A stretch of DNA of 63,989 nt, the filler included, from Octopus bimaculoides (taxonomy: Eukaryota), in the NCBI RefSeq assembly GCF_001194135.2. It is 6 parts of 6 records of this genome, joined end to end, with 100 filler letters (N's around TTAATTAATTAA, not from the genome) between each part and the next. Parts side by side here need not be neighbours in the genome. Positions count along the whole stretch, not along the records: positions 5,395 to 34,139 come from NC_069000.1; 5 more parts are not named here. One strand, 5' to 3'. Under the pieces are notes generated by a model. That model saw only the letters and a list, made by a program, of their open reading frames with translations. It was not told the origin of the DNA and did no database searches. Both the position numbers and the translations under genes were made by a program. This document shows, one piece after another, positions 1 to 63,989 of the stretch; position 1 is the stretch's first letter; every line of letters begins with the position of its first letter.

Positions 1-394
1 CAACAACAACAACCGCCTCCTCCGCCTTATTCTACCAAGTACAAACTGTATTTGTTGTTTACTATTCAATCTGTTGTTTATTCATCTCTACACCATTTTA
101 ATACACAACCAGAGACACTCCTAAACCAATCCTTCACTTGCAGAAATATTTCTATCAGAAAAACTCAAATTCATTGGTGCTTTTGCTCCGTTTTTGTTTT
201 CTTATTTTTTCTTCTCCATTTCCTTTCTGTTACCGGTTTTAGTTATTGGACTGCGACCATGCAGGAATACGATTTTCTACCAGATGTCACCGCTATTTAT
301 TTTCTACGGTCTTCGCTTATTTTATCGTTCTCTATTTTACTATTTCGATATAAGATATCCTTTCTACTATACGACACAGGGTCTGAAATTTTCG

Positions 395-566
395 GGGTGG
401 AGACTAGTCGATTACATCGACCCCAGTGTTTCACTGGTACTTAATTTATCGATCCCCAAAGGTAAAGTCGACCTCGGCGGAATTTGAACTCAGAACGTAG
501 CGACTGCCGAAATACCGCTAAGCATTTCGTCCGATGTGCTAACAACTCCGCCAACTCGCCGCCTTA
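395..566 (-). mobile_element. SINE family B (head ggcggcgagctggcag; core gtcgactttgcctttcatcctttcggggtcgataaattaagtaccag). Other copies at about 19368-19570, 19700-19822, 38990-39195, 40125-40345, 50085-50280, 54050-54220, 60215-60410
   Basis: Multiple homologous copies with a B-box-like gagttcaaattc. Confidence 0.8.
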
Positions 567-1261
567 GTTTTTTTTTTCTTTTTGCATATAAGACAGGATG
601 CAAATCAATCACAAAGGTTTTATATATAAGGCGCATGCATGGCTGGATAGTTAAGAAGATCGCTTTACAATCACGTGGTTTCAGGTTCAATTTTCACTGA
701 GTGATACGTTTAGCAAGTATCTTCTACTATAAGCGTGGGGGAAACCAATGACTAGTGATTGGCCTTCCAAGGTGGTGCCCCAGCACGGCTGCAGTCCAAT
801 GACTGACACAAATAAAAAAAAAACAAAAGATAAAAGATAACTGTAAATATAGGCACAGTCGTGTCTATGCGGTAAGAAGCTTGATTACCAACCACATGGT
901 TCCGGGTTCAGTCCCACTGCGTGACACCTTCGATAAGTGTCTTCTGCTGTAGCCTCGGGTCAACCAAAGCTTTGTGAGGGGATTTGGTAGACGGAAACTG
1001 AAAGAAGCCCATCGTATATATATATATGTATGTGTGTGTGTGTGTGTGTATTTGATTATGTACGGTTGTTGATGCTTGCATGCAAAAGGTGGTGGCGGCG
1101 GTTTGTGCCACTGTGTGTGTGTGTGCGTGTGTGTTTGTGTGGATTAGTACAAGGAAATGAACTCGTGAATGAAAAGACCGTTAGAATATAGCGACGATTT
1201 ACAACGTCAGAAAATGTCTTCGCTCGATGCAAAAGACATAAAGTAAACAAACAATTGGTCT

Positions 1262-1281
1262 CTTTCCCTCTCTTTCAGCAC

Positions 1282-1321
<40 letters not shown>

Positions 1322-1328
1322 TTATCTG

Positions 1329-1391
<63 letters not shown>

Positions 1392-1392
1392 G

Positions 1393-1461
<69 letters not shown>

Positions 1462-1462
1462 A
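1262..1462. repeat. (TATC)n microsatellite
   Basis: Direct inspection. Confidence 0.95.
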
Positions 1463-2057
1463 TCTCACCTTTTTCCTTCCTCTTCAGCTCTTGGATTTTC
1501 TCTTATCGTCAACCAACTATATTACTGAATCCTAAAACCTTTGACATGAAATATCCAGTAATAATTTCCCATTGAGGGTTGGTCGTATCGTTTACAGTTC
1601 CATTTCTGTTGCATATCGCCTGTCGACAATTCTGCAGATTTAAACGCCTTACAATCCTATACGTTCACATCCCATACTTGAAGATATTCGAATGAGATTT
1701 GGGTGATAGATCAAGCAACCATGTAGACGTTCCTTCATTCCGTGTCCTAAAAAAAGAAAAGAAAAGAAAAAAGCCATTGGCTAATGTAGCGGTAGATTCC
1801 TGAAAACAGACGAGAAAGTCTTTATTCGTTTGCTTCTGTTTAATCGGGTCGGATTTGGGGTGACTTACAATTTTTTCAGATTTTCGCACAAGGCTGGTAA
1901 GTTCTGAGGAAAGCTAGAGGTTGGTAGCATCGCCGGTAGAGCTAAACTGGTGCTTATTTTATTGGCACCCGAAATTTAAGCTGAGGACCTAAAGACGGAC
2001 GAAATGCCACTAAGTGTTGTGCCCGGTGTGCTAACGATCCTGACGGCTCATCGCCTT

Positions 2058-2102
2058 AATAATAACAATAACACAATAACAACAGCAACAACAACAATAA
2101 CG

Positions 2103-2197
<95 letters not shown>

Positions 2198-2205
2198 AAG
2201 AAGAA
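2058..2205. repeat. Compound (AAC/AAT)n-(AAG)n microsatellite
   Basis: Direct inspection. Confidence 0.95.
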
Positions 2206-2248
2206 TGAGTTTCTCAGCATTTAATGGGTTGTTGCTTGGTCTACATCA

Positions 2249-2349
<101 letters not shown>

Positions 2350-2479
2350 TTATTTATAAATATATATGCATATATGTGTGTGTGTGTGTGTGTGTGTACG
2401 TGTACACATACACATATGTATGTATATAAAAGAGGGTAAAAAAAAGAGGATCAAGATTCTCTTCGGTCATGTATGGCCA

Positions 2480-2790
2480 TGGGGATTGCATCTAGAAAGT
2501 TCCCCTCCAAGGTACAAGTCTGGGCAAGGTTGTTTATGGAAGACCAGCAGTTGCTCATGCATACCGGCCTCCCCTCTCCACACCACCATCGTTATCCAAG
2601 GGAAAAAGCAAAGGTTGATACAGCTTGGCACCAGTGATATTGCAACGCATTTCTACAGTCGAGTGAACTGGAGCAATGTGAAATAAAGTGTCTTGTTCAA
2701 GAACACAACACAACATGCAGCCCAGTTCGGGAATCGAACTCATTGCCTCATGATTGTGAGCCCGACGCTCTAACCACTGAACCATGCGCT
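2480..2790 (-). mobile_element. tRNA-derived SINE variant (related copy at about 61970-62260)
   Basis: Minus-strand head gcgcatggttcagtggttagagcg...gagttcgattccc. Confidence 0.65.
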
Positions 2791-4439
2791 GATTTAATAC
2801 CATCATCACCACTTCTAGAAGCTCCACCGTCAGACCCTTGGGTGCCCTAAGCAGAGTTCACTTCTAAGTCACGTCGCGTATATGAAACACTTTCATAAGA
2901 CACTTCCATTCTCTAAAGGGTATAAGGTAACTCGTCTGCCACAGTGCCAGCTTAACTTGAACCATTCCACATACCAGTAAATTCCAGCCAAATCTACTCC
3001 GAATCATATCTCCATTGTTTAAGAAAAGAGCAGTGAATAAAGAACATCGGAAAAAGAAATGGTCACGTCTGGAATGTCTTTCGTAATAAGTTACACGATA
3101 CAAATTGATCTCAAGTTTAACAACAATATCAATAACTGCAAGCAACGATCCAACCAGTTATATCCCATTCAATCAACTATCTTACCCGCTACTATTCAGC
3201 CAGCCGACCGGCCGGCCGGCCAACCAGTTAGTCGAATTAACCAGTTTTGTTTTTCTTTCTTTCTAGAGTGCTACTGAACTTATTCCCTTTCTCTTTACGC
3301 CAATCTACTTCAACAATTCAATCGTACTGACTTTTCTGGTTGTTTAGTCACAGACATGGTGGTTTGGGGAGTATTTTGCACCTGTAATTTAATCTGAATT
3401 GCAGCTAATAGAGATTACGATACCAGAATTACATTATTCAATTAAAAAAGAAAATCCACCTCTCATTAAATGACTGAATTAACTGTAATGTAATGAGATT
3501 TGGTGGATATTTCATCTGGGAAATATTACATTTTTCAGCCAGTACATCTCCTGAAACTAAAGTAATTTTCTTTATGAAATAAGAAAGTGAAATACAACGG
3601 TCATAAATGTGATAAAAATTGAGAACGAATGAACGAGTATATTTTGTTAATGTTGTATAGTTAAATTACTTAAGTAACAACTTAATGAACTAATATAATT
3701 GTTAATTATTTTCTAATCCAAAGAAGAAAACTATTATTTAAAGCTTGTGTGGGCTTTTCTGGTACAGAAATGTGAGAATGTTCTCAAGGAATTAGTAATG
3801 GTAACGTTTAATTATTATATTTTTTAAGTCTTAGAGAAGAAAGGGTACCAAGAATGGCCCCTTTCTCTTTGTAGGGACTCCAAGATTGGTGGAATGAAGG
3901 ATCTGGTGTTAAGCCAGGATTAAATTTACCACCCAAGAGCAAACCAGATATTCAATGTTTGTAATTGGCATTGAATTAATGAACAGAAAGGGAGTATTGT
4001 AGGAAGGCTGTCTGTGAAATACAAGTGGTGGAATAATATAGTTTGGTTTGGACGGTCGGAATTGGAAAGATGAGAAAAAGAGTAGGAAATGGCGCTTGTA
4101 GCGGAATTAATTAGTTTAAAGAAATGAAACTATTGTAAAATAAATAAATGAATAAGTAATAAAATAAATAAATAAATAAATGAATAAATAAATAAGTAAT
4201 TAAGTAAATAAATAAAATAGATGAAAGATATTCCTGCAAGTTTGGGGACCTAATTCTTTGCTCAATTTAACACCATCACCACCACTTCTAGCACCTCTAC
4301 CATCTGACTCTTAGACACTCTTAGCAGAGTCCACTTCTAAGCCACGTTACCTGTCTGGAGTCACCTTCCTCGTTTTCTCCGACCAGTATTGGAGACACTG
4401 GATAAAAAGTCCGTGGAAGATTGCCTTATGGTCATCTAT

Positions 4440-4860
4440 AGTCATGAATGTTAATGGGTAATGACTAACACATGTACGATGGAGAATAAAAGCAGTCGAA
4501 ATGCAATTCCTCCGAAGAATCTCTGGAGTAATGTTACTCGACAGAGTCTGTAACTTGGAAATTAGGGGACTCATTCTAGGTCGAACTGCTACTCCACGTT
4601 TAGAGGTGACAGCTCAGGGACCTTGGACATGTGATTTGAATGGGACAGGGAAAGAATCGCAAGACGGATTCTTCAAACCGTGTCAGCTGGCAGGAGACCT
4701 AGAGAGTAGACCAAGAATGAGAAAGCTGAATAATGTTCATAGTCTCAGTTGGGAATCCGGCTGGAAAGAGAAATAACGGTTGCTTCAGATAGGATCCTAT
4801 GGAGGGTGGGTGGAGTGCCTGAATACTCTACCCCGACTACCCTACCAGCGGGAATGGTGG
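4440..4860 (+). mobile_element. RTE-clade LINE 3' remnant
   Basis: Translation AVEMQFLRRISGVMLLDRVCNLEIRG...SRPRMRK...SLSW matches the RTE RT C-terminus; frameshifted. Confidence 0.7.
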
Positions 4861-4905
4861 GCGGAGAAGATGACTGACTGACTGTATATATACATACATA
4901 TATAT

Positions 4906-4938
<33 letters not shown>

Positions 4939-5128
4939 TATATGGAGAGGTGAGGGTAAGTATGTGGGTGGGTGCGTATTTATATATATTTATGTACGTA
5001 TATTTGTGTGTATGTATAATTATATGAAAGAATGTATGTTTATATGTAGACAAGGATAATTTAAAATAGTATGAGAATCCGTAAATTGCACGAACATTAG
5101 GGATCTAGTTATTTTCTTTTATGTATAT

Positions 5129-5192
<64 letters not shown>

Positions 5193-7303
5193 GGCGTCTA
5201 AAAGTTGCAAATTACAGTCTGAAGTGAAAGGATAGGGGCATTTTTTTTTTGTTATTGTATGGTTTAGAAGTGAGGCTAGCCGGAAGTACTCTCTNNNNNN
5301 NNNNNNNNNNNNNNNNNNNNNNNNNNNNNNNNNNNNNNTTAATTAATTAANNNNNNNNNNNNNNNNNNNNNNNNNNNNNNNNNNNNNNNNNNNNAAACCA
5401 TTAGCAGTGAGGGGCCCGCGAGCTGTTGTCACACTATCATTCTAAGAGAGGAACACTGTGATATAAAACCTATGGCTTCACGTGCTTACTGATCATCTCA
5501 GTTTCGGCTTGTCACCGGGTACTAATCACGGAGACTCAGAGAGTGGTATGTCGGGGTGGAAACCCACGCCGCCATCTCTTCAGTTATCTGACCATCGAAA
5601 AAATGTTATAAAAATGACCGTTAAACAAAGGGAAATTACTGTGTGATTGACCGTTATTAAGACAAACGAGCCATTAGACTGACCGCTAAGTGAGGGGAGG
5701 GACTAAAGGTAAGGGAGTAAAAATGTTCATGGTATTCGCGTAAGCGCGCATGTCCATACATACACATGCGCGCATGCACACCCACGTACATGCGCCTATA
5801 TCTATAAACTCATCCACCCTCACTTGAAACACATACATGCTCACCCACACATTAGCCAAAAAATATATACATACCCGCATACACGCCCGCATACACACAC
5901 ACGCGCGCAAAAAAAAGGTTCATACACACGTCTATATACGCACATACTCGCATGCACGCACACACACACACACACACACTCACACACACACACACACGTC
6001 TATATACACACAGGAAAAATGCAGGGTGGAAGGTAGAATACAGAAAAAAATATGTGTAAAAAATATATGAGCAATAAACCTATAAAACAATGTCTCAATA
6101 AATCTGTTAAAAAAATACTAAGTAGCTACATTAAATATCTTTCCTGATCAGTAGTAAAACGGTTCCAATATTCTTTCTCGGGTATATGTAAGTTCTATAA
6201 GAAGAATTGCGCAAGATTCCACTGGGCAAGCATCTAGAAATATGTAGCGACGGAAAGGTCAAAATCTTTCCCATTTGCAAATGTTCAAGACATGACACAT
6301 AGTTCTGTAGAGCAATAGACCTACACTTCATTAAAAAATTCTCCCTAAAATTGAATGTTTAAAAGAGAAATAGAGGAGCTACATGTTTTTTTGTCAAAAA
6401 GATTAGAAAGAGAAACAGAGACAATATGCATGAACACCCCTCCAAATGAAACAAGCTATGAACATTATACATGGTTAGCTCACACTGACGCTGCGCCCAG
6501 CTAATACGACAGATGAGAAATGGATGCTTCAATGAATGCTATATTGCTGTCTAATACTATTCACATACCATGTAAGATGACAGTAATGTTTACTAGATGG
6601 TTTTGGCGCCTGTCAAGAAAGCTTCATCATCGTCATTTTACCATTTTATTATTATTTTTTTTAATAGTAACGATGACGGATGAAAAGAAAACATTCATGT
6701 TACACTGTTGCTGTTGTTTATGAATGTGACTCCGATGTTAGTAATGTGATATTCGTCTCTATAAATGATCAGATATATATATATAAAATTAGGATTTTGA
6801 CAACCTTTGCTCTTATAGAACTTACATATACCCGAGAAATACTACTGGAACCATTTTGCCACTGATTGGGAAAGATATCTAATGGAGCTACTTGGCAAAG
6901 TAATTCGTGAAAAAGTTCTTTTTTGAATTATCTTAACCAAACAAGCAAGAAAGAGAAAAATAAGTCCTACAAAAGAATGAATGATATACAAAAATCTGCG
7001 TATATTTACACAGGCGCTGTTTTGTTATACAATTTATAACCAACAGAGTGGCTTCATCTAAGCATTCAATATATCTTTGCTTATCTTTCCCATCCTACTT
7101 CTTAAAATCGACATCTTAAAAGATCAACAAGCTTTTGTGAGAAAATGTGTTTGTTTAAAAAAAAGATTGATACGTATAGAATGAAGAGAGAAAGTGGAAG
7201 AAGTGAAAACAAGAAAAACACTTTGTAATGAAATTTCAGTGTGTTGACCATATCAAATTAAAAAGAACCCCCTCTATCTCTCTCGCTCTCTCTCTCCATG
7301 TAA

Positions 7304-7334
<31 letters not shown>

Positions 7335-8394
7335 TAGCTAGATATCATTTTCCCACCCTTTACTCTAGTTTTTTTTTTTGGTAATGNNNNNNNNNNNNNN
7401 NNNNNNNNNNNNNNNNNNNNNNNNNNNNNNNNNNNNNNNNNNNNNNNNNGTGTGTGTGTGTGTGTGTCTGTGTCTGTGTGTGTGTGTGTCTGTGTGTGCG
7501 CGCGCGCGAATTGATTGTTTGCGCAAATTTACTTCTATACAGAAATGAATGCATTTTACAATAAAAGTTTTGGTCAATCGTTATTGATTTTTTTAAGTAT
7601 TAGTGTGAATTAAATGCTTTCGATCTCTGCAGCCATATTCTTTAAGCAAAACTGCAAAAACCGAAGAACGCACCGATCTTCAATGGCATTACACATTGAT
7701 TTTGCATATGAAATAATAACTACACATGGCTTTTATATATGGAATTGTTTTATAAAATACAATTATAATCACTTGATATATTTAACGCAACAATTATGTT
7801 CAAATTTTTAATCAAAATAATTTTGAAACACTTCTTAAATATTTTTACTTCTAACTTTTCTGTTTATTTAACAAATGTTCACTTTAACCATGTGAAACTA
7901 TGTAAATATATTCAGACTGTATGTACAAACTTATAATTTACTGGAATTATAATTAACAAGAAAGATTAAAATTAAAATATTAATGAGGATCTTGAATAAT
8001 CAGGTACAAACGAAAATCCATGGATGTTGTCTCCATAACTTAATGCGCTGGGCGATACCAAATTCAGTTAACGTTCATATGAATCTGTAAGTGAAGAAAG
8101 AAATGTTAAAATGGGGATTCCTTTGAATGTTGTTAAGAAAACTTTTGGCAGTGTTCCTAGGAGAAGTGGTGTCGGCAACTGGAACCTAAATCTAACAGGG
8201 ATATATATTGGAATATGTGTGAGATCCTTGGTAGAGTCGGGTATATTTGAAGAAAGATAAAGAATAACTTCAGTATTAGTTTTAATCACGTTAATTTCTT
8301 TTATTTTTTAACTTTTTAATAATATAAAGTTTAGTTCATAGATCTTTGAACTAAAACTTATATTATTAAAAAGTTAAAAAGTATTAAATTAAAC

Positions 8395-8723
8395 ATAGGC
8401 GCAGGAGTGGCTGTGTAGTAAGTAGCTTGCTTACCAACCATATAGTTCCGGGTTCAGTCCCACTGCGTGGCATCTTGGGCAAGTGTCTTCTACTATAGCC
8501 TCGGGCCAACCAAAGCCTTGTGAGTGGATTTGGTAGACGGAAACTGAAAGAAACCCGTCATATATATGTATATATATATATATATGTGTGTGTGCGTTTG
8601 TGTGTCTGTTTGTTCCCCTAGCATTGCTTGACAACCGATGCTGGTGTGTTTATGTCCCCGTCACTTAGCGGTTCGGCAAAAGAGACCGATAGAATAAGTA
8701 CTAGGCTTACAAAGAATAAGTCC
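8395..8723 (+). mobile_element. SINE family A (truncated by gap)
   Basis: Same head and body as 26342-26735. Confidence 0.85.
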
Positions 8724-8921
8724 NNNNNNNNNNNNNNNNNNNNNNNNNNNNNNNNNNNNNNNNNNNNNNNNNNNNNNNNNNNNNNNNNNNNNNNNNNNNN
8801 NNNNNNNNNNNNNNNNNNNNNNNNNNNNNNNNNNNNNNNNNNNNNNNNNNNNNNNNNNNNNNNNNNNNNNNNNNNNNNNNNNNNNNNNNNNNNNNNNNNN
8901 NNNNNNNNNNNNNNNNNNNNN

Positions 8922-8963
<42 letters not shown>

Positions 8964-9044
8964 AAGAGAAAGAGAGAAAGAAAGAAAGAAAGAAAAGATA
9001 AGGAAAAACAAAACGAAAACGAAAGTAAGTTACTTTTACAAACC

Positions 9045-9050
9045 TTTATT
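9045..9050 (-). terminator. AATAAA polyadenylation signal of the two-Ig gene (putative)
   Basis: AATAAA about 28 nt downstream of the stop codon on the minus strand. Confidence 0.5.
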
Positions 9051-9077
9051 ATAATGTTTGTGCAAAACGGGTTGATA

Positions 9078-9217
9078 CTAGCGAGAAACTGCGACATCCA
9101 GAAGCAGAAGAATGAGATTGATGATCAAAACCCATTTAGAGAATTGTACACCTGAACCAGACACCGGTCTTCTAGTAGTAGTAGTTGTAGGTTTTTTTGT
9201 GGTAGTAGTAGTAATAG
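9078..9217 (-). CDS. Two-Ig GPI-type surface protein, terminal exon (Thr-rich stalk + GPI-signal-like tail)
   Basis: Acceptor attttgtctttacag|CT in phase 1. Encodes PITTTTTKKPTTTTTRRPVSGSGVQFSKWVLIINLILLLLDVAVSR*, with TAG at 9080-9078. Confidence 0.8.
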
Positions 9218-9643
9218 CTGTAAAGACAAAATATAGGTGTATCAAGGAAAATATAATTTTTCATCAAAAAAATGGAGCTTAATGACTGATTTCGAAACTG
9301 AATTGACAATTATAATTCGTATCAATGTGTTTTTTGGGTTTTTTTTTTATATCGCCTTAAACCATCAATACGATAGCTATGTGTGTGCGTATGTGTGTGT
9401 ATGTGTGTATGGAAAATTCATGGACTAGAGAGAAAAAAGGGCACAAAATGTCGTGTGAAGATTATACATGACATATACGAGAATGCGGTCGGCAAGACCC
9501 AACAAAGGAATATAGCGCCGGCTGACCACGGAAATGCTTGCGTTCTAAAGATTAGTGAATTCTATACATGTATTGATATATATATTTCTGCAAAACAGAG
9601 GTAGCTTATCCTGTTCAGGTTTTATTATTAGCATTATCCTGCG

Positions 9644-9676
<33 letters not shown>

Positions 9677-10701
9677 CATAGAAAAACATGTAATCGTTAC
9701 CAATATAGCAAGAGATTTCTCCGTAAAAAGTCTAAAGTAGACTCCTTAAGGATCGTTCTCCTTGGTTATATATCCAAAGTTTTAAATTTAAAAGAGAGTT
9801 TTGACGCTGATATCCATTATTATTGAAATTTATTTGACAGTCAAATATAGCCTTATACAGAAATGTTGACATAGGAATAAAATTCAATAATAGTGGATAT
9901 TAGCGTCANNNNNNNNNNNNNNNNNNNNNNNNNNNNNNNNNNNNNNNNNNNNNNNNNNNNNNNNNNNNNNNNNNNNNNNNNNNNNNNNNNNNNNNNNNNN
10001 NNNNNNNNNNNNNNNNNNNNNNNNNNNNNNNNNNNNNNNNNNNNNNNNNNNNNNNNNNNNNNNNNNNNNNNNNNNNNNNNNNNNNNNNNNNNNNNNNNNN
10101 NNNNNNNNNNNNNNNNNNNNNNNNNNNNNNNNNNNNNNNNNNNNNNNNNNNNNNNNNNNNNNNNNNNNNNNNNNNNNNNNNNNNNNNNNNNNNNNNNNNN
10201 NNNNNNNNNNNNNNNNNNNNNNNNNNNNNNNNNNNNNNNNNNNNNNNNNNNNNNNNNNNNNNNNNNNNNNNNNNNNNNNNNNNNNNNNNNNNNNNNNNNN
10301 NNNNNNNNNNNNNNNNNNNNNNNNNNNNNNNNNNNNNNNNNNNNNNNNNNNNNNNNNNNNNNNNNNNNNNNNNNNNNNNNNNNNNNNNNNNNNNNNNNNN
10401 NNNNNNNNNNNNNNNNNNNNNNNNNNNNNNNNNNNNNNNNNNNNNNNNNNNNNNNNNNNNNNNNNNNNNNNNNNNNNNNNNNNNNNNNNNNNNNNNNNNN
10501 NNNNNNNNNNNNNNNNNNNNNNNNNNNNNNNNNNNNNNNNNNNNNNNNNNNNNNNNNNNNNNNNNNNNNNNNNNNNNNNNNNNNNNNNNNNNNNNNNNNN
10601 NNNNNNNNNNNNNNNNNNNNNNNNNNNNNNNNNNNNNNNNNNNNNNNNNNNNNNNNNNNNNNNNNNNNNNNNNNNNNNNNNNNNNNNNNNNNNNNNNNNN
10701 N

Positions 10702-11095
10702 NATCTTTTACTTATCTCAGTCATTTGACTGTGGCCATGCTGGAGCACCGCCTTTAGTCGAGCAAATCGACCCCAGGACTTATTCTTTGTAAGCCTAGTA
10801 CTTATTCTATCGGTCTCTTTTTGCCGAACAGCTAAGTTACGGGGACGTAAACACACCAGCATCGATTGTCAAGCGATGTTGGGGGGTACAAACACAGACA
10901 CACAAACATATATACACACGTATATATATACATATATACGACGGGCTTCTTTCAGTGTCCGCCTACCAAATCCACTCACAAGGCTTTGGTCGGCCCGAGG
11001 CTACAGTAGAAGACACTTGCCTATGGTGCCACGCAGTGAAACTGAACCCGGAACCATGTGGTTTGTAAGCAAGCTACTTACCACACAGCCACTTC
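10702..11095 (-). mobile_element. SINE family A, in Ig-gene intron 3
   Basis: Reverse complement of the family A consensus. Confidence 0.85.
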
Positions 11096-11441
11096 ATATA
11101 TATGTATATGATAAATTTATATACATCCATGAATAAAAGTATGCATAGAAGACATGTATATGTACATTGGAATATGTCAATAAAATATATCTAAACATAC
11201 ATGCGCACTGACATACAATATATGGCCTGAGATTTGATGCAAAGTGTTTTATAAAAGCATTCAGTACTTAACCACTCAACCATAAGCATCTTAGGAATGC
11301 AACAATGTTTTCTGTCAACGAAAAGACAAACTGTCGTCAGCTATTTCTAATAACACAGCACAAAGCCTATAACAATGCCCTGCATTTATGGAGAAAGAAA
11401 ATGTAAGAGCAAAAAGTACAGCACCAGAAATATTTGCTTAC

Positions 11442-11753
11442 GTGTAGTCAGGGCATCGAATACTTCTGTAATTGTTTGCTTGAAAACTGTACAGGAAACA
11501 TCTGCACGGTCGCTCAACTTATACTGGTGCCGATATATTGTAGCAGCTTCAACGAAACAGTTTGTAGAATCTGGAACAGCAGCCGATATTTCCTGCTCTA
11601 TCATATTTGGCCGATTTTCGGGTTTTATTTTCCATAGAAATTTAACGAAACTGGTATACGGTAACGCAACATTTGCTGTACACTTGAACATAGATGTATT
11701 GTTTTTCTCCAACTGAGGGTCGACGCGTATCACGCTTTTAATGGAGGACTTCG
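11442..11753 (-). CDS. Two-Ig GPI-type surface protein, exon 3 (Ig domain 2, C-like)
   Basis: Acceptor ttattttacttttcag|CG, donor ACAC|gtaagc, 312 nt, phase 1-1. FKCTANV...FLWKIK...VSCTV shows the C...W...C Ig spacing. Confidence 0.85.
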
Positions 11754-11859
11754 CTGAAAAGTAAAATAAATGTTTCAGCAATGATTTCACGATAACATGG
11801 GCGCAGTGATAAGTGATGATACAAACCTAAAATGTTTTTTTCTCCCTCAATCTATCTGA

Positions 11860-12013
11860 GATGCTGGAGCACCGCCTTTAGTCGAGCAAATCGACCCCAG
11901 GACTTATTCTATCGGTCTCTTTTGCCGAACCGCTAAGTTACGGGTACGTAAACACACCAGCATCGGTTGTCAAGCGATGTTGGGGGGAGACAGACACAGA
12001 CACACAATCACAT

Positions 12014-12066
<53 letters not shown>

Positions 12067-12140
12067 TACGACGGTCTTCTTTCAGTTTCTGTCTACCAAA
12101 TCCACTCACAAGGCTTTGGTTGGCCCGGGGCTATAGTAGA
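11860..12140 (-). mobile_element. SINE family A fragment, in Ig-gene intron 2
   Basis: Family A body, abutting a family C tail. Confidence 0.8.
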
Positions 12141-12559
12141 AAACTCTTACTTCCTGTTTCTGTTGTACCTGTATTTCAAAGGGGTCAGCCTTGTCACACT
12201 GCGTCACGCTGAATATCCCCGAGACCTACGTTAAGGGTACACGTGTCTGTGGAGTGCTCAGCCACTTGCACGTTAATTTCACGAGCAGGCTGTTCCGTTG
12301 ATCGGATCAACTGGAACCCTCGACGTCGTAAGCGACGGAGTGCCAACAACAACAACAACAACAGCTGTCTCTGTTACTCTTTGCTATTGCATTAATCTGT
12401 CTGATAAGTGGTCTAAGAAAATTCAAGCTTCCTATGAGTTTACCAAAACCAAGGAGAAAATAAATCGCAAACTTTATAGGAATAAACTCCAGCCATATAA
12501 ATATACGAGACCTGTAATAGTGTTAAAAAGTGTAAACTGTAACGAAGATGGAGACTCAC

Positions 12560-12889
12560 CTTTTAGCGGCTTTTCATTGGAGATGTCTAAGCTTGATAGA
12601 GAACATTTGTAAACTGCTACATCCCTGCAATCGAGGTTCGCTTTCCAGCAATGTACCGCACCGGACTTCGACGAAGGGGCAGGAACATTACAACCGAAAT
12701 CTTTCTCCTTCTTTTTAGTTACAAATCCCTTAGCTATGCTACTGTCCTCCATCTCTACAACAGCAACGCCATCTCGTAGGAGGCTGAACGAATTGAAACT
12801 GTTTGTGTTGTATTCGCATGTTATATTCATTTTTGTTGGTTCCCCAATACCGAAACCATTAGCCGGTGATAGGTTTGTTATTTCAATGA
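12560..12889 (-). CDS. Two-Ig GPI-type surface protein, exon 2 (Ig domain 1, V-like, divergent)
   Basis: Acceptor (ct)n-ttatag|TC, donor AAAG|gtgagt, 330 nt, phase 1-1, open frame. IEITNLSP...MNITCEY...FSLLRDG...NLDCRDVAVYKC contains the B-strand Cys and the D-x-A-x-Y-x-C motif. Confidence 0.85.
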
Positions 12890-12891
12890 CT

Positions 12892-12895
<4 letters not shown>

Positions 12896-12928
<33 letters not shown>

Positions 12929-13195
12929 TGCGTAAGAGAGAAATTTNNNNNNNNNNAGAAGAAGAAGAAGAAGAAGAAGAAGAAGAAGAAGAAGAAGAAG
13001 AAGAAGAAGAAAGAAAGAAAGAAAGAAAGATAAAAGAAAGAAAGAAACAAAGAAAGAAAGAAAGATAAAAGAATGAAAGAAATTGAGAAAGAAAGAAAGA
13101 AAGAAAGAAATTGAGAAAGAAATTGAAAGAAAGAAAGAAAGACAGAAGGAAGGAAAGAAAGAAAGAAAGTAAGAAAGAAAGAAAGAAAGAAAGAA
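12896..13195. repeat. (AG)n-(GAA)n-(GAAA)n purine tract filling Ig-gene intron 1
   Basis: Direct inspection. Confidence 0.9.
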
Positions 13196-13236
13196 ATGTG
13201 CGAGTTGAGAAAATAAAGTTGTTGTCCTTTACTTAC

Positions 13237-13294
13237 AGGCTGAAGTGTAAGGAGACATCATCACTATCATCAGCATGATTGTCATCATCGTCAT
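13237..13294 (-). CDS. Two-Ig GPI-type surface protein, coding exon 1 (signal peptide MTMMTIMLMIVMMSPYTSA)
   Basis: ATG at 13294, hydrophobic 19-aa leader ending in S-A, strong donor GCCT|gtaagt in phase 1 matching the next exon. An alternative in-frame upstream ATG lies at 13363. Confidence 0.75.
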
Positions 13295-15749
13295 CAGCAG
13301 TCTGCTAGGCTGACGGAAAGAGCTCCAAGTCCACTCGCCAACGCTGACACAACCAAGGGACATCTTGCTTGATCTGGATAAAAATATGTTGTAAGCGGTA
13401 GGAAAACTTTGCAATAGTTCTCCGTATCTGATTATATTATTCGTGATTTAATTAAGTTGATTAATTAACAAACATGTACGAAACCAAGCGAAAGGCAATT
13501 AAGAGCGAAAGTTATAACTGATGTTGAAAAATTGGTGCAAACGGCTGGCGGTTAATATGGTAATCACGTGACACTTGATTTTATTTAGAGTCATTACCAA
13601 ATTTAGAAGTTAATATAAATAGATATGTAAGCAGATATGCAAACACTAGAATAATTATATGTAGATACATATAAGTAACGTATTGGTATATATAATCATG
13701 TGACAGGAAGAATGACAAAACTAGCAGCAAACAATAAAGAAAGAATGTATTTTTTTGTTTTCGAGGAATTCGCTTGGTTTTCCTAATAAGTTTTAAAAAA
13801 AGAACCCTGGTTTGAGAGGATATATATTATTATACGAAGACGAGAAAGACTAAGAAATAAATGAGGAGAAGGCTGAGTGATTTAAAGAGAGGAATTGGTT
13901 AGTTCTGTGTATGTCTGTGCATGAGGGAGAGAGAGGGGGAGGAATGGTGAGAGAGCTGTGGGTAGGGTTAAGCTATGAGCAGAAACGGAAACAAAGACAA
14001 AATGTTGAATGGTGTTAGGGGAGAGATTGTGATAAAATAAAATGAAATAGAATATGGCGCTTCCAGTGTGAGTAAGTAAAAGAAAGACAGGGCAAAGATT
14101 TGGTGACTATAAGACTAGAGAAAAACAATAACAATTATACTTTACCAGCGCAATCTTGGTACCATTCGAACGTGCTAAAAGAACATTTGAACTTGTAAAC
14201 AGTCACCGTGTTTTGTCGTGCTGAATCTTTCTCTCTATAGACATATAATGTAAATACACTGAAATCAGCGAGAAGACATACATTCACCCACTGCGCAACG
14301 ATGTTGTTAAACCTCCCCCTCTATGTTAGCCCGCATCGGTAATAAAAAATCAGATGTTGTTAAACCTCCGTATGCAGGTCCTTTCCGTTTTCTTTCACGC
14401 AAGGATAAATTTTTCCCTATAGACCACTATATTAGTGGATAGACTGAAAAAGGCCTTCATAGAGAAAACTACCCCTGTTCCCACTGCAGACGACACACAC
14501 ACAGCATTACAAACATGGCCCGTACACCCATCGTCACGTTCCATGACTACCATTGGACAAGGATTCTGGATTATTTTTCCGGTTTTTAACTNNNNNNNNN
14601 NNNNNNNNNNNNNNNNNNNNNNNNNNNNNNNNNNNNNNNNNNNNNNNNNNNNNNNNNNNNNNNNNNNNNNNNNNNNNNNNNNNNNNNNNNNNNNNNNNNN
14701 NNNNNNNNNNNNNNNNNNNNNNNNNNNNNNNNNNNNNNNNNNNNNNNNNNNNNNNNNNNNNNNNNNNNNNNNNNNNNNNNNNNNNNNNNNNNNNNNNNNN
14801 NNNNNNNNNNNNNNNNNNNNNNNNNNNNNNNNNNNNNNNNNNNNNNNNNNNNNNNNNNNNNNNNNNNNNNNNNNNNNNNNNNNNNNNNNNNNNNNNNNNN
14901 NNNNNNNNNNNNNNNNNNNNNNNNNNNNNNNNNNNNNNNNNNNNNNNNNNNNNNNNNNNNNNNNNNNNNNNNNNNNNNNNNNNNNNNNNNNNNNNNNNNN
15001 NNNNNNNNNNNNNNNNNNNNNNNNNNNNNNNNNNNNNNNNNNNNNNNNNNNNNNNNNNNNNNNNNNNNNNNNNNNNNNNNNNNNNNNNNNNNNNNNNNNN
15101 NNNNNNNNNNNNNNNNNNNNNNNNNNNNNNNNNNNNNNNNNNNNNNNNNNNNNNNNNNNNNNTATATATATATATATATGTATATATATGATAATAACGG
15201 ATTTTTAAGGAATGTTTACCCCCAAGAAAACACACACATCTGAGTTTGCCATAGGTTAACTTACACGTCGAAATGTAAGTTCCTTTTGTAAATTCTCCCT
15301 GCCGAAATACCAAATTGACATGTTTTAAAGTGGGAATTGAATTAAAGTATTTTATTTTTGTAACTGAACTGATTGGGTGTGGAAACAGCTGTAGGCAGGA
15401 ATTTCTCTGCAGGAATTCGAATATCTTTGAATAAATAACGTCTCTACGTCAATTTTTCAATTTTCTTCCTCCACTCTATTCTGTTTTTCTAAGACGTTTG
15501 TCTTTAAGTGCACATGCATATATGTCTATTGTGTGTGTATTATTCTATGTATCTGTGTATTAATCACACAGATGCATAGAATAATACACACGCACACACA
15601 CACAAGGACAATAACGCATGCGCACATAAAGATAAACATGTTAGATGAACGGAATGGAGTGAATGAAGAAAGATCACACACGGAAACGTTAAGTGTCACT
15701 GAAGAGGTTACAGATGTGTGACAAAAGATATCCGGACAATGGATATCGA

Positions 15750-15799
<50 letters not shown>

Positions 15800-16627
15800 T
15801 AATATAATAGTAAATAACGAGGGAAGAAAAAATACAGTGCATGTGTTTATTTGGCAAAAAATAATAATAATAATTAACACGATTTCACATNNNNNNNNNN
15901 NNNNNNNNNNNNNNNNNNNNNNNNNNTGTGTGTGTGTGTGTGTGTGTTTGTGTGTGTGTGTTTGTCCCCCTAGCATTGCTTGACAACCGATGCTGGTATA
16001 TTTCTGTCCCCGTCACTTAGCGGTTCGGCAAAAGAGACCGATAGCATAAGTACTAGGCTTACAAAGAATAAGTCCCGGGGTCGATTTGCTCGACTAAAGG
16101 CGGTGCTCCAGCATGGCCGCAGTCAAATGACTGAAACAAGTAAAAGAGTAAAAGAGATATATATAACTACGTCACAATATCTTTCCTCTCAAATGAAGGA
16201 TGTAACACTTTTATACGGATATCTGGTTTAAAAAAATTTGTAGTTCGTTTCTTGGTGAGTTTGGAGTTAATAAATGCATGTGTTGTTTGAGGCATTTGGT
16301 GTAGGTTGTTCAGGATGTGGAGAAGTGGATGGTTTACGATATGTCTATGTCATTCTCTGCTACTTGAACCCTGGCAGCTGTTAGCCAGTGATAGTGATAC
16401 GAATGCATTACACCCTTCATCTGCGAGGAAATGGATCGCGAAGAACTTAAATAAATATGCATGTTGAAAGATACGGAAATAATTTTTTTTTTAATTCTCG
16501 AACGCGTGATAATTCTAATAAATAGCGTGATCAGGATAAATTATCCATACATTGCAGAAAAATACGTTACCGGCCAGCCATGAGACTCGAGGAATGTGAG
16601 TTCGAATCTCATGGCTGGCCGGTAACG

Positions 16628-17230
16628 CAGTACGACGAGAGGAACAGAATTTCGTTGCCCTCCAAGGGCTGGCTCGCAAAATTGTGAGCCTCCTCCGGGG
16701 TGTCAAACAGCAACCATACGGTTGCATGCTTGACACCGCGGGATATGTATTTCACAGAGGACAAATAGTCTTTCAGTTCTTTTTGTATAGTTGGTTTTGG
16801 GAAGACGGTGTTGGTATCAAGAACTTTCGAGTAAGTTCTAACCACTACCGTCCTCTCTTCCATATCTTTTAACCACTGCTTGGGTGGCATAATTTCCCAC
16901 TCCAAGACAGGGTTCTTTTTAAGTTCTTTCTCTGCCATGTCCAAAAAAAAAACAGTTCAAAAACAGTTCACAAAAACAATCCATCAAAAATTGATAAAAA
17001 TAGAAGAAAACAGGATAGAAGAGAAGAAGAAACTCGAAAAGAATTAAAAAGGAAGAAAGCGGGCAACAATGGTTGCCCGCCGAAGGACCCTAAGGTTTCG
17101 GGAGGTAGGGGAGAGACTCCGGACAAAGCAGAAGAGCTCCATTCTCCCGAAGTCAAGAAGAAAAGAAAAGAAAGAATAAGAACGGGTCATTGCAGGTGGA
17201 CGAGAGAAGGGGGAAATAAGAGAAGGTCTC
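16628..17230. mobile_element. Probable LINE ORF1-like fragments in divergent orientation
   Basis: Minus-strand 111-aa ORF with RRM-like VWLLFDTPEEAHNF, and a plus-strand K/R/E-rich open stretch. Family not recognised. Confidence 0.35.
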
Positions 17231-17472
17231 ACAAAATATCGGGTGACACACTAAAAACTTTGTGCTTAGTTCAGTAGAATTTTTGAACAGGAACCAACAC
17301 TGTAAGTGTTATGCGACAACTCGGATATTATATGGCTAAAGAAACAAAATAACAATTATATTTCATCATTGCAATCTTAATACTATTAGAATATGCTAAA
17401 AGCATGTTCGGACTTGTAAACATCAACCATGTTTTGTCATGGAGAAAATTTCTTGCTGTAGACATATAATGT

Positions 17473-17769
17473 GTGGAGACGCATGGCCTCGTGGTTAGAG
17501 CAGCGGGCTCGCAATCGAGGGATCGCGGGTTCGAATCTCAGACCGGGTGATGTGTGTGTTCATGAGTGAAATATCTAATCTTCAAGCGGCTCCAGTAGAA
17601 GGTAATGGCGAACTTCTGCTGACTCATTTGCCACAACTTTCCCTCACTCTTTCCTCCTGTATCTAGCAGCTCACCTGCGACGGACCGGCGTCCCGTCCAG
17701 GTGGGGGGCCTATACGCCAATGAAACCGGACCTTGTGAGCCAGCCATGGCTTGAGAAGCATCAAACAAC
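17473..17769 (+). mobile_element. SINE (family C-related) with 13-bp TSD agacatataatgt
   Basis: TSD at 17460-17472 and 17770-17782; tRNA head ggcctcgtggttagagc...ggttcgaatc. Confidence 0.85.
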
Positions 17770-18344
17770 AGACATATAATGTAAATACACCGAAATCATC
17801 GAGAAGACACATAAATTCACACGCTGATACTTACCTTTGTGTTTTGAGAAAGATTCGTTGTGGCCAGAATGAGAGATAATCCAAAATTTATAAGAGGATA
17901 AATGGAACAGCGATGCAAATTATCTGAGGGCAATACGCCAAAATTTACTGTGGTAGTCGCTGTCGATGTTATGGTAGAGTTTGTAGAGGTTTAACGGTGG
18001 TCCTACAGTAGATTCATGCTGGAGGCTTATAACAAACTTTCTTAAGCCTTTATATATATTTAACGTACTAGTGATACATAATACGGGTGGGTGCTTATAA
18101 ATGCCTAGAATTCTCACTGCATATATATGGTTTGATATTTTCAACCAGTAAAACTACACGCAGACCCACGCAAAATATTACATCACTGACAGAAAATGTA
18201 AAACAAATATATGAAGAGACAGACAGAGAGAGGGGGGAGAGAGAGGGGGAAACAGAGACAGCAGCGGAGAAAGAGAGAGATGCTTATGGATGTATACGAC
18301 GGGATACCCAAATGAAACCGGAATTTTGCAATATTATTTTATTC

Positions 18345-19260
18345 GCTTAGTTTTACACGTTTACACTTCTATCGCTTTCAAAGTATTCTCCATTTGAAGC
18401 AATGCAGCGGTCCGGACGCGTGCTCCACTTTTTGAAGCAATACTGGAACTCTTGAGAAGTGGTGCCCCTGTCATTTTTCTTTTTCTTTACCTCTTCCACA
18501 TCTGCGAATTCCGTAGGACCAGGTTTCGTCACCAATGATGACTTTCGATAAAAGGTCCGTATCAACTTCCAAATGCTCTTTCAGTCCATGACACGCATTC
18601 AGTCATGACTGCTTTTGATCTTCCGTGAACAAGGGGGAAACGAATATTTCTGTAGCACTTTTCCTTCGCAATTCCTTGCTCAAAATTCGTTGGCAGGAAC
18701 TCCATGACACACCAGCCATATCAACAAGTTTATTAATTCTTCNNNNNNNNNNNNNNNNNNNNNNNNNNNNNNNNNNNNNNNNNNNNNNNNNNNNNNNNNN
18801 NNNNNNNNNNNNNNNNNNNNNNNNNNNNNNNNNNNNNNNNNNNNNNNNNNNNNNNNNNNNNNNNNNNNNNNNNNNNNNNNNNNNNNNNNNNNNNNNNNNN
18901 NNNNNNNNNNNNNNNNNNNNNNNNNNNNNNNNNNNNNNNNNNNNNNNNNNNNNNNNNNNNNNNNNNNNNNNNNNNNNNNNNNNNNNNNNNNNNNNNNNNN
19001 NNNNNNNNNNNNNNNNNNNNNNNNNNNNNNNNNNNNNNNNNNNNNNNNNNNNNNNNNNNNNNNNNNNNNNNNNNNNNNNNNNNNNNNNNNNNNNNNNNNN
19101 NNNNNNNNNNNNNNNNNNNNNNNNNNNNNNNNNNNNNNNNNNNNNNNNNNNNNNNNNNNNNNNNNNNNNNNNNNNNNNNNNNNNNNNAGACTCGACGACA
19201 CTTGTCGGCATACTGATGCCTGAGGGCCGCATCAAGTGTCTTCAGCGGTAGAAACCCTCA
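18345..19260 (-). mobile_element. Mariner transposase remnant (with internal gap)
   Basis: VSWSSCQRIL, KVITGDET, EFQYCFKKW...RCIASNGEYFESD. Confidence 0.8.
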
Positions 19261-20133
19261 TATATACCAACTTATAGGAGGTTTATGATGTTTTTATTCG
19301 CACAGTTACAGCAGGCTCTGCATCATCGTCAGACAGGGATGAAGAAGGAGAAAGAGAGAGAGAGAGAGAGCTGGCAGAAACGTTAACAGGCCAGACGAAA
19401 TGCTTAGCGGTATTTCGTTTGTCTTCATGTTCTGAGTTCAAATTCTGCCGAGGTCGACTTTCCCTTTCATCCTTTCGAGGTTGATAAATTAAGTACCAGT
19501 TGTGTACTGTGGTTGATCTAATTGACTGGGCCTCTTCCCAAAAACGTCGGGCCTTGTGCCTAGAGTAGAAAAGAGATGATGTAAACGGTAACAAAGCGAA
19601 ACGTCTGCCAGTTTATTGGAGGTTTTCCATGTTCTCATTTTCATTCTCTTTCGTTTTACTTGTTACTGAAGATAGTTTATAGTATCCGTTATACTATAGG
19701 CACAAAGCTTAGAATTTGTAGGGAGGGGTATAGCCGATTACATTAACCCCAGTATTTAACTGGTACTTAATTTATCGACTCCGAAAGGATGAAAGGCAAA
19801 GGCGACCTCGGCGGAATTTGAAGAGGGTCAACCATCGCTACTATATATTCGATCCCGAGACTCTGCTTCTTTACTCCACTTATATTTATATGATTTCAAA
19901 CACAGCAGTGAGAAATTACTTTCCAGCTTGTTTCTATCCGCTGCTTGCAATATTTTTCGCAAACAATCCCTCATTAAATAGAAACTGAAAATATAATACC
20001 GTGATGAAAATATTTCATGGAAAACTTCGTATCTTTCGATGAAATTATATTTCGAAATATCAATTTTTAAGTTGGAATGCATAATTTAAAAACTGAAATG
20101 TCAGTCAAAAGACAATATACCGTTAAATATGAT

Positions 20134-20139
20134 TTTATT
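20134..20139 (-). terminator. AATAAA in the conserved 3' block of exon C
   Basis: cctggAATAAAatc is conserved in all three copies. Confidence 0.5.
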
Positions 20140-20273
20140 CCAGGATATAACTATAACAATGGACGGAACCGTATGCAATATTCTGTAGAATTATGCACAC
20201 AAATTTTTCAAAATCTAAAATGCCCATTTGCAGATATTAGGAATAAAGTCTGACAAAAATATAACGCAAATTA

Positions 20274-20654
20274 CCCCTGTTTTGCAGAGAAAAGTGTAGG
20301 TGGCTAGCAGTGGACTCGAACCCACATCCCCGTGATTACGCATCACGATGCTTTGACCGATTAAGCTAAACTACCCACTACAAATTGCTCTGCAAATTTA
20401 AGATATATAAATCTCGCTTAATGAGACGCTCTCATATGTTAAATTCAAATTACGACAAACGTAAATAAACAAACGAAGTTTGCTTTTTTAGAAGCGTTGA
20501 GATGTGTTAGAAAGTTAAAGAAGTGATTTTAAATTCTCAATCGCAGAATAATGCTAATAATATAGCCTGAACTTTCTAAGACATCTCAACGCTTCTGAAA
20601 AAGCAAACTTCGTTTGATTATTTACGTTTATCGTAATTTGAATTTAATATAATA
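20274..20654 (-). mobile_element. 381-bp insertion (long hairpin + tRNA-like unit) with 7-bp TSD caaatta, in the 3' region of exon C
   Basis: Absent at the homologous site in copies A and B (ttgcaaattattttaatga). caaatta is repeated at 20267-20273 and 20655-20661. Confidence 0.75.
20301..20376 (-). ncRNA. tRNA-like sequence (Pol III A and B boxes; Thr-CGT-like loop), probably not a functional tRNA
   Basis: GGTAGTTTAGCTTAATCGGTCAAAGCATCGTGATGCGTAATCACGGGGATGTGGGTTCGAGTCCACTGCTAGCCA. A box TAGCTTAATCGG, B box GGTTCGAGTCC, D and anticodon stems present, acceptor and T stems imperfect, TTTT just downstream. Confidence 0.55.
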
Positions 20655-20775
20655 CAAATTATTTTAATGATAACGTTACCAAATATTATATATGTGATTT
20701 CTATAAATTCGTACACGGGTATTGTAATTCAACCGTAACAATGTTTTAATGTAAGGAAATTCAACTATATTCCGT

Positions 20776-21275
20776 TCAATATTTACTGCACACAACGCAG
20801 GTTAATTCTCGACCACTTTCATACATTTGATATGGCATTGTGTAATTAGTAGTCTGAACGAAATGCAGTGAACTTCCATTTTTGTTTACATAAATGTCAG
20901 GACAAGTTTCTGGCGCATAGTCTACGCACACATAATCATGTCTACCCTTGCCGTTGTCACACTCACTCATCAAATACCCATAATACTCAATTGTCCAACC
21001 AGAGCAACACTTTGTCCTGCCTGGTAACATCATAACAGCTGCAGGTTTTCGTGTCACACAGACAGCACAAGGAGCAACATGGTCATTAAGTTTTTCGGCG
21101 TTTTCAAAAGAAAATAAAGGATCAGTTGCGTAAGCCTCAAATTGATATCCACTCCCATATATAGTTGCAGTATCTTCAAATTTTTTAGTAGTATTGGCCC
21201 AAATCGGACCGTGAGGCAAACACAGGAGGTTACTTCCGCCACCACTAATGTCATGGTGTTGACCACCAACCAAGC
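20776..21275 (-). CDS. C4/spongin-related terminal exon C (intact, distal)
   Basis: Acceptor ttccatttttag|GC TTG GTT GGT GGT, phase 1, open to TGA at 20778-20776. Same motif set, but CGSLPC is replaced by TNYTMP. Confidence 0.85.
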
Positions 21276-21984
21276 CTAAAAATGGAAAAAAGAAAAGAAA
21301 TATACTAATTATATATTTTGTAAGATGAAATACCTGAAATATTATTTTAAAATAATCCTTAAACTATTATATTTTTTGACGACAATATATCATAACACAT
21401 AACTTAGAAGCAGAGCCACAGATGTACCAACACAACACACACGAGATTGAAACAGCCGACCTCATGCACTTTTCATGAGGAATTCCGGAAGGAGCTTCGT
21501 GAGACCACTCCTGAGACGCTTCCGAAAAAAGGAAAACCGTTGGAAAACAGTTTATAGCAGAGACTCCAGCAAAGAAGATCTGAAGAAGGAATTGTAATTC
21601 CGAAATATCATCGGACTATAGATAACCAAATTACAACAGGTATATAGTCCATTTTTTGTTCTATAGCGCATTGTTATACCATGATAAACTTTTTGTTCTT
21701 TACAAACAATACACAATGCTTCAAGCGAACTACAATACTCTCCCATAATCTATTGGTATTACACGCAACATGAGAAGATCAAGTAATTATAATCACCGTA
21801 CTATTGTAATATGATCAACAGGATGGCCACATGTGGCTCACTCATTATCTAAGTGCGGCAGAATGCAGTTGACAGGTTCTGCATGAGGTCACAGCCGTCT
21901 GTCATTGTTTTAAATATGAATATGCATTATCATATAATTTGTTATCGTCTCTGACCTTTCTCATTTTTGTACAGAATGTTTAGG

Positions 21985-22190
21985 TAAGAGAGGGGTTGAG
22001 CTATGATCTGATCACCATCTTGTTGTCTGCAACCTCAAACATTCTACAGCAGGAAGAAATCACTAAGTTACTAGGTCTAGTGAGACTTACAGAATGAAGT
22101 GGAAAGCCTTACCGGTTGATGGTATCAGAAACAAATATGTGGACACAGTTATATCTAAAATGCCTGTAAGAACTGAGTATGCTTAGTGAT
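21985..22190 (+). mobile_element. RTE LINE fragment paralogous to 26925-27130 (co-duplicated with the cassette)
   Basis: gagctatgatctgatcaccatctt...gagacttacagaatgaagtggaaagcc...agaactgagtatg matches the fragment upstream of exon B. Confidence 0.6.
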
Positions 22191-22283
22191 AAATTATTAT
22201 ATATGGTTATTGACGATTTAAAGTCTATTTCTCGGCATATTTGACATAAGAATTTTTTTCTTTTGCCCTATTTGTAAGTTGTT

Positions 22284-22328
<45 letters not shown>

Positions 22329-24066
22329 ACATTCATACAGACACACACACACACACACACATACACACACACACACGCATATGTTGCTAGCGAACAATTT
22401 GAAGAAGCGGAAACTGGAGTATTGACCAACAACACCGTATGAGATGATTACCTGATGATTCATGCGCACGGACGAATTACCATCTTGAGCTCGCTGCACA
22501 TGTGGACTGTGCATTATAGAGGATGGTTGAATACGTGTGGTGTCCGAAAGTATGTGCAATGCGCGTATTTCGGTTTGCATATTTCGGCAGTGCGTATTTT
22601 GGAAGTGTGGAAATTTGTTTTGATCTGTCTAAGTCTTCGAACGCAATGAAAGTACATTTTTTCCAATTTAGTGGTAGAGGATTAAATACTGGCGTATCCT
22701 TATGATCAGGAAACAAAAGCTCAGTCCTTCGAATGTTGTTACCCCTGTTCTTCAAATCCTAACATGTTCAAGACATAGCAACTGATACCCAAAGTCTTTT
22801 CATTAAAAAAATCTTTTTTTTTATCCTTCTCCATGATTTCCCGGAACGTAGCTGCGCAATGTACAAGTAATTCATTGAAACATTCAAAAATCTTGAACAA
22901 GCAATAAGAAAGAGGCCGAACAAAAATCTGAAAATGATTCACATTACTATGTGTAGCCATACGCACATCTTTGGTAACACATCAGGCAATCGGCACGCTT
23001 GGATGCTCATTAGAATCCACTGCCGCGATTGATTGTACAAATTTGACTTCTACTTATTTAGTCCAACGAAGGACATTGTTTGGGGAATAATGATATGATT
23101 ACAGGGACGAAGTGAAAGTGATTGGGAATAAGACGATACGACGGTACATACCTGAATCTTTTCAAAGAGCATTGGAGAAAAAGGTTCAACGAGGGCTCAA
23201 ATGCATTGCTTTTAATGGAGATTTTGTTGAGTTGTATCTCTATATAGAGTTAGAGTTAGTCTATCAACATTTTGAACGCCCATCTAATTAATAGCCAAGC
23301 TATGCGATTGCTTACATTCGTCTCTGAAAACCTCTCGTATATACAGAATGCTTTGGTATTTCGTGCATCTTTCTATTAGTATATGACACTTTATCAAACA
23401 CTTTTGTAATTATTTCAAGGACAATGAAGATTCTTTTATGATAAACATTAACATGAGTCTATATTAAAGAGTTCAATTTAATAGAATGCAGATTATAATA
23501 CCATGTTAAATTTAACGAATTCTAATTAATTTTATGTTATAAAGGTTAAGTAGTCTAAAGATTTTTTTATCATTATTTTCATTCATTTTTTTATTATTAT
23601 TTTCATTCATATATAGTTGAGAAAAGAGTAGAGACCATCGAAACAAATCAATGTTTTATATATAAAAGATGGGGGTGGATATAGTACAGACGTAAGTCCA
23701 AGACATTTCAATTTAAGAGGGACTTGAATGAAAAATTATATAAAGAAAATATTATTGGTTTCCATGTACCTCATCTTATCAAATATCAGTAAAAGTTTAT
23801 AAAAATTTGTAGCTGAAGTATTTTATCTTCTGTCTAGCAGTCAAGAACATGTGGTGGAGATTTTTCGTTGAAGTCTTCTTTAAATATGGTTTCGTATGGA
23901 GTTCAAAGTGTTAGAGAGTGAGAGAAGGGATGTCTATTGTCTGAAAGAAATCTTTGTGTGTCCCTGCTATAAAATCCATTCAATAAATGCTTTTTAGCGA
24001 CTCCCTTGGCAGGAACACACAAAGATTTCTTTTAATTCTGTGCTATTTCCACCTCCATCTTATATA

Positions 24067-24127
<61 letters not shown>

Positions 24128-25401
24128 GTATAGCATTTTTGTTTGTCTTAATAACTGACGAAATGCCGGAACAGATTTCCGCCCCGACATCCGGAATTTG
24201 GCGTTTTGTTATGGCAACCGAATAATTGTCACATATTATATTTATTGATAAATTCCTCTCTATTTACATAATATCGAGGTCTCATTTATTCTTTTGTTGT
24301 CATACTATTACTATTAACATATATATATATATCTATCATCATCATCGTTTAACGTCCGCTTTCCATGCTAGCATGGGTTGGACGACTCGACTGAGGACTG
24401 GTGAACCAGATGGCTACACCAGGCTCCAATCTGATCTGGCAGAGTTTCTACTGTTGGATGCCCTTCCTAACGCCAACCACTCAGAGAGTGTAGTGGGTGA
24501 TTTTACGTGCCACCCGCACGAAGGCCAGTCAGGCGGTACTGGCAACGGCCACGGTCGAAATGGTGTCTTTTATGTGCCACCCGCACAAGAGCCAGTCCAG
24601 GGGCACTGGCAACGATCTNNNNNNNNNNNNNNNNNNNNNNNNNNNNNNNNNNNNNNNNNNNNNNNNNNNNNNNNNNNNNNNNNNNNNNNNNNNNNNNNNN
24701 NNNNNNNNNNNNNNNNNNNNNNNNNNNNNNNNNNNNNNNNNNNNNNNNNNNNNNNNNNNNNNNNNNNNNNNNNNNNNNNNNNNNNNNNNNNNNNNNNNNN
24801 NNNNNNNNNNNNNNNNNNNNNNNNNNNNNNNNNNNNNNNNNNNNNNNNNNNNNNNNNNNNNNNNNNNNNNNNNNNNNNNNNNNNNNNNNNNNNNNNNNNN
24901 NNNNNNNNNNNNNNNNNNNNNNNNNNNNNNNNNNNNNNNNNNNNNNNNNNNNNNNNNNNNNNNNNNNNNNNNNNNNNNNNNNNNNNNNNNNNNNNNNNNN
25001 NNNNNNNNNNNNNNNNNNNNNNNNNNNNNNNNNNNNNNNNNNNNNNNNNNNNNNNNNNNNNNNNNNNNNNNNNNNNNNNNNNNNNNNNNNNNNNNNNNNN
25101 NNNNNNNNNNNNNNNNNNNNNNNNNNNNNNNNNNNNNNNNNNNNNNNNNNNNNNNNNNNNNNNNNNNNNNNNNNNNNNNNNNNNNNNNNNNNNNNNNNNN
25201 NNNNNNNNNNNNNNNNNNNNNNNNNNNNNNNNNNNNNNNNNNNNNNNNNNNNNNNNNNNNNNNNNNNNNNNNNNNNNNNNNNNNNNNNNNNNNNNNNNNN
25301 NNNNNGTTGTGAGTGTTTATTGAGCGAAAACGCCTAAAGCTGGAATACATGAATTAAAAACTGAAATGTCAGTCAAAAGACAATATACCGTTAAATATGA
25401 T

Positions 25402-25407
25402 TTTATT
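25402..25407 (-). terminator. AATAAA in the conserved 3' block of exon B
   Basis: cctggAATAAAatc is conserved in all three copies. Confidence 0.5.
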
Positions 25408-25711
25408 CCAGGATATAACTATAACAATGGACGGAACCGTATGCAATATTCTATAGAATTATGCACACAAACTTTTCAAAATCTAAAATGCCCATTTGCG
25501 GAAATTAGGAATAAATTCTGACAAAAATATATTGTAAATTATTTTAATGATTTCCATCATTTGAATACAGGACAACGTTACCAAATATTATACATGTGAT
25601 TTCTATTTATTCTTCTCGGTGAATTAATGCTTTATAAATTCACTCATAAATTTAATCTTGTAAATCAACCGTAAACATATCCAGATGAAATCGAATTCCA
25701 CTATACTGTAT

Positions 25712-26208
25712 TCAATATTTTGTGCACACAACGCAGGTTAATTCTAGACCATTGATATACGACCATGGCAATGAACCACAAACAGTCTGAACGAAATAAA
25801 GTAAAGCTGCGTCTTCACTTGCGTTACTTGCTGCAATTGTTTCTGGTGCATAGTCCACGCACACGTATTCATTTCTGCCGTTGTGCTTGTTAGCCTCAGC
25901 CATTAAATATCCTGAATACTCAGTCTTCCAATCAGAGTAACACACTGTTCTGGCTGGTAACATCATAACTATTGCAGGTTCTCGTGTCAAACAGACAGCA
26001 CAGGGAACATTGTGATCATGAAGTTCTTTAGCGTTTTCAAAAGAAAACAAAGAATCAGATGTATAGGCCTCGAGTTGATATTCAGCGCCATATATACTAG
26101 CAGCAGCTTCGACTTTTGAAGTAAATTCGGCAGGAATCGGGTCTTTAGGTAGACATAAGAGATTACTTCCACCACCAATAACCTTATAACTTTGACCACC
26201 AACCACAC
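25712..26208 (-). CDS. C4/spongin-related terminal exon B (intact)
   Basis: Acceptor aaattctag|GT GTG GTT GGT GGT, phase 1, open to TGA at 25714-25712. Same motif set as exon A (GGGSNLLCLP, HDHNVPCAVC, EYSGYLM, YVCVD, CGSLP, ELTCVVC). Confidence 0.85.
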
Positions 26209-26341
26209 CTAGAATTTGAGTAAAAAAAGATATACAATAATTACATATTTTGATAGACCACATACCTAAAATATTATATTTTCCGATGACAATATATCAC
26301 AATATACCAATATTCCACATAACATGAGAAAATCAAGAAAA

Positions 26342-26735
26342 TATAAGGAGTGGCTGTGTGGTAAGTAACTTGCTTACCAACCACATGGTTCCAAGTTCAG
26401 TCCCACTGCGTGGCACCTTGGGCAAGTGTCTTCTACTATAGACTCGGGCCGACCAAAGCCATGTGTGTGGATTTGGTAGACGGAAACTGAAAGAAGCCCG
26501 TCGTATATATGTTTGTGTGTCTGTGTTTGTCCCCCCACCATCGCTTGATAACCGATGCAGGTGTGTTTACGTCCCCGTAACGTAGCGGTTCGGCAAAAAG
26601 AGACCGATAGAATAAGCACTAGGCTTACAAAGAATAAGTCCAGGGGTCGATTTGATTCGACTAAAGGCGGTGCTCCAGCATGGCCGCAGCCAAATGACTG
26701 AAACAATTAAAAGAGTAAAGAGAGAGTAAAGAGTC
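26342..26735 (+). mobile_element. SINE family A, full length (tRNA-like head ggagtggctgtgtggtaag...; tail agtaaaag repeats)
   Basis: Matches many other copies in the window; B-box-like gttcagtcc. Confidence 0.85.
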
Positions 26736-26924
26736 TACAGCCGTACTGTTGTTTTATAACCAACAAGGTGGTCACATGTGACTCACTCATGATCTCAGTG
26801 TGTCAGTTGGCAGGTTCCTGGTTCAGTATGAGGTCACAAATGTCTGTCATTGTTTGAAATATAAATTTGTATATAACATAATTTATTATCTTCTCTGACT
26901 TTTCTCATTTTTGTACTGGATGAA

Positions 26925-28530
26925 TGTCTAAAAGAGAGGGGTAGAGCTATGATTTGATCACCATCTTGTCTGCAACATCAAAACGATCTACAACAGGAAG
27001 AAATGATAAAGTTATAAAGTCCATTGAGACTTACAGAATGAAGTGGAAAGCCCTGTCGGATGATGGTATCAGAAGCAAATATGTAGACACAATTATATCC
27101 AAAATACCTGAAAGAACTGAGTATGTGAAACAGAATGGAGACTAGAAAATTACTATTTTTAAATCTCACAACGAGAAATATTCAGCAACGGTACTTTGTA
27201 GTAAAGATTGTTTGCCAACATAACATGGCAGTCCTGGTTTAGGACGAACGTTGCTGTAATTTAACCCCAGGAGATATCGTCTCCATCTGGCTATACGACA
27301 CGATCTGTGTCCTTGTATTTTCGAACAAGGGAATCTAGGATGAAAGGAAATAACCCAGAAATCGCGACATACAGATATTGTTTTGAGCTGAGTGGGGGTG
27401 CTACATTCCCTTGTTCGAAAATATAAGGACACAGATCGTGTCGTATAGCCAGCTGGAGATGATGTCTCCTGGGGCTAAATTACAGCAACATTCGTCCTAA
27501 ACCAGAACTGCCATGTTATGTTGGCAAACAATCTTTGCTCCAGAGTGGAGACTGTTTACGTAAGTCTCTTCTTTGGCTGTAAAGTTCCGTAGGAAATGGG
27601 GCTCGGTGTGATGCCAAATGGCATGAGAACCCCTTGCTTTAATCAGAAAGTTGAAAGTATCATCGGGGCAAAGAAGAGGGCATACAAAGCTTGACTTGGA
27701 AAATGTCTCCTTTTTGAGTAGAAGCTACACTGAGGTGCGAAGCAGTAAAAACGTTCAATGTAAAAGGATGGAAGGACTTTGAGGTGAAGCTGAACAAGAC
27801 TTTAGATTGGGCAATGGATTATTCTAGCAGACAATTCGCCGCCTTCCTACAAACAACTCGGTTGAAGTTCTTCTATTTGTAGAGGAATGTAAACTTGGCA
27901 AGTGTAGAGAATATTTTGCTGATCTAAATTCGTTCACGATAAAATCTTATGATGAGCACGTGGTGCATTTAGGGTCAAAGTTCCAAAGTGTCTGATGACA
28001 TAGAGGCGATTAAAGCCCTTATATTTGCCAAAGCTGTTTTCAATAGAGTAAGTATTCCCTAGCTGACCCGTTTGTGCCGGCTGACTTGGACATCTGGGAA
28101 GACACTAAATCAATGGTAATCCGAGATGGTAATACCAATTTTAAAAAAAAAGGACAGAAGAGAGGATGCTGTAATTATAAAGTGATCTCTTTCTTGTGTT
28201 CCCCACCCCCGCTCTCCAAAGATTTCGGGCCTCGTGCCTAGAATAGAAAAGGAGATATTGTGATATATGTCTGGAAAAGATCAGTATGGAAATTGTTGAG
28301 TCCAAACTTACTGAAGAGCAGTGTAGCTTCCGTCCTGAGTGCAGCATAACTCAGATATTTATTCTACTGCAGGTAGAGCGAATTGACATGCGCAGTCATT
28401 ATGGAAGTGGCAGCAATCGTTTGGTAGAGGATTTGTTTACTGATATTTGAAGACAGCTCGGTGCTACAAGGCTCATTGGAAGATCATCTCCAGCTATTGT
28501 AATCGAACCAATGTCATTTCGCATCAGAAG
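26925..28530 (+). mobile_element. Decayed RTE-clade LINE (endonuclease end to RT), interrupted by a fold-back element
   Basis: Fragments DHHLV, EWRLFT, KKRAYKA and LTEEQCSFRP across frameshifts. Confidence 0.6.
27200..27539. mobile_element. Fold-back / MITE-like element: 135-bp inverted arms (27200-27334, 27405-27539) with a 70-bp spacer
   Basis: The arms are reverse complements with about 8 mismatches by manual count, mostly transitions. Confidence 0.8.
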
Positions 28531-28836
28531 GACACACATCAAACTTCGCTTTCAGGTATAGAGAAAAAGTCCCCAGTCACCAGAAGAATCGAAAGAAAAG
28601 AAGCTCCATATCATTTCAGTACACAAAATCAATCTTTTAACTGAAATGTGTCTGTTGCTGTAAAGCGATATTGTAATATATGGATGTAATAAGCTTTTGT
28701 GAGCAACTCACGAGGCGAGCAACTCTTTGGAAAGGTCTAAATCCCGAACCAAGTTATTTACTCAATTTTGTGAAAATTGCTCTGGTAATTCGTCTTCGGA
28801 CTCCTGTATACTTTCGTTTTTCTAAGTCACTACTCC

Positions 28837-28907
<71 letters not shown>

Positions 28908-28926
28908 NNNNNNNNNNCTCTCTCTT

Positions 28927-28970
<44 letters not shown>

Positions 28971-29402
28971 AGCCATCTTTTATAGCATCATATTCTCGCT
29001 GCGTTTGTTGAGCATGAAATTTAGCGTTCACATGACCATCTGAGGCAACCTACATACACACACACACACACACACACACATACACACGAGTTCAGTGAGA
29101 ATGAGGTTGACATCAGCGTTCATTCTGGGACTCGGTATGTTCACTTGTTTATATGAATCTTTACGTGTTTATATTAATTCAAATCTACCAGCGAGAAATC
29201 ACTTTCCAGTTCATTTCCCTTTGTTGACTGCAATATTTTTCAGATATAACTGAAACCTCTTAAAACAATGAAACTAAAAATATAACACTCCATTGAAAAT
29301 ACTTTACAGAAAACCTTACATCTTTCGGTGAAATTATATTTCGAAATACACATTTTCAAGCTGATAAATTAAAAAGTGGTATGTCTTGTTGTTAAATATA
29401 AC

Positions 29403-29408
29403 TTTATT
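29403..29408 (-). terminator. AATAAA in the conserved 3' block of exon A
   Basis: cctggAATAAA is conserved at the homologous position in all three copies. Confidence 0.5.
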
Positions 29409-29708
29409 CCAGGATATAACTATAACAACAGGCGGAACCGTATGATTCATTCTATAGAATTATGCAAAAAAATCTTTTCGAAATTCAAAATGCCATTAAG
29501 AATAAATTTTGACAAATATATATTGCAAATTATTTTAATGATTTTCATTAGTTGAATATAGGACAACGTTACCAAATATTATGCAGGAGATTTCTATTTA
29601 TTCTTCTCAATGAGTTCATCTTTTATAATTCACCTATAAATCTGTACGCGGATCTTGTAATTCAACCGTAAAATTTTTATAATGAATTTGAATTCGGCCA
29701 TATTCTAT

Positions 29709-30208
29709 TCAATATTTACTGCAAACAACACAGCTTAATTCTTGGCCATTTTCATACGGTGGACATGGTAATGAACCACACATAGCCTGAACTATATACA
29801 TTGAAGCTCCGTTTAAGTTTTTGTAACTTTTTGGATTTATTTCTGGTGCATGGTCTACGCACACGTATTCATGTCTACTATGGCTGTAGTCGTATTCACT
29901 CATCAAATACCCATAGTACTCAATTGTCCAACCAGGGTAACACTTTGTCCTGGCTGGTAACATCATAACAGCTGCAGGTTTTTGTGTCAAACAGACAGCA
30001 CAAACAACATCATAGTTTTAAAATCTTCTTGCGTTTTCATTAGAAAAACCTCCACTATTTACATTATTCTCAAGTTGATATTCACTCCCATATATAGTTG
30101 CGGCTTGTTCAAGCTCCGTAGAAAATTTGAGCCACATCATATTGTTAGGTAAACACAGGAGATTACTTCCACCACCAGTAAAGTTATAACGTGCACCACC
30201 AACCATTC
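29709..30208 (-). pseudogene. C4/spongin-related terminal exon A (proximal), carrying one in-frame TAA at 30020-30018
   Basis: Acceptor aattctag|GA ATG GTT GGT GGT. Motifs GGGSNLLCLP, CAVC, MMLPART, GWTIEYYGYLM, YVCVD, CGSLPCPPY, ELSCVVC. The two ORF-track pieces are in frame, separated only by TTT TAA AAC. Confidence 0.8.
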
Positions 30209-30997
30209 CTAGAATTGTGGGGGAAAAGAAATATATAAATTATATATTTTATAAGACAAAATACCTGAAATATTATTTAAAAGTATTTCTTGAGCAATTA
30301 TATTTTCCGTTGACACGATATCACTATATTTCACTATTCCACCCAGGAATTATCTTTTTCAAATGTTTCTTTTTATTCGTCTGATGGCTTATTTGTACTG
30401 GCGAAAAAGACATTCACATTTTTATAGAAAACATTTCTGGAGAGGTTCCATCATTTAAATAATTCCATTCAATTCCATTTGTTCCGAATAAACTCGTATT
30501 ATTCAACACAAAAACTTTGGCTTGTAAGGTTTTTCCACAAAATATAATGTCACTTATCAATTCGCCTTTAAAATGTGATTCTTTTCCTNNNNNNNNNNNN
30601 NNNNNNNNNNNNNNNNNNNNNNNNNNNNNNNNNNNNNNNNNNNNNNNNNNNNNNNNNNNNNNNNNNNNNNNNNNNNNNNNNNNNNNNNNNNNNNNNNNNN
30701 NNNNNNNNNNNNNNNNNNNNNNNNNNNNNNNNNNNNNNNNNNNNNNNNNNNNNNNNNNNNNNNNNNNNNNNNNNNNNNNNNNNNNNNNNNNNNNNNNNNN
30801 NNNNNNNNNNNNNNNNNNNNNNNNNNNNNNNNNNNNNNNNNNNNNNNNNNNNNNNNNNNNNNNNNNNNNNNNNNNNNNNNNNNNNNNNNNNNNNNNNNNN
30901 NNNNNNNNNNNNNNNNNNNNNNNNNNNNNNNNNNNNNNNNNNNNNNNNNNNNNNNNNNNNNNNNNNNNNNNNNNNNNNNNNNNNNNNNNNNNNNNNA

Positions 30998-31790
30998 ACT
31001 GGTTTAAATGAATGTCCTAAAGTGTTCCAGTATCCGCTACCTACTCCGGAGGACATATTTACGAAATTAAACGATGGTAAGATGTTTTCTAAATTGGGAG
31101 AATGTACGAAAAAAAAACAACAACAGACGAGGACAGGTGGTGTAAACAACAAAAGGATGTATTAGTTTGACGCTCGGGAATACAGAAAGTCTTTAACGTT
31201 TCGAGCTACGCTCTTCAACAGAAAGAATACAGAGAAAACAAGGAGAAAAACACGGAGAAAAAAAATTGAATGGTCTTTGGTCAACGATCTATCATGGCTT
31301 CTGCGGACAGGAAGTTTAGAAAGTTCACGCAGGAGAGCAATGAAAAAGGGGAGATAACAAAAGGGAGATCCTTCAGACACGTACCTACAAATTAGAGTAG
31401 ACGATGAATGCTCTAAATACCTAACAATTAACACACATGAAGGACTGTATAAATACAACAGGTTACCGTTTGGCTTAAAAGTCGCACAGGCGATTTTTCA
31501 ACAGATTATGGATGTAATGTTAGCGGGTTGCGAATTCGCAATTCCATATCTGGATGCTATATTCATAAAAAGCGAATTTCGGAACCAACACGTAGAGCGC
31601 GACAATTATGTGTTCGAAAAAGTAAGAATTACGGATTTACTTTGAGTGAAGGAAAGTGTGAATTATTTAGAACAAATCATTGACAGAAATGAATGTCGAC
31701 CAGATTCATTGAAGCCAGACGCAATTAGAAATATTCCCCCTCCGACAAATATAGCGACCTTACAAGCTTTGTAGTGACAGGCAAAATTAC
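30998..31790 (+). mobile_element. Gypsy/Ty3-like RT remnant split by an insertion at about 31100-31355
   Basis: YPLPTPEDIFTKLNDGKMFSKL / SDTYLQIRVDDECSKYLTINTHEGLYKYNRLPFGLKVAQAIFQQIMD...YLD. Confidence 0.85.
31100..31355. mobile_element. Insertion with Penelope-like terminal motif (acgtttcgagc-tacg-ctcttcaacaga); related motifs at about 31790 and 41920-42000
   Basis: Motif resemblance to Penelope pLTR ends only; no ORF support. Confidence 0.35.
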
Positions 31791-31880
31791 ACGTTTCGAG
31801 TGGAGCTCTTCATCAGAAATATAGGAAAAGTCCAAAGAAGGGGAGACGGAGAAAGAAAATCGCGAACAATACACACGCAG

Positions 31881-31934
<54 letters not shown>

Positions 31935-31947
31935 NNNNNNNNNNNNN

Positions 31948-32013
<66 letters not shown>

Positions 32014-32709
32014 AGGATTTACTTTTCGTAATGAGATAAAAAAAAACCAAGGCTGTGTATAATATAGAACATTTATAAATAGAATGTCTTACAGCTGTTT
32101 CCGGGATATTTATTATATCCCTTCATCGGAGACGGTGTGAGAGGATGTTTAAGCAATAGATAGTTTACATAAGATAAGAAATAGAGAGTGAATGCAGGGA
32201 TATTGTATTTGTAAATCCATTATTTAGACAGAATGGTATACATATAAGATTCCAATACTTTGTGAGTAAAAAATCCAGTCGACTTTAAGATTGGTCAATG
32301 CCTTTGTAAATCCATTATTAAGATTCCAGTACCCTATGAGTAAAATCCAACAGTCTTTGAAATTGGTCATTCCAAATACACAGTGTTATTGAATCAAGGT
32401 TTGTTTTTCTTTTTACATATTTTAACGCTTTCGAGAGAAGGCTTTAAGAAAATAATGGTTAGAATTGTACAATAGCCAAATGGTAAATCTGCTAATCATT
32501 TGATTATGGTGTGGCTATTAAATATTTGTTTTGTTTTGATTTTGTACTTCTATGAAGCTATAATGTATTTAATAGCCAACCTTAGTTCGCGTTTTATCAG
32601 AATAAGTAGTCGGCAATATATTTTATGCGAGAAAGAGAGAGAAAGAGAGAGAAAGAGAGAGAGGGGGAGAGGGAGAGGAGGGAGGGAGAGAGCAAGAGAC
32701 AAGGAGAGA

Positions 32710-32747
<38 letters not shown>

Positions 32748-32811
32748 AGTGAGGGACTGGAGGGAGAGAAAACAGATAATAGTTATAAAGGGATTGAATT
32801 GGTAAAGATGT

Positions 32812-32864
<53 letters not shown>

Positions 32865-33610
32865 NNNNNNNNNNNNNNNNNNNNNNNNNNNNNNNNNNNN
32901 NNNNNNNNNNNNNNNNNNNNNNNNNNNNNNNNNNNNNNNNNNNNNNNNNNNNNNNNNNNNNNNNNNNNNNNNNNNNNNNNNNNNNNNNNNNNNNNNNNNN
33001 NNNNNNNNNNNNNNNNNNNNNNNNNNNNNNNNNNNNNNNNNNNNNNNNNNNNNNNNNNNNNNNNNNNNNNNNNNNNNNNNNNNNNNNNNNNNNNNNNNNN
33101 NNNNNNNNNNNNNNNNNNNNNNNNNNNNNNNNNNNNNNNNNNNNNNNNNNNNNNNNNNNNNNNNNNNNNNNNNNNNNNNNNNNNNNNNNNNNNNNNNNNN
33201 NNNNNNNNNNNNNNNNNNNNNNNNNNNNNNNNNNNNNNNNNNNNNNNNNNNNNNNNNNNNNNNNNNNNNNNNNNNNNNNNNNNNNNNNNNNNNNNNNNNN
33301 NNNNNNNNNNNNNNNNNNNNNNNNNNNNNNNNNNNNNNNNNNNNNNNNNNNNNNNNNNNNNNNNNNNNNNNNNNNNNNNNNNNNNNNNNNNNNNNNNNNN
33401 NNNNNNNNNNNNNNNNNNNNNNNNNNNNNNNNNNNNNNNNNNNNNNNNNNNNNNNNNNNNNNNNNNNNNNNNNNNNNNNNNNNNNNNNNNNNNNNNNNNN
33501 NNNNNNNNNNNNNNNNNNNNNNNNNNNNNNNNNNNNNNNNNNATATATATATATATATATATACACATATATTATTTATATTATAGAGACGAACAGTTTG
33601 GTATACTAAC

Positions 33611-33685
33611 CTTCATACACAAGTTCAGCAGTATCAGGACAGGTTTTTCTACCCCACCGGGTATACAGTGATCCGTGACCGGCTT
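33611..33685 (-). CDS. Spongin/short-chain collagen C4-related gene, shared upstream exon (AGHGSLYTRWGRKTCPDTAELVYEG)
   Basis: Acceptor tttttaatttcacag|AA, donor GAAG|gttagt, 75 nt, phase 1-1. Y-x-R-W-G-R-x-x-C-P...LVYEG is the N-terminal motif of this NC1-like domain. Confidence 0.9.
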
Positions 33686-34107
33686 CTGTGAAATTAAAAA
33701 GGAAACAATGCATTTAAACAAAACTTAAGGGTGTATTATCTGCAATTAAAGCTGGTTACCCTAAGATTTTACTGGTATTTAGCTAAATGGGGACAAAGAT
33801 GTATTGAGCACTTTTTAGATACAGGATTACTTATGAAAATTAATTTGCAATTTGGTGACATAAGCCAACTAGATGTAAGGAGACAATAATAAATTACTCT
33901 TTTACTCTTTTACTTGTTTCAGTCATTTGACTGCGGCCATGCTGGAGCACCGCCTTTACTCGAGCAAATCGACCCCAGGACTTATTCTTTGTAAGCCTAA
34001 TATTTATTCTATCGGTCTCTTTTTTGCCGAACCGCTAAGTGACGGGGACGTAAACACACCAGCATCGGTCGTCAAGCGATGTTGGGGGGACAAATACGGA
34101 CACACAA

Positions 34108-34139
<32 letters not shown>

Positions 34140-34239
34140 NNNNNNNNNNNNNNNNNNNNNNNNNNNNNNNNNNNNNNNNNNNNTTAATTAATTAANNNNN
34201 NNNNNNNNNNNNNNNNNNNNNNNNNNNNNNNNNNNNNNN
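34140..34239. other. Scaffold gap of unknown size marked by ttaattaattaa (also at about 5295-5394, 45001-45100, 53621-53720, 60728-60827)
   Basis: Fixed 100-nt N blocks with an identical 12-mer in the centre; assembly artefact. Confidence 0.9.
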
Positions 34240-34282
<43 letters not shown>

Positions 34283-34980
34283 GTTATGTATATATCCAGC
34301 AGCTAAGTGAGTAAGGAGAAAATATGGAAAGATATACTTAAAAGTGGAGATAACATTCAACACAACAGTAAAATCGTCAACAATCGTCATCTAAAAGTAG
34401 ATTTTTTAATTAATTTTCTTTTTTAATCGTTAAAAAGAAGAATAAGTGAACAAAGAACTCCACAAGACCATCTACAATGGACCGATGTTTGGGGGGCTGA
34501 ATTGAGCAGAAACAGCCATCCCAACATCATTATAGTTTGTAAACCTGACGAAGTAAATTTTGTAAAGGTAAGTCAGTAGCGAAGAGTACTGCAGTAATGG
34601 TAGAGGTCAACATACAGCCCTGACCACACACCACACGCATACACACACGTACATTCGCACGAATACAGACAGACAGACACACACACATCAACATGTACAT
34701 ACAACACAGATGCCGATATAGTCAGTAATAGAGGAGACATCGTATTATTATTATTATATACACAAATCAATTGCACATCGACAACTACAACGAAATTGAC
34801 ATCGATACACGCGCAACAACATAAATAAATATACAGGGCAATGCAGACATCAGCATATATATATATATATTTATATATATACACACACACATCAGAAATA
34901 AATAGCAGATGAAGCATCATTTCGACCGATTCCAGCCACCATCAATAGTCAACGCAACCCCCATTCTCAGAAGAGCTTAC

Positions 34981-35081
34981 CTCTGTGCTTTATATAACTG
35001 TTTATTTTCCACTCTACCCTTGTACGCGCCCAATCTAGTGGAAAACTTATAGAACAAGCCATCCCTTAATTCAGACATCTT
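34981..35081 (-). CDS. Candidate exon (KMSELRDGLFYKFSTRLGAYKGRVENKQLYKAQ), unidentified; may be 5' UTR or start of the C4-related gene
   Basis: Acceptor ttctacccattctgccag|AAG, donor AGAG|gtaagc. Open in phase 0-2 with the 36145 exon. A second frame, ATG GCT...AGA G, ends in phase 1. Confidence 0.4.
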
Positions 35082-36144
35082 CTGGCAGAATGGGTAGAAT
35101 AAATTTAGACGAGAATATTGTAAAACAAATTCTACGGTAATGTCTAATCAACGGGTTGATGAAAGTAATGTTAAAAACAAGGAGAAACTGAATCACAAAC
35201 AACAGTTGTATCTAAGAGATTCCACAACAAATAGTAAAGACAGTTTATAGTTAGACTTTACACACCACAGTGAATGAGCGAGTGAGTGAGTGAATAAGCT
35301 ATGGGAGTATTTTGATATTCTTGGAAAGCAGGCCTGTTTGGGTAAACAGGTTTTAAATATAAACGGCATTGAGCTGACTGTCTTTCTTTCATCACAGTTG
35401 ATGTGTCTGACAAAAGTGAGGCGTATGACTGAGAAATTATCACTCTGTTGCCAGTTATAATAGCACTGATCAATCTATGGTTACGTTTATATATGTGAAG
35501 CAGGGTCGGGAAGCAAACGAAAAGATTTTTCTTTTTTGTTTTTCCTTCACATATTATTGACAAGCGGCGGAAATAATAGATCCATATGCTAGGCGACATT
35601 TTTCTAAGCAAAAACACATCAAGCCTGACGATGTATTCCCAATATTTCTTTCGTTTTTTATAGACGAATCTTTTGTCAAATGCCGATGTAATAAGGAAAT
35701 GATGTCAGAGATTATTCAGCTTATAGAAATTACACTTCTGTGCTACAACAAATTGTAAAGATAGATAAAGAGACGAGAGACAGTTTCAAAACATCTGGAC
35801 CACTTTTCTTTCGTAACATTTTCCTTTACTGATACTTAATTACAACACACGACACACATATTGTAGCTAGCTAGCTAGCAAGCTGTCTTATCTAATCACT
35901 CAGTCAATAGTTTTCTGTCTGCTCGTTCAATCACTCGCTCAATAATATCAGTCTGTCTGCTCCAAACACTATCACTACCACCATTTTTATCAGCGAATAA
36001 AAACTAACACAAGTGACTCCGCTGCAGATACACACACATATATATATTCGTATTAAACACGACTTTGTCACTAACAGAATATACAGAAGTGAAAAACAGA
36101 AAATAGAGAGACAAACGGACAAAAAAAGGTGTTCCTTGACTCAC

Positions 36145-36207
36145 TTGTACTACAGCTTTGTGTTCGAATTCATGAGCTATACGCAGACAGGAGGGCAGTT
36201 GCGCCAT
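36145..36207 (-). CDS. Candidate first exon (MAQLPSCLRIAHEFEHKAVVQ), unidentified
   Basis: ATGGCG start and strong donor CAA|gtgagt in a CpG-containing region. No recognisable homology. Confidence 0.35.
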
Positions 36208-38384
36208 GAGGAGTAGAGTGTGTCTGATGGAGGAGGAGAGTAACACTTGACCTCATCCAAACCTCGTTTTCGCTCCAGCAGGAAACCACGTCACATATAT
36301 AAAGTTAACGGTAAAATCTGTTACACAGAGTGAGAGAGAGAAGGAAGGGGGAGTGTTCGTTTCGTTCTGTTTTCTTCTTACCTTCTCTTTCTCTTTAGTA
36401 ATTAATTTAATGTTATTACCCGATTCGAGCCTTGGAGGAAAAAAGCATGAACACCACGATTATAAATTATTTTTTTTTGTTTCTCAATAAAAATATACGA
36501 TTCCATGCATTTTAGCGAAATATTCTAATAATTATTTAGTGTGTTAAAATTGCTGTCACAGTTAACTGCACTTCCTGAGGGCGCTTAGGGGTGACTGGCT
36601 GTTTAAGTAAAATTTCGCGAAGTTAACTTGAATGTTTCTTCCACTCTAGGGTGAAAAATAAATTGTCTGTATATAATTGAGGTGATAGATAATTTACAAT
36701 GTGTTATTATTTCTGTTTACAACTGGTTTTCCCCATCTTTCGCTATAGTTGTCAGACTCTTCTCCATGTGTCTTACCAGCAAATTGTGTTCTGTAGCCAT
36801 TCAATTTTTTGAATTGTGCGTTCAATTGAGGAAGAATATCCAACGTAAAAATGTGGTTGTGCTCAGTAATGCTAGTTTTGTTGTTTTTAAATAAATATAC
36901 ATAAACACTAATACTTGTAAATCTAAAATATTGACTTTATTTCTCGTCTTCCTTTTTCTCTATTCCATAGGATCCTATTATGAGGAACGAGTAATTTTAA
37001 CATTTATTTTCCTCGTACACCCGACTTCTTTTTCTTGGTTTTCTTCCATGCCTTCATAAATATGCGTCTTCTTTTCGAGAAATGTTTCGGTCAGAAGAGG
37101 TTTATAAAACAAAAAAGAAATTCTCTTTCCTATGTCCTAAATTATGATGCAATAGGCGTTTCTTTTAATTTCCCTACCAGTTTACATAGGGAAATTACTT
37201 GAACGTTGTGACCTGCTTCTATTGCCGTCTTAAACTAAACCTTGTGCACAACTACTATCCCCTACCCCTTCACCTGTCGAACCATCAAAAATTTAAGTGC
37301 CACTGTTTTTTCCAAAATCTCGTTTGTTTGCTAGATTGTACACTTCATGTTTCAGAAACAACAAAAAAATAAGTTTACAATTATTTTACAATATTTAATA
37401 ACCAAAATTTAAAAGTATGTTTCTATTTTATTGTTTTACTAAATTTGCAATCTTAGCCAGATATATCCACATTAAACGTGTAGCTCAACATTGTTCAACA
37501 TGTCATAAATTTGGCGAGAATTTTTCTCCAGAGAATTTTAGATGAAAGATAACTAACATTTCCAAAATTCTTCATCTGGTGCTGGAAAATATTTTGGGAT
37601 TGTAAATTTCTATTTTTCTTGTAATTATATTTTTTATTGATATTTGTTGTTAAAAATTAAGTTGGGACGAGCCAATGAGACAACCTCTACATGATTTCTT
37701 GATCTGGAAGAAATAGCAGCTAAGTTTCCCTTATAACACACCTGGATTTTTTTTTTTAAACCACATATTGGATAGTCATTTTTAAAACTTTTGATCGTCT
37801 CTTTAGGCATGACTAAATATAGAATAATTATTAATGTGTGAAATATATGAAATACGTATATGAAACTAAATAAAGGTATTCTTGTGTATTTAAAAAAAAA
37901 AATCTTTTAAACTTGGATATTTTCTTTGTGTGTAAAACAAAACTTAAAAGAAATGTGGTGTACCTCCATACATATTTTCAGTTACATCTACATTATATTT
38001 AATCATGTCAAACAAACCCATGGAAAGATGATATTCAATGCAGCCCACTTTTGTTCACGGGTCTACTCAATCAGGATTGGCCAAGGGCTAAATAATAATT
38101 TAATCCGCATCAGTTTACTTCTCATAGTAAACCTGGAATCTCTGTATTTCATTTGCTCTAACACGTCCTCTGCTGCACACTGTGTTTCTGCCAATGGCAT
38201 CAATGTTGTTGGGTGGTCATTACCCTCTATTAAGGTGCAGAAGTTTCCAAGATATAACAACTGGCAAGACATGGTATTCAGCATGGTGACAGTAACCACC
38301 AAAGCCTACTTTGCATTAGCAACAAGAGAAAGAGATGGGTAGGATGTGTCTGTAAATTTCCTCTTTGGTCTTGTGCTTATGCTT

Positions 38385-38564
38385 ATGCCATGAGATGCTT
38401 TGGGGCCTCATGAGCACTAACGTTTATTTTCATTGGTGATATCCANNNNNNNNNNTGCTTTGGGGCCTCATGAGCACTAACGTTTATTTTCATTGGTGAT
38501 ATCCGTGCCATGAGATGCTTTGGGGCCTCATGAGCACTAACGTTTATTTTCATTGGTGATATCC
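38385..38564. repeat. 60-bp tandem repeat, three units in register (10 N inside unit 2)
   Basis: Unit gtgccatgagatgctttggggcctcatgagcactaacgtttattttcattggtgatatcc. Confidence 0.9.
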
Positions 38565-39264
38565 ATAACATACCAAACTCAATGTTAGGTTGTCAGTGGG
38601 GTTCTCAGCTGTCACTAAAGAGACTCTGGAAACTATTAAACAATAGCTCGTTGCCTCTAATGGTTTCAAATTTTGATATAAGACCAGCAATTTTCTGAGG
38701 AGGTGGGTTACTTGATTACATCAACCTTTGAACTCAACAGGTACATATTTCTTTGATCCGGAAAGAGTGAGAAGCAAAGTCAACCTCAGAAGAATTCTGA
38801 GAACACCTGGAAGAAATGGTACTAAACATTTTGCCGGATGTGCCAACAATTCTACCAGCTTACTACCCTCACTTTGCTTTTAATGAAAAGTTTATTAAAG
38901 ATATAATTTTATTAAAAACTTTTTCCAAGATATAAATATAATTTTCATTTTCTAGTTATAGACCTTTGGCATAATGTTGTGCTTGAGAGAAGGCAAGCTG
39001 GCAGAACCGTTAGCATGCCGGGCAAAATGCTTTGCTACCTGTCGCTCTGTTCTGAGTTCAAATTCCACCGAGGTCGACTTTGCCTTTCATCCATTCAGGG
39101 TCGATAAATCAAGTACCAGTTGAGAACTGGGGTCAATGTAATTGACTAGTTCCCTTCCTTCAAATTTGAGGCCTTGTGCTCCCAGTAGAAAGGATTATGT
39201 TGTGTTTGAGAAGAAGATCCATCAAGCCTAATAAAATTACAGTCATGGCAGATATTGGTGTCAC

Positions 39265-39580
39265 GCAAATGACACCCATGTTGGTGGCACGTAAAAGCAC
39301 CTGGACCTCTTAGTTTGAGTTATTATGTGCCATAAAGTAAATAATATAAATGTAGCTTTTGAGCGTGGCCGTTGCCAGTACCGCCTGACTGGCCTTCGTG
39401 CGGGTGACACGTAAAAGCACCCACTACACTCTCGGAGTGGTTGGGCGTTAGGAAGGGCATCCAGCTGTAGAAACTCTGCCAAATCAGATTGGAGCCTGGT
39501 GCAGCCATCTGGTTTGCCAGTCCTCAGTCAAATCGTCCAACTCATGCCAGCATGGAAAGCGGATGTTAAACGATGATGAT
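39265..39580 (+). mobile_element. Repeat family D (core ggaagggcatccagctgtagaaac, (gat)n tail; V-SINE-like). Other copies at 24338-24617(-), 42185-42420, 45101-45386; diverged at 39590-39850 and 50870-51130
   Basis: Near-identical copies with a common tail cccatgctagcatggaaagcggacgttaaacgatgatg. Confidence 0.8.
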
Positions 39581-41604
39581 GACGGTGTAGGTGTCTGTTT
39601 CCCGTGCTGGAATGGGTTGGACCAGAGCTGGAAAGCTGGGGAGCTGCACCAGATTTGGTATGGTTTCTGTGGCTGGATGCCCTTCCTAATGCCAACCACT
39701 CCACAGAGTGTGCTGGGTGTTATTACGTGGTACCACACAAACACTTTTATGAGGCACCACACAGGCACTTTTTACATGGCGCTGCATGGGCACTTTTACA
39801 TTGCACCACATGGACAATTTTATGTGGTGCCGCATAGGCGATTCTATGAGGCACTGCCACGAGTGGTTTACACTACCAGAGATAACAGTCTTAACACTTC
39901 ATATAAGCAAAAAAAGAAAAGCAGTGATGTAATGCTATGTTGACCTTTCATGTTCCCTAATTGTCTTATTTGCTCTGAACTTATGAAAACAAGTGGAACT
40001 AAAAAATACCTTACTTGAAAAACAAATAATAGTAACAACAGGAAGAGCATCTATGCTGTTAAATAATGCCTTATTAATAAATTTTCATTCAGTCCATGCT
40101 AGCATGAGAAAAGAAATATTCTTTTCTACTCTAGGCACAAGGCCTCCAATTTTGGGGGAGGTGGGGGGCCAGTCGATTAGATTGACCCCCCCAGTATGCA
40201 ACTGGTACTTAATTTATCGACCCCGAAAGGATGAAGAGCAAAGTCAACCTTGGCAGAATTTGAACTCAGAACGTAAAGACAGATGAAATATCGCTAAGCG
40301 TTATACCTGGTGTGCTAACGTTTCTGCCAGCTCGCCGCCTTGGTGAGAAAAGAAATATTAAACAAATGAATTAATATATCTTACTCTTTACTCTTTCACT
40401 TGTTTCAGTCATTTGACTGTGGCCATGCTGGAGCACCACCTTTAGTTGAGCAAATCGTCATGAGGACTTCTTCTTTGTAAGCCTAGTGCTTATTCTATCG
40501 GTCTCTTTTGCCAAACCGCTAAGTTACGGGGACGTAAACACANNNNNNNNNNNNNNNNNNNNNNNNNNNNNNNNNNNNNNNNNNNNNNNNNNNNNNNNNN
40601 NNNNNNNNNNNNNNNNNNNNNNNNNNNNNNNNNNNNNNNNNNNNNNNNNNNNNNNNNNNNNNNNNNTATGTATATATATACATACATATATACAACAAGC
40701 TTCTTTCCTGTTTCTGTCTACCAAATCCACTCACAAGGCTTTGGTTGGCCCGAGGCTATAGTAGAAGACACTTGCCCAAGATGCCACGCAGTGGGACTCA
40801 ACCCGGAACTATGTGGTTTGTTAGCAAGCTACTTACCACACAGCCACTCCTACGCCTATCTTGTGGAAATTTTTCCATAATTTTTTTGTTTTCTTAAAAC
40901 CTCATTTTAATAAACATTGTCATAGAGTGCTGTGATACCTGAGAGAGTAGTGGTTAATAGTGAATGGCACTGTGAAGTTTTAAGCATACACAATACATAT
41001 AATTGACAAAATGCCAACAATGATGTCACATACCTTAAATGTGACAAGATAGGGTGATGAGGTCATAGAAACAAAGGGAAACAATATTAGGATATTTGAT
41101 ACCTGAAACAAAAAACTACGTAGGATGGTCATGGTTGGAATACTTTACATTATAGGTTTGCTCAATCAGAGTCAACCTTCACATCACCATCTTTCTGTCA
41201 TCCTCCTTCTCCTCTTTGAAATGAACACTGTAAAAGAAGCCCCTATGAGAAGATGTTTATCTAACGTGAGGGAGACATTAATGATGTGTAACATTAATAC
41301 AGACCCTATCCCTTGTGAAATTAGTTATTTCTAATAAGAATTAGGCTGAAATGCTAGATATGTGTTTGTGTGTGTGCGTATACACATAAGGTACAGGTGT
41401 GGCTGCAGGGTAAGAAGTTTGCTTCTCAGTTAAATGGTTCTGGGTTCAGTCCACTGTGTGGCACTTTAGGCTATTACCTTCTATCATAGCTCCAGGCCAA
41501 TAAAGGTTTCGTGAGTGAATTTGGTAGATGGTAGCTGAAAGAAGCCTGCTGTGTGTGTGTGTGTGTGTGTGTACGTGTTTGTGTTTGTGCTTGTCCCACA
41601 CCAC

Positions 41605-41885
41605 TGGTTAAGTCACTGGACTGCACCACTGCTGGTGCACCGTACTGAATGGGATTAAGTTGATAAAATCGATCCTAGTATATATTTCAAAACTGGTATT
41701 CATACTTATTCTATCGGTCTTTTTGTAGCTGTAAACAAACCAATGTCTCTTGATAACCAACGGTTGTTAGGCGATGAGAAACAAAAATAATAACGTAGAT
41801 ACGTAATCACATATATTCAAATATAGACACACCTACATAAAGTGTTCCCTATCGACTTTTTTTCCTCATAACTTTCAGAAAAATT
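41605..41885 (+). repeat. 281-bp direct duplication, copy 1 (copy 2 at 43803-44083)
   Basis: Near-identical text, with only about 10 substitutions. Confidence 0.9.
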
Positions 41886-42566
41886 CGTATGAAGAAAACA
41901 AAAGACGACAGGTGTAGGAACAACAAACAACAGTATTAGTTTGACACTCGGGAAAATGGAAAAGTCTTTTACATTTTGAGCCTACGCTCTTTGACAGAAA
42001 GGAATAAGAGAAAATTTATTTTCCTCTTAAATACCCTTCCTTTTTTCCCTATGTTTCTCTTTCCTTTTCTGATGAAATATTGCGTGAAATATCAAAATGT
42101 GGAATGTTAACCCCACTCCCATTTCAACACCTAAAGCGTTAAACTAATAGCATATTCATCAAACTTTGTTTATTTCTACACCATTTTGAGCGTAGCCGTT
42201 GCCAGTACCGCCTGACTGGCCTTCGTGCCGGTGGTACGTAAAAGCACCCACTACACTCTCGGAGTGGTTGGCGTTAGGAAGGGCATCCAGCTGTAGAAAC
42301 TCTGCCAAATCAGATTGGAGTCTGGTGTAGCCATCTGGCTTCACCAGTTCTCAGTCAAATTGTCCAACCCATGCTAGCATGGAAAGCAGACGTTAAACGA
42401 TGATGATGATGATGATGATATATATATATATATATATATATATTGTTTCATTTATAACAAAGCTGCTCAGTAGTTTGGTTATGTAATTTTTACCAAAACG
42501 AAAACTTGTACATATTTTGTTGTGCCTTATAATTTAACACACTCGCCAGTAAAATTTCCACTCATT

Positions 42567-42947
42567 TACTTTACTCTTTATTCTTTTACTTGTTACTTTG
42601 GTCGAGTAAATCGACCCCAGGACTTATTCTTTGTAAACCTAGTAGTTATTCTATCGGTTTCTTTTTGCCGAACCGCTAAGTTACGGGGACGTAAACACAC
42701 CAGCATCGGTTGTCAAGCGATGGTGGTGGTGGTGGGGGACAAACACAGACACACAAACACAAACACACACACACACACATACATATACATATACACGACG
42801 GGCTTCTTTCAGTTTCCGTCTACCAAATCCTCTCACAAGGATTTGGTCGGCCCGAGGCTATTGTAGAAGACACTTGCCCAAGGTGCCACGCAGTGGGACT
42901 GAACCCGGAACCATGCGGTTGGTAAACAAGCTACTTACCACACAACC
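42567..42947 (-). mobile_element. SINE family A. Further copies or fragments at about 853-1050, 15926-16155, 33897-34120, 40380-40858, 45865-46750, 48640-49040, 55934-56120, 58560-58927, 60425-60727, 61490-61895, 63680-63930
   Basis: Repeated near-identical blocks, e.g. gggcaagtgtcttctactatagcc and ggcggtgctccagcatggccgcagtcaaatgactgaaac. Confidence 0.85.
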
Positions 42948-43329
42948 TATGTACAAAATATAGTAAAATTTTCAATTATAAAATTTATACAGTGTTCATA
43001 TGCCTATTTGTGACATAAATTGCGTTTCCACTAAGACTTAAAACAGATTTGAACAGAAAATCGTCCGGTAATTACCATTTGAATGGAAAATTTGTTTTCA
43101 CTACAAAACACATATTGCTAGGTTTGTACCACCCACTTGAAACTCAACTACAATCTAGCTGAAGAATATAGAATACACCATATGTAGTTTAAACGTCCTA
43201 AATTCAGTGGTGACGTTAATGAAGATGTTACGCGTTAATTTAATGTCTTAAACTTATCTTTATAAACGTACATAGATATATACAAGATTTACACAGATAT
43301 AAGAGTTAGAAGTTGTGATCTACCCGCGG

Positions 43330-43600
43330 ATCTTTTTCTTTGGAAATTTTTACCCGCCGCGCTGCAAAGTTCCCCCCACTCCTGGGTTAACGAAATCTAC
43401 TGAAGCAAGCCTGCACGCTCGCAGCTTTACCACGGGGCGATGGCGAGGCTAAGCCGTTGGGAAAGCCAAGTGCCCTCACAGATATCACTTGACACCTCGA
43501 CAAGGCGAGCTGCCAATGTTGACAATAACTTCGCTGTTAGTGGCCCAATCCCTCCCTTTTGTAGTTTACTTTGTACCTGCTCACATTGTTTCAACCTCAC
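43330..43600 (-). mobile_element. CRE-like non-LTR retrotransposon C-terminal remnant
   Basis: GGIGPLTAKLLSTLAARLVEVSSD...WLSQRLSLAIA followed by a decayed RGNAAS-like motif. Confidence 0.55.
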
Positions 43601-46528
43601 ACGATTAATATCTTTAAAATATATATTAGAAATATAAATTTCTAGAAATGTTATTCTTGGAAAATGTTTGTGAATTCTTTTTTTTTTTTCACACGCCTTT
43701 TCCCACGACATAAAACCAGTATTTCCCGCCAAAGTTTTCACTGTCACGTCACCAGAATCAATCAGTATGTTTATTATTTTTTTATTCGTATACTCTTATA
43801 CTTGGTTAAGTCACTGGACTGCACCACTGCTGGTGCACCGTACTGAATGGGATTAAGTTGATAAAATCGATCCCAGTACATATTTCAAAACTGGTATTCA
43901 TACTTATTCTATCGGTCTTTTTGTAGTTATAAACAAACCAATGTCCCTTGATAACCAACGGTTGTTAGGCGAGGAGAAACAAAAATAATAACGTAGATAC
44001 GTAATCACATATATCCAAATATAGACACACCTACATAAAGTGTTCCCCATCGACTTTCTTTCCTCATAACTTTCAGAAAAATTGGTATTTTATAATGAAA
44101 TTTTCTGTTAATACTTTTCAGAAGATGTACATTACGATTATATCGGAATTTAAAGTGAAAAAGAAAAAAAAACCCGTAAAACTCCGACAAAAACAAAGAA
44201 CGTTGGTGGCTCCACGCAGATACATTACTGACGCACATCAAGTAATTTTTCAAAATTACAGGTTTATTTTGTAGATATATGTGATGTGCGTCAGTATGTA
44301 TGTATGTATGTGCTCACAGTAATGCTTTGCTCGATTTGCTCGACTAAAGGCGGTGCTCCAGCATGGCTGCAGTCAAATGACTGAAACAAGTAAAAGAGTA
44401 TACCAGCCTGCAGGCGCAATTGCGTCCGCGGGCGAGGATCTCCCCACCGCTGCGTTAAACCTTGCGGTGTGCGGCCAGTTGCTGTGATGAGAGTTCTCCG
44501 ACGATTTTCTTTCCTGTAAATAATAAATGTTTATATTAATTTAAAAACTTGCTAGAAAAATCTTATAAAATGACAATGTTCTAAAAGATGTACATGTTTA
44601 TATATTATACAGCAACACCTCGACATATCGCGGTTCACCTATCGCGGCACAACAGAAACAGGAAGAAAGAGTGAGAGAAAGTTGTGGTGAAAGAGTACAG
44701 CAGGGTTTGCCACCATCCCCTGCCGGAGCCTCGTGGAGCTTTAGATGTTTTAGCTCAATAAACACTCACAACGCCAGGTCTGGGAATCGAAACCGCGATC
44801 CACTAGGCCATTGCGCCTCCACCGGTCCAGATGGACTATATGTAATCTGAACCTCCCCCCCCTTATTATTTTTATTTTTTACGGAATCCCACGTTTTAGG
44901 CTATGGAGATTCCGATTCTGAAAAAAAATTTTCAAAAATCTCAAATTCAAAATTTCGACCAAGCCCCATTTCCTCATTTAAAAATATTTTCCGGAATTTT
45001 NNNNNNNNNNNNNNNNNNNNNNNNNNNNNNNNNNNNNNNNNNNNTTAATTAATTAANNNNNNNNNNNNNNNNNNNNNNNNNNNNNNNNNNNNNNNNNNNN
45101 TGTAGGATTTTCGAGCGAGATCGTTGCCAGTGCCCCTGGACTGGCTTGTGCGGGTGGCACATAAAAGACACCATTTCGAGCGTGGCCGTTTTCGTGCGGG
45201 TGACACGTAAAAGCACCCACTACACTCTCTGAGTGGTTGGCGTTAGGAAGGGCATCCAGCTGTAGAAACTCTGCCAAATCAGACTGGAGCCTGGTGTTGC
45301 CATCCGGTTTCACCAGTCTTCAGTCAAATCGTCCAACCCATGCTAGCATGGAAAGCGGACGTTAAACGATGATGATGATGATGATGAGTGTATGCACTTA
45401 TAGTATTAAAAAAAAAAGAGATGAATGTGCTCATGTAAGTACAGCTACATGCATACATTTCAACACATACACACACGAAATGGTTGTCTCTCTTGTGAGA
45501 AATTTCTTTGTTTTACTTGGTTTATTTGTATCGAAACAATATTTTCAGCCTGCTTTTTGAAAGAAAATAGGTGTGGATTACTTATCTGAAAAGGAGAGTA
45601 ATCCTATGTCTAATTAATGAAGCTAGTTTTGTTTGGTGAAAGATCTCTTTCAAGCAATATTGTTTATGTCTCAGTAGATGTGTATCCGTGTCTGCTACCT
45701 CATATGTTATAATATATAAAGTAAAACACATAATGAAGATTAGTGGATATGATGTCACTGTACTTTAGCTGTGTACTAATGCATCTGTCTTTTCTGAGTA
45801 AATGAATGTTTGTATTTAAGAAAAGAAAGACTGGATTACCTAATGAAGCACACTGTTTTTAATATCTCTTATCTTTTGCTTGTTTCATTCATTTGACTGT
45901 GGCCATGCTGGGGCATTGCCTTGAATGGTTTTAGTTGAACAAATCACTTCCAGTATTTATTCTTAAGTCTGGCACTTATTCTGTTGGTCTTTTTTTTTCT
46001 TTTGTTGGTTTGCTAAGTTACACTGGTTGTCAAGCAATGGTGGGGGACAAGCATAAACACAATGACACACACACACACATATGTAATGAAAAAGGTTCGG
46101 TAAAATCATTTTTCTATATGGTGAAATGTAGAGACAAATATAAAAAAAGGAATATGCACAGAAATCTTATGATGGACAATATGTGTGTGTATATATATAT
46201 ATATATATNNNNNNNNNNNNNNNNNNNNNNNNNNNNNNNNNNNNNNNNNNNNNNNNNNNNNNNNNNNNNNNNNNNNNNNNNNNNNNNNNNNNNNNNNNNN
46301 NNNNNNNNNNNNNNNNNNNNNNNNNNNNNNNNNNNNNNNNNNNNNNNNNNNNNNNNNNNNNNNNNNNNNNNNNNNNNNNNNNNNNNNNNNNNNNNNNNNN
46401 NNNNNNNNNNNNNNNNNNNNNNNNNNNNNNNNNNNNNNNNNNNNNNNNNNNNNNNNNNNNNNNNNNNNNNNNNNNNNNNNNNNNNNNNNNNNNNNNNNNN
46501 NNNNNNNNNNNNNNNNNNNNNNNNNNNN

Positions 46529-46585
<57 letters not shown>

Positions 46586-49500
46586 CAATGGGCTTCTTTT
46601 AGTTTCTGTCTACCAAATCCACTCACAAGGCTTTAGTCAACCCGAGGCTATAGTAGAAGACACTTGCCCAAGGTGCCATGCAGTGGGACTGAATCCGGAA
46701 CCATGTGGTTGGTAAGCAAGCTACTTGTCACACAGCCACTCCTGTGCCTATATGTATATATGAAATAAAATATTTACATAATCGACTGGTTTCGCCTGTG
46801 CTAATCATGACTAAGAGGTTAATGACAATGTTATAATTTTATGCTATCATAAGAAGTTTTCATTCCATTTTCGTAGAAAGAAACAATGGTTTTCTTTCAG
46901 TTTCTGTCTACCAGATCCACTCACAAAGCTTTGGTCAGCCTGAGGTTTGGCCAAGGCGCTACAGTGTGGGACTGAACCTGAAACAATGTGGTTGGAAAGC
47001 AAACTTTTGACTATACAGCTAAGGCCTGCACCTATCATGTAATAAATAGATGACCAGTGAGAAATAAAAATGAGTCATACTAAATCTTAGTTGTTAGAAA
47101 CCTTGCATAGAGAATTATTTCTAAAACCGGGTTGAATTTGATGTTAAAGAGATACTGCACTTTGACACCTGTATGTGTCTTCATTAACCTAATTACGAAC
47201 TAAGCTAGCATTTAAATTTGACCTGTCCAGTACAGCATAACCTGCTTATCACTTTCACTGCTTAAGTTTCAAGGTGTGTCTCTGATTGTTTGTTAATTAG
47301 AAATCCAGTTGCTTGATGTTAAAAATAAAGAGGAGACAGCATTAATTAAAAAAGTAAATAAATAATAAAATAAATAACCTAATAGATATGTTGATTTTAT
47401 TGGAATATTTTCTGTGCATATATGTGCATGTGTGCATGCATGAAACAATCCTTCGATAGTTATGTGAAGAAAAATTATTGCTAAATTTTCAAGTGTTATC
47501 ATGAGTTTAAAATACTGAATTTTGCAAATTTCAAATAGAATTATTTCTTTCAAAATATGGAAATTTATTAAAAATATTTTTTCTTTCTTTCTTTCTTTCT
47601 TTCTCTTAGAAAGCTTCTTTTCCTATTAACTTTGCTGTCTGTTCAAATTATAAAGTATGTTTATAAGTGCAGGCACATTTAATAGCAAACTATGTTAAAT
47701 ATTCTCCTTTACAATAGTGACCATCCTAGTTGTTAATAAAAGCTAAAAAGAAGTGATTTTGCTGTTATGTATCTTTTTTGCTAATTACAATTTCTTTTCT
47801 TATTTAGAACATTACTTTACATGTAATTTATAATTTAAGCTAAGCTTACATATTAAATCTCACATTCATTTCTAAAGGTCACATGATTTAATCTTTTATT
47901 GGTTAGGTTTCAGAAGTATATAAGACCACATTAGTATATATTACATCGGGTATATGAGTAAAACATATTTGCGTAGAAGGTGCATCTTTCGATAACTGAA
48001 ATCCTTAATTTTTTATTCCTGTTTTCTGTACATGGCATTGTTCCCATGTAATCAGACTATATACAATTCTAAGTAAATAGCTTGCCAGAAATTAGGTTAA
48101 TATAGCTTGGGATCCATACCAAGAAGCCTAATCTAATTTTATCTGTATAGTTTTTTACATCTTTATATTTGAGGATAGCGTTGTTTTTTATTAAATTGCA
48201 ATATGATATAAATAAGATTGTGCCAATAGCAATGTACTGTTAGATATTCGTTTCGATGTACACACACAAGGTATTAAAGATTGTTAAGTTTTGGTCTGAG
48301 TAACTATACATTACATGTTTGGAGAAAACAATGGAAGGAGAACTGTTCCTCCAAGGTAAGAATGAAATAACTGCAGTAATTACTGGATTTGCCAAAGCAA
48401 TAAAAATTATTATTGAATTTGTGGTATATCTTATGTGAAGTGAAGTAAGTCTTGTTACTAGAATGTAGGCATTTATAGTTAGTAAATTGAGTAAAAGATT
48501 GTGCGTCTAAACTTAAGTTTAGAGCAGTGCTCCAAAACATGTTTTGATTACATATAAGAATTTTCCAATTCTGAAGAGGAATAGAAAAAAAAAAAAAGAA
48601 TATATAGGAACCCAAGGAAAGTGATTTTTAAAATCTTTTACTTTTTTCACTATTGGACTGTGGCCATACTGGGGCACTACCTTGAAGAGTTTTTAGTCAA
48701 AAAAATTGATCTCAGTACTTATTATTTTTAAACCAGGTATTTAGTCTATTGGTCTGTTTTGTCCAACTGTTACATTACAGGCGTGTAAACAAACTAACAC
48801 TGGTTGTCAAGTGGTTGTGGTTGGAGACAAAGACACACACACATGCGCATGCACATACACACACACACATATGATGGGACTTCCATACAGTTTTCATCTA
48901 CAAAATTCGCTCTCAAGGCATTTGGTTGGCCTAGGACAATAGTAGAGGACACTTGCCCATAGTACAATGCAGTGGGACTGAACCCAAAATCATGCGATTT
49001 CAAAGTAAGCTTCTTAACCACACAGCCATGCCTGCACCTAATGATTTGAAAAATAACAACATATGATGCTCAGAGAGGGCAGGGCAGTGCTCTTGACTCT
49101 TACAGGTTACATCAGTAGGTTGGTGGCTGTAGGAAATATGTAAGCATGGAGGGAGTTCCATAAGGTTATCCCCTGAAATTCTTTGTTGTTTTCAAGTCAT
49201 AATAGGTTTGAATGTCAAGGTCAACAAATTCAAGTTATTTTATAGTCAACTGTAGACAAAAGAATTTTGTTTTTATTCCAAATTTGTTTTATTTATTTGT
49301 TTATTTATTTATTGGAAGTTGTAACTAAATATTTTAAACAAATTCATTCTCTAAATAAAAGAATGAATTCAGACACTTGAATAAAGCTGATTTACTATAC
49401 ACAAATATGTTATGACACATTTTTGAAATTTTAGTTAAGAGAGGTAATTGGAATATGAAATTTCCTTCAACTAATGTAAGAAAACTACTTCCAAGTCATA

Positions 49501-50861
49501 TTGAGAGTGTTGAGATTCTCTACAGCAGTAATTCTCCAATTTTTTAACAACTTAGCAGTGAACTAGATATCAAACAAAAGATTATTGGTGCACATTACCT
49601 GAAAAGTTAAATTTGGAAAGTCAAAAGAGCAAACTGTATTTTGAAGATGTATTTCAAAGTTAAAAATTTTGAGAGAATATTGAAAGCTATTGCTTGTTTT
49701 ATTGAGCATACATCTGTGTATCACAAAATTATGAATTCTGTTTTCCCAGAAGCCTTAAATTATATTTTTAAAATCTATGGCACACTGATGTACCTCTAGT
49801 GGTTTGATGATTACAGCTGGATGCCTTCCTAGTGCCAACTATTTTACAGTGTGTACGGGGTTTTTTTTTTGCTGCACAAACACTAGTGAGGTCACCATGC
49901 AGCTTTGCATGACTGAGATCCACTTCCACTGATTGATGCTACAGTAGAAAGGGTGAGGGATTGAAGTGTGAAAGAAGAGGTCAGAGCAGAACAGGTTTCT
50001 TGCTGTAGACTATTCACACTATAGGATATGATTACTTACACTATAGAAGAGAGGGTGGAGCTGACAAGAGAAAAAATATCCTTTGTACTGGAGGCACAAG
50101 GCCTCAAATTTGTGGGGGGAGGGGGACTGGTTGATTACATTGACTCCAGTGTTTTACAGCTATTTAATTTATCAACCCCAAAAGGATGAAAGGCAAAATC
50201 AACCTCAGCAGAATTTGAACTCAGAATGTAGCAACAGGCTAAATACTGCTAAGCATTTCATCCAGCTCACTGCCTTGAAAAGACAAAAAATGGTGGTGAG
50301 GAAATGTTAGGGTGGACCCTTGAGATATAAAGTGAGAAGAAGTTGGGACAAGAAAACAAGAAACATGAGTGGGTAGAGGTTGCGAGAGTATATATAAATG
50401 AGAGATAATAAGAGATAGGGATTCTCCTACAAAGTAGTAAGGAAATTGAAAAGAAAAATGTTTAGCATTAATAAAATATAATATTTATAATCTCTCATTG
50501 CATATTTATAGTAATCAATATTCAGCATGTTTAGAAAATTTACAAAAATTTGGGTAGAAGTCTGTAAATAATCAATAGAATAAACCTAAAATTATTTTAT
50601 TTTTTTATTTTAATATCTTAGTATAATCAAAATGTAAAACAGAACAATAGCTTTATAATTTTAATTGGCTTTAATTTAGTTTGTAAATTAATCAAATTAT
50701 TCAAATTGTTCATCTTCATGACCAGTGCATTGTTTTTTAATTAGTTTAAAGTATAATTGGGTGAAATTAAAGTGATTAATGAATTAATACTGATTTGTTA
50801 ATTTTTACCTAAACCGGGTGAAACTTACTGATGACTCTGTACTACCACCACCACCATCATT

Positions 50862-50897
<36 letters not shown>

Positions 50898-51304
50898 TCC
50901 ATTGTCATCCTTATCACCAACATCATCAACATTACATCTGCTTCCAATGCTAGCATGAGTTGGACAGGTCATTTGCTGCCATCGTAGACATAGTCATGAG
51001 ACCACACTGCACTTGCCCATTACATTTTGGAATGGTTTTTACAGCTGGATACTCTTCCTAACTCTAACCATCCATTTTACACAGTATGTGTTGGTGTATT
51101 CTATCATGGCGCCAGCATTAGAGAGGTTGTCATGCTCTCAGTAAGACTATGATGTCTCCACTCATTTACCAACTACTTAACAGAATATATTGTGTTCATT
51201 TTGTCATCTCACCAGCACTTGTGAATTTGAGTACCAGATCCTTACTGCTGTTTGTCTGTCTGTCTGTCTCTGTCTGTCTGTCTTTCTCTGTCTGTTTGTC
51301 TGTC

Positions 51305-51412
<108 letters not shown>

Positions 51413-52095
51413 TATTAATTGAAATGTACAGTATTATATATCCATTACAGCCAATCTTACCAATTGGTTTTCCGCTAGGAATTCCACAGAGTGTTAGGTT
51501 ACAGTCTGATTATGTAACACTGTGCTCATGAGAGGTAGCCGTTATGGAATGAAATATGGCGACTGCTCACTATTGTTGGCAGTGAATAGACAGTAAATAT
51601 AATTTGAGTGTGTTGTTGCAGTAGAAATGATGATGTTAAACTTTGTTCTAATATTTAAGCATTTCCCTTTACATTCTTAGTTTAAGTCGTGAAATCAAGT
51701 TTGCCTTTCATTTTTCTTTTCTCTGTTGATTAAAAACATACTAGTCACATAGCGATAGTTATGTTTACTAAATCATACATACCCCACCACAATTTGTTCC
51801 TTTATGTCAAATTTAGGAATCAATGTGCAAATATATATATATAAAATCTCACATTCTCTCTCTCTTTTTAACCCTTTCGTTACCAACCCAGCTGAAACCA
51901 GCTCTGGCTCTGAGTACAAATGTCTTCTTTTCATAAGTTTTGAATTAAAATCTTCTACCAAACGTTAATCACAATTTATGTTCCTAACACTAGCTGAATG
52001 GTAACTAAGTTATTTTACTAAATTCTTTGCTATATTTCAAGTAATTGAAAGAAACACAGAGCATCTCAAAATAAATACAGTAATGAAAGGGTTAA

Positions 52096-52098
52096 ATG

Positions 52099-52129
<31 letters not shown>

Positions 52130-52850
52130 ATATATATATATATGTATGTATGTATGTATATATATATATATATGTATGTGTATGTATATATATGTATGTG
52201 TATGTATGTGTGTGTATATATGTATGTATTTATATATATATGTATGTATTTATATATATATATGTATGTATTTATATATATATATATGTATGTATTTATA
52301 TATATATATATGTATGTATTTATATATATATATATATATGTATGTATTTATATATATATATATGTATGNNNNNNNNNNNNNNNNNNNNNNNNNNNNNNNN
52401 NNNNNNNNNNNNNNNNNNNNNNNNNNNNNNNNNNNNNNNNNNNNNNNNNNNNNNNNNNNNNNNNNNNNNNNNNNNNNNNNNNNNNNNNNNNNNNNNNNNN
52501 NNNNNNNNNNNNNNNNNNNNNNNNNNNNNNNNNNNNNNNNNNNNNNNNNNNNNNNNNNNNNNNNNNNNNNNNNNNNNNNNNNNNNNNNNNNNNNNNNNNN
52601 NNNNNNNNNNNNNNNNNNNNNNNNNNNNNNNNNNNNNNNNNNNNNNNNNNNNNNNNNNNNNNNNNNNNNNNNNNNNNNNNNNNNNNNNNNNNNNNNNNNN
52701 NNNNNNNNNNNNNNNNNNNNNNNNNNNNNNNNNNNTGTATTTATATATATATATATATGTATGTATTTATATATATATATATATGTATGTATGTATTTAT
52801 ATATATATATGTATGCATGTATATACATATATGTATGTATGTATATATAA
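52096..52850. repeat. Complex (TA/TG)n low-complexity array with internal gap (similar array at about 57770-58135)
   Basis: Direct inspection. Confidence 0.95.
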
Positions 52851-53086
52851 AATTAAAAATAAGATTGATATACAACATATACAATTTAAAAACACAATAT
52901 ACAATATGTACACACACATGCTGAAATACAGTATTTACAATACACACACACACACACACACACAGCTTAAAATGCAATATATACAATACACACACATAAT
53001 CACTCCACAAACACATGTAGATGAATGGCCATTGACTACTTTGTAGTTCCTCCGCTCTTTGACGGGTCTTATTTTTTGTCCCGCAG

Positions 53087-53340
53087 GGTGTTCAGCAAGC
53101 ACCCACTTCACCAAGCAAGCCTGGTGTGGTTGCCAGTTTAGTTGCCAACGACCAGACCAGGAAACAGGTTGTACTGGACTACATGGTACCAGTAGCACTC
53201 AAGAGCGACCTGCATATGGTGGCACCTGTTTCTCCTGTCAGCCATCACAGTTGTCTAGTATGTAATAAAATGTGTAAAAGCTGGGCCGGGCTTAAAAGTC
53301 ATATAAGGGCATCACATGGCAACAATCATGATTCATTTCA
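53087..53340 (+). CDS. Internal exon encoding a single C2H2 zinc finger (CLVCNKMCKSWAGLKSHIRASH)
   Basis: Acceptor ttattttttgtcccgcag|GGT, donor TTTCA|gtaagt, 254 nt open frame, phase 0-2, C-x2-C-x12-H-x4-H pattern. Confidence 0.6.
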
Positions 53341-53444
53341 GTAAGTCTTCTTGGCAATGGCTTTTCTCATGTAACGAGGATGCAGCTGTGTGTGTGTGAC
53401 ATATATACATATATATATGTATATATATGTATATAATGACGCAT

Positions 53445-53620
53445 GCGTACGAACAACCATGCTACATGGCAGTGAAACATGGGCTGTAACTGCTGAGGAC
53501 ACACGTAAGCTCGCAAGGAATGAAGCCAGTATGCTCCGTTGGATGTGTAATGTCAATGTGAATACCCGTCAGAGTGTAAGTATCTTGAGAGAAAAGCTGA
53601 ACATTAGAAGCATCAGTTGT
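53445..53620 (+). mobile_element. Non-LTR retrotransposon RT C-terminal remnant (RTE/CR1-like)
   Basis: MLHGSETWAVTAEDTRKLARNEASMLRWMCNV...ILREKLNI; truncated by a gap. Confidence 0.75.
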
Positions 53621-53720
53621 NNNNNNNNNNNNNNNNNNNNNNNNNNNNNNNNNNNNNNNNNNNNTTAATTAATTAANNNNNNNNNNNNNNNNNNNNNNNN
53701 NNNNNNNNNNNNNNNNNNNN

Positions 53721-53754
<34 letters not shown>

Positions 53755-54639
53755 GATAGATAGATAGATGAGTTCTTAACTTTTGTATACGATTGCCAAA
53801 TTCCGTCACTAAGGTAAACATAGCTGACGTAATCCAACACTACGGCCAACTCAATGACAAAAAGCGCAACTCGAAAGTAACTTATTTATTGGTCCTTTGA
53901 ACAATATTTCGACATCTCGTGTGTCTTCAACAGGTTCAAAACCGAAACTGGCAAGAGGAATGGAGTATGTTATCCTCAAATTAAGGACCTGACTGCGATA
54001 CTTCCAACGAAGTGGACACCGTTAACAGCATTTCATCTGTATTTAAGTTATGAGTTCAAATACTGCCGAGGTCGACTTTGCCTTTCATCCTTTCGGGGGT
54101 CAATAAATTAAGTACCAGTTACGCACTGGGGTCGATGTAATCGACTTAATCCCTTTGTCTGTCCTTGTTTGTCCCTTCTATGTTTCGCCCCTTGTGGGCA
54201 ATAAAGAAATAAGAAACATAAGAGCGCAGGAAAATTGCCAATTGGTATTTGTATCACTTATGCGTTAGTGTGAGAATTCGTTCATACAGCGATAACCTTC
54301 TCAAACACATCGAAAAGGGGCCAGCAAGAATCAGGTTCTTTTTGCTATATGCAAGTGTCTTTTAGGCCTGGCCAAAACCTTGGGTATTATACTTCGTTGT
54401 CTTGTAGTGATGGCCACACAAAGGTTCGGCCTGGACAAATAGAAAATCGGAGGATCGTTCTCGCAAAGGGGTTATGTAGGCTGCGCTACAAGAGTCTCGA
54501 CCGAAGCAGGAAAACTCTATGCCGCGGACCCATTAATGACACGCCTATCGGGAAGGAGTAAGAGTGTGAGTTTAGTGTGTTACACTCACGATCGTAAGAT
54601 TGTGGTTTCGATTCTCGGGCCGGGTATGCGTTGTATTTT

Positions 54640-55030
54640 GTTTTTTAGCTAAATCCTGCTTCCACACAGAACTTTCCAGCAATATCCCTCTCCAGAGTCC
54701 CTCTCCAGTTTGACTGCAGTCGCCACCAGTTTTGCATAAATATCTGAGTTGAACTTAAGGCCCTGTTCAAAGATTTTGCGAGGCATGAGGAAATACACTT
54801 ATTGGAAATACACTTAAAGGTCATCACAGGTTCACGCCACGTCTTACAACCTTTACAATGTTCACAGAACACTGAGCAACAGTAATAATGACGGCATTTT
54901 GATACCCGGCGCGAAGCATCATGATACAAGTAACTCTTTTCCAGTCCTCCGTGTCATCTAACTTTTTCTCAACTACAACTTTAATATCTATACTCTCCAA
55001 CACTATTGACCGATACATCAAGCTGTTCCG
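54640..55030 (-). mobile_element. Tc1/mariner-like (maT-type) transposase N-terminal remnant
   Basis: EDWKRVTCIMMLRAG...TVAQCSVNIVKVVRR resembles a paired-like HTH start; decayed. Confidence 0.4.
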
Positions 55031-56242
55031 GAAAAAAAAAGAGACATAAAAACTGTCAAATATAATCCGAACACCCTATATATTACTACTGAGGAGAAGG
55101 ATTATGATGTCACTGTTGATTGGGCGCTAGAACAATTCGTTGATAGTCAATTCATCGTCGTTATTCATCTATGTCAGAATATCACCAGATTACTTCATTC
55201 TGTTATTCTGGTTTGATTTGTAATACTTTTTCCCTTTGTCTTTGTTTTTTCCTTTTTACTTGTTTGAGTCACTGGACTGTACCCATGCTGTGGCACCACC
55301 TTGAAGGGTTTGGTGCGACAAATCGGCCCCAGTACTTATTGTTTGAGTCTGGTACTTATTCTATCGGTTCTCTTTTGCTGAACCGTTAAGTTATAGTGTC
55401 ATAACATGTGGAAGATAAATGAAAGACCTAAAGAAGAAATTATGAACAAGTGCATTACAACTGTAATAGATAACTGCGATTCCGTTGCAAAAAGGTAATT
55501 TATTGAAAGCAGCAACTCAGAATCTAGAATTTGAATTTCAATATTTTTTTTTTTTTTGTTATTAACATTAGTTTGTAGTTGGCGTTTCTTTTTTGTGCTC
55601 TTTATGAATTTTTAAATAAATGATCTTAAATATATAGATATTAANNNNNNNNNNNNNNNNNNNNNNNNNNNNNNNNNNNNNNNNNNNNNNNNNNNNNNNN
55701 NNNNNNNNNNNNNNNNNNNNNNNNNNNNNNNNNNNNNNNNNNNNNNNNNNNNNNNNNNNNNNNNNNNNNNNNNNNNNNNNNNNNNNNNNNNNNNNNNNNN
55801 NNNNNNNNNNNNNNNNNNNNNNNNNNNNNNNNNNNNNNNNNNNNNNNNNNNNNNNNNNNNNNNNNNNNNNNNNNNNNNNNNNNNNNNNNNNNNNNNNNNN
55901 NNNNNNNNNNNNNNNNNNNNNNNNNNNNNNNNNTTTGTACCCCCATCATCGCTTGATAACCGATGCTGGTGTGTTTGCGTCCCGTAACTTATCGGTTCGG
56001 CAAAAATAGACCGATAGAATAAGTACTAGGCTTACAAAAGAATAAGTCCTGGGGTCGATTTTCTCGACTAAAGGCGGTGCTCCAGCATGGCCACAGTCAA
56101 ATGACTGAAACAAGTAAAAGAGTAAAAGAGTATACGTGCCATTTCACATACAGTTCTTATGTTATGAATATGGAAAGTTTTGTTGAAAGAACTAAAGTGA
56201 GACAGGAGCCAGCCTTTTACAGTCCATTTCATAAGTGCGAGA

Positions 56243-56631
56243 GTGGAGGCGCAATGGCCCAGTGGTTAGGGCAGCGGACTCGCGGTCATAGGATCACGGT
56301 TTCGATTCCCAAACCGGGCGTTGTGAGTGTTTATTGAGCGAAAACACCTAAAGCTCCACGAGGCTCCGGCAGGGGATGGTGGCGAACCCTGCTGTACTCT
56401 TCCAACACAACTTTCTCTCGCACTTACTTCCTGTTTCTGTTGTACCTGTGTTTCAAAGGGCCAGCCTTGTTACGCTGTGTCACGCTTAATATCCCCGAGA
56501 ACTACGTTAAGGGTACACGTGTCTGTGGAGTGCTCAGTCACTTGCACGTTAATTTCACGAGCAGGCTGTTCCGTTGATCGAATCAACTGGAACCCTCGAC
56601 GTCGTAAACGACAGAGTGCCAACAAACAACA
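56243..56631 (+). mobile_element. SINE family C, full length (tRNA-like head gtggaggcgcaatggcccagtggttagg; (caa)n tail). Fragments at 12147-12362 and 44655-44822
   Basis: A/B boxes present; the 3' half matches 12147-12362. Confidence 0.8.
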
Positions 56632-56894
56632 AAAGTGTGAGAAAAGAAGAAAATAATTTAGCTGTGCTTTGCCAAAGCCAAGAAGAATTTCCTTTTTTTG
56701 CCCAAGGTAGACGAGGAGACGACCTTGGCAGATATTTTGTGTGAAATATCCTTTATTGGGAGAGGAAGAGCGTATGGTTTCCTAGGTGTTATCTTTAGAC
56801 ACTTAATCAGCGGGACTGAACCTGGAACCATGTGTTTGGGAAGCAAATTTTCTTTACCACACACCCACGCCTACATACATACGCACATATGTAT

Positions 56895-56928
<34 letters not shown>

Positions 56929-57894
56929 TTATATATATAAAGAATAAAAAGTTTTTATTCTTTACAAACAATAAACAATGCTTCAAGCGAACTACAATAC
57001 TCTCCTATATATATATGCATATATTTGTATATATACGACGGGCTTCTACATAGTTTCCATCTACAAAATTCATTCATAAAGCATCGGTCTGCCTGGAGAT
57101 ATACTAGAAAACACTTGTTTCAGATGCCGAGCTGTGAGACTGAACCCGAAACCACCTGGCTGCAAGCGAGCTTCTTGACCACACAGCCATGCATGCAGCT
57201 AAATACAAAAAATATATATATAACGAATAACATAAACATCATGTCGTTTATAAATTATTGAAATTATTATTATATTGTAGTCATAACAGCATAATCACAT
57301 TGACAATAATAATAATGATATTAATAATTGTTATTAATTTAATCACCGTTGTCGTTTTTGTTTTTGTTTTTGGTTCTGCTTAAACGCTGTTTAAATATTC
57401 GTGTTTTTTTGTGTTTATAGCGCAGTACATGTAGCTTGAAGCTACGAAACAGCGTTATAACAACAAGAATAACAACAAAACCAAAGCAGAATAAACACAC
57501 ACAAACACCTAAACACACGCACACGCACTCGCACACACGAAGCGCAGAAATCAACAACAAAACAATCAGTAAAAATGGCGGCAATCTTTTTTGTTTTTTC
57601 TTTCTTTCTTTCTGCCCGAAACCAACAGATTTTTCAAAACAGGAATTTACCGCTTCAAGTATTTGAATATTCATATTTTTGACTACTGATGCTGCTGCTT
57701 CTGCAGCCGATACATCCGAAGCTGCTTCTATTGCTGGTGGTGGTGGTGGTGGTGGTTTTTGTTTTGCTGTTGTTTATGTGTATACGTGTAGGCGTGTGAT
57801 TATGCACATATATATATATGTGTGTGTGTGTGTGTGCGTGCGTGTGTGTACACACACATATGTATGTATATATTTGTATAAATGTATGTAAACA

Positions 57895-57927
<33 letters not shown>

Positions 57928-58076
57928 TTGAATGTATGTATGTATGTACGCATATATATGTGTGTGTGTATACATATATATATATATATATGTGTGTTTG
58001 TGTGTGTGTATGTATGTATGTATATATATGTATATATATATGTGTGTGCATATATGTATATATATATACATGTATG

Positions 58077-58118
<42 letters not shown>

Positions 58119-58144
58119 NNNNNNNNNNNGTGTGTGGGTAGATC

Positions 58145-58560
58145 TACGAGGTGGTATCAAAAAGTTCAAGGATTAACTATCTTTAATAAAAATAATAACT
58201 TATTAACCTAAGTTTTAACATTATCTCCTTCGAAATAATCACCTTGCGCAGTAATACACCGGGTCCTGGCGTTCATGCTACTTTTGGAATCTGGTCTGAA
58301 GGTCGTTTTCCGTAAGCGTTTCGAAGATCCTTCTGTGATTCGCTTTGGATCTCGACAACGGTGCTAAAACGGCGACCTTTGAGCCTGTGTTTTCATTTTA
58401 AGGAAGAGACGGAAGTCTGCAAGTGCTAAACCTGGTGAACAGGGCGGTTTGCGGAAGCGATACCATGTTATTTTTGACGAGGAACTCATGAGTGAGGAGA
58501 ACTCGGTGACAGGGTGCATTGTCGCCGTGAAGAAGCCAGTTCTTTGTACTCCACAGATCG
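58145..58560 (-). mobile_element. Mariner remnant with terminal inverted repeat end
   Basis: TIR-like tacgaggtggtatcaaaaagttc; PPCSPGLALADFRLFLKMK; RCITAQGDYFEGDN. Confidence 0.8.
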
Positions 58561-58791
58561 CTTTACTCTTTTTTACTCTTTTACTTGTTTCAGTCATTTG
58601 ACTGCGGCCATGCTGGAGCACCGTCTTTTAGTCGACCAAATCAACCCTATGACTTATTCTTTGTAAGCCTAGTACTTATTCGTATCGGTCTCTTTTGGCG
58701 ACCCGCTAAGTTACGGGGACGTAAACACACCACCATCGGTTGTCAAGCGATGTTGGGGGGGGGACAAACACAGACACACAAACACACACAT

Positions 58792-58824
<33 letters not shown>

Positions 58825-61000
58825 CTACGGGCTTCTTTCAGTTTTCGTCTACCAAATCCACTCACAAGTCTTTGGTCGACCCGAGGCTATAGTAGAAGAC
58901 ACTTGCCCAAGGTGCCACGCAGTGGGANNNNNNNNNNNNNNNNNNNNNNNNNNNNNNNNNNNNNNNNNNNNNNNNNNNNNNNNNNNNNNNNNNNNNNNNN
59001 NNNNNNNNNNNNNNNNNNNNNNNNNNNNNNNNNNNNNNNNNNNNNNNNNNNNNNNNNNNNNNNNNNNNNNNNNNNNNNNNNNNNNNNNNNNNNNNNNNNN
59101 NNNNNNNNNNNNNNNNNNNNNNNNNNNNNNNNNNNNNNNNNNNNNNNNNNNNNNNNNNNNNNNNNNNNNNNNNNNNNNNNNNNNNNNNNNNNNNNNNNNN
59201 NNNNNNNNNNNNNNNNNNNNNNNNNNNNNNNNNNNNNNNNNNNNNNNNNNNNNNNNNNNNNNNNNNNNNNNNNNNNNNNNNNNNNNNNNNNNNNNNNNNN
59301 NNNNNNNNNNNNNNNNNNNNNNNNNNNNNNNNNNNNNNNNNNNNNNNNNNNNNNNNNNNNNNNNNNNNNNNNNNNNNNNNNNNNNNNNNNNNNNNNNNNN
59401 NNNNNNNNNNNNNNNNNNNNNNNNNNNNNNNNNNNATATATATATATATATATATATACGCATAAACATACATACATATACATACATACATACGTACATA
59501 GAAACATACATATATATATATATGTGAAATATTTGTAAATTCTTTAAATATAACAACATATATAACACAAAATAAATATATGCATAATCATTGCATTATG
59601 CATGCATAATGAATCACGTGCATGCATAATGTATACATCTATCGATTATTATGATTAATGTAGTTCTCTGCCAAACGCCATTTACATATTTGTGTTTTGT
59701 ATGTTTTTTGCATAACGAAGATGTGGTATTGTTTCTCCATGCTTGCTTAATTCTATTTAAATCGTTTTATTTTGTTTTGCTTTTGAGTTCGTATTGTGGA
59801 TGAGTGGGTAAGAAGCTTACTTCCAAACGGTGTGGTCTGGGGGATCAATCCTACTGCTCATCACCTTATACATATACTTACTATAACTCCGGCCGGCTAA
59901 AGCCTCGACAGTGCATTTTGCTAAACAGAAACTGAAAGAAGCTCGTCGTCATATATATATGTGTATGTGTATGTTATTTGTCGGGGGAGAGTCATTCTGT
60001 GTCAATTCCTTATTAATTAACACACTCACAGGTTCGATTTCAGCACATTATTTTTTCTACAATTTTCGTTGCTTCTTGCAACCTCTTCTATATTCGTTGA
60101 CTTTCTCTTTATACATATATATTGTTATACTTATGGAAGGTCATCTTTTACTAATTAAACACATACACTATTTATTTGATCTTCATTTTATTCTTATTAC
60201 TATTTAAAATTTATTTAAGGCAGCGAGCGAGTTGGTAGAATCGTTATCTCGCCGGGCAAAATGCTTAGCGGTGTTTCGCCTGTCTTTACCTTCTGAGGTA
60301 AAATTCTGCCGAGGTAGACTTTGGTTTTCATCCTTTCGGGGTCGATCAAAAACAAGTACCAATAGCCCACTTGGGTCGATTTAATCGACTTAGCCCCTCC
60401 CCAAAATGCAGAAGAGACAGACACACACACAAATATATATACTCTCTCTTTTACTCTTTACTCCTTTACTTGTTTCAGTCATTTGACTGCGGCCATGCTG
60501 TAGCTCCACCTTTAGTCGACCAAATCGACCCTAGGATTTATTCTTTGTAAGCCTGGTACTTATTCTATCGGTCTCTTTTCCCGAACAGCTAAGTTACGAG
60601 GACGTAAACACACCAGCATCGGTTGTCAAGCGATGTTGGGAGGACAAACACAGGCACACAAACATATACACACTCATATATATATATATATATATATATA
60701 CGACGGGCTTCTTTCAGTTTCTGTCTANNNNNNNNNNNNNNNNNNNNNNNNNNNNNNNNNNNNNNNNNNNNTTAATTAATTAANNNNNNNNNNNNNNNNN
60801 NNNNNNNNNNNNNNNNNNNNNNNNNNNTTTTTTTTTTTCTAAAGAGTATTATATGCAGCAGAAATTGTATGCGTTTGTTCCTATCCACCCCCCTCACTTT
60901 TGTGCCCGGCTGTCCCACCCCCATACCTAGCTATTTTATTGAAATTGATGCACTCCCTTTAGTTGTTATGACAGCTCTGGTTTAGGATTGCCCCACTGTG

Positions 61001-61035
<35 letters not shown>

Positions 61036-62497
61036 ACGCGCACGCATTTTGAAGTATGTCTGTGTGTAGAAGAAGGGAATCTGGTCATAGAAACATCTCC
61101 TTCCACACGTTTCATCTTACTCATGCCAGAATGGCAAAGAGGATGTTAACAACAATAGTGATGAAGTTGGGGACTATAGATGTACATTTATAGATGTGTG
61201 TGTGAGTGTAGAAATATCTGGAATCCGACAGTGTTGATAGCCCAGAATCTGGATTGAGTGCTTCTCTGGAAATACCCTAACTCTGTACCCTACCAGGACC
61301 TAAGATATATATATATATATAGATAGATAGATAGATAGATAATTATATATGTGAATATATATGTACACATGTATGTATATATTTGTGCATGTATGTAATA
61401 TATGATGAGGAAAGAGCATGTCCATGTCTTGTGTGTGAATTTTCTATTTGTTCCTTTGTTATTCTTTTGTTCAATTTTTAATACTTAGTTGCTGGCATGG
61501 CTGTGTGGTAAGAAGCCTGCTTACCAACCACATGGTTCTGGGTTCAGTCCCACTGCGTAGCACCTTGGCCAGGTGTTTTCTACTATAGCCTTGGGCTGAC
61601 CAAAGCCTTGTAAGTGGATTAAGTAAATGGAAACTGGGAAAAGGCCATTGTGTATAAATGTATGTATATATCTGTATGTGTGTTTGTCCCCCCATCATCA
61701 TCGCTTGACAACCGGTGTTAGTATGTTTTCGTCCCCATAACTTAGTGGCTTGGCAAAAAGAGAGACCATTAGAATAAATACCAGGATTTAAAAAATACGT
61801 CCTGGGGTTTATTTGTTTGATTAAACTCATTCAAGGCAGTGCTCCAGCATGGCCACCATCAAATTTCTGAAACAAGTAAAAGAATAAAAGAATAATATAT
61901 ATGTACATATATATTAATATGTACACATACACATTTATGTATGTATCTACATGTGTGTGTGAGTGTGTATGTTAAGGTGCATGGCTAGGTGTGTTAAGGT
62001 GTTGCACTCACTACCTTGAGATCATGGTTTCGATTCTCTGACCAGCTGCATATTGTGCTCTTGAGCAAAACACTTCATTTCATATTGTTCCCGTCCACTC
62101 AGCTGCAAATCAGTAACCCTGAGGTGGACTAGCCATCTGAGGAAGGGACATGTTGATCTGCTGAAGGTGGCATCATTCACAAGCGAAGACAATGCAAAGC
62201 ACATTGTAACCAGTGACGTATATGAACATTCAATAATCTAGTTGATCACATGATCATGTGATATATATCAAGAGGGTGAGAGATGTATATAGACATATAT
62301 AGATAACTCTCTGGTTGTCAGGTTAAGAAGTTTATTTTACAACAACATGGTTTCTGGTTCAGTCCCACTGCTTGGTACTTTAAGCAAGTCTCTTCTGCTA
62401 TAGTTCCATGACAACCAATGCCTTGATTGGGAATTTCGTAAAAAGGAACTTTGTAGAAGGCACAAACACATGCATGCTTACACACACACACACACAC

Positions 62498-62539
<42 letters not shown>

Positions 62540-63989
62540 NNNNNNNNNNNNNNNNNNNNNNNNNNNNNNNNNNNNNNNNNNNNNNNNNNNNNNNNNNNNN
62601 NNNNNNNNNNNNNNNNNNNNNNNNNNNNNNNNNNNNNNNNNNNNNNNNNNNNNNNNNNNNNNNNNNNNNNNNNNNNNNNNNNNNNNNNNNNNNNNNNNNN
62701 NNNNNNNNNNNNNNNNNNNNNNNNNNNNNNNNNNNNNNNNNNNNNNNNNNNNNNNNNNNNNNNNNNNNNNNNNNNNNNNNNNNNNNNNNNNNNNNNNNNN
62801 NNNNNNNNNNNNNNNNNNNNNNNNNNNNNNNNNNNNNNNNNNNNNNNNNNNNNNNNNNNNNNNNNNNNNNNNNNNNNNNNNNNNNNNNNNNNNNNNNNNN
62901 NNNNNNNNNNNNNNNNNNNNNNNNNNNNNNNNNNNNNNNNNNNNNNNNNNNNNNNNNNNNNNNNNNNNNNNNNNNNNNNNNNNNNNNNNNNNNNNNNNNN
63001 NNNNNNNNNNNNNNNNNNNNNNNNNNNNNNNNNNNNNNNNNNNNNNNNNNNNNNNNNNNNNNNNNNNNNNNNNNNNNNNNNNNNNNNNNNNNNNNNNNNN
63101 NNNNNNNNNNTATATATAAAGAGAGAGAGAGAGAGAGCACAAAATGCACATGCATACATAGTCACATATAGACACACGCATGCATACTCACATTCATATG
63201 TACAGAAGATACATGCATATACATAATCACATATTCATACACATTTGCATGCCCACACACGTACATTATACATACACTCACACACACATACACACGCCCA
63301 CACACACACACACAAAATTGATATGTGTAAACAAATATAATTCAGAGAGGATAAAATCAAAGTGAATTGGGTCAATTTATTAAGTGGTTGTGGTCATTGT
63401 TGTTGTTGTTAAGCCTCAGGTCAACTCTCTTCAAACAGAACTGTAATCAAAAGCGTTTCACACGTGACTATCCCATCTTATTTTCAGGATTGCATTATCT
63501 AGTATTGTTTTTTTTTTCAGATACAAGACTATTCTATGAGGGAGATTTAGCTACTATTTCTTATGTGTGTTGTGATTACATAGAAGCTCCCTCATTGGCT
63601 TAAATATGTTAACTAACATAGTATCGTGAACGTATGTATTTATACAAATGCACATACACACACACACACACTCATACAATAGTAGGCTTCTTTCAGTTTC
63701 CATTTACTAATTTAAAACAATACAGTCTGATAGAACTGGATGGAAGTGGTCACAAGTGGATTGTTGTTAAAAGATGCTCATGTGGTGGGGAAATGTTCTG
63801 TGTTCATGACAATCTGCGATGAGTTCTTTTGAAGGCTATAGTAGAAGACACTTGCCCAAGGTGCCATACAGTGGGACTGAACCTGGTACCACATAGTTGG
63901 GAATTGAACTTCTTAATCACACAGCTACACCTGAAACTCAGATGCACACAAATACTAAAAAGGATGGCCACTATTAGAATACTTTTAAT

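What the first reader, a model, noticed from the sequence alone, without database searches (positions are those of the whole stretch)
20776..33685. Candidate constant-exon / variable-last-exon system: one WGR exon serving three diverged C4/spongin-NC1 terminal exons
SEEN: only one exon encoding the domain's N-terminal motif (YTRWGRKTCPDTAELVYEG, phase-1 donor) occurs, at 33685-33611. Downstream on the same strand are three ~500-nt exons, each starting with a phase-1 acceptor that restores G-[MVL]-VGG, and each with its own stop and AATAAA. I found no WG-x-x-x-CP exon between A and B (fully sequenced apart from 12 N in a microsatellite) or in the sequenced part between B and C. B and C are about 58% identical by my manual count, with many synonymous changes, yet both keep 165-codon open frames and the core Cys. 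KNOWLEDGE: these motifs are typical of spongin short-chain-collagen-related proteins ('short-chain collagen C4-like'), whose domain is homologous to collagen IV NC1. INFERENCE: B and C stay under selection, which requires the shared 5' exon to splice over A (and over B). One locus would then make secreted isoforms with swappable recognition domains, a reverse of the variable-first-exon logic of clustered protocadherins. I do not know of this being described for this family.
Basis: partly seen in the sequence, partly recalled or inferred. Interest (0 to 1): 0.85.

Follow-up and report, generated by a model that had tools for sequence, protein, structure and literature searches.

The report
Octopus gene with three spare last exons
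In an Octopus bimaculoides gene for a collagen-IV-NC1-like protein, the exon encoding most of the domain has been copied three times behind a single shared upstream exon; two copies are still open and were once annotated as isoforms, but all three evolve under relaxed constraint and one is already broken, so this looks more like exon birth-and-death than a tuned diversity system.

Summary
On the minus strand there is one 'WGR' exon (33685-33611, phase 1/1). Downstream lie three roughly 500-nt terminal-exon copies, each with a good acceptor, a stop and a positionally conserved AATAAA. No second WGR exon, exon 1 or linker exon lies between them in the sequenced DNA. The correction: the nearest copy, A, carries an in-frame TAA (30020-30018).

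The window is Octopus bimaculoides. RefSeq's earlier protein versions already gave W+C as 'short-chain collagen C4-like isoform X1' and W+B as 'isoform X2'. The current versions keep W+B and make C a separate gene.

In canonical paralogue arrays every last exon has its own upstream exons, so this layout is atypical: only the last exon was duplicated locally.

The selection evidence is mixed:
- ORF-breaking lesions and indels are far rarer than neutral drift predicts.
- dN/dS on these branches is 0.68 (0.48-0.99), against 0.35 for canonical paralogues and 0.17 for a canonical orthologue pair.
- B lost one conserved Cys and C lost two.
- C's orthologue in another octopod is frameshifted and diverges about as fast as its flanks.

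Verdict: a real terminal-exon triplication. Alternative last-exon use is plausible but unproven, and the copies are decaying. Interest is modest.

The parts
33611..33685 (-). Shared 'WGR' exon (AGHGSLYTRWGRKTCPDTAELVYEG). It is an internal exon, phase 1 to phase 1, and is the only copy in the piece.
   Evidence: nhmmer E 4e-36. It encodes strands 16-20 and the first half of strand 30-39 of the AF2 model.
29709..30208 (-). Terminal-exon copy A, the nearest to W. The reading frame is broken by TAA at 30020-30018. All conserved Cys are kept.
25712..26208 (-). Terminal-exon copy B, open for 165 codons. It is the last exon of the current RefSeq protein XP_014783819.2. It lost near-invariant Cys183 (to Trp) and one residue.
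20776..21275 (-). Terminal-exon copy C, open for 165 codons. It was RefSeq isoform X1 and is now LOC128247004. It lost both Cys of the CxxxxC pair, which its orthologue still has.
29403..29408 (-). AATAAA 301 nt after A's stop, at a position conserved among the copies.
25402..25407 (-). AATAAA 305 nt after B's stop, at a position conserved among the copies.
   Evidence: The 3' flank here is 94-96% identical to C's.
20134..20139 (-). AATAAA after C's stop. It lies 637 nt away because of an insertion of about 440 nt. The same hexamer is present in the orthologous contig L004.
22479..22514 (-). 12-codon private first exon (MHSPHVQRAQDG, donor G|GTAAT) that current RefSeq joins to C. The product would lack the anchor and the W exon.
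26741..27125 (-). Non-coding block upstream of B that is homologous to 21796-22181 upstream of C (82%). It marks the extent of the duplicated unit, which contains no W exon.
21796..22181 (-). Counterpart of that block, upstream of C.
17829..17951 (-). Exon-1-like pseudo-exon downstream of C (VNFGVLPSDNLHRCSIYPLINFGL...). The start codon is lost (GTA AAT TTT in place of ATG GAT TTT). No W or last exon follows it in the piece.

Best explanation
A segment of about 2-5 kb was duplicated locally at least twice in one member of the octopus 'short-chain collagen C4-like' family. These are membrane-anchored, collagen-less proteins with a domain resembling collagen IV NC1. The duplicated segment carried only the last exon with its acceptor, 3' UTR and poly(A) signal.

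The result is exon 1 - (linker) - W - A - B - C. Because the W exon supplies two core strands and the first Cys of the domain, each copy can make a complete domain only by splicing to the shared W exon. The copies therefore behave as alternative last exons.

They were translated for much of their history (inferred from the lack of lesions). Selection on them is much weaker than on canonical paralogues, and the array is now decaying:
- A is dead through a nonsense codon.
- C has lost a disulfide and evolves close to the neutral rate.
- B is probably the exon mainly used.

Shown here: the anatomy, the extent of the duplication, the relaxed constraint and the lesions.
Inferred: that W-to-B and W-to-C splicing really occurs.
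For: - Anatomy: one W exon and three last exons with intact splice and poly(A) signals.
- Extent of the duplication: A, B and C share non-coding flanks with each other. Paralogues 2 Mb away share only the exon.
- Canonical genes have four coding exons, and each last exon has its own upstream exons.
- Other decayed extra last-exon copies lie in the cluster: L003 22469-22660, L001 7563-7944, and L002 34566-35063 with one stop.
- RefSeq models W+C and W+B exist.
- The W exon is part of the fold.
- Indels: the exons show 0-1 in-frame indels per 124-144 substitutions. The flanks show about 0.04-0.11 indel events per substitution.
- Neutral simulation gives P(ORF intact) of about 0.007-0.02 at K = 0.1.
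- 39-41 of 43 near-invariant family positions are kept.
- Relaxation: branch dN/dS is A 0.76, B 0.69 and C 0.83. Pooled it is 0.68 (0.48-0.99), against 0.35 for canonical paralogues.
- C versus its orthologue differs at 21% of columns that are at least 90% conserved, against 3% for canonical pairs.
- Lesions: nonsense codon in A, Cys losses in B and C, and a frameshift in C's orthologue found in three Logan contigs.
Against: - There is no transcript evidence. Gnomon isoforms may rest on protein alignments alone.
- Gnomon demonstrably builds chimeric isoforms across tandem paralogues in this family: O. sinensis LOC115221348 spans 61 kb over several complete genes.
- Current RefSeq separates C from the gene.
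- The gaps, especially 24619-25305, could hide private exons. The W exon's placement rests on scaffolding of a 597-nt contig.
- The lesion deficit partly reflects picking intact copies out of a cluster that also holds broken ones.
- A, the first terminal exon met by the polymerase, has a good acceptor and poly(A) signal and would have to be skipped.
Confidence: 0.5

Rival explanations
1. The copies are pure relics. They are orphan pseudo-exons that were never, or are no longer, spliced to W. At most one is part of a working gene, and possibly the whole locus is a dying family member. The open frames of B and C are survivors by chance in a cluster full of fragments.
For: - A has a stop codon.
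- C versus its orthologue: exon identity is about the same as flank identity, and dN/dS is 0.62 with an interval that includes 1.
- A versus C gives dN/dS 0.97.
- The orthologue is frameshifted.
- Conserved Cys residues are lost.
- Neither B nor C has an orthologue above 68% identity among O. sinensis or O. vulgaris proteins, whereas canonical orthologues share a 90%-identity cluster.
- The canonical linker exon is missing, and the RefSeq model uses a non-homologous exon 2.
- Dead exon-1 and last-exon fragments lie nearby.
Against: - About 12-23 disabling lesions are expected on the three terminal branches under full or half-time neutrality. One is seen.
- There are no frameshifts among A, B and C despite 124-144 substitutions per pair.
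- Substitutions still avoid conserved columns (Mann-Whitney p from 2.5e-5 to 4e-10 for the A/B/C pairs).
- Pooled dN/dS reached 1 in only 2.7% of bootstraps.
Confidence: 0.33
2. A maintained diversity system. B and C (and A until recently) are functional, swappable recognition domains kept by selection. Their high dN/dS reflects diversifying selection on surface loops.
For: - ORF integrity and indel avoidance.
- Bursts of amino-acid change on the internal branches after duplication: least-squares dN/dS of about 2 on anc(C,Corth).
- The most variable parts are the segments that also vary across the family.
- C lost both Cys of one presumed local disulfide rather than one.
- Acceptors and the poly(A) signal are conserved in all copies and in the orthologue.
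Against: - Changes also hit 14-21% of near-invariant core columns, against 3% in canonical pairs.
- A is truncated, B keeps an unpaired Cys, and C's orthologue is frameshifted.
- The internal-branch estimates rest on very short branches and a crude least-squares method.
- Only three copies exist, one of them dead, and none is known to be conserved across species.
Confidence: 0.12
3. An assembly artefact or hidden exons. B and C belong to separate complete genes whose W, linker and exon-1 copies are lost in gaps or collapsed into the single 597-nt W contig, or the contigs are scaffolded in the wrong order.
For: - This is a gap-rich Illumina assembly.
- The W contig is tiny and flanked by gaps.
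- The v2 assembly did not close any gap.
- Gap lengths are only estimates.
Against: - The A-B interval is sequenced except for 10 N in a microsatellite, and it has no family exon even with DNA profiles.
- The homologous upstream blocks of B and C are followed by 1.8 and 2.4 kb of sequenced DNA without a W exon.
- A canonical gene needs at least 8 kb and three upstream exons, which does not fit into 3.5-4.4 kb spacings.
- The contig ends are microsatellites, the usual cause of assembly breaks.
Confidence: 0.05

Closest known systems
Spongin short-chain collagens / 'short-chain collagen C4' family (Exposito 1991; Aouacheria 2006; reviewed in PMC5395295)
   Same: - There is significant sequence similarity to many proteins so named in molluscs, annelids, cnidarians and amphioxus.
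- The Cys-rich C-terminal domain's predicted fold matches collagen IV NC1 first.
- The best, though weak, PDB sequence hit is also collagen IV NC1.
   Different: - The octopus paralogues have no Gly-X-Y collagenous part. They have an N-terminal hydrophobic anchor and a short linker instead.
- Pfam C4 does not score them.
- A, B and C form a divergent sub-branch marked by 'FSFENA'. The searches run here returned no annotated O. sinensis or O. vulgaris member of it.
Genes with constant 5' exons and arrays of alternative 3' terminal exons, e.g. Drosophila lola and mod(mdg4) (my own knowledge, not tested here)
   Same: Shared upstream exons are followed by tandemly duplicated terminal exons, each with its own stop and poly(A) site. 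Each terminal exon encodes a variant of the same domain.
   Different: - Here there are only three copies, one of them dead, and all are weakly constrained.
- Usage is unproven.
- The split falls inside one domain rather than between domains.
- There is no evidence of trans-splicing.
Clustered protocadherins / UGT1A (variable first exons with constant 3' exons; my own knowledge)
   Same: One locus and a tandem array of exon paralogues joined to shared exons.
   Different: - The polarity is mirrored.
- Those systems use one promoter per variable exon and have dozens of conserved, expressed variants.
- Nothing comparable is shown here.
Birth-and-death evolution of tandem gene families, with orphan exon fragments
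   Same: The cluster holds complete genes, copies with a single stop and heavily decayed last-exon copies. A, B and C fit as early to middle stages of that process.
   Different: B and C have stayed open longer than neutral decay predicts.

Membership tests
Spongin / short-chain collagen C4 (collagen IV NC1-like) family | Significant sequence similarity to named family members across the domain | tested here: met
   W+B hits 268 proteins at E <= 1e-5. Many are named short-chain collagen C4-like, at 40-68% identity over 97-99% of the query.
Spongin / short-chain collagen C4 (collagen IV NC1-like) family | Conserved cysteine framework of the domain | tested here: inconclusive
   W+A keeps every Cys among the 43 checked family positions. 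B lacks Cys183. C lacks Cys178 and Cys183, and C's orthologue keeps both.
Spongin / short-chain collagen C4 (collagen IV NC1-like) family | NC1-type fold | tested here: inconclusive
   The AF2 model has pLDDT 89.8. The top 22 Foldseek PDB hits are all collagen IV NC1 (probability up to 1.0, E 4e-5), but TM-scores are only 0.21-0.27. The Pfam C4 model gives no hit at E <= 1.
Spongin / short-chain collagen C4 (collagen IV NC1-like) family | Short collagenous (Gly-X-Y) region N-terminal to the domain | tested here: not met
   The octopus paralogues show a hydrophobic anchor plus a linker and no Gly-X-Y. None has a precomputed PF01391 hit, unlike the amphioxus members. For this gene the upstream part lies outside the window and is partly in gaps.
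Alternative-last-exon (constant 5' / variable 3' exon) locus | Two or more terminal exons, each with an acceptor, stop and poly(A) signal, downstream of shared exons on one strand | tested here: met
Alternative-last-exon (constant 5' / variable 3' exon) locus | No private upstream exons or promoters for the distal terminal exons | tested here: inconclusive
   None is found in the sequenced DNA by tblastn or nhmmer. The gaps remain, and RefSeq now predicts a private 12-codon first exon for C.
Alternative-last-exon (constant 5' / variable 3' exon) locus | Transcripts joining the shared exon to each terminal exon | not testable with these tools
   Only predicted RefSeq models are available: X1 = W+C and X2 = W+B. 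No Logan-derived ORF containing B or C was found.
Alternative-last-exon (constant 5' / variable 3' exon) locus | Purifying selection on each variable exon | tested here: inconclusive
   There is a deficit of lesions and indels. However, dN/dS is 0.65-0.83 per branch, pooled 0.68 (0.48-0.99). A is broken and C is close to neutral against its orthologue.

The most novel reading that the evidence does not exclude
An octopus-specific, rapidly evolving branch of membrane-anchored NC1-like proteins uses one constant exon set and tandemly duplicated terminal exons to make isoforms with different recognition surfaces. The high dN/dS, the preserved reading frames and the coordinated loss of a disulfide would then reflect diversifying selection rather than decay.
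Probability: 0.15. Interest if true: 0.55.

Novelty: new member of a known kind. Interest (0 to 1): 0.3.

Why it matters
If W-to-B and W-to-C splicing is real, this would be a small, young example of how duplicating a terminal exon creates alternative protein C-termini. It would be caught while selection decides which copy to keep. It would also sit in a large, unstudied octopus expansion of collagen-less NC1-like proteins.

In practice it shows that RefSeq isoform calls in this tandem family change between annotation versions and should not be taken as evidence of isoform diversity. It does not open a long-standing question.

Tried and rejected
- A third protein search with exon 1 + W, meant to find the O. 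sinensis orthologue and hence a gap-free orthologous locus, returned nothing.
- The species behind SRR11869390/91, which holds C's orthologue, could not be identified from the paper library.
- Pfam gave no domain hit. The PDB profile search gave only a weak hit to collagen IV NC1 (E 0.26).
- I first read 'exons more diverged than flanks' for B against C as a sign of accelerated exon evolution. I rejected that. B and C's 3' flank is 94-96% identical while C's true orthologue is only 80% identical there. The flank was therefore recently homogenised by gene conversion and is not a neutral clock.
- The v2 chromosome-scale assembly was expected to close the gaps, but it has the same N runs.
- The idea that B and C are last exons of complete genes was rejected on spacing and on the profile searches.
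- The branch dN/dS values come from a least-squares fit of Nei-Gojobori distances, not from codon-model likelihood. Treat them as rough.
Full report
**What the window is.** The piece is 100% identical to Octopus bimaculoides chromosome CM046620.1, positions 43.44-43.47 Mb, of GCA_001194135.2 (locus L001). That newer assembly is a re-scaffolding of the same contigs. Every N run in the window recurs there with the same length, so it neither closes the gaps nor tests the contig order independently.

**Checking the observation.** All features are on the minus strand.
- The W exon at 33685-33611 reads AGHGSLYTRWGRKTCPDTAELVYEG. It follows ...tttcacag| and ends G|gttagt. It is 75 nt, phase 1 to phase 1.
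- The three terminal-exon copies lie at 30208-29709 (A), 26208-25712 (B) and 21275-20776 (C). Each follows a pyrimidine-rich ...tag| acceptor, and its first two bases complete the split Gly codon. Each ends in CVVC(S/T)KY-stop.
- An AATAAA sits 301 nt after A's stop and 305 nt after B's stop. In C it is 637 nt away because of an insertion of about 440 nt. The same hexamer is present in C's orthologue.
- B and C are 57.6% identical in protein.
- tblastn at E <= 100 and nhmmer with DNA profiles built from six W exons, five exon 1 copies and four linker exons find one W exon (E 4e-36; next best E 1.2). They also find one exon-1-like sequence, downstream of C. No linker exon appears anywhere in 5395-34139.
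- The correction: A is not open. It has TAA at 30020-30018 where B and C's orthologue have CAT and C has AAT.
- No exon touches a gap. The W exon, however, lies on a 597-nt contig bounded by microsatellites and gaps.

**Already in the databases.** W+B is 100% identical over its whole length to XP_014783819.1, 'short-chain collagen C4-like isoform X2'. An exact look-up shows that MHCFLFNFTE+W+C is XP_014783818.1, 'isoform X1'. Both start at an ATG inside the intron upstream of W, so they are truncated models.

In the current versions, XP_014783819.2 (289 aa) joins four exons:
- exon 1 (MDFGALSK..., a hydrophobic anchor, 144 nt, with a donor at the canonical place);
- a 154-nt exon with no similarity to the family's linker exon;
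- W;
- B.

C has become LOC128247004 (XP_052830939.1), with a private 12-codon first exon at 22514-22479. I could not see what evidence either model rests on.

Gnomon isoforms in this family are not reliable guides. O. sinensis LOC115221348 spans 61 kb across several complete tandem genes, and its isoforms swap linker and W exons between them.

**How the family is normally built.** Canonical paralogues are about 255 aa and have four coding exons:

| Exon | Content | Length and phase |
|---|---|---|
| 1 | anchor | 144 nt, ends in phase 0 |
| 2 | linker | 52 nt, phase 0 to 1 |
| 3 | W | 75 nt, phase 1 to 1 |
| 4 | last exon | about 498 nt |

They span 8 kb or more. In the gap-free O. sinensis array every last exon is preceded by its own exon 1, linker and W. 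The layout W-A-B-C, with 3.5 and 4.4 kb between copies, is therefore atypical.

A, B and C share non-coding sequence with each other:
- about 90 nt of intron next to the acceptor (79-83%);
- several hundred nt of 3' flank;
- for B and C, a block 530-915 nt upstream (82%).

Paralogues 2 Mb away share only the exon. A segment carrying only the last exon was therefore duplicated locally.

Extra last-exon copies in various states of decay occur elsewhere in the cluster:
- L003 22469-22660, behind a canonical gene;
- L001 7563-7944, upstream of this gene's exon 1;
- L002 34566-35063, with one stop.

**What the domain is.**
- Pfam gives nothing.
- A family profile hits collagen IV NC1 only weakly in PDB sequences (E 0.26).
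- The AF2 model of W+B is confident (pLDDT 89.8).
- Its 22 best PDB fold matches are all collagen IV NC1 (probability up to 1.0), though with low TM-scores of 0.21-0.27.
- The W exon forms strand 16-20 and the first half of strand 30-39, which runs across the exon junction. It also carries the first Cys. A last exon without a W exon, as in LOC128247004, cannot encode the whole domain.

The octopus proteins have no Gly-X-Y region. They resemble spongin short-chain collagens (PMC5395295) only in this domain.

**Selection: evidence for constraint.**
- Among A, B and C there are 124-144 substitutions per pair but only 0-1 indel, and that one is in frame. The aligned flanks show 0.04-0.11 indel events per substitution.
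- A neutral simulation gives about a 10% chance of staying stop-free at K = 0.1. With indels included the chance is about 1-2%.
- The terminal branches have dS of 0.10-0.19. Even if only half of each branch were neutral, a dozen lesions would be expected. One is seen.
- B, C and A keep 41, 39 and 40 of 43 positions that are at least 90% conserved in 99 relatives.
- Their differences avoid conserved columns.

**Selection: evidence for relaxation.**
- Pairwise dN/dS is 0.63 (A-B), 0.97 (A-C) and 0.58 (B-C).
- Least-squares branch values are A 0.76, B 0.69 and C 0.83. Pooled with C's orthologue they give 0.68 (0.48-0.99), against 0.35 (0.22-0.51) for canonical terminal branches. None of 150 bootstraps reversed that order.
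- A Logan genomic contig from an unidentified octopod (SRR11869390, with the same sequence state in SRR11869391 and a third contig) is the orthologue of C. It is 81.5% identical across intron, exon and 3' flank, against 70-72% to A and B.
- It carries a 2-nt deletion that replaces the last 25 residues.
- C against this orthologue: exon 82.3% identical, flanks 79-80%, dN 0.18, dS 0.29, dN/dS 0.62 (0.36-1.05).
- Control, canonical P0015 against its O. sinensis orthologue at similar flank divergence: exon 93.8%, flanks 76-77%, dN 0.032, dN/dS 0.17 (0.07-0.32).
- C and its orthologue differ at 21% of near-invariant columns, against 3% for canonical pairs.
- B lost Cys183. C lost Cys178 and Cys183, both of which the orthologue still has (CYTMPC).
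- Neither B nor C has a relative above 68% identity among O. sinensis or O. vulgaris proteins. Canonical orthologues fall into the same 90%-identity clusters.

**History.** The exon tree is (((C, C-orthologue), A), B). The triplication therefore predates that species split. The B-C 3' flank is 94-96% identical, more than C is to its own orthologue there (80%). This points to recent gene conversion of the flank, so flanks cannot serve as a neutral clock for B against C.

**Conclusion.** The sequence pattern is real and unusual for the family, and sharing of the W exon is the only way B or C could encode a full domain. The scarcity of lesions indicates that they were translated for much of their history. 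Constraint is much weaker than on canonical genes, one copy is already dead, and another is close to neutral with a broken orthologue.

I read this as a local terminal-exon duplication that created alternative last exons now going through birth-and-death, rather than a maintained variable-domain system. Transcript data would settle it.

Noticed in passing
window 17829-17951 (-): Exon-1-like pseudo-exon (VNFGVLPSDNLHRCSIYPLINFGL...) with a GTAAGT donor. ATG GAT TTT has been replaced by GTA AAT TTT. No W or last exon follows in the remaining 12 kb of the piece, which has several gaps.
   Followed up: partly
L001 7563-7944 (outside the window, upstream of this gene's exon 1): A fourth, heavily decayed copy of the last exon, with several stops and frame breaks.
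   Followed up: partly
window 20273-20700, incl. 20299-20376 (-) and inverted repeat 20435-20651: An insertion of about 440 nt in C's 3' flank, absent from the orthologous contig L004. It contains a tRNA-Thr(CGT)-like sequence (ARAGORN) and a 217-nt hairpin. It is probably a tRNA-derived SINE or another mobile element.
   Followed up: partly
window 15931-16164, 26510-26729, 33889-34124: Three copies, 90-91% identical, of a repeat of about 220 nt. It also occurs in L001 and L002 and is presumably an interspersed element. One copy lies on the small W-exon contig.
   Followed up: no
window 25337-25541 vs 20069-20273: B's and C's 3' flanks are 94-96% identical here, although the exons are 73% identical and C's true orthologue is only 80% identical in the same stretch. 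This indicates recent gene conversion between the two flanks.
   Followed up: partly
L001 12571-12727 (outside the window): The second coding exon of the current RefSeq model XP_014783819.2 has no similarity to the family's linker exon. The canonical 52-nt linker exon was not found anywhere in L001 and may lie in a gap or be lost.
   Followed up: partly
L007 10001-71342 (O. sinensis) and L002 10001-52594 (O. bimaculoides): RefSeq gene models in the canonical arrays span several complete or partial tandem paralogues. Their isoforms swap linker or W exons between them (e.g. LOC115221348 X1/X6, LOC106877462 X1/X2). They may be real read-through splicing or annotation artefacts.
   Followed up: partly
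octopus paralogues in general (P0004, P0011, P0015, P0022 etc.): The octopus 'short-chain collagen C4' proteins have no collagen repeats. They are proteins of about 255 aa with an N-terminal hydrophobic anchor, a short linker and the NC1-like domain, present in dozens of tandem copies. The paper library holds almost nothing on them: one ink-proteome peptide (PMC10142993).
   Followed up: partly
window 27193-27546 and 19437-19822: Long inverted repeats (81% and 68% arm identity) in the spacers between the exon copies. They are probably mobile-element remnants.
   Followed up: no
L004 vs L006 (SRR11869390 vs SRR11869391): The two orthologous contigs differ at 6 of 1334 bases. Three lie in the exon, making two amino-acid changes and no silent codon change, and three lie in the flanks. 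The numbers are tiny, but the exon is not depleted in variation.
   Followed up: partly
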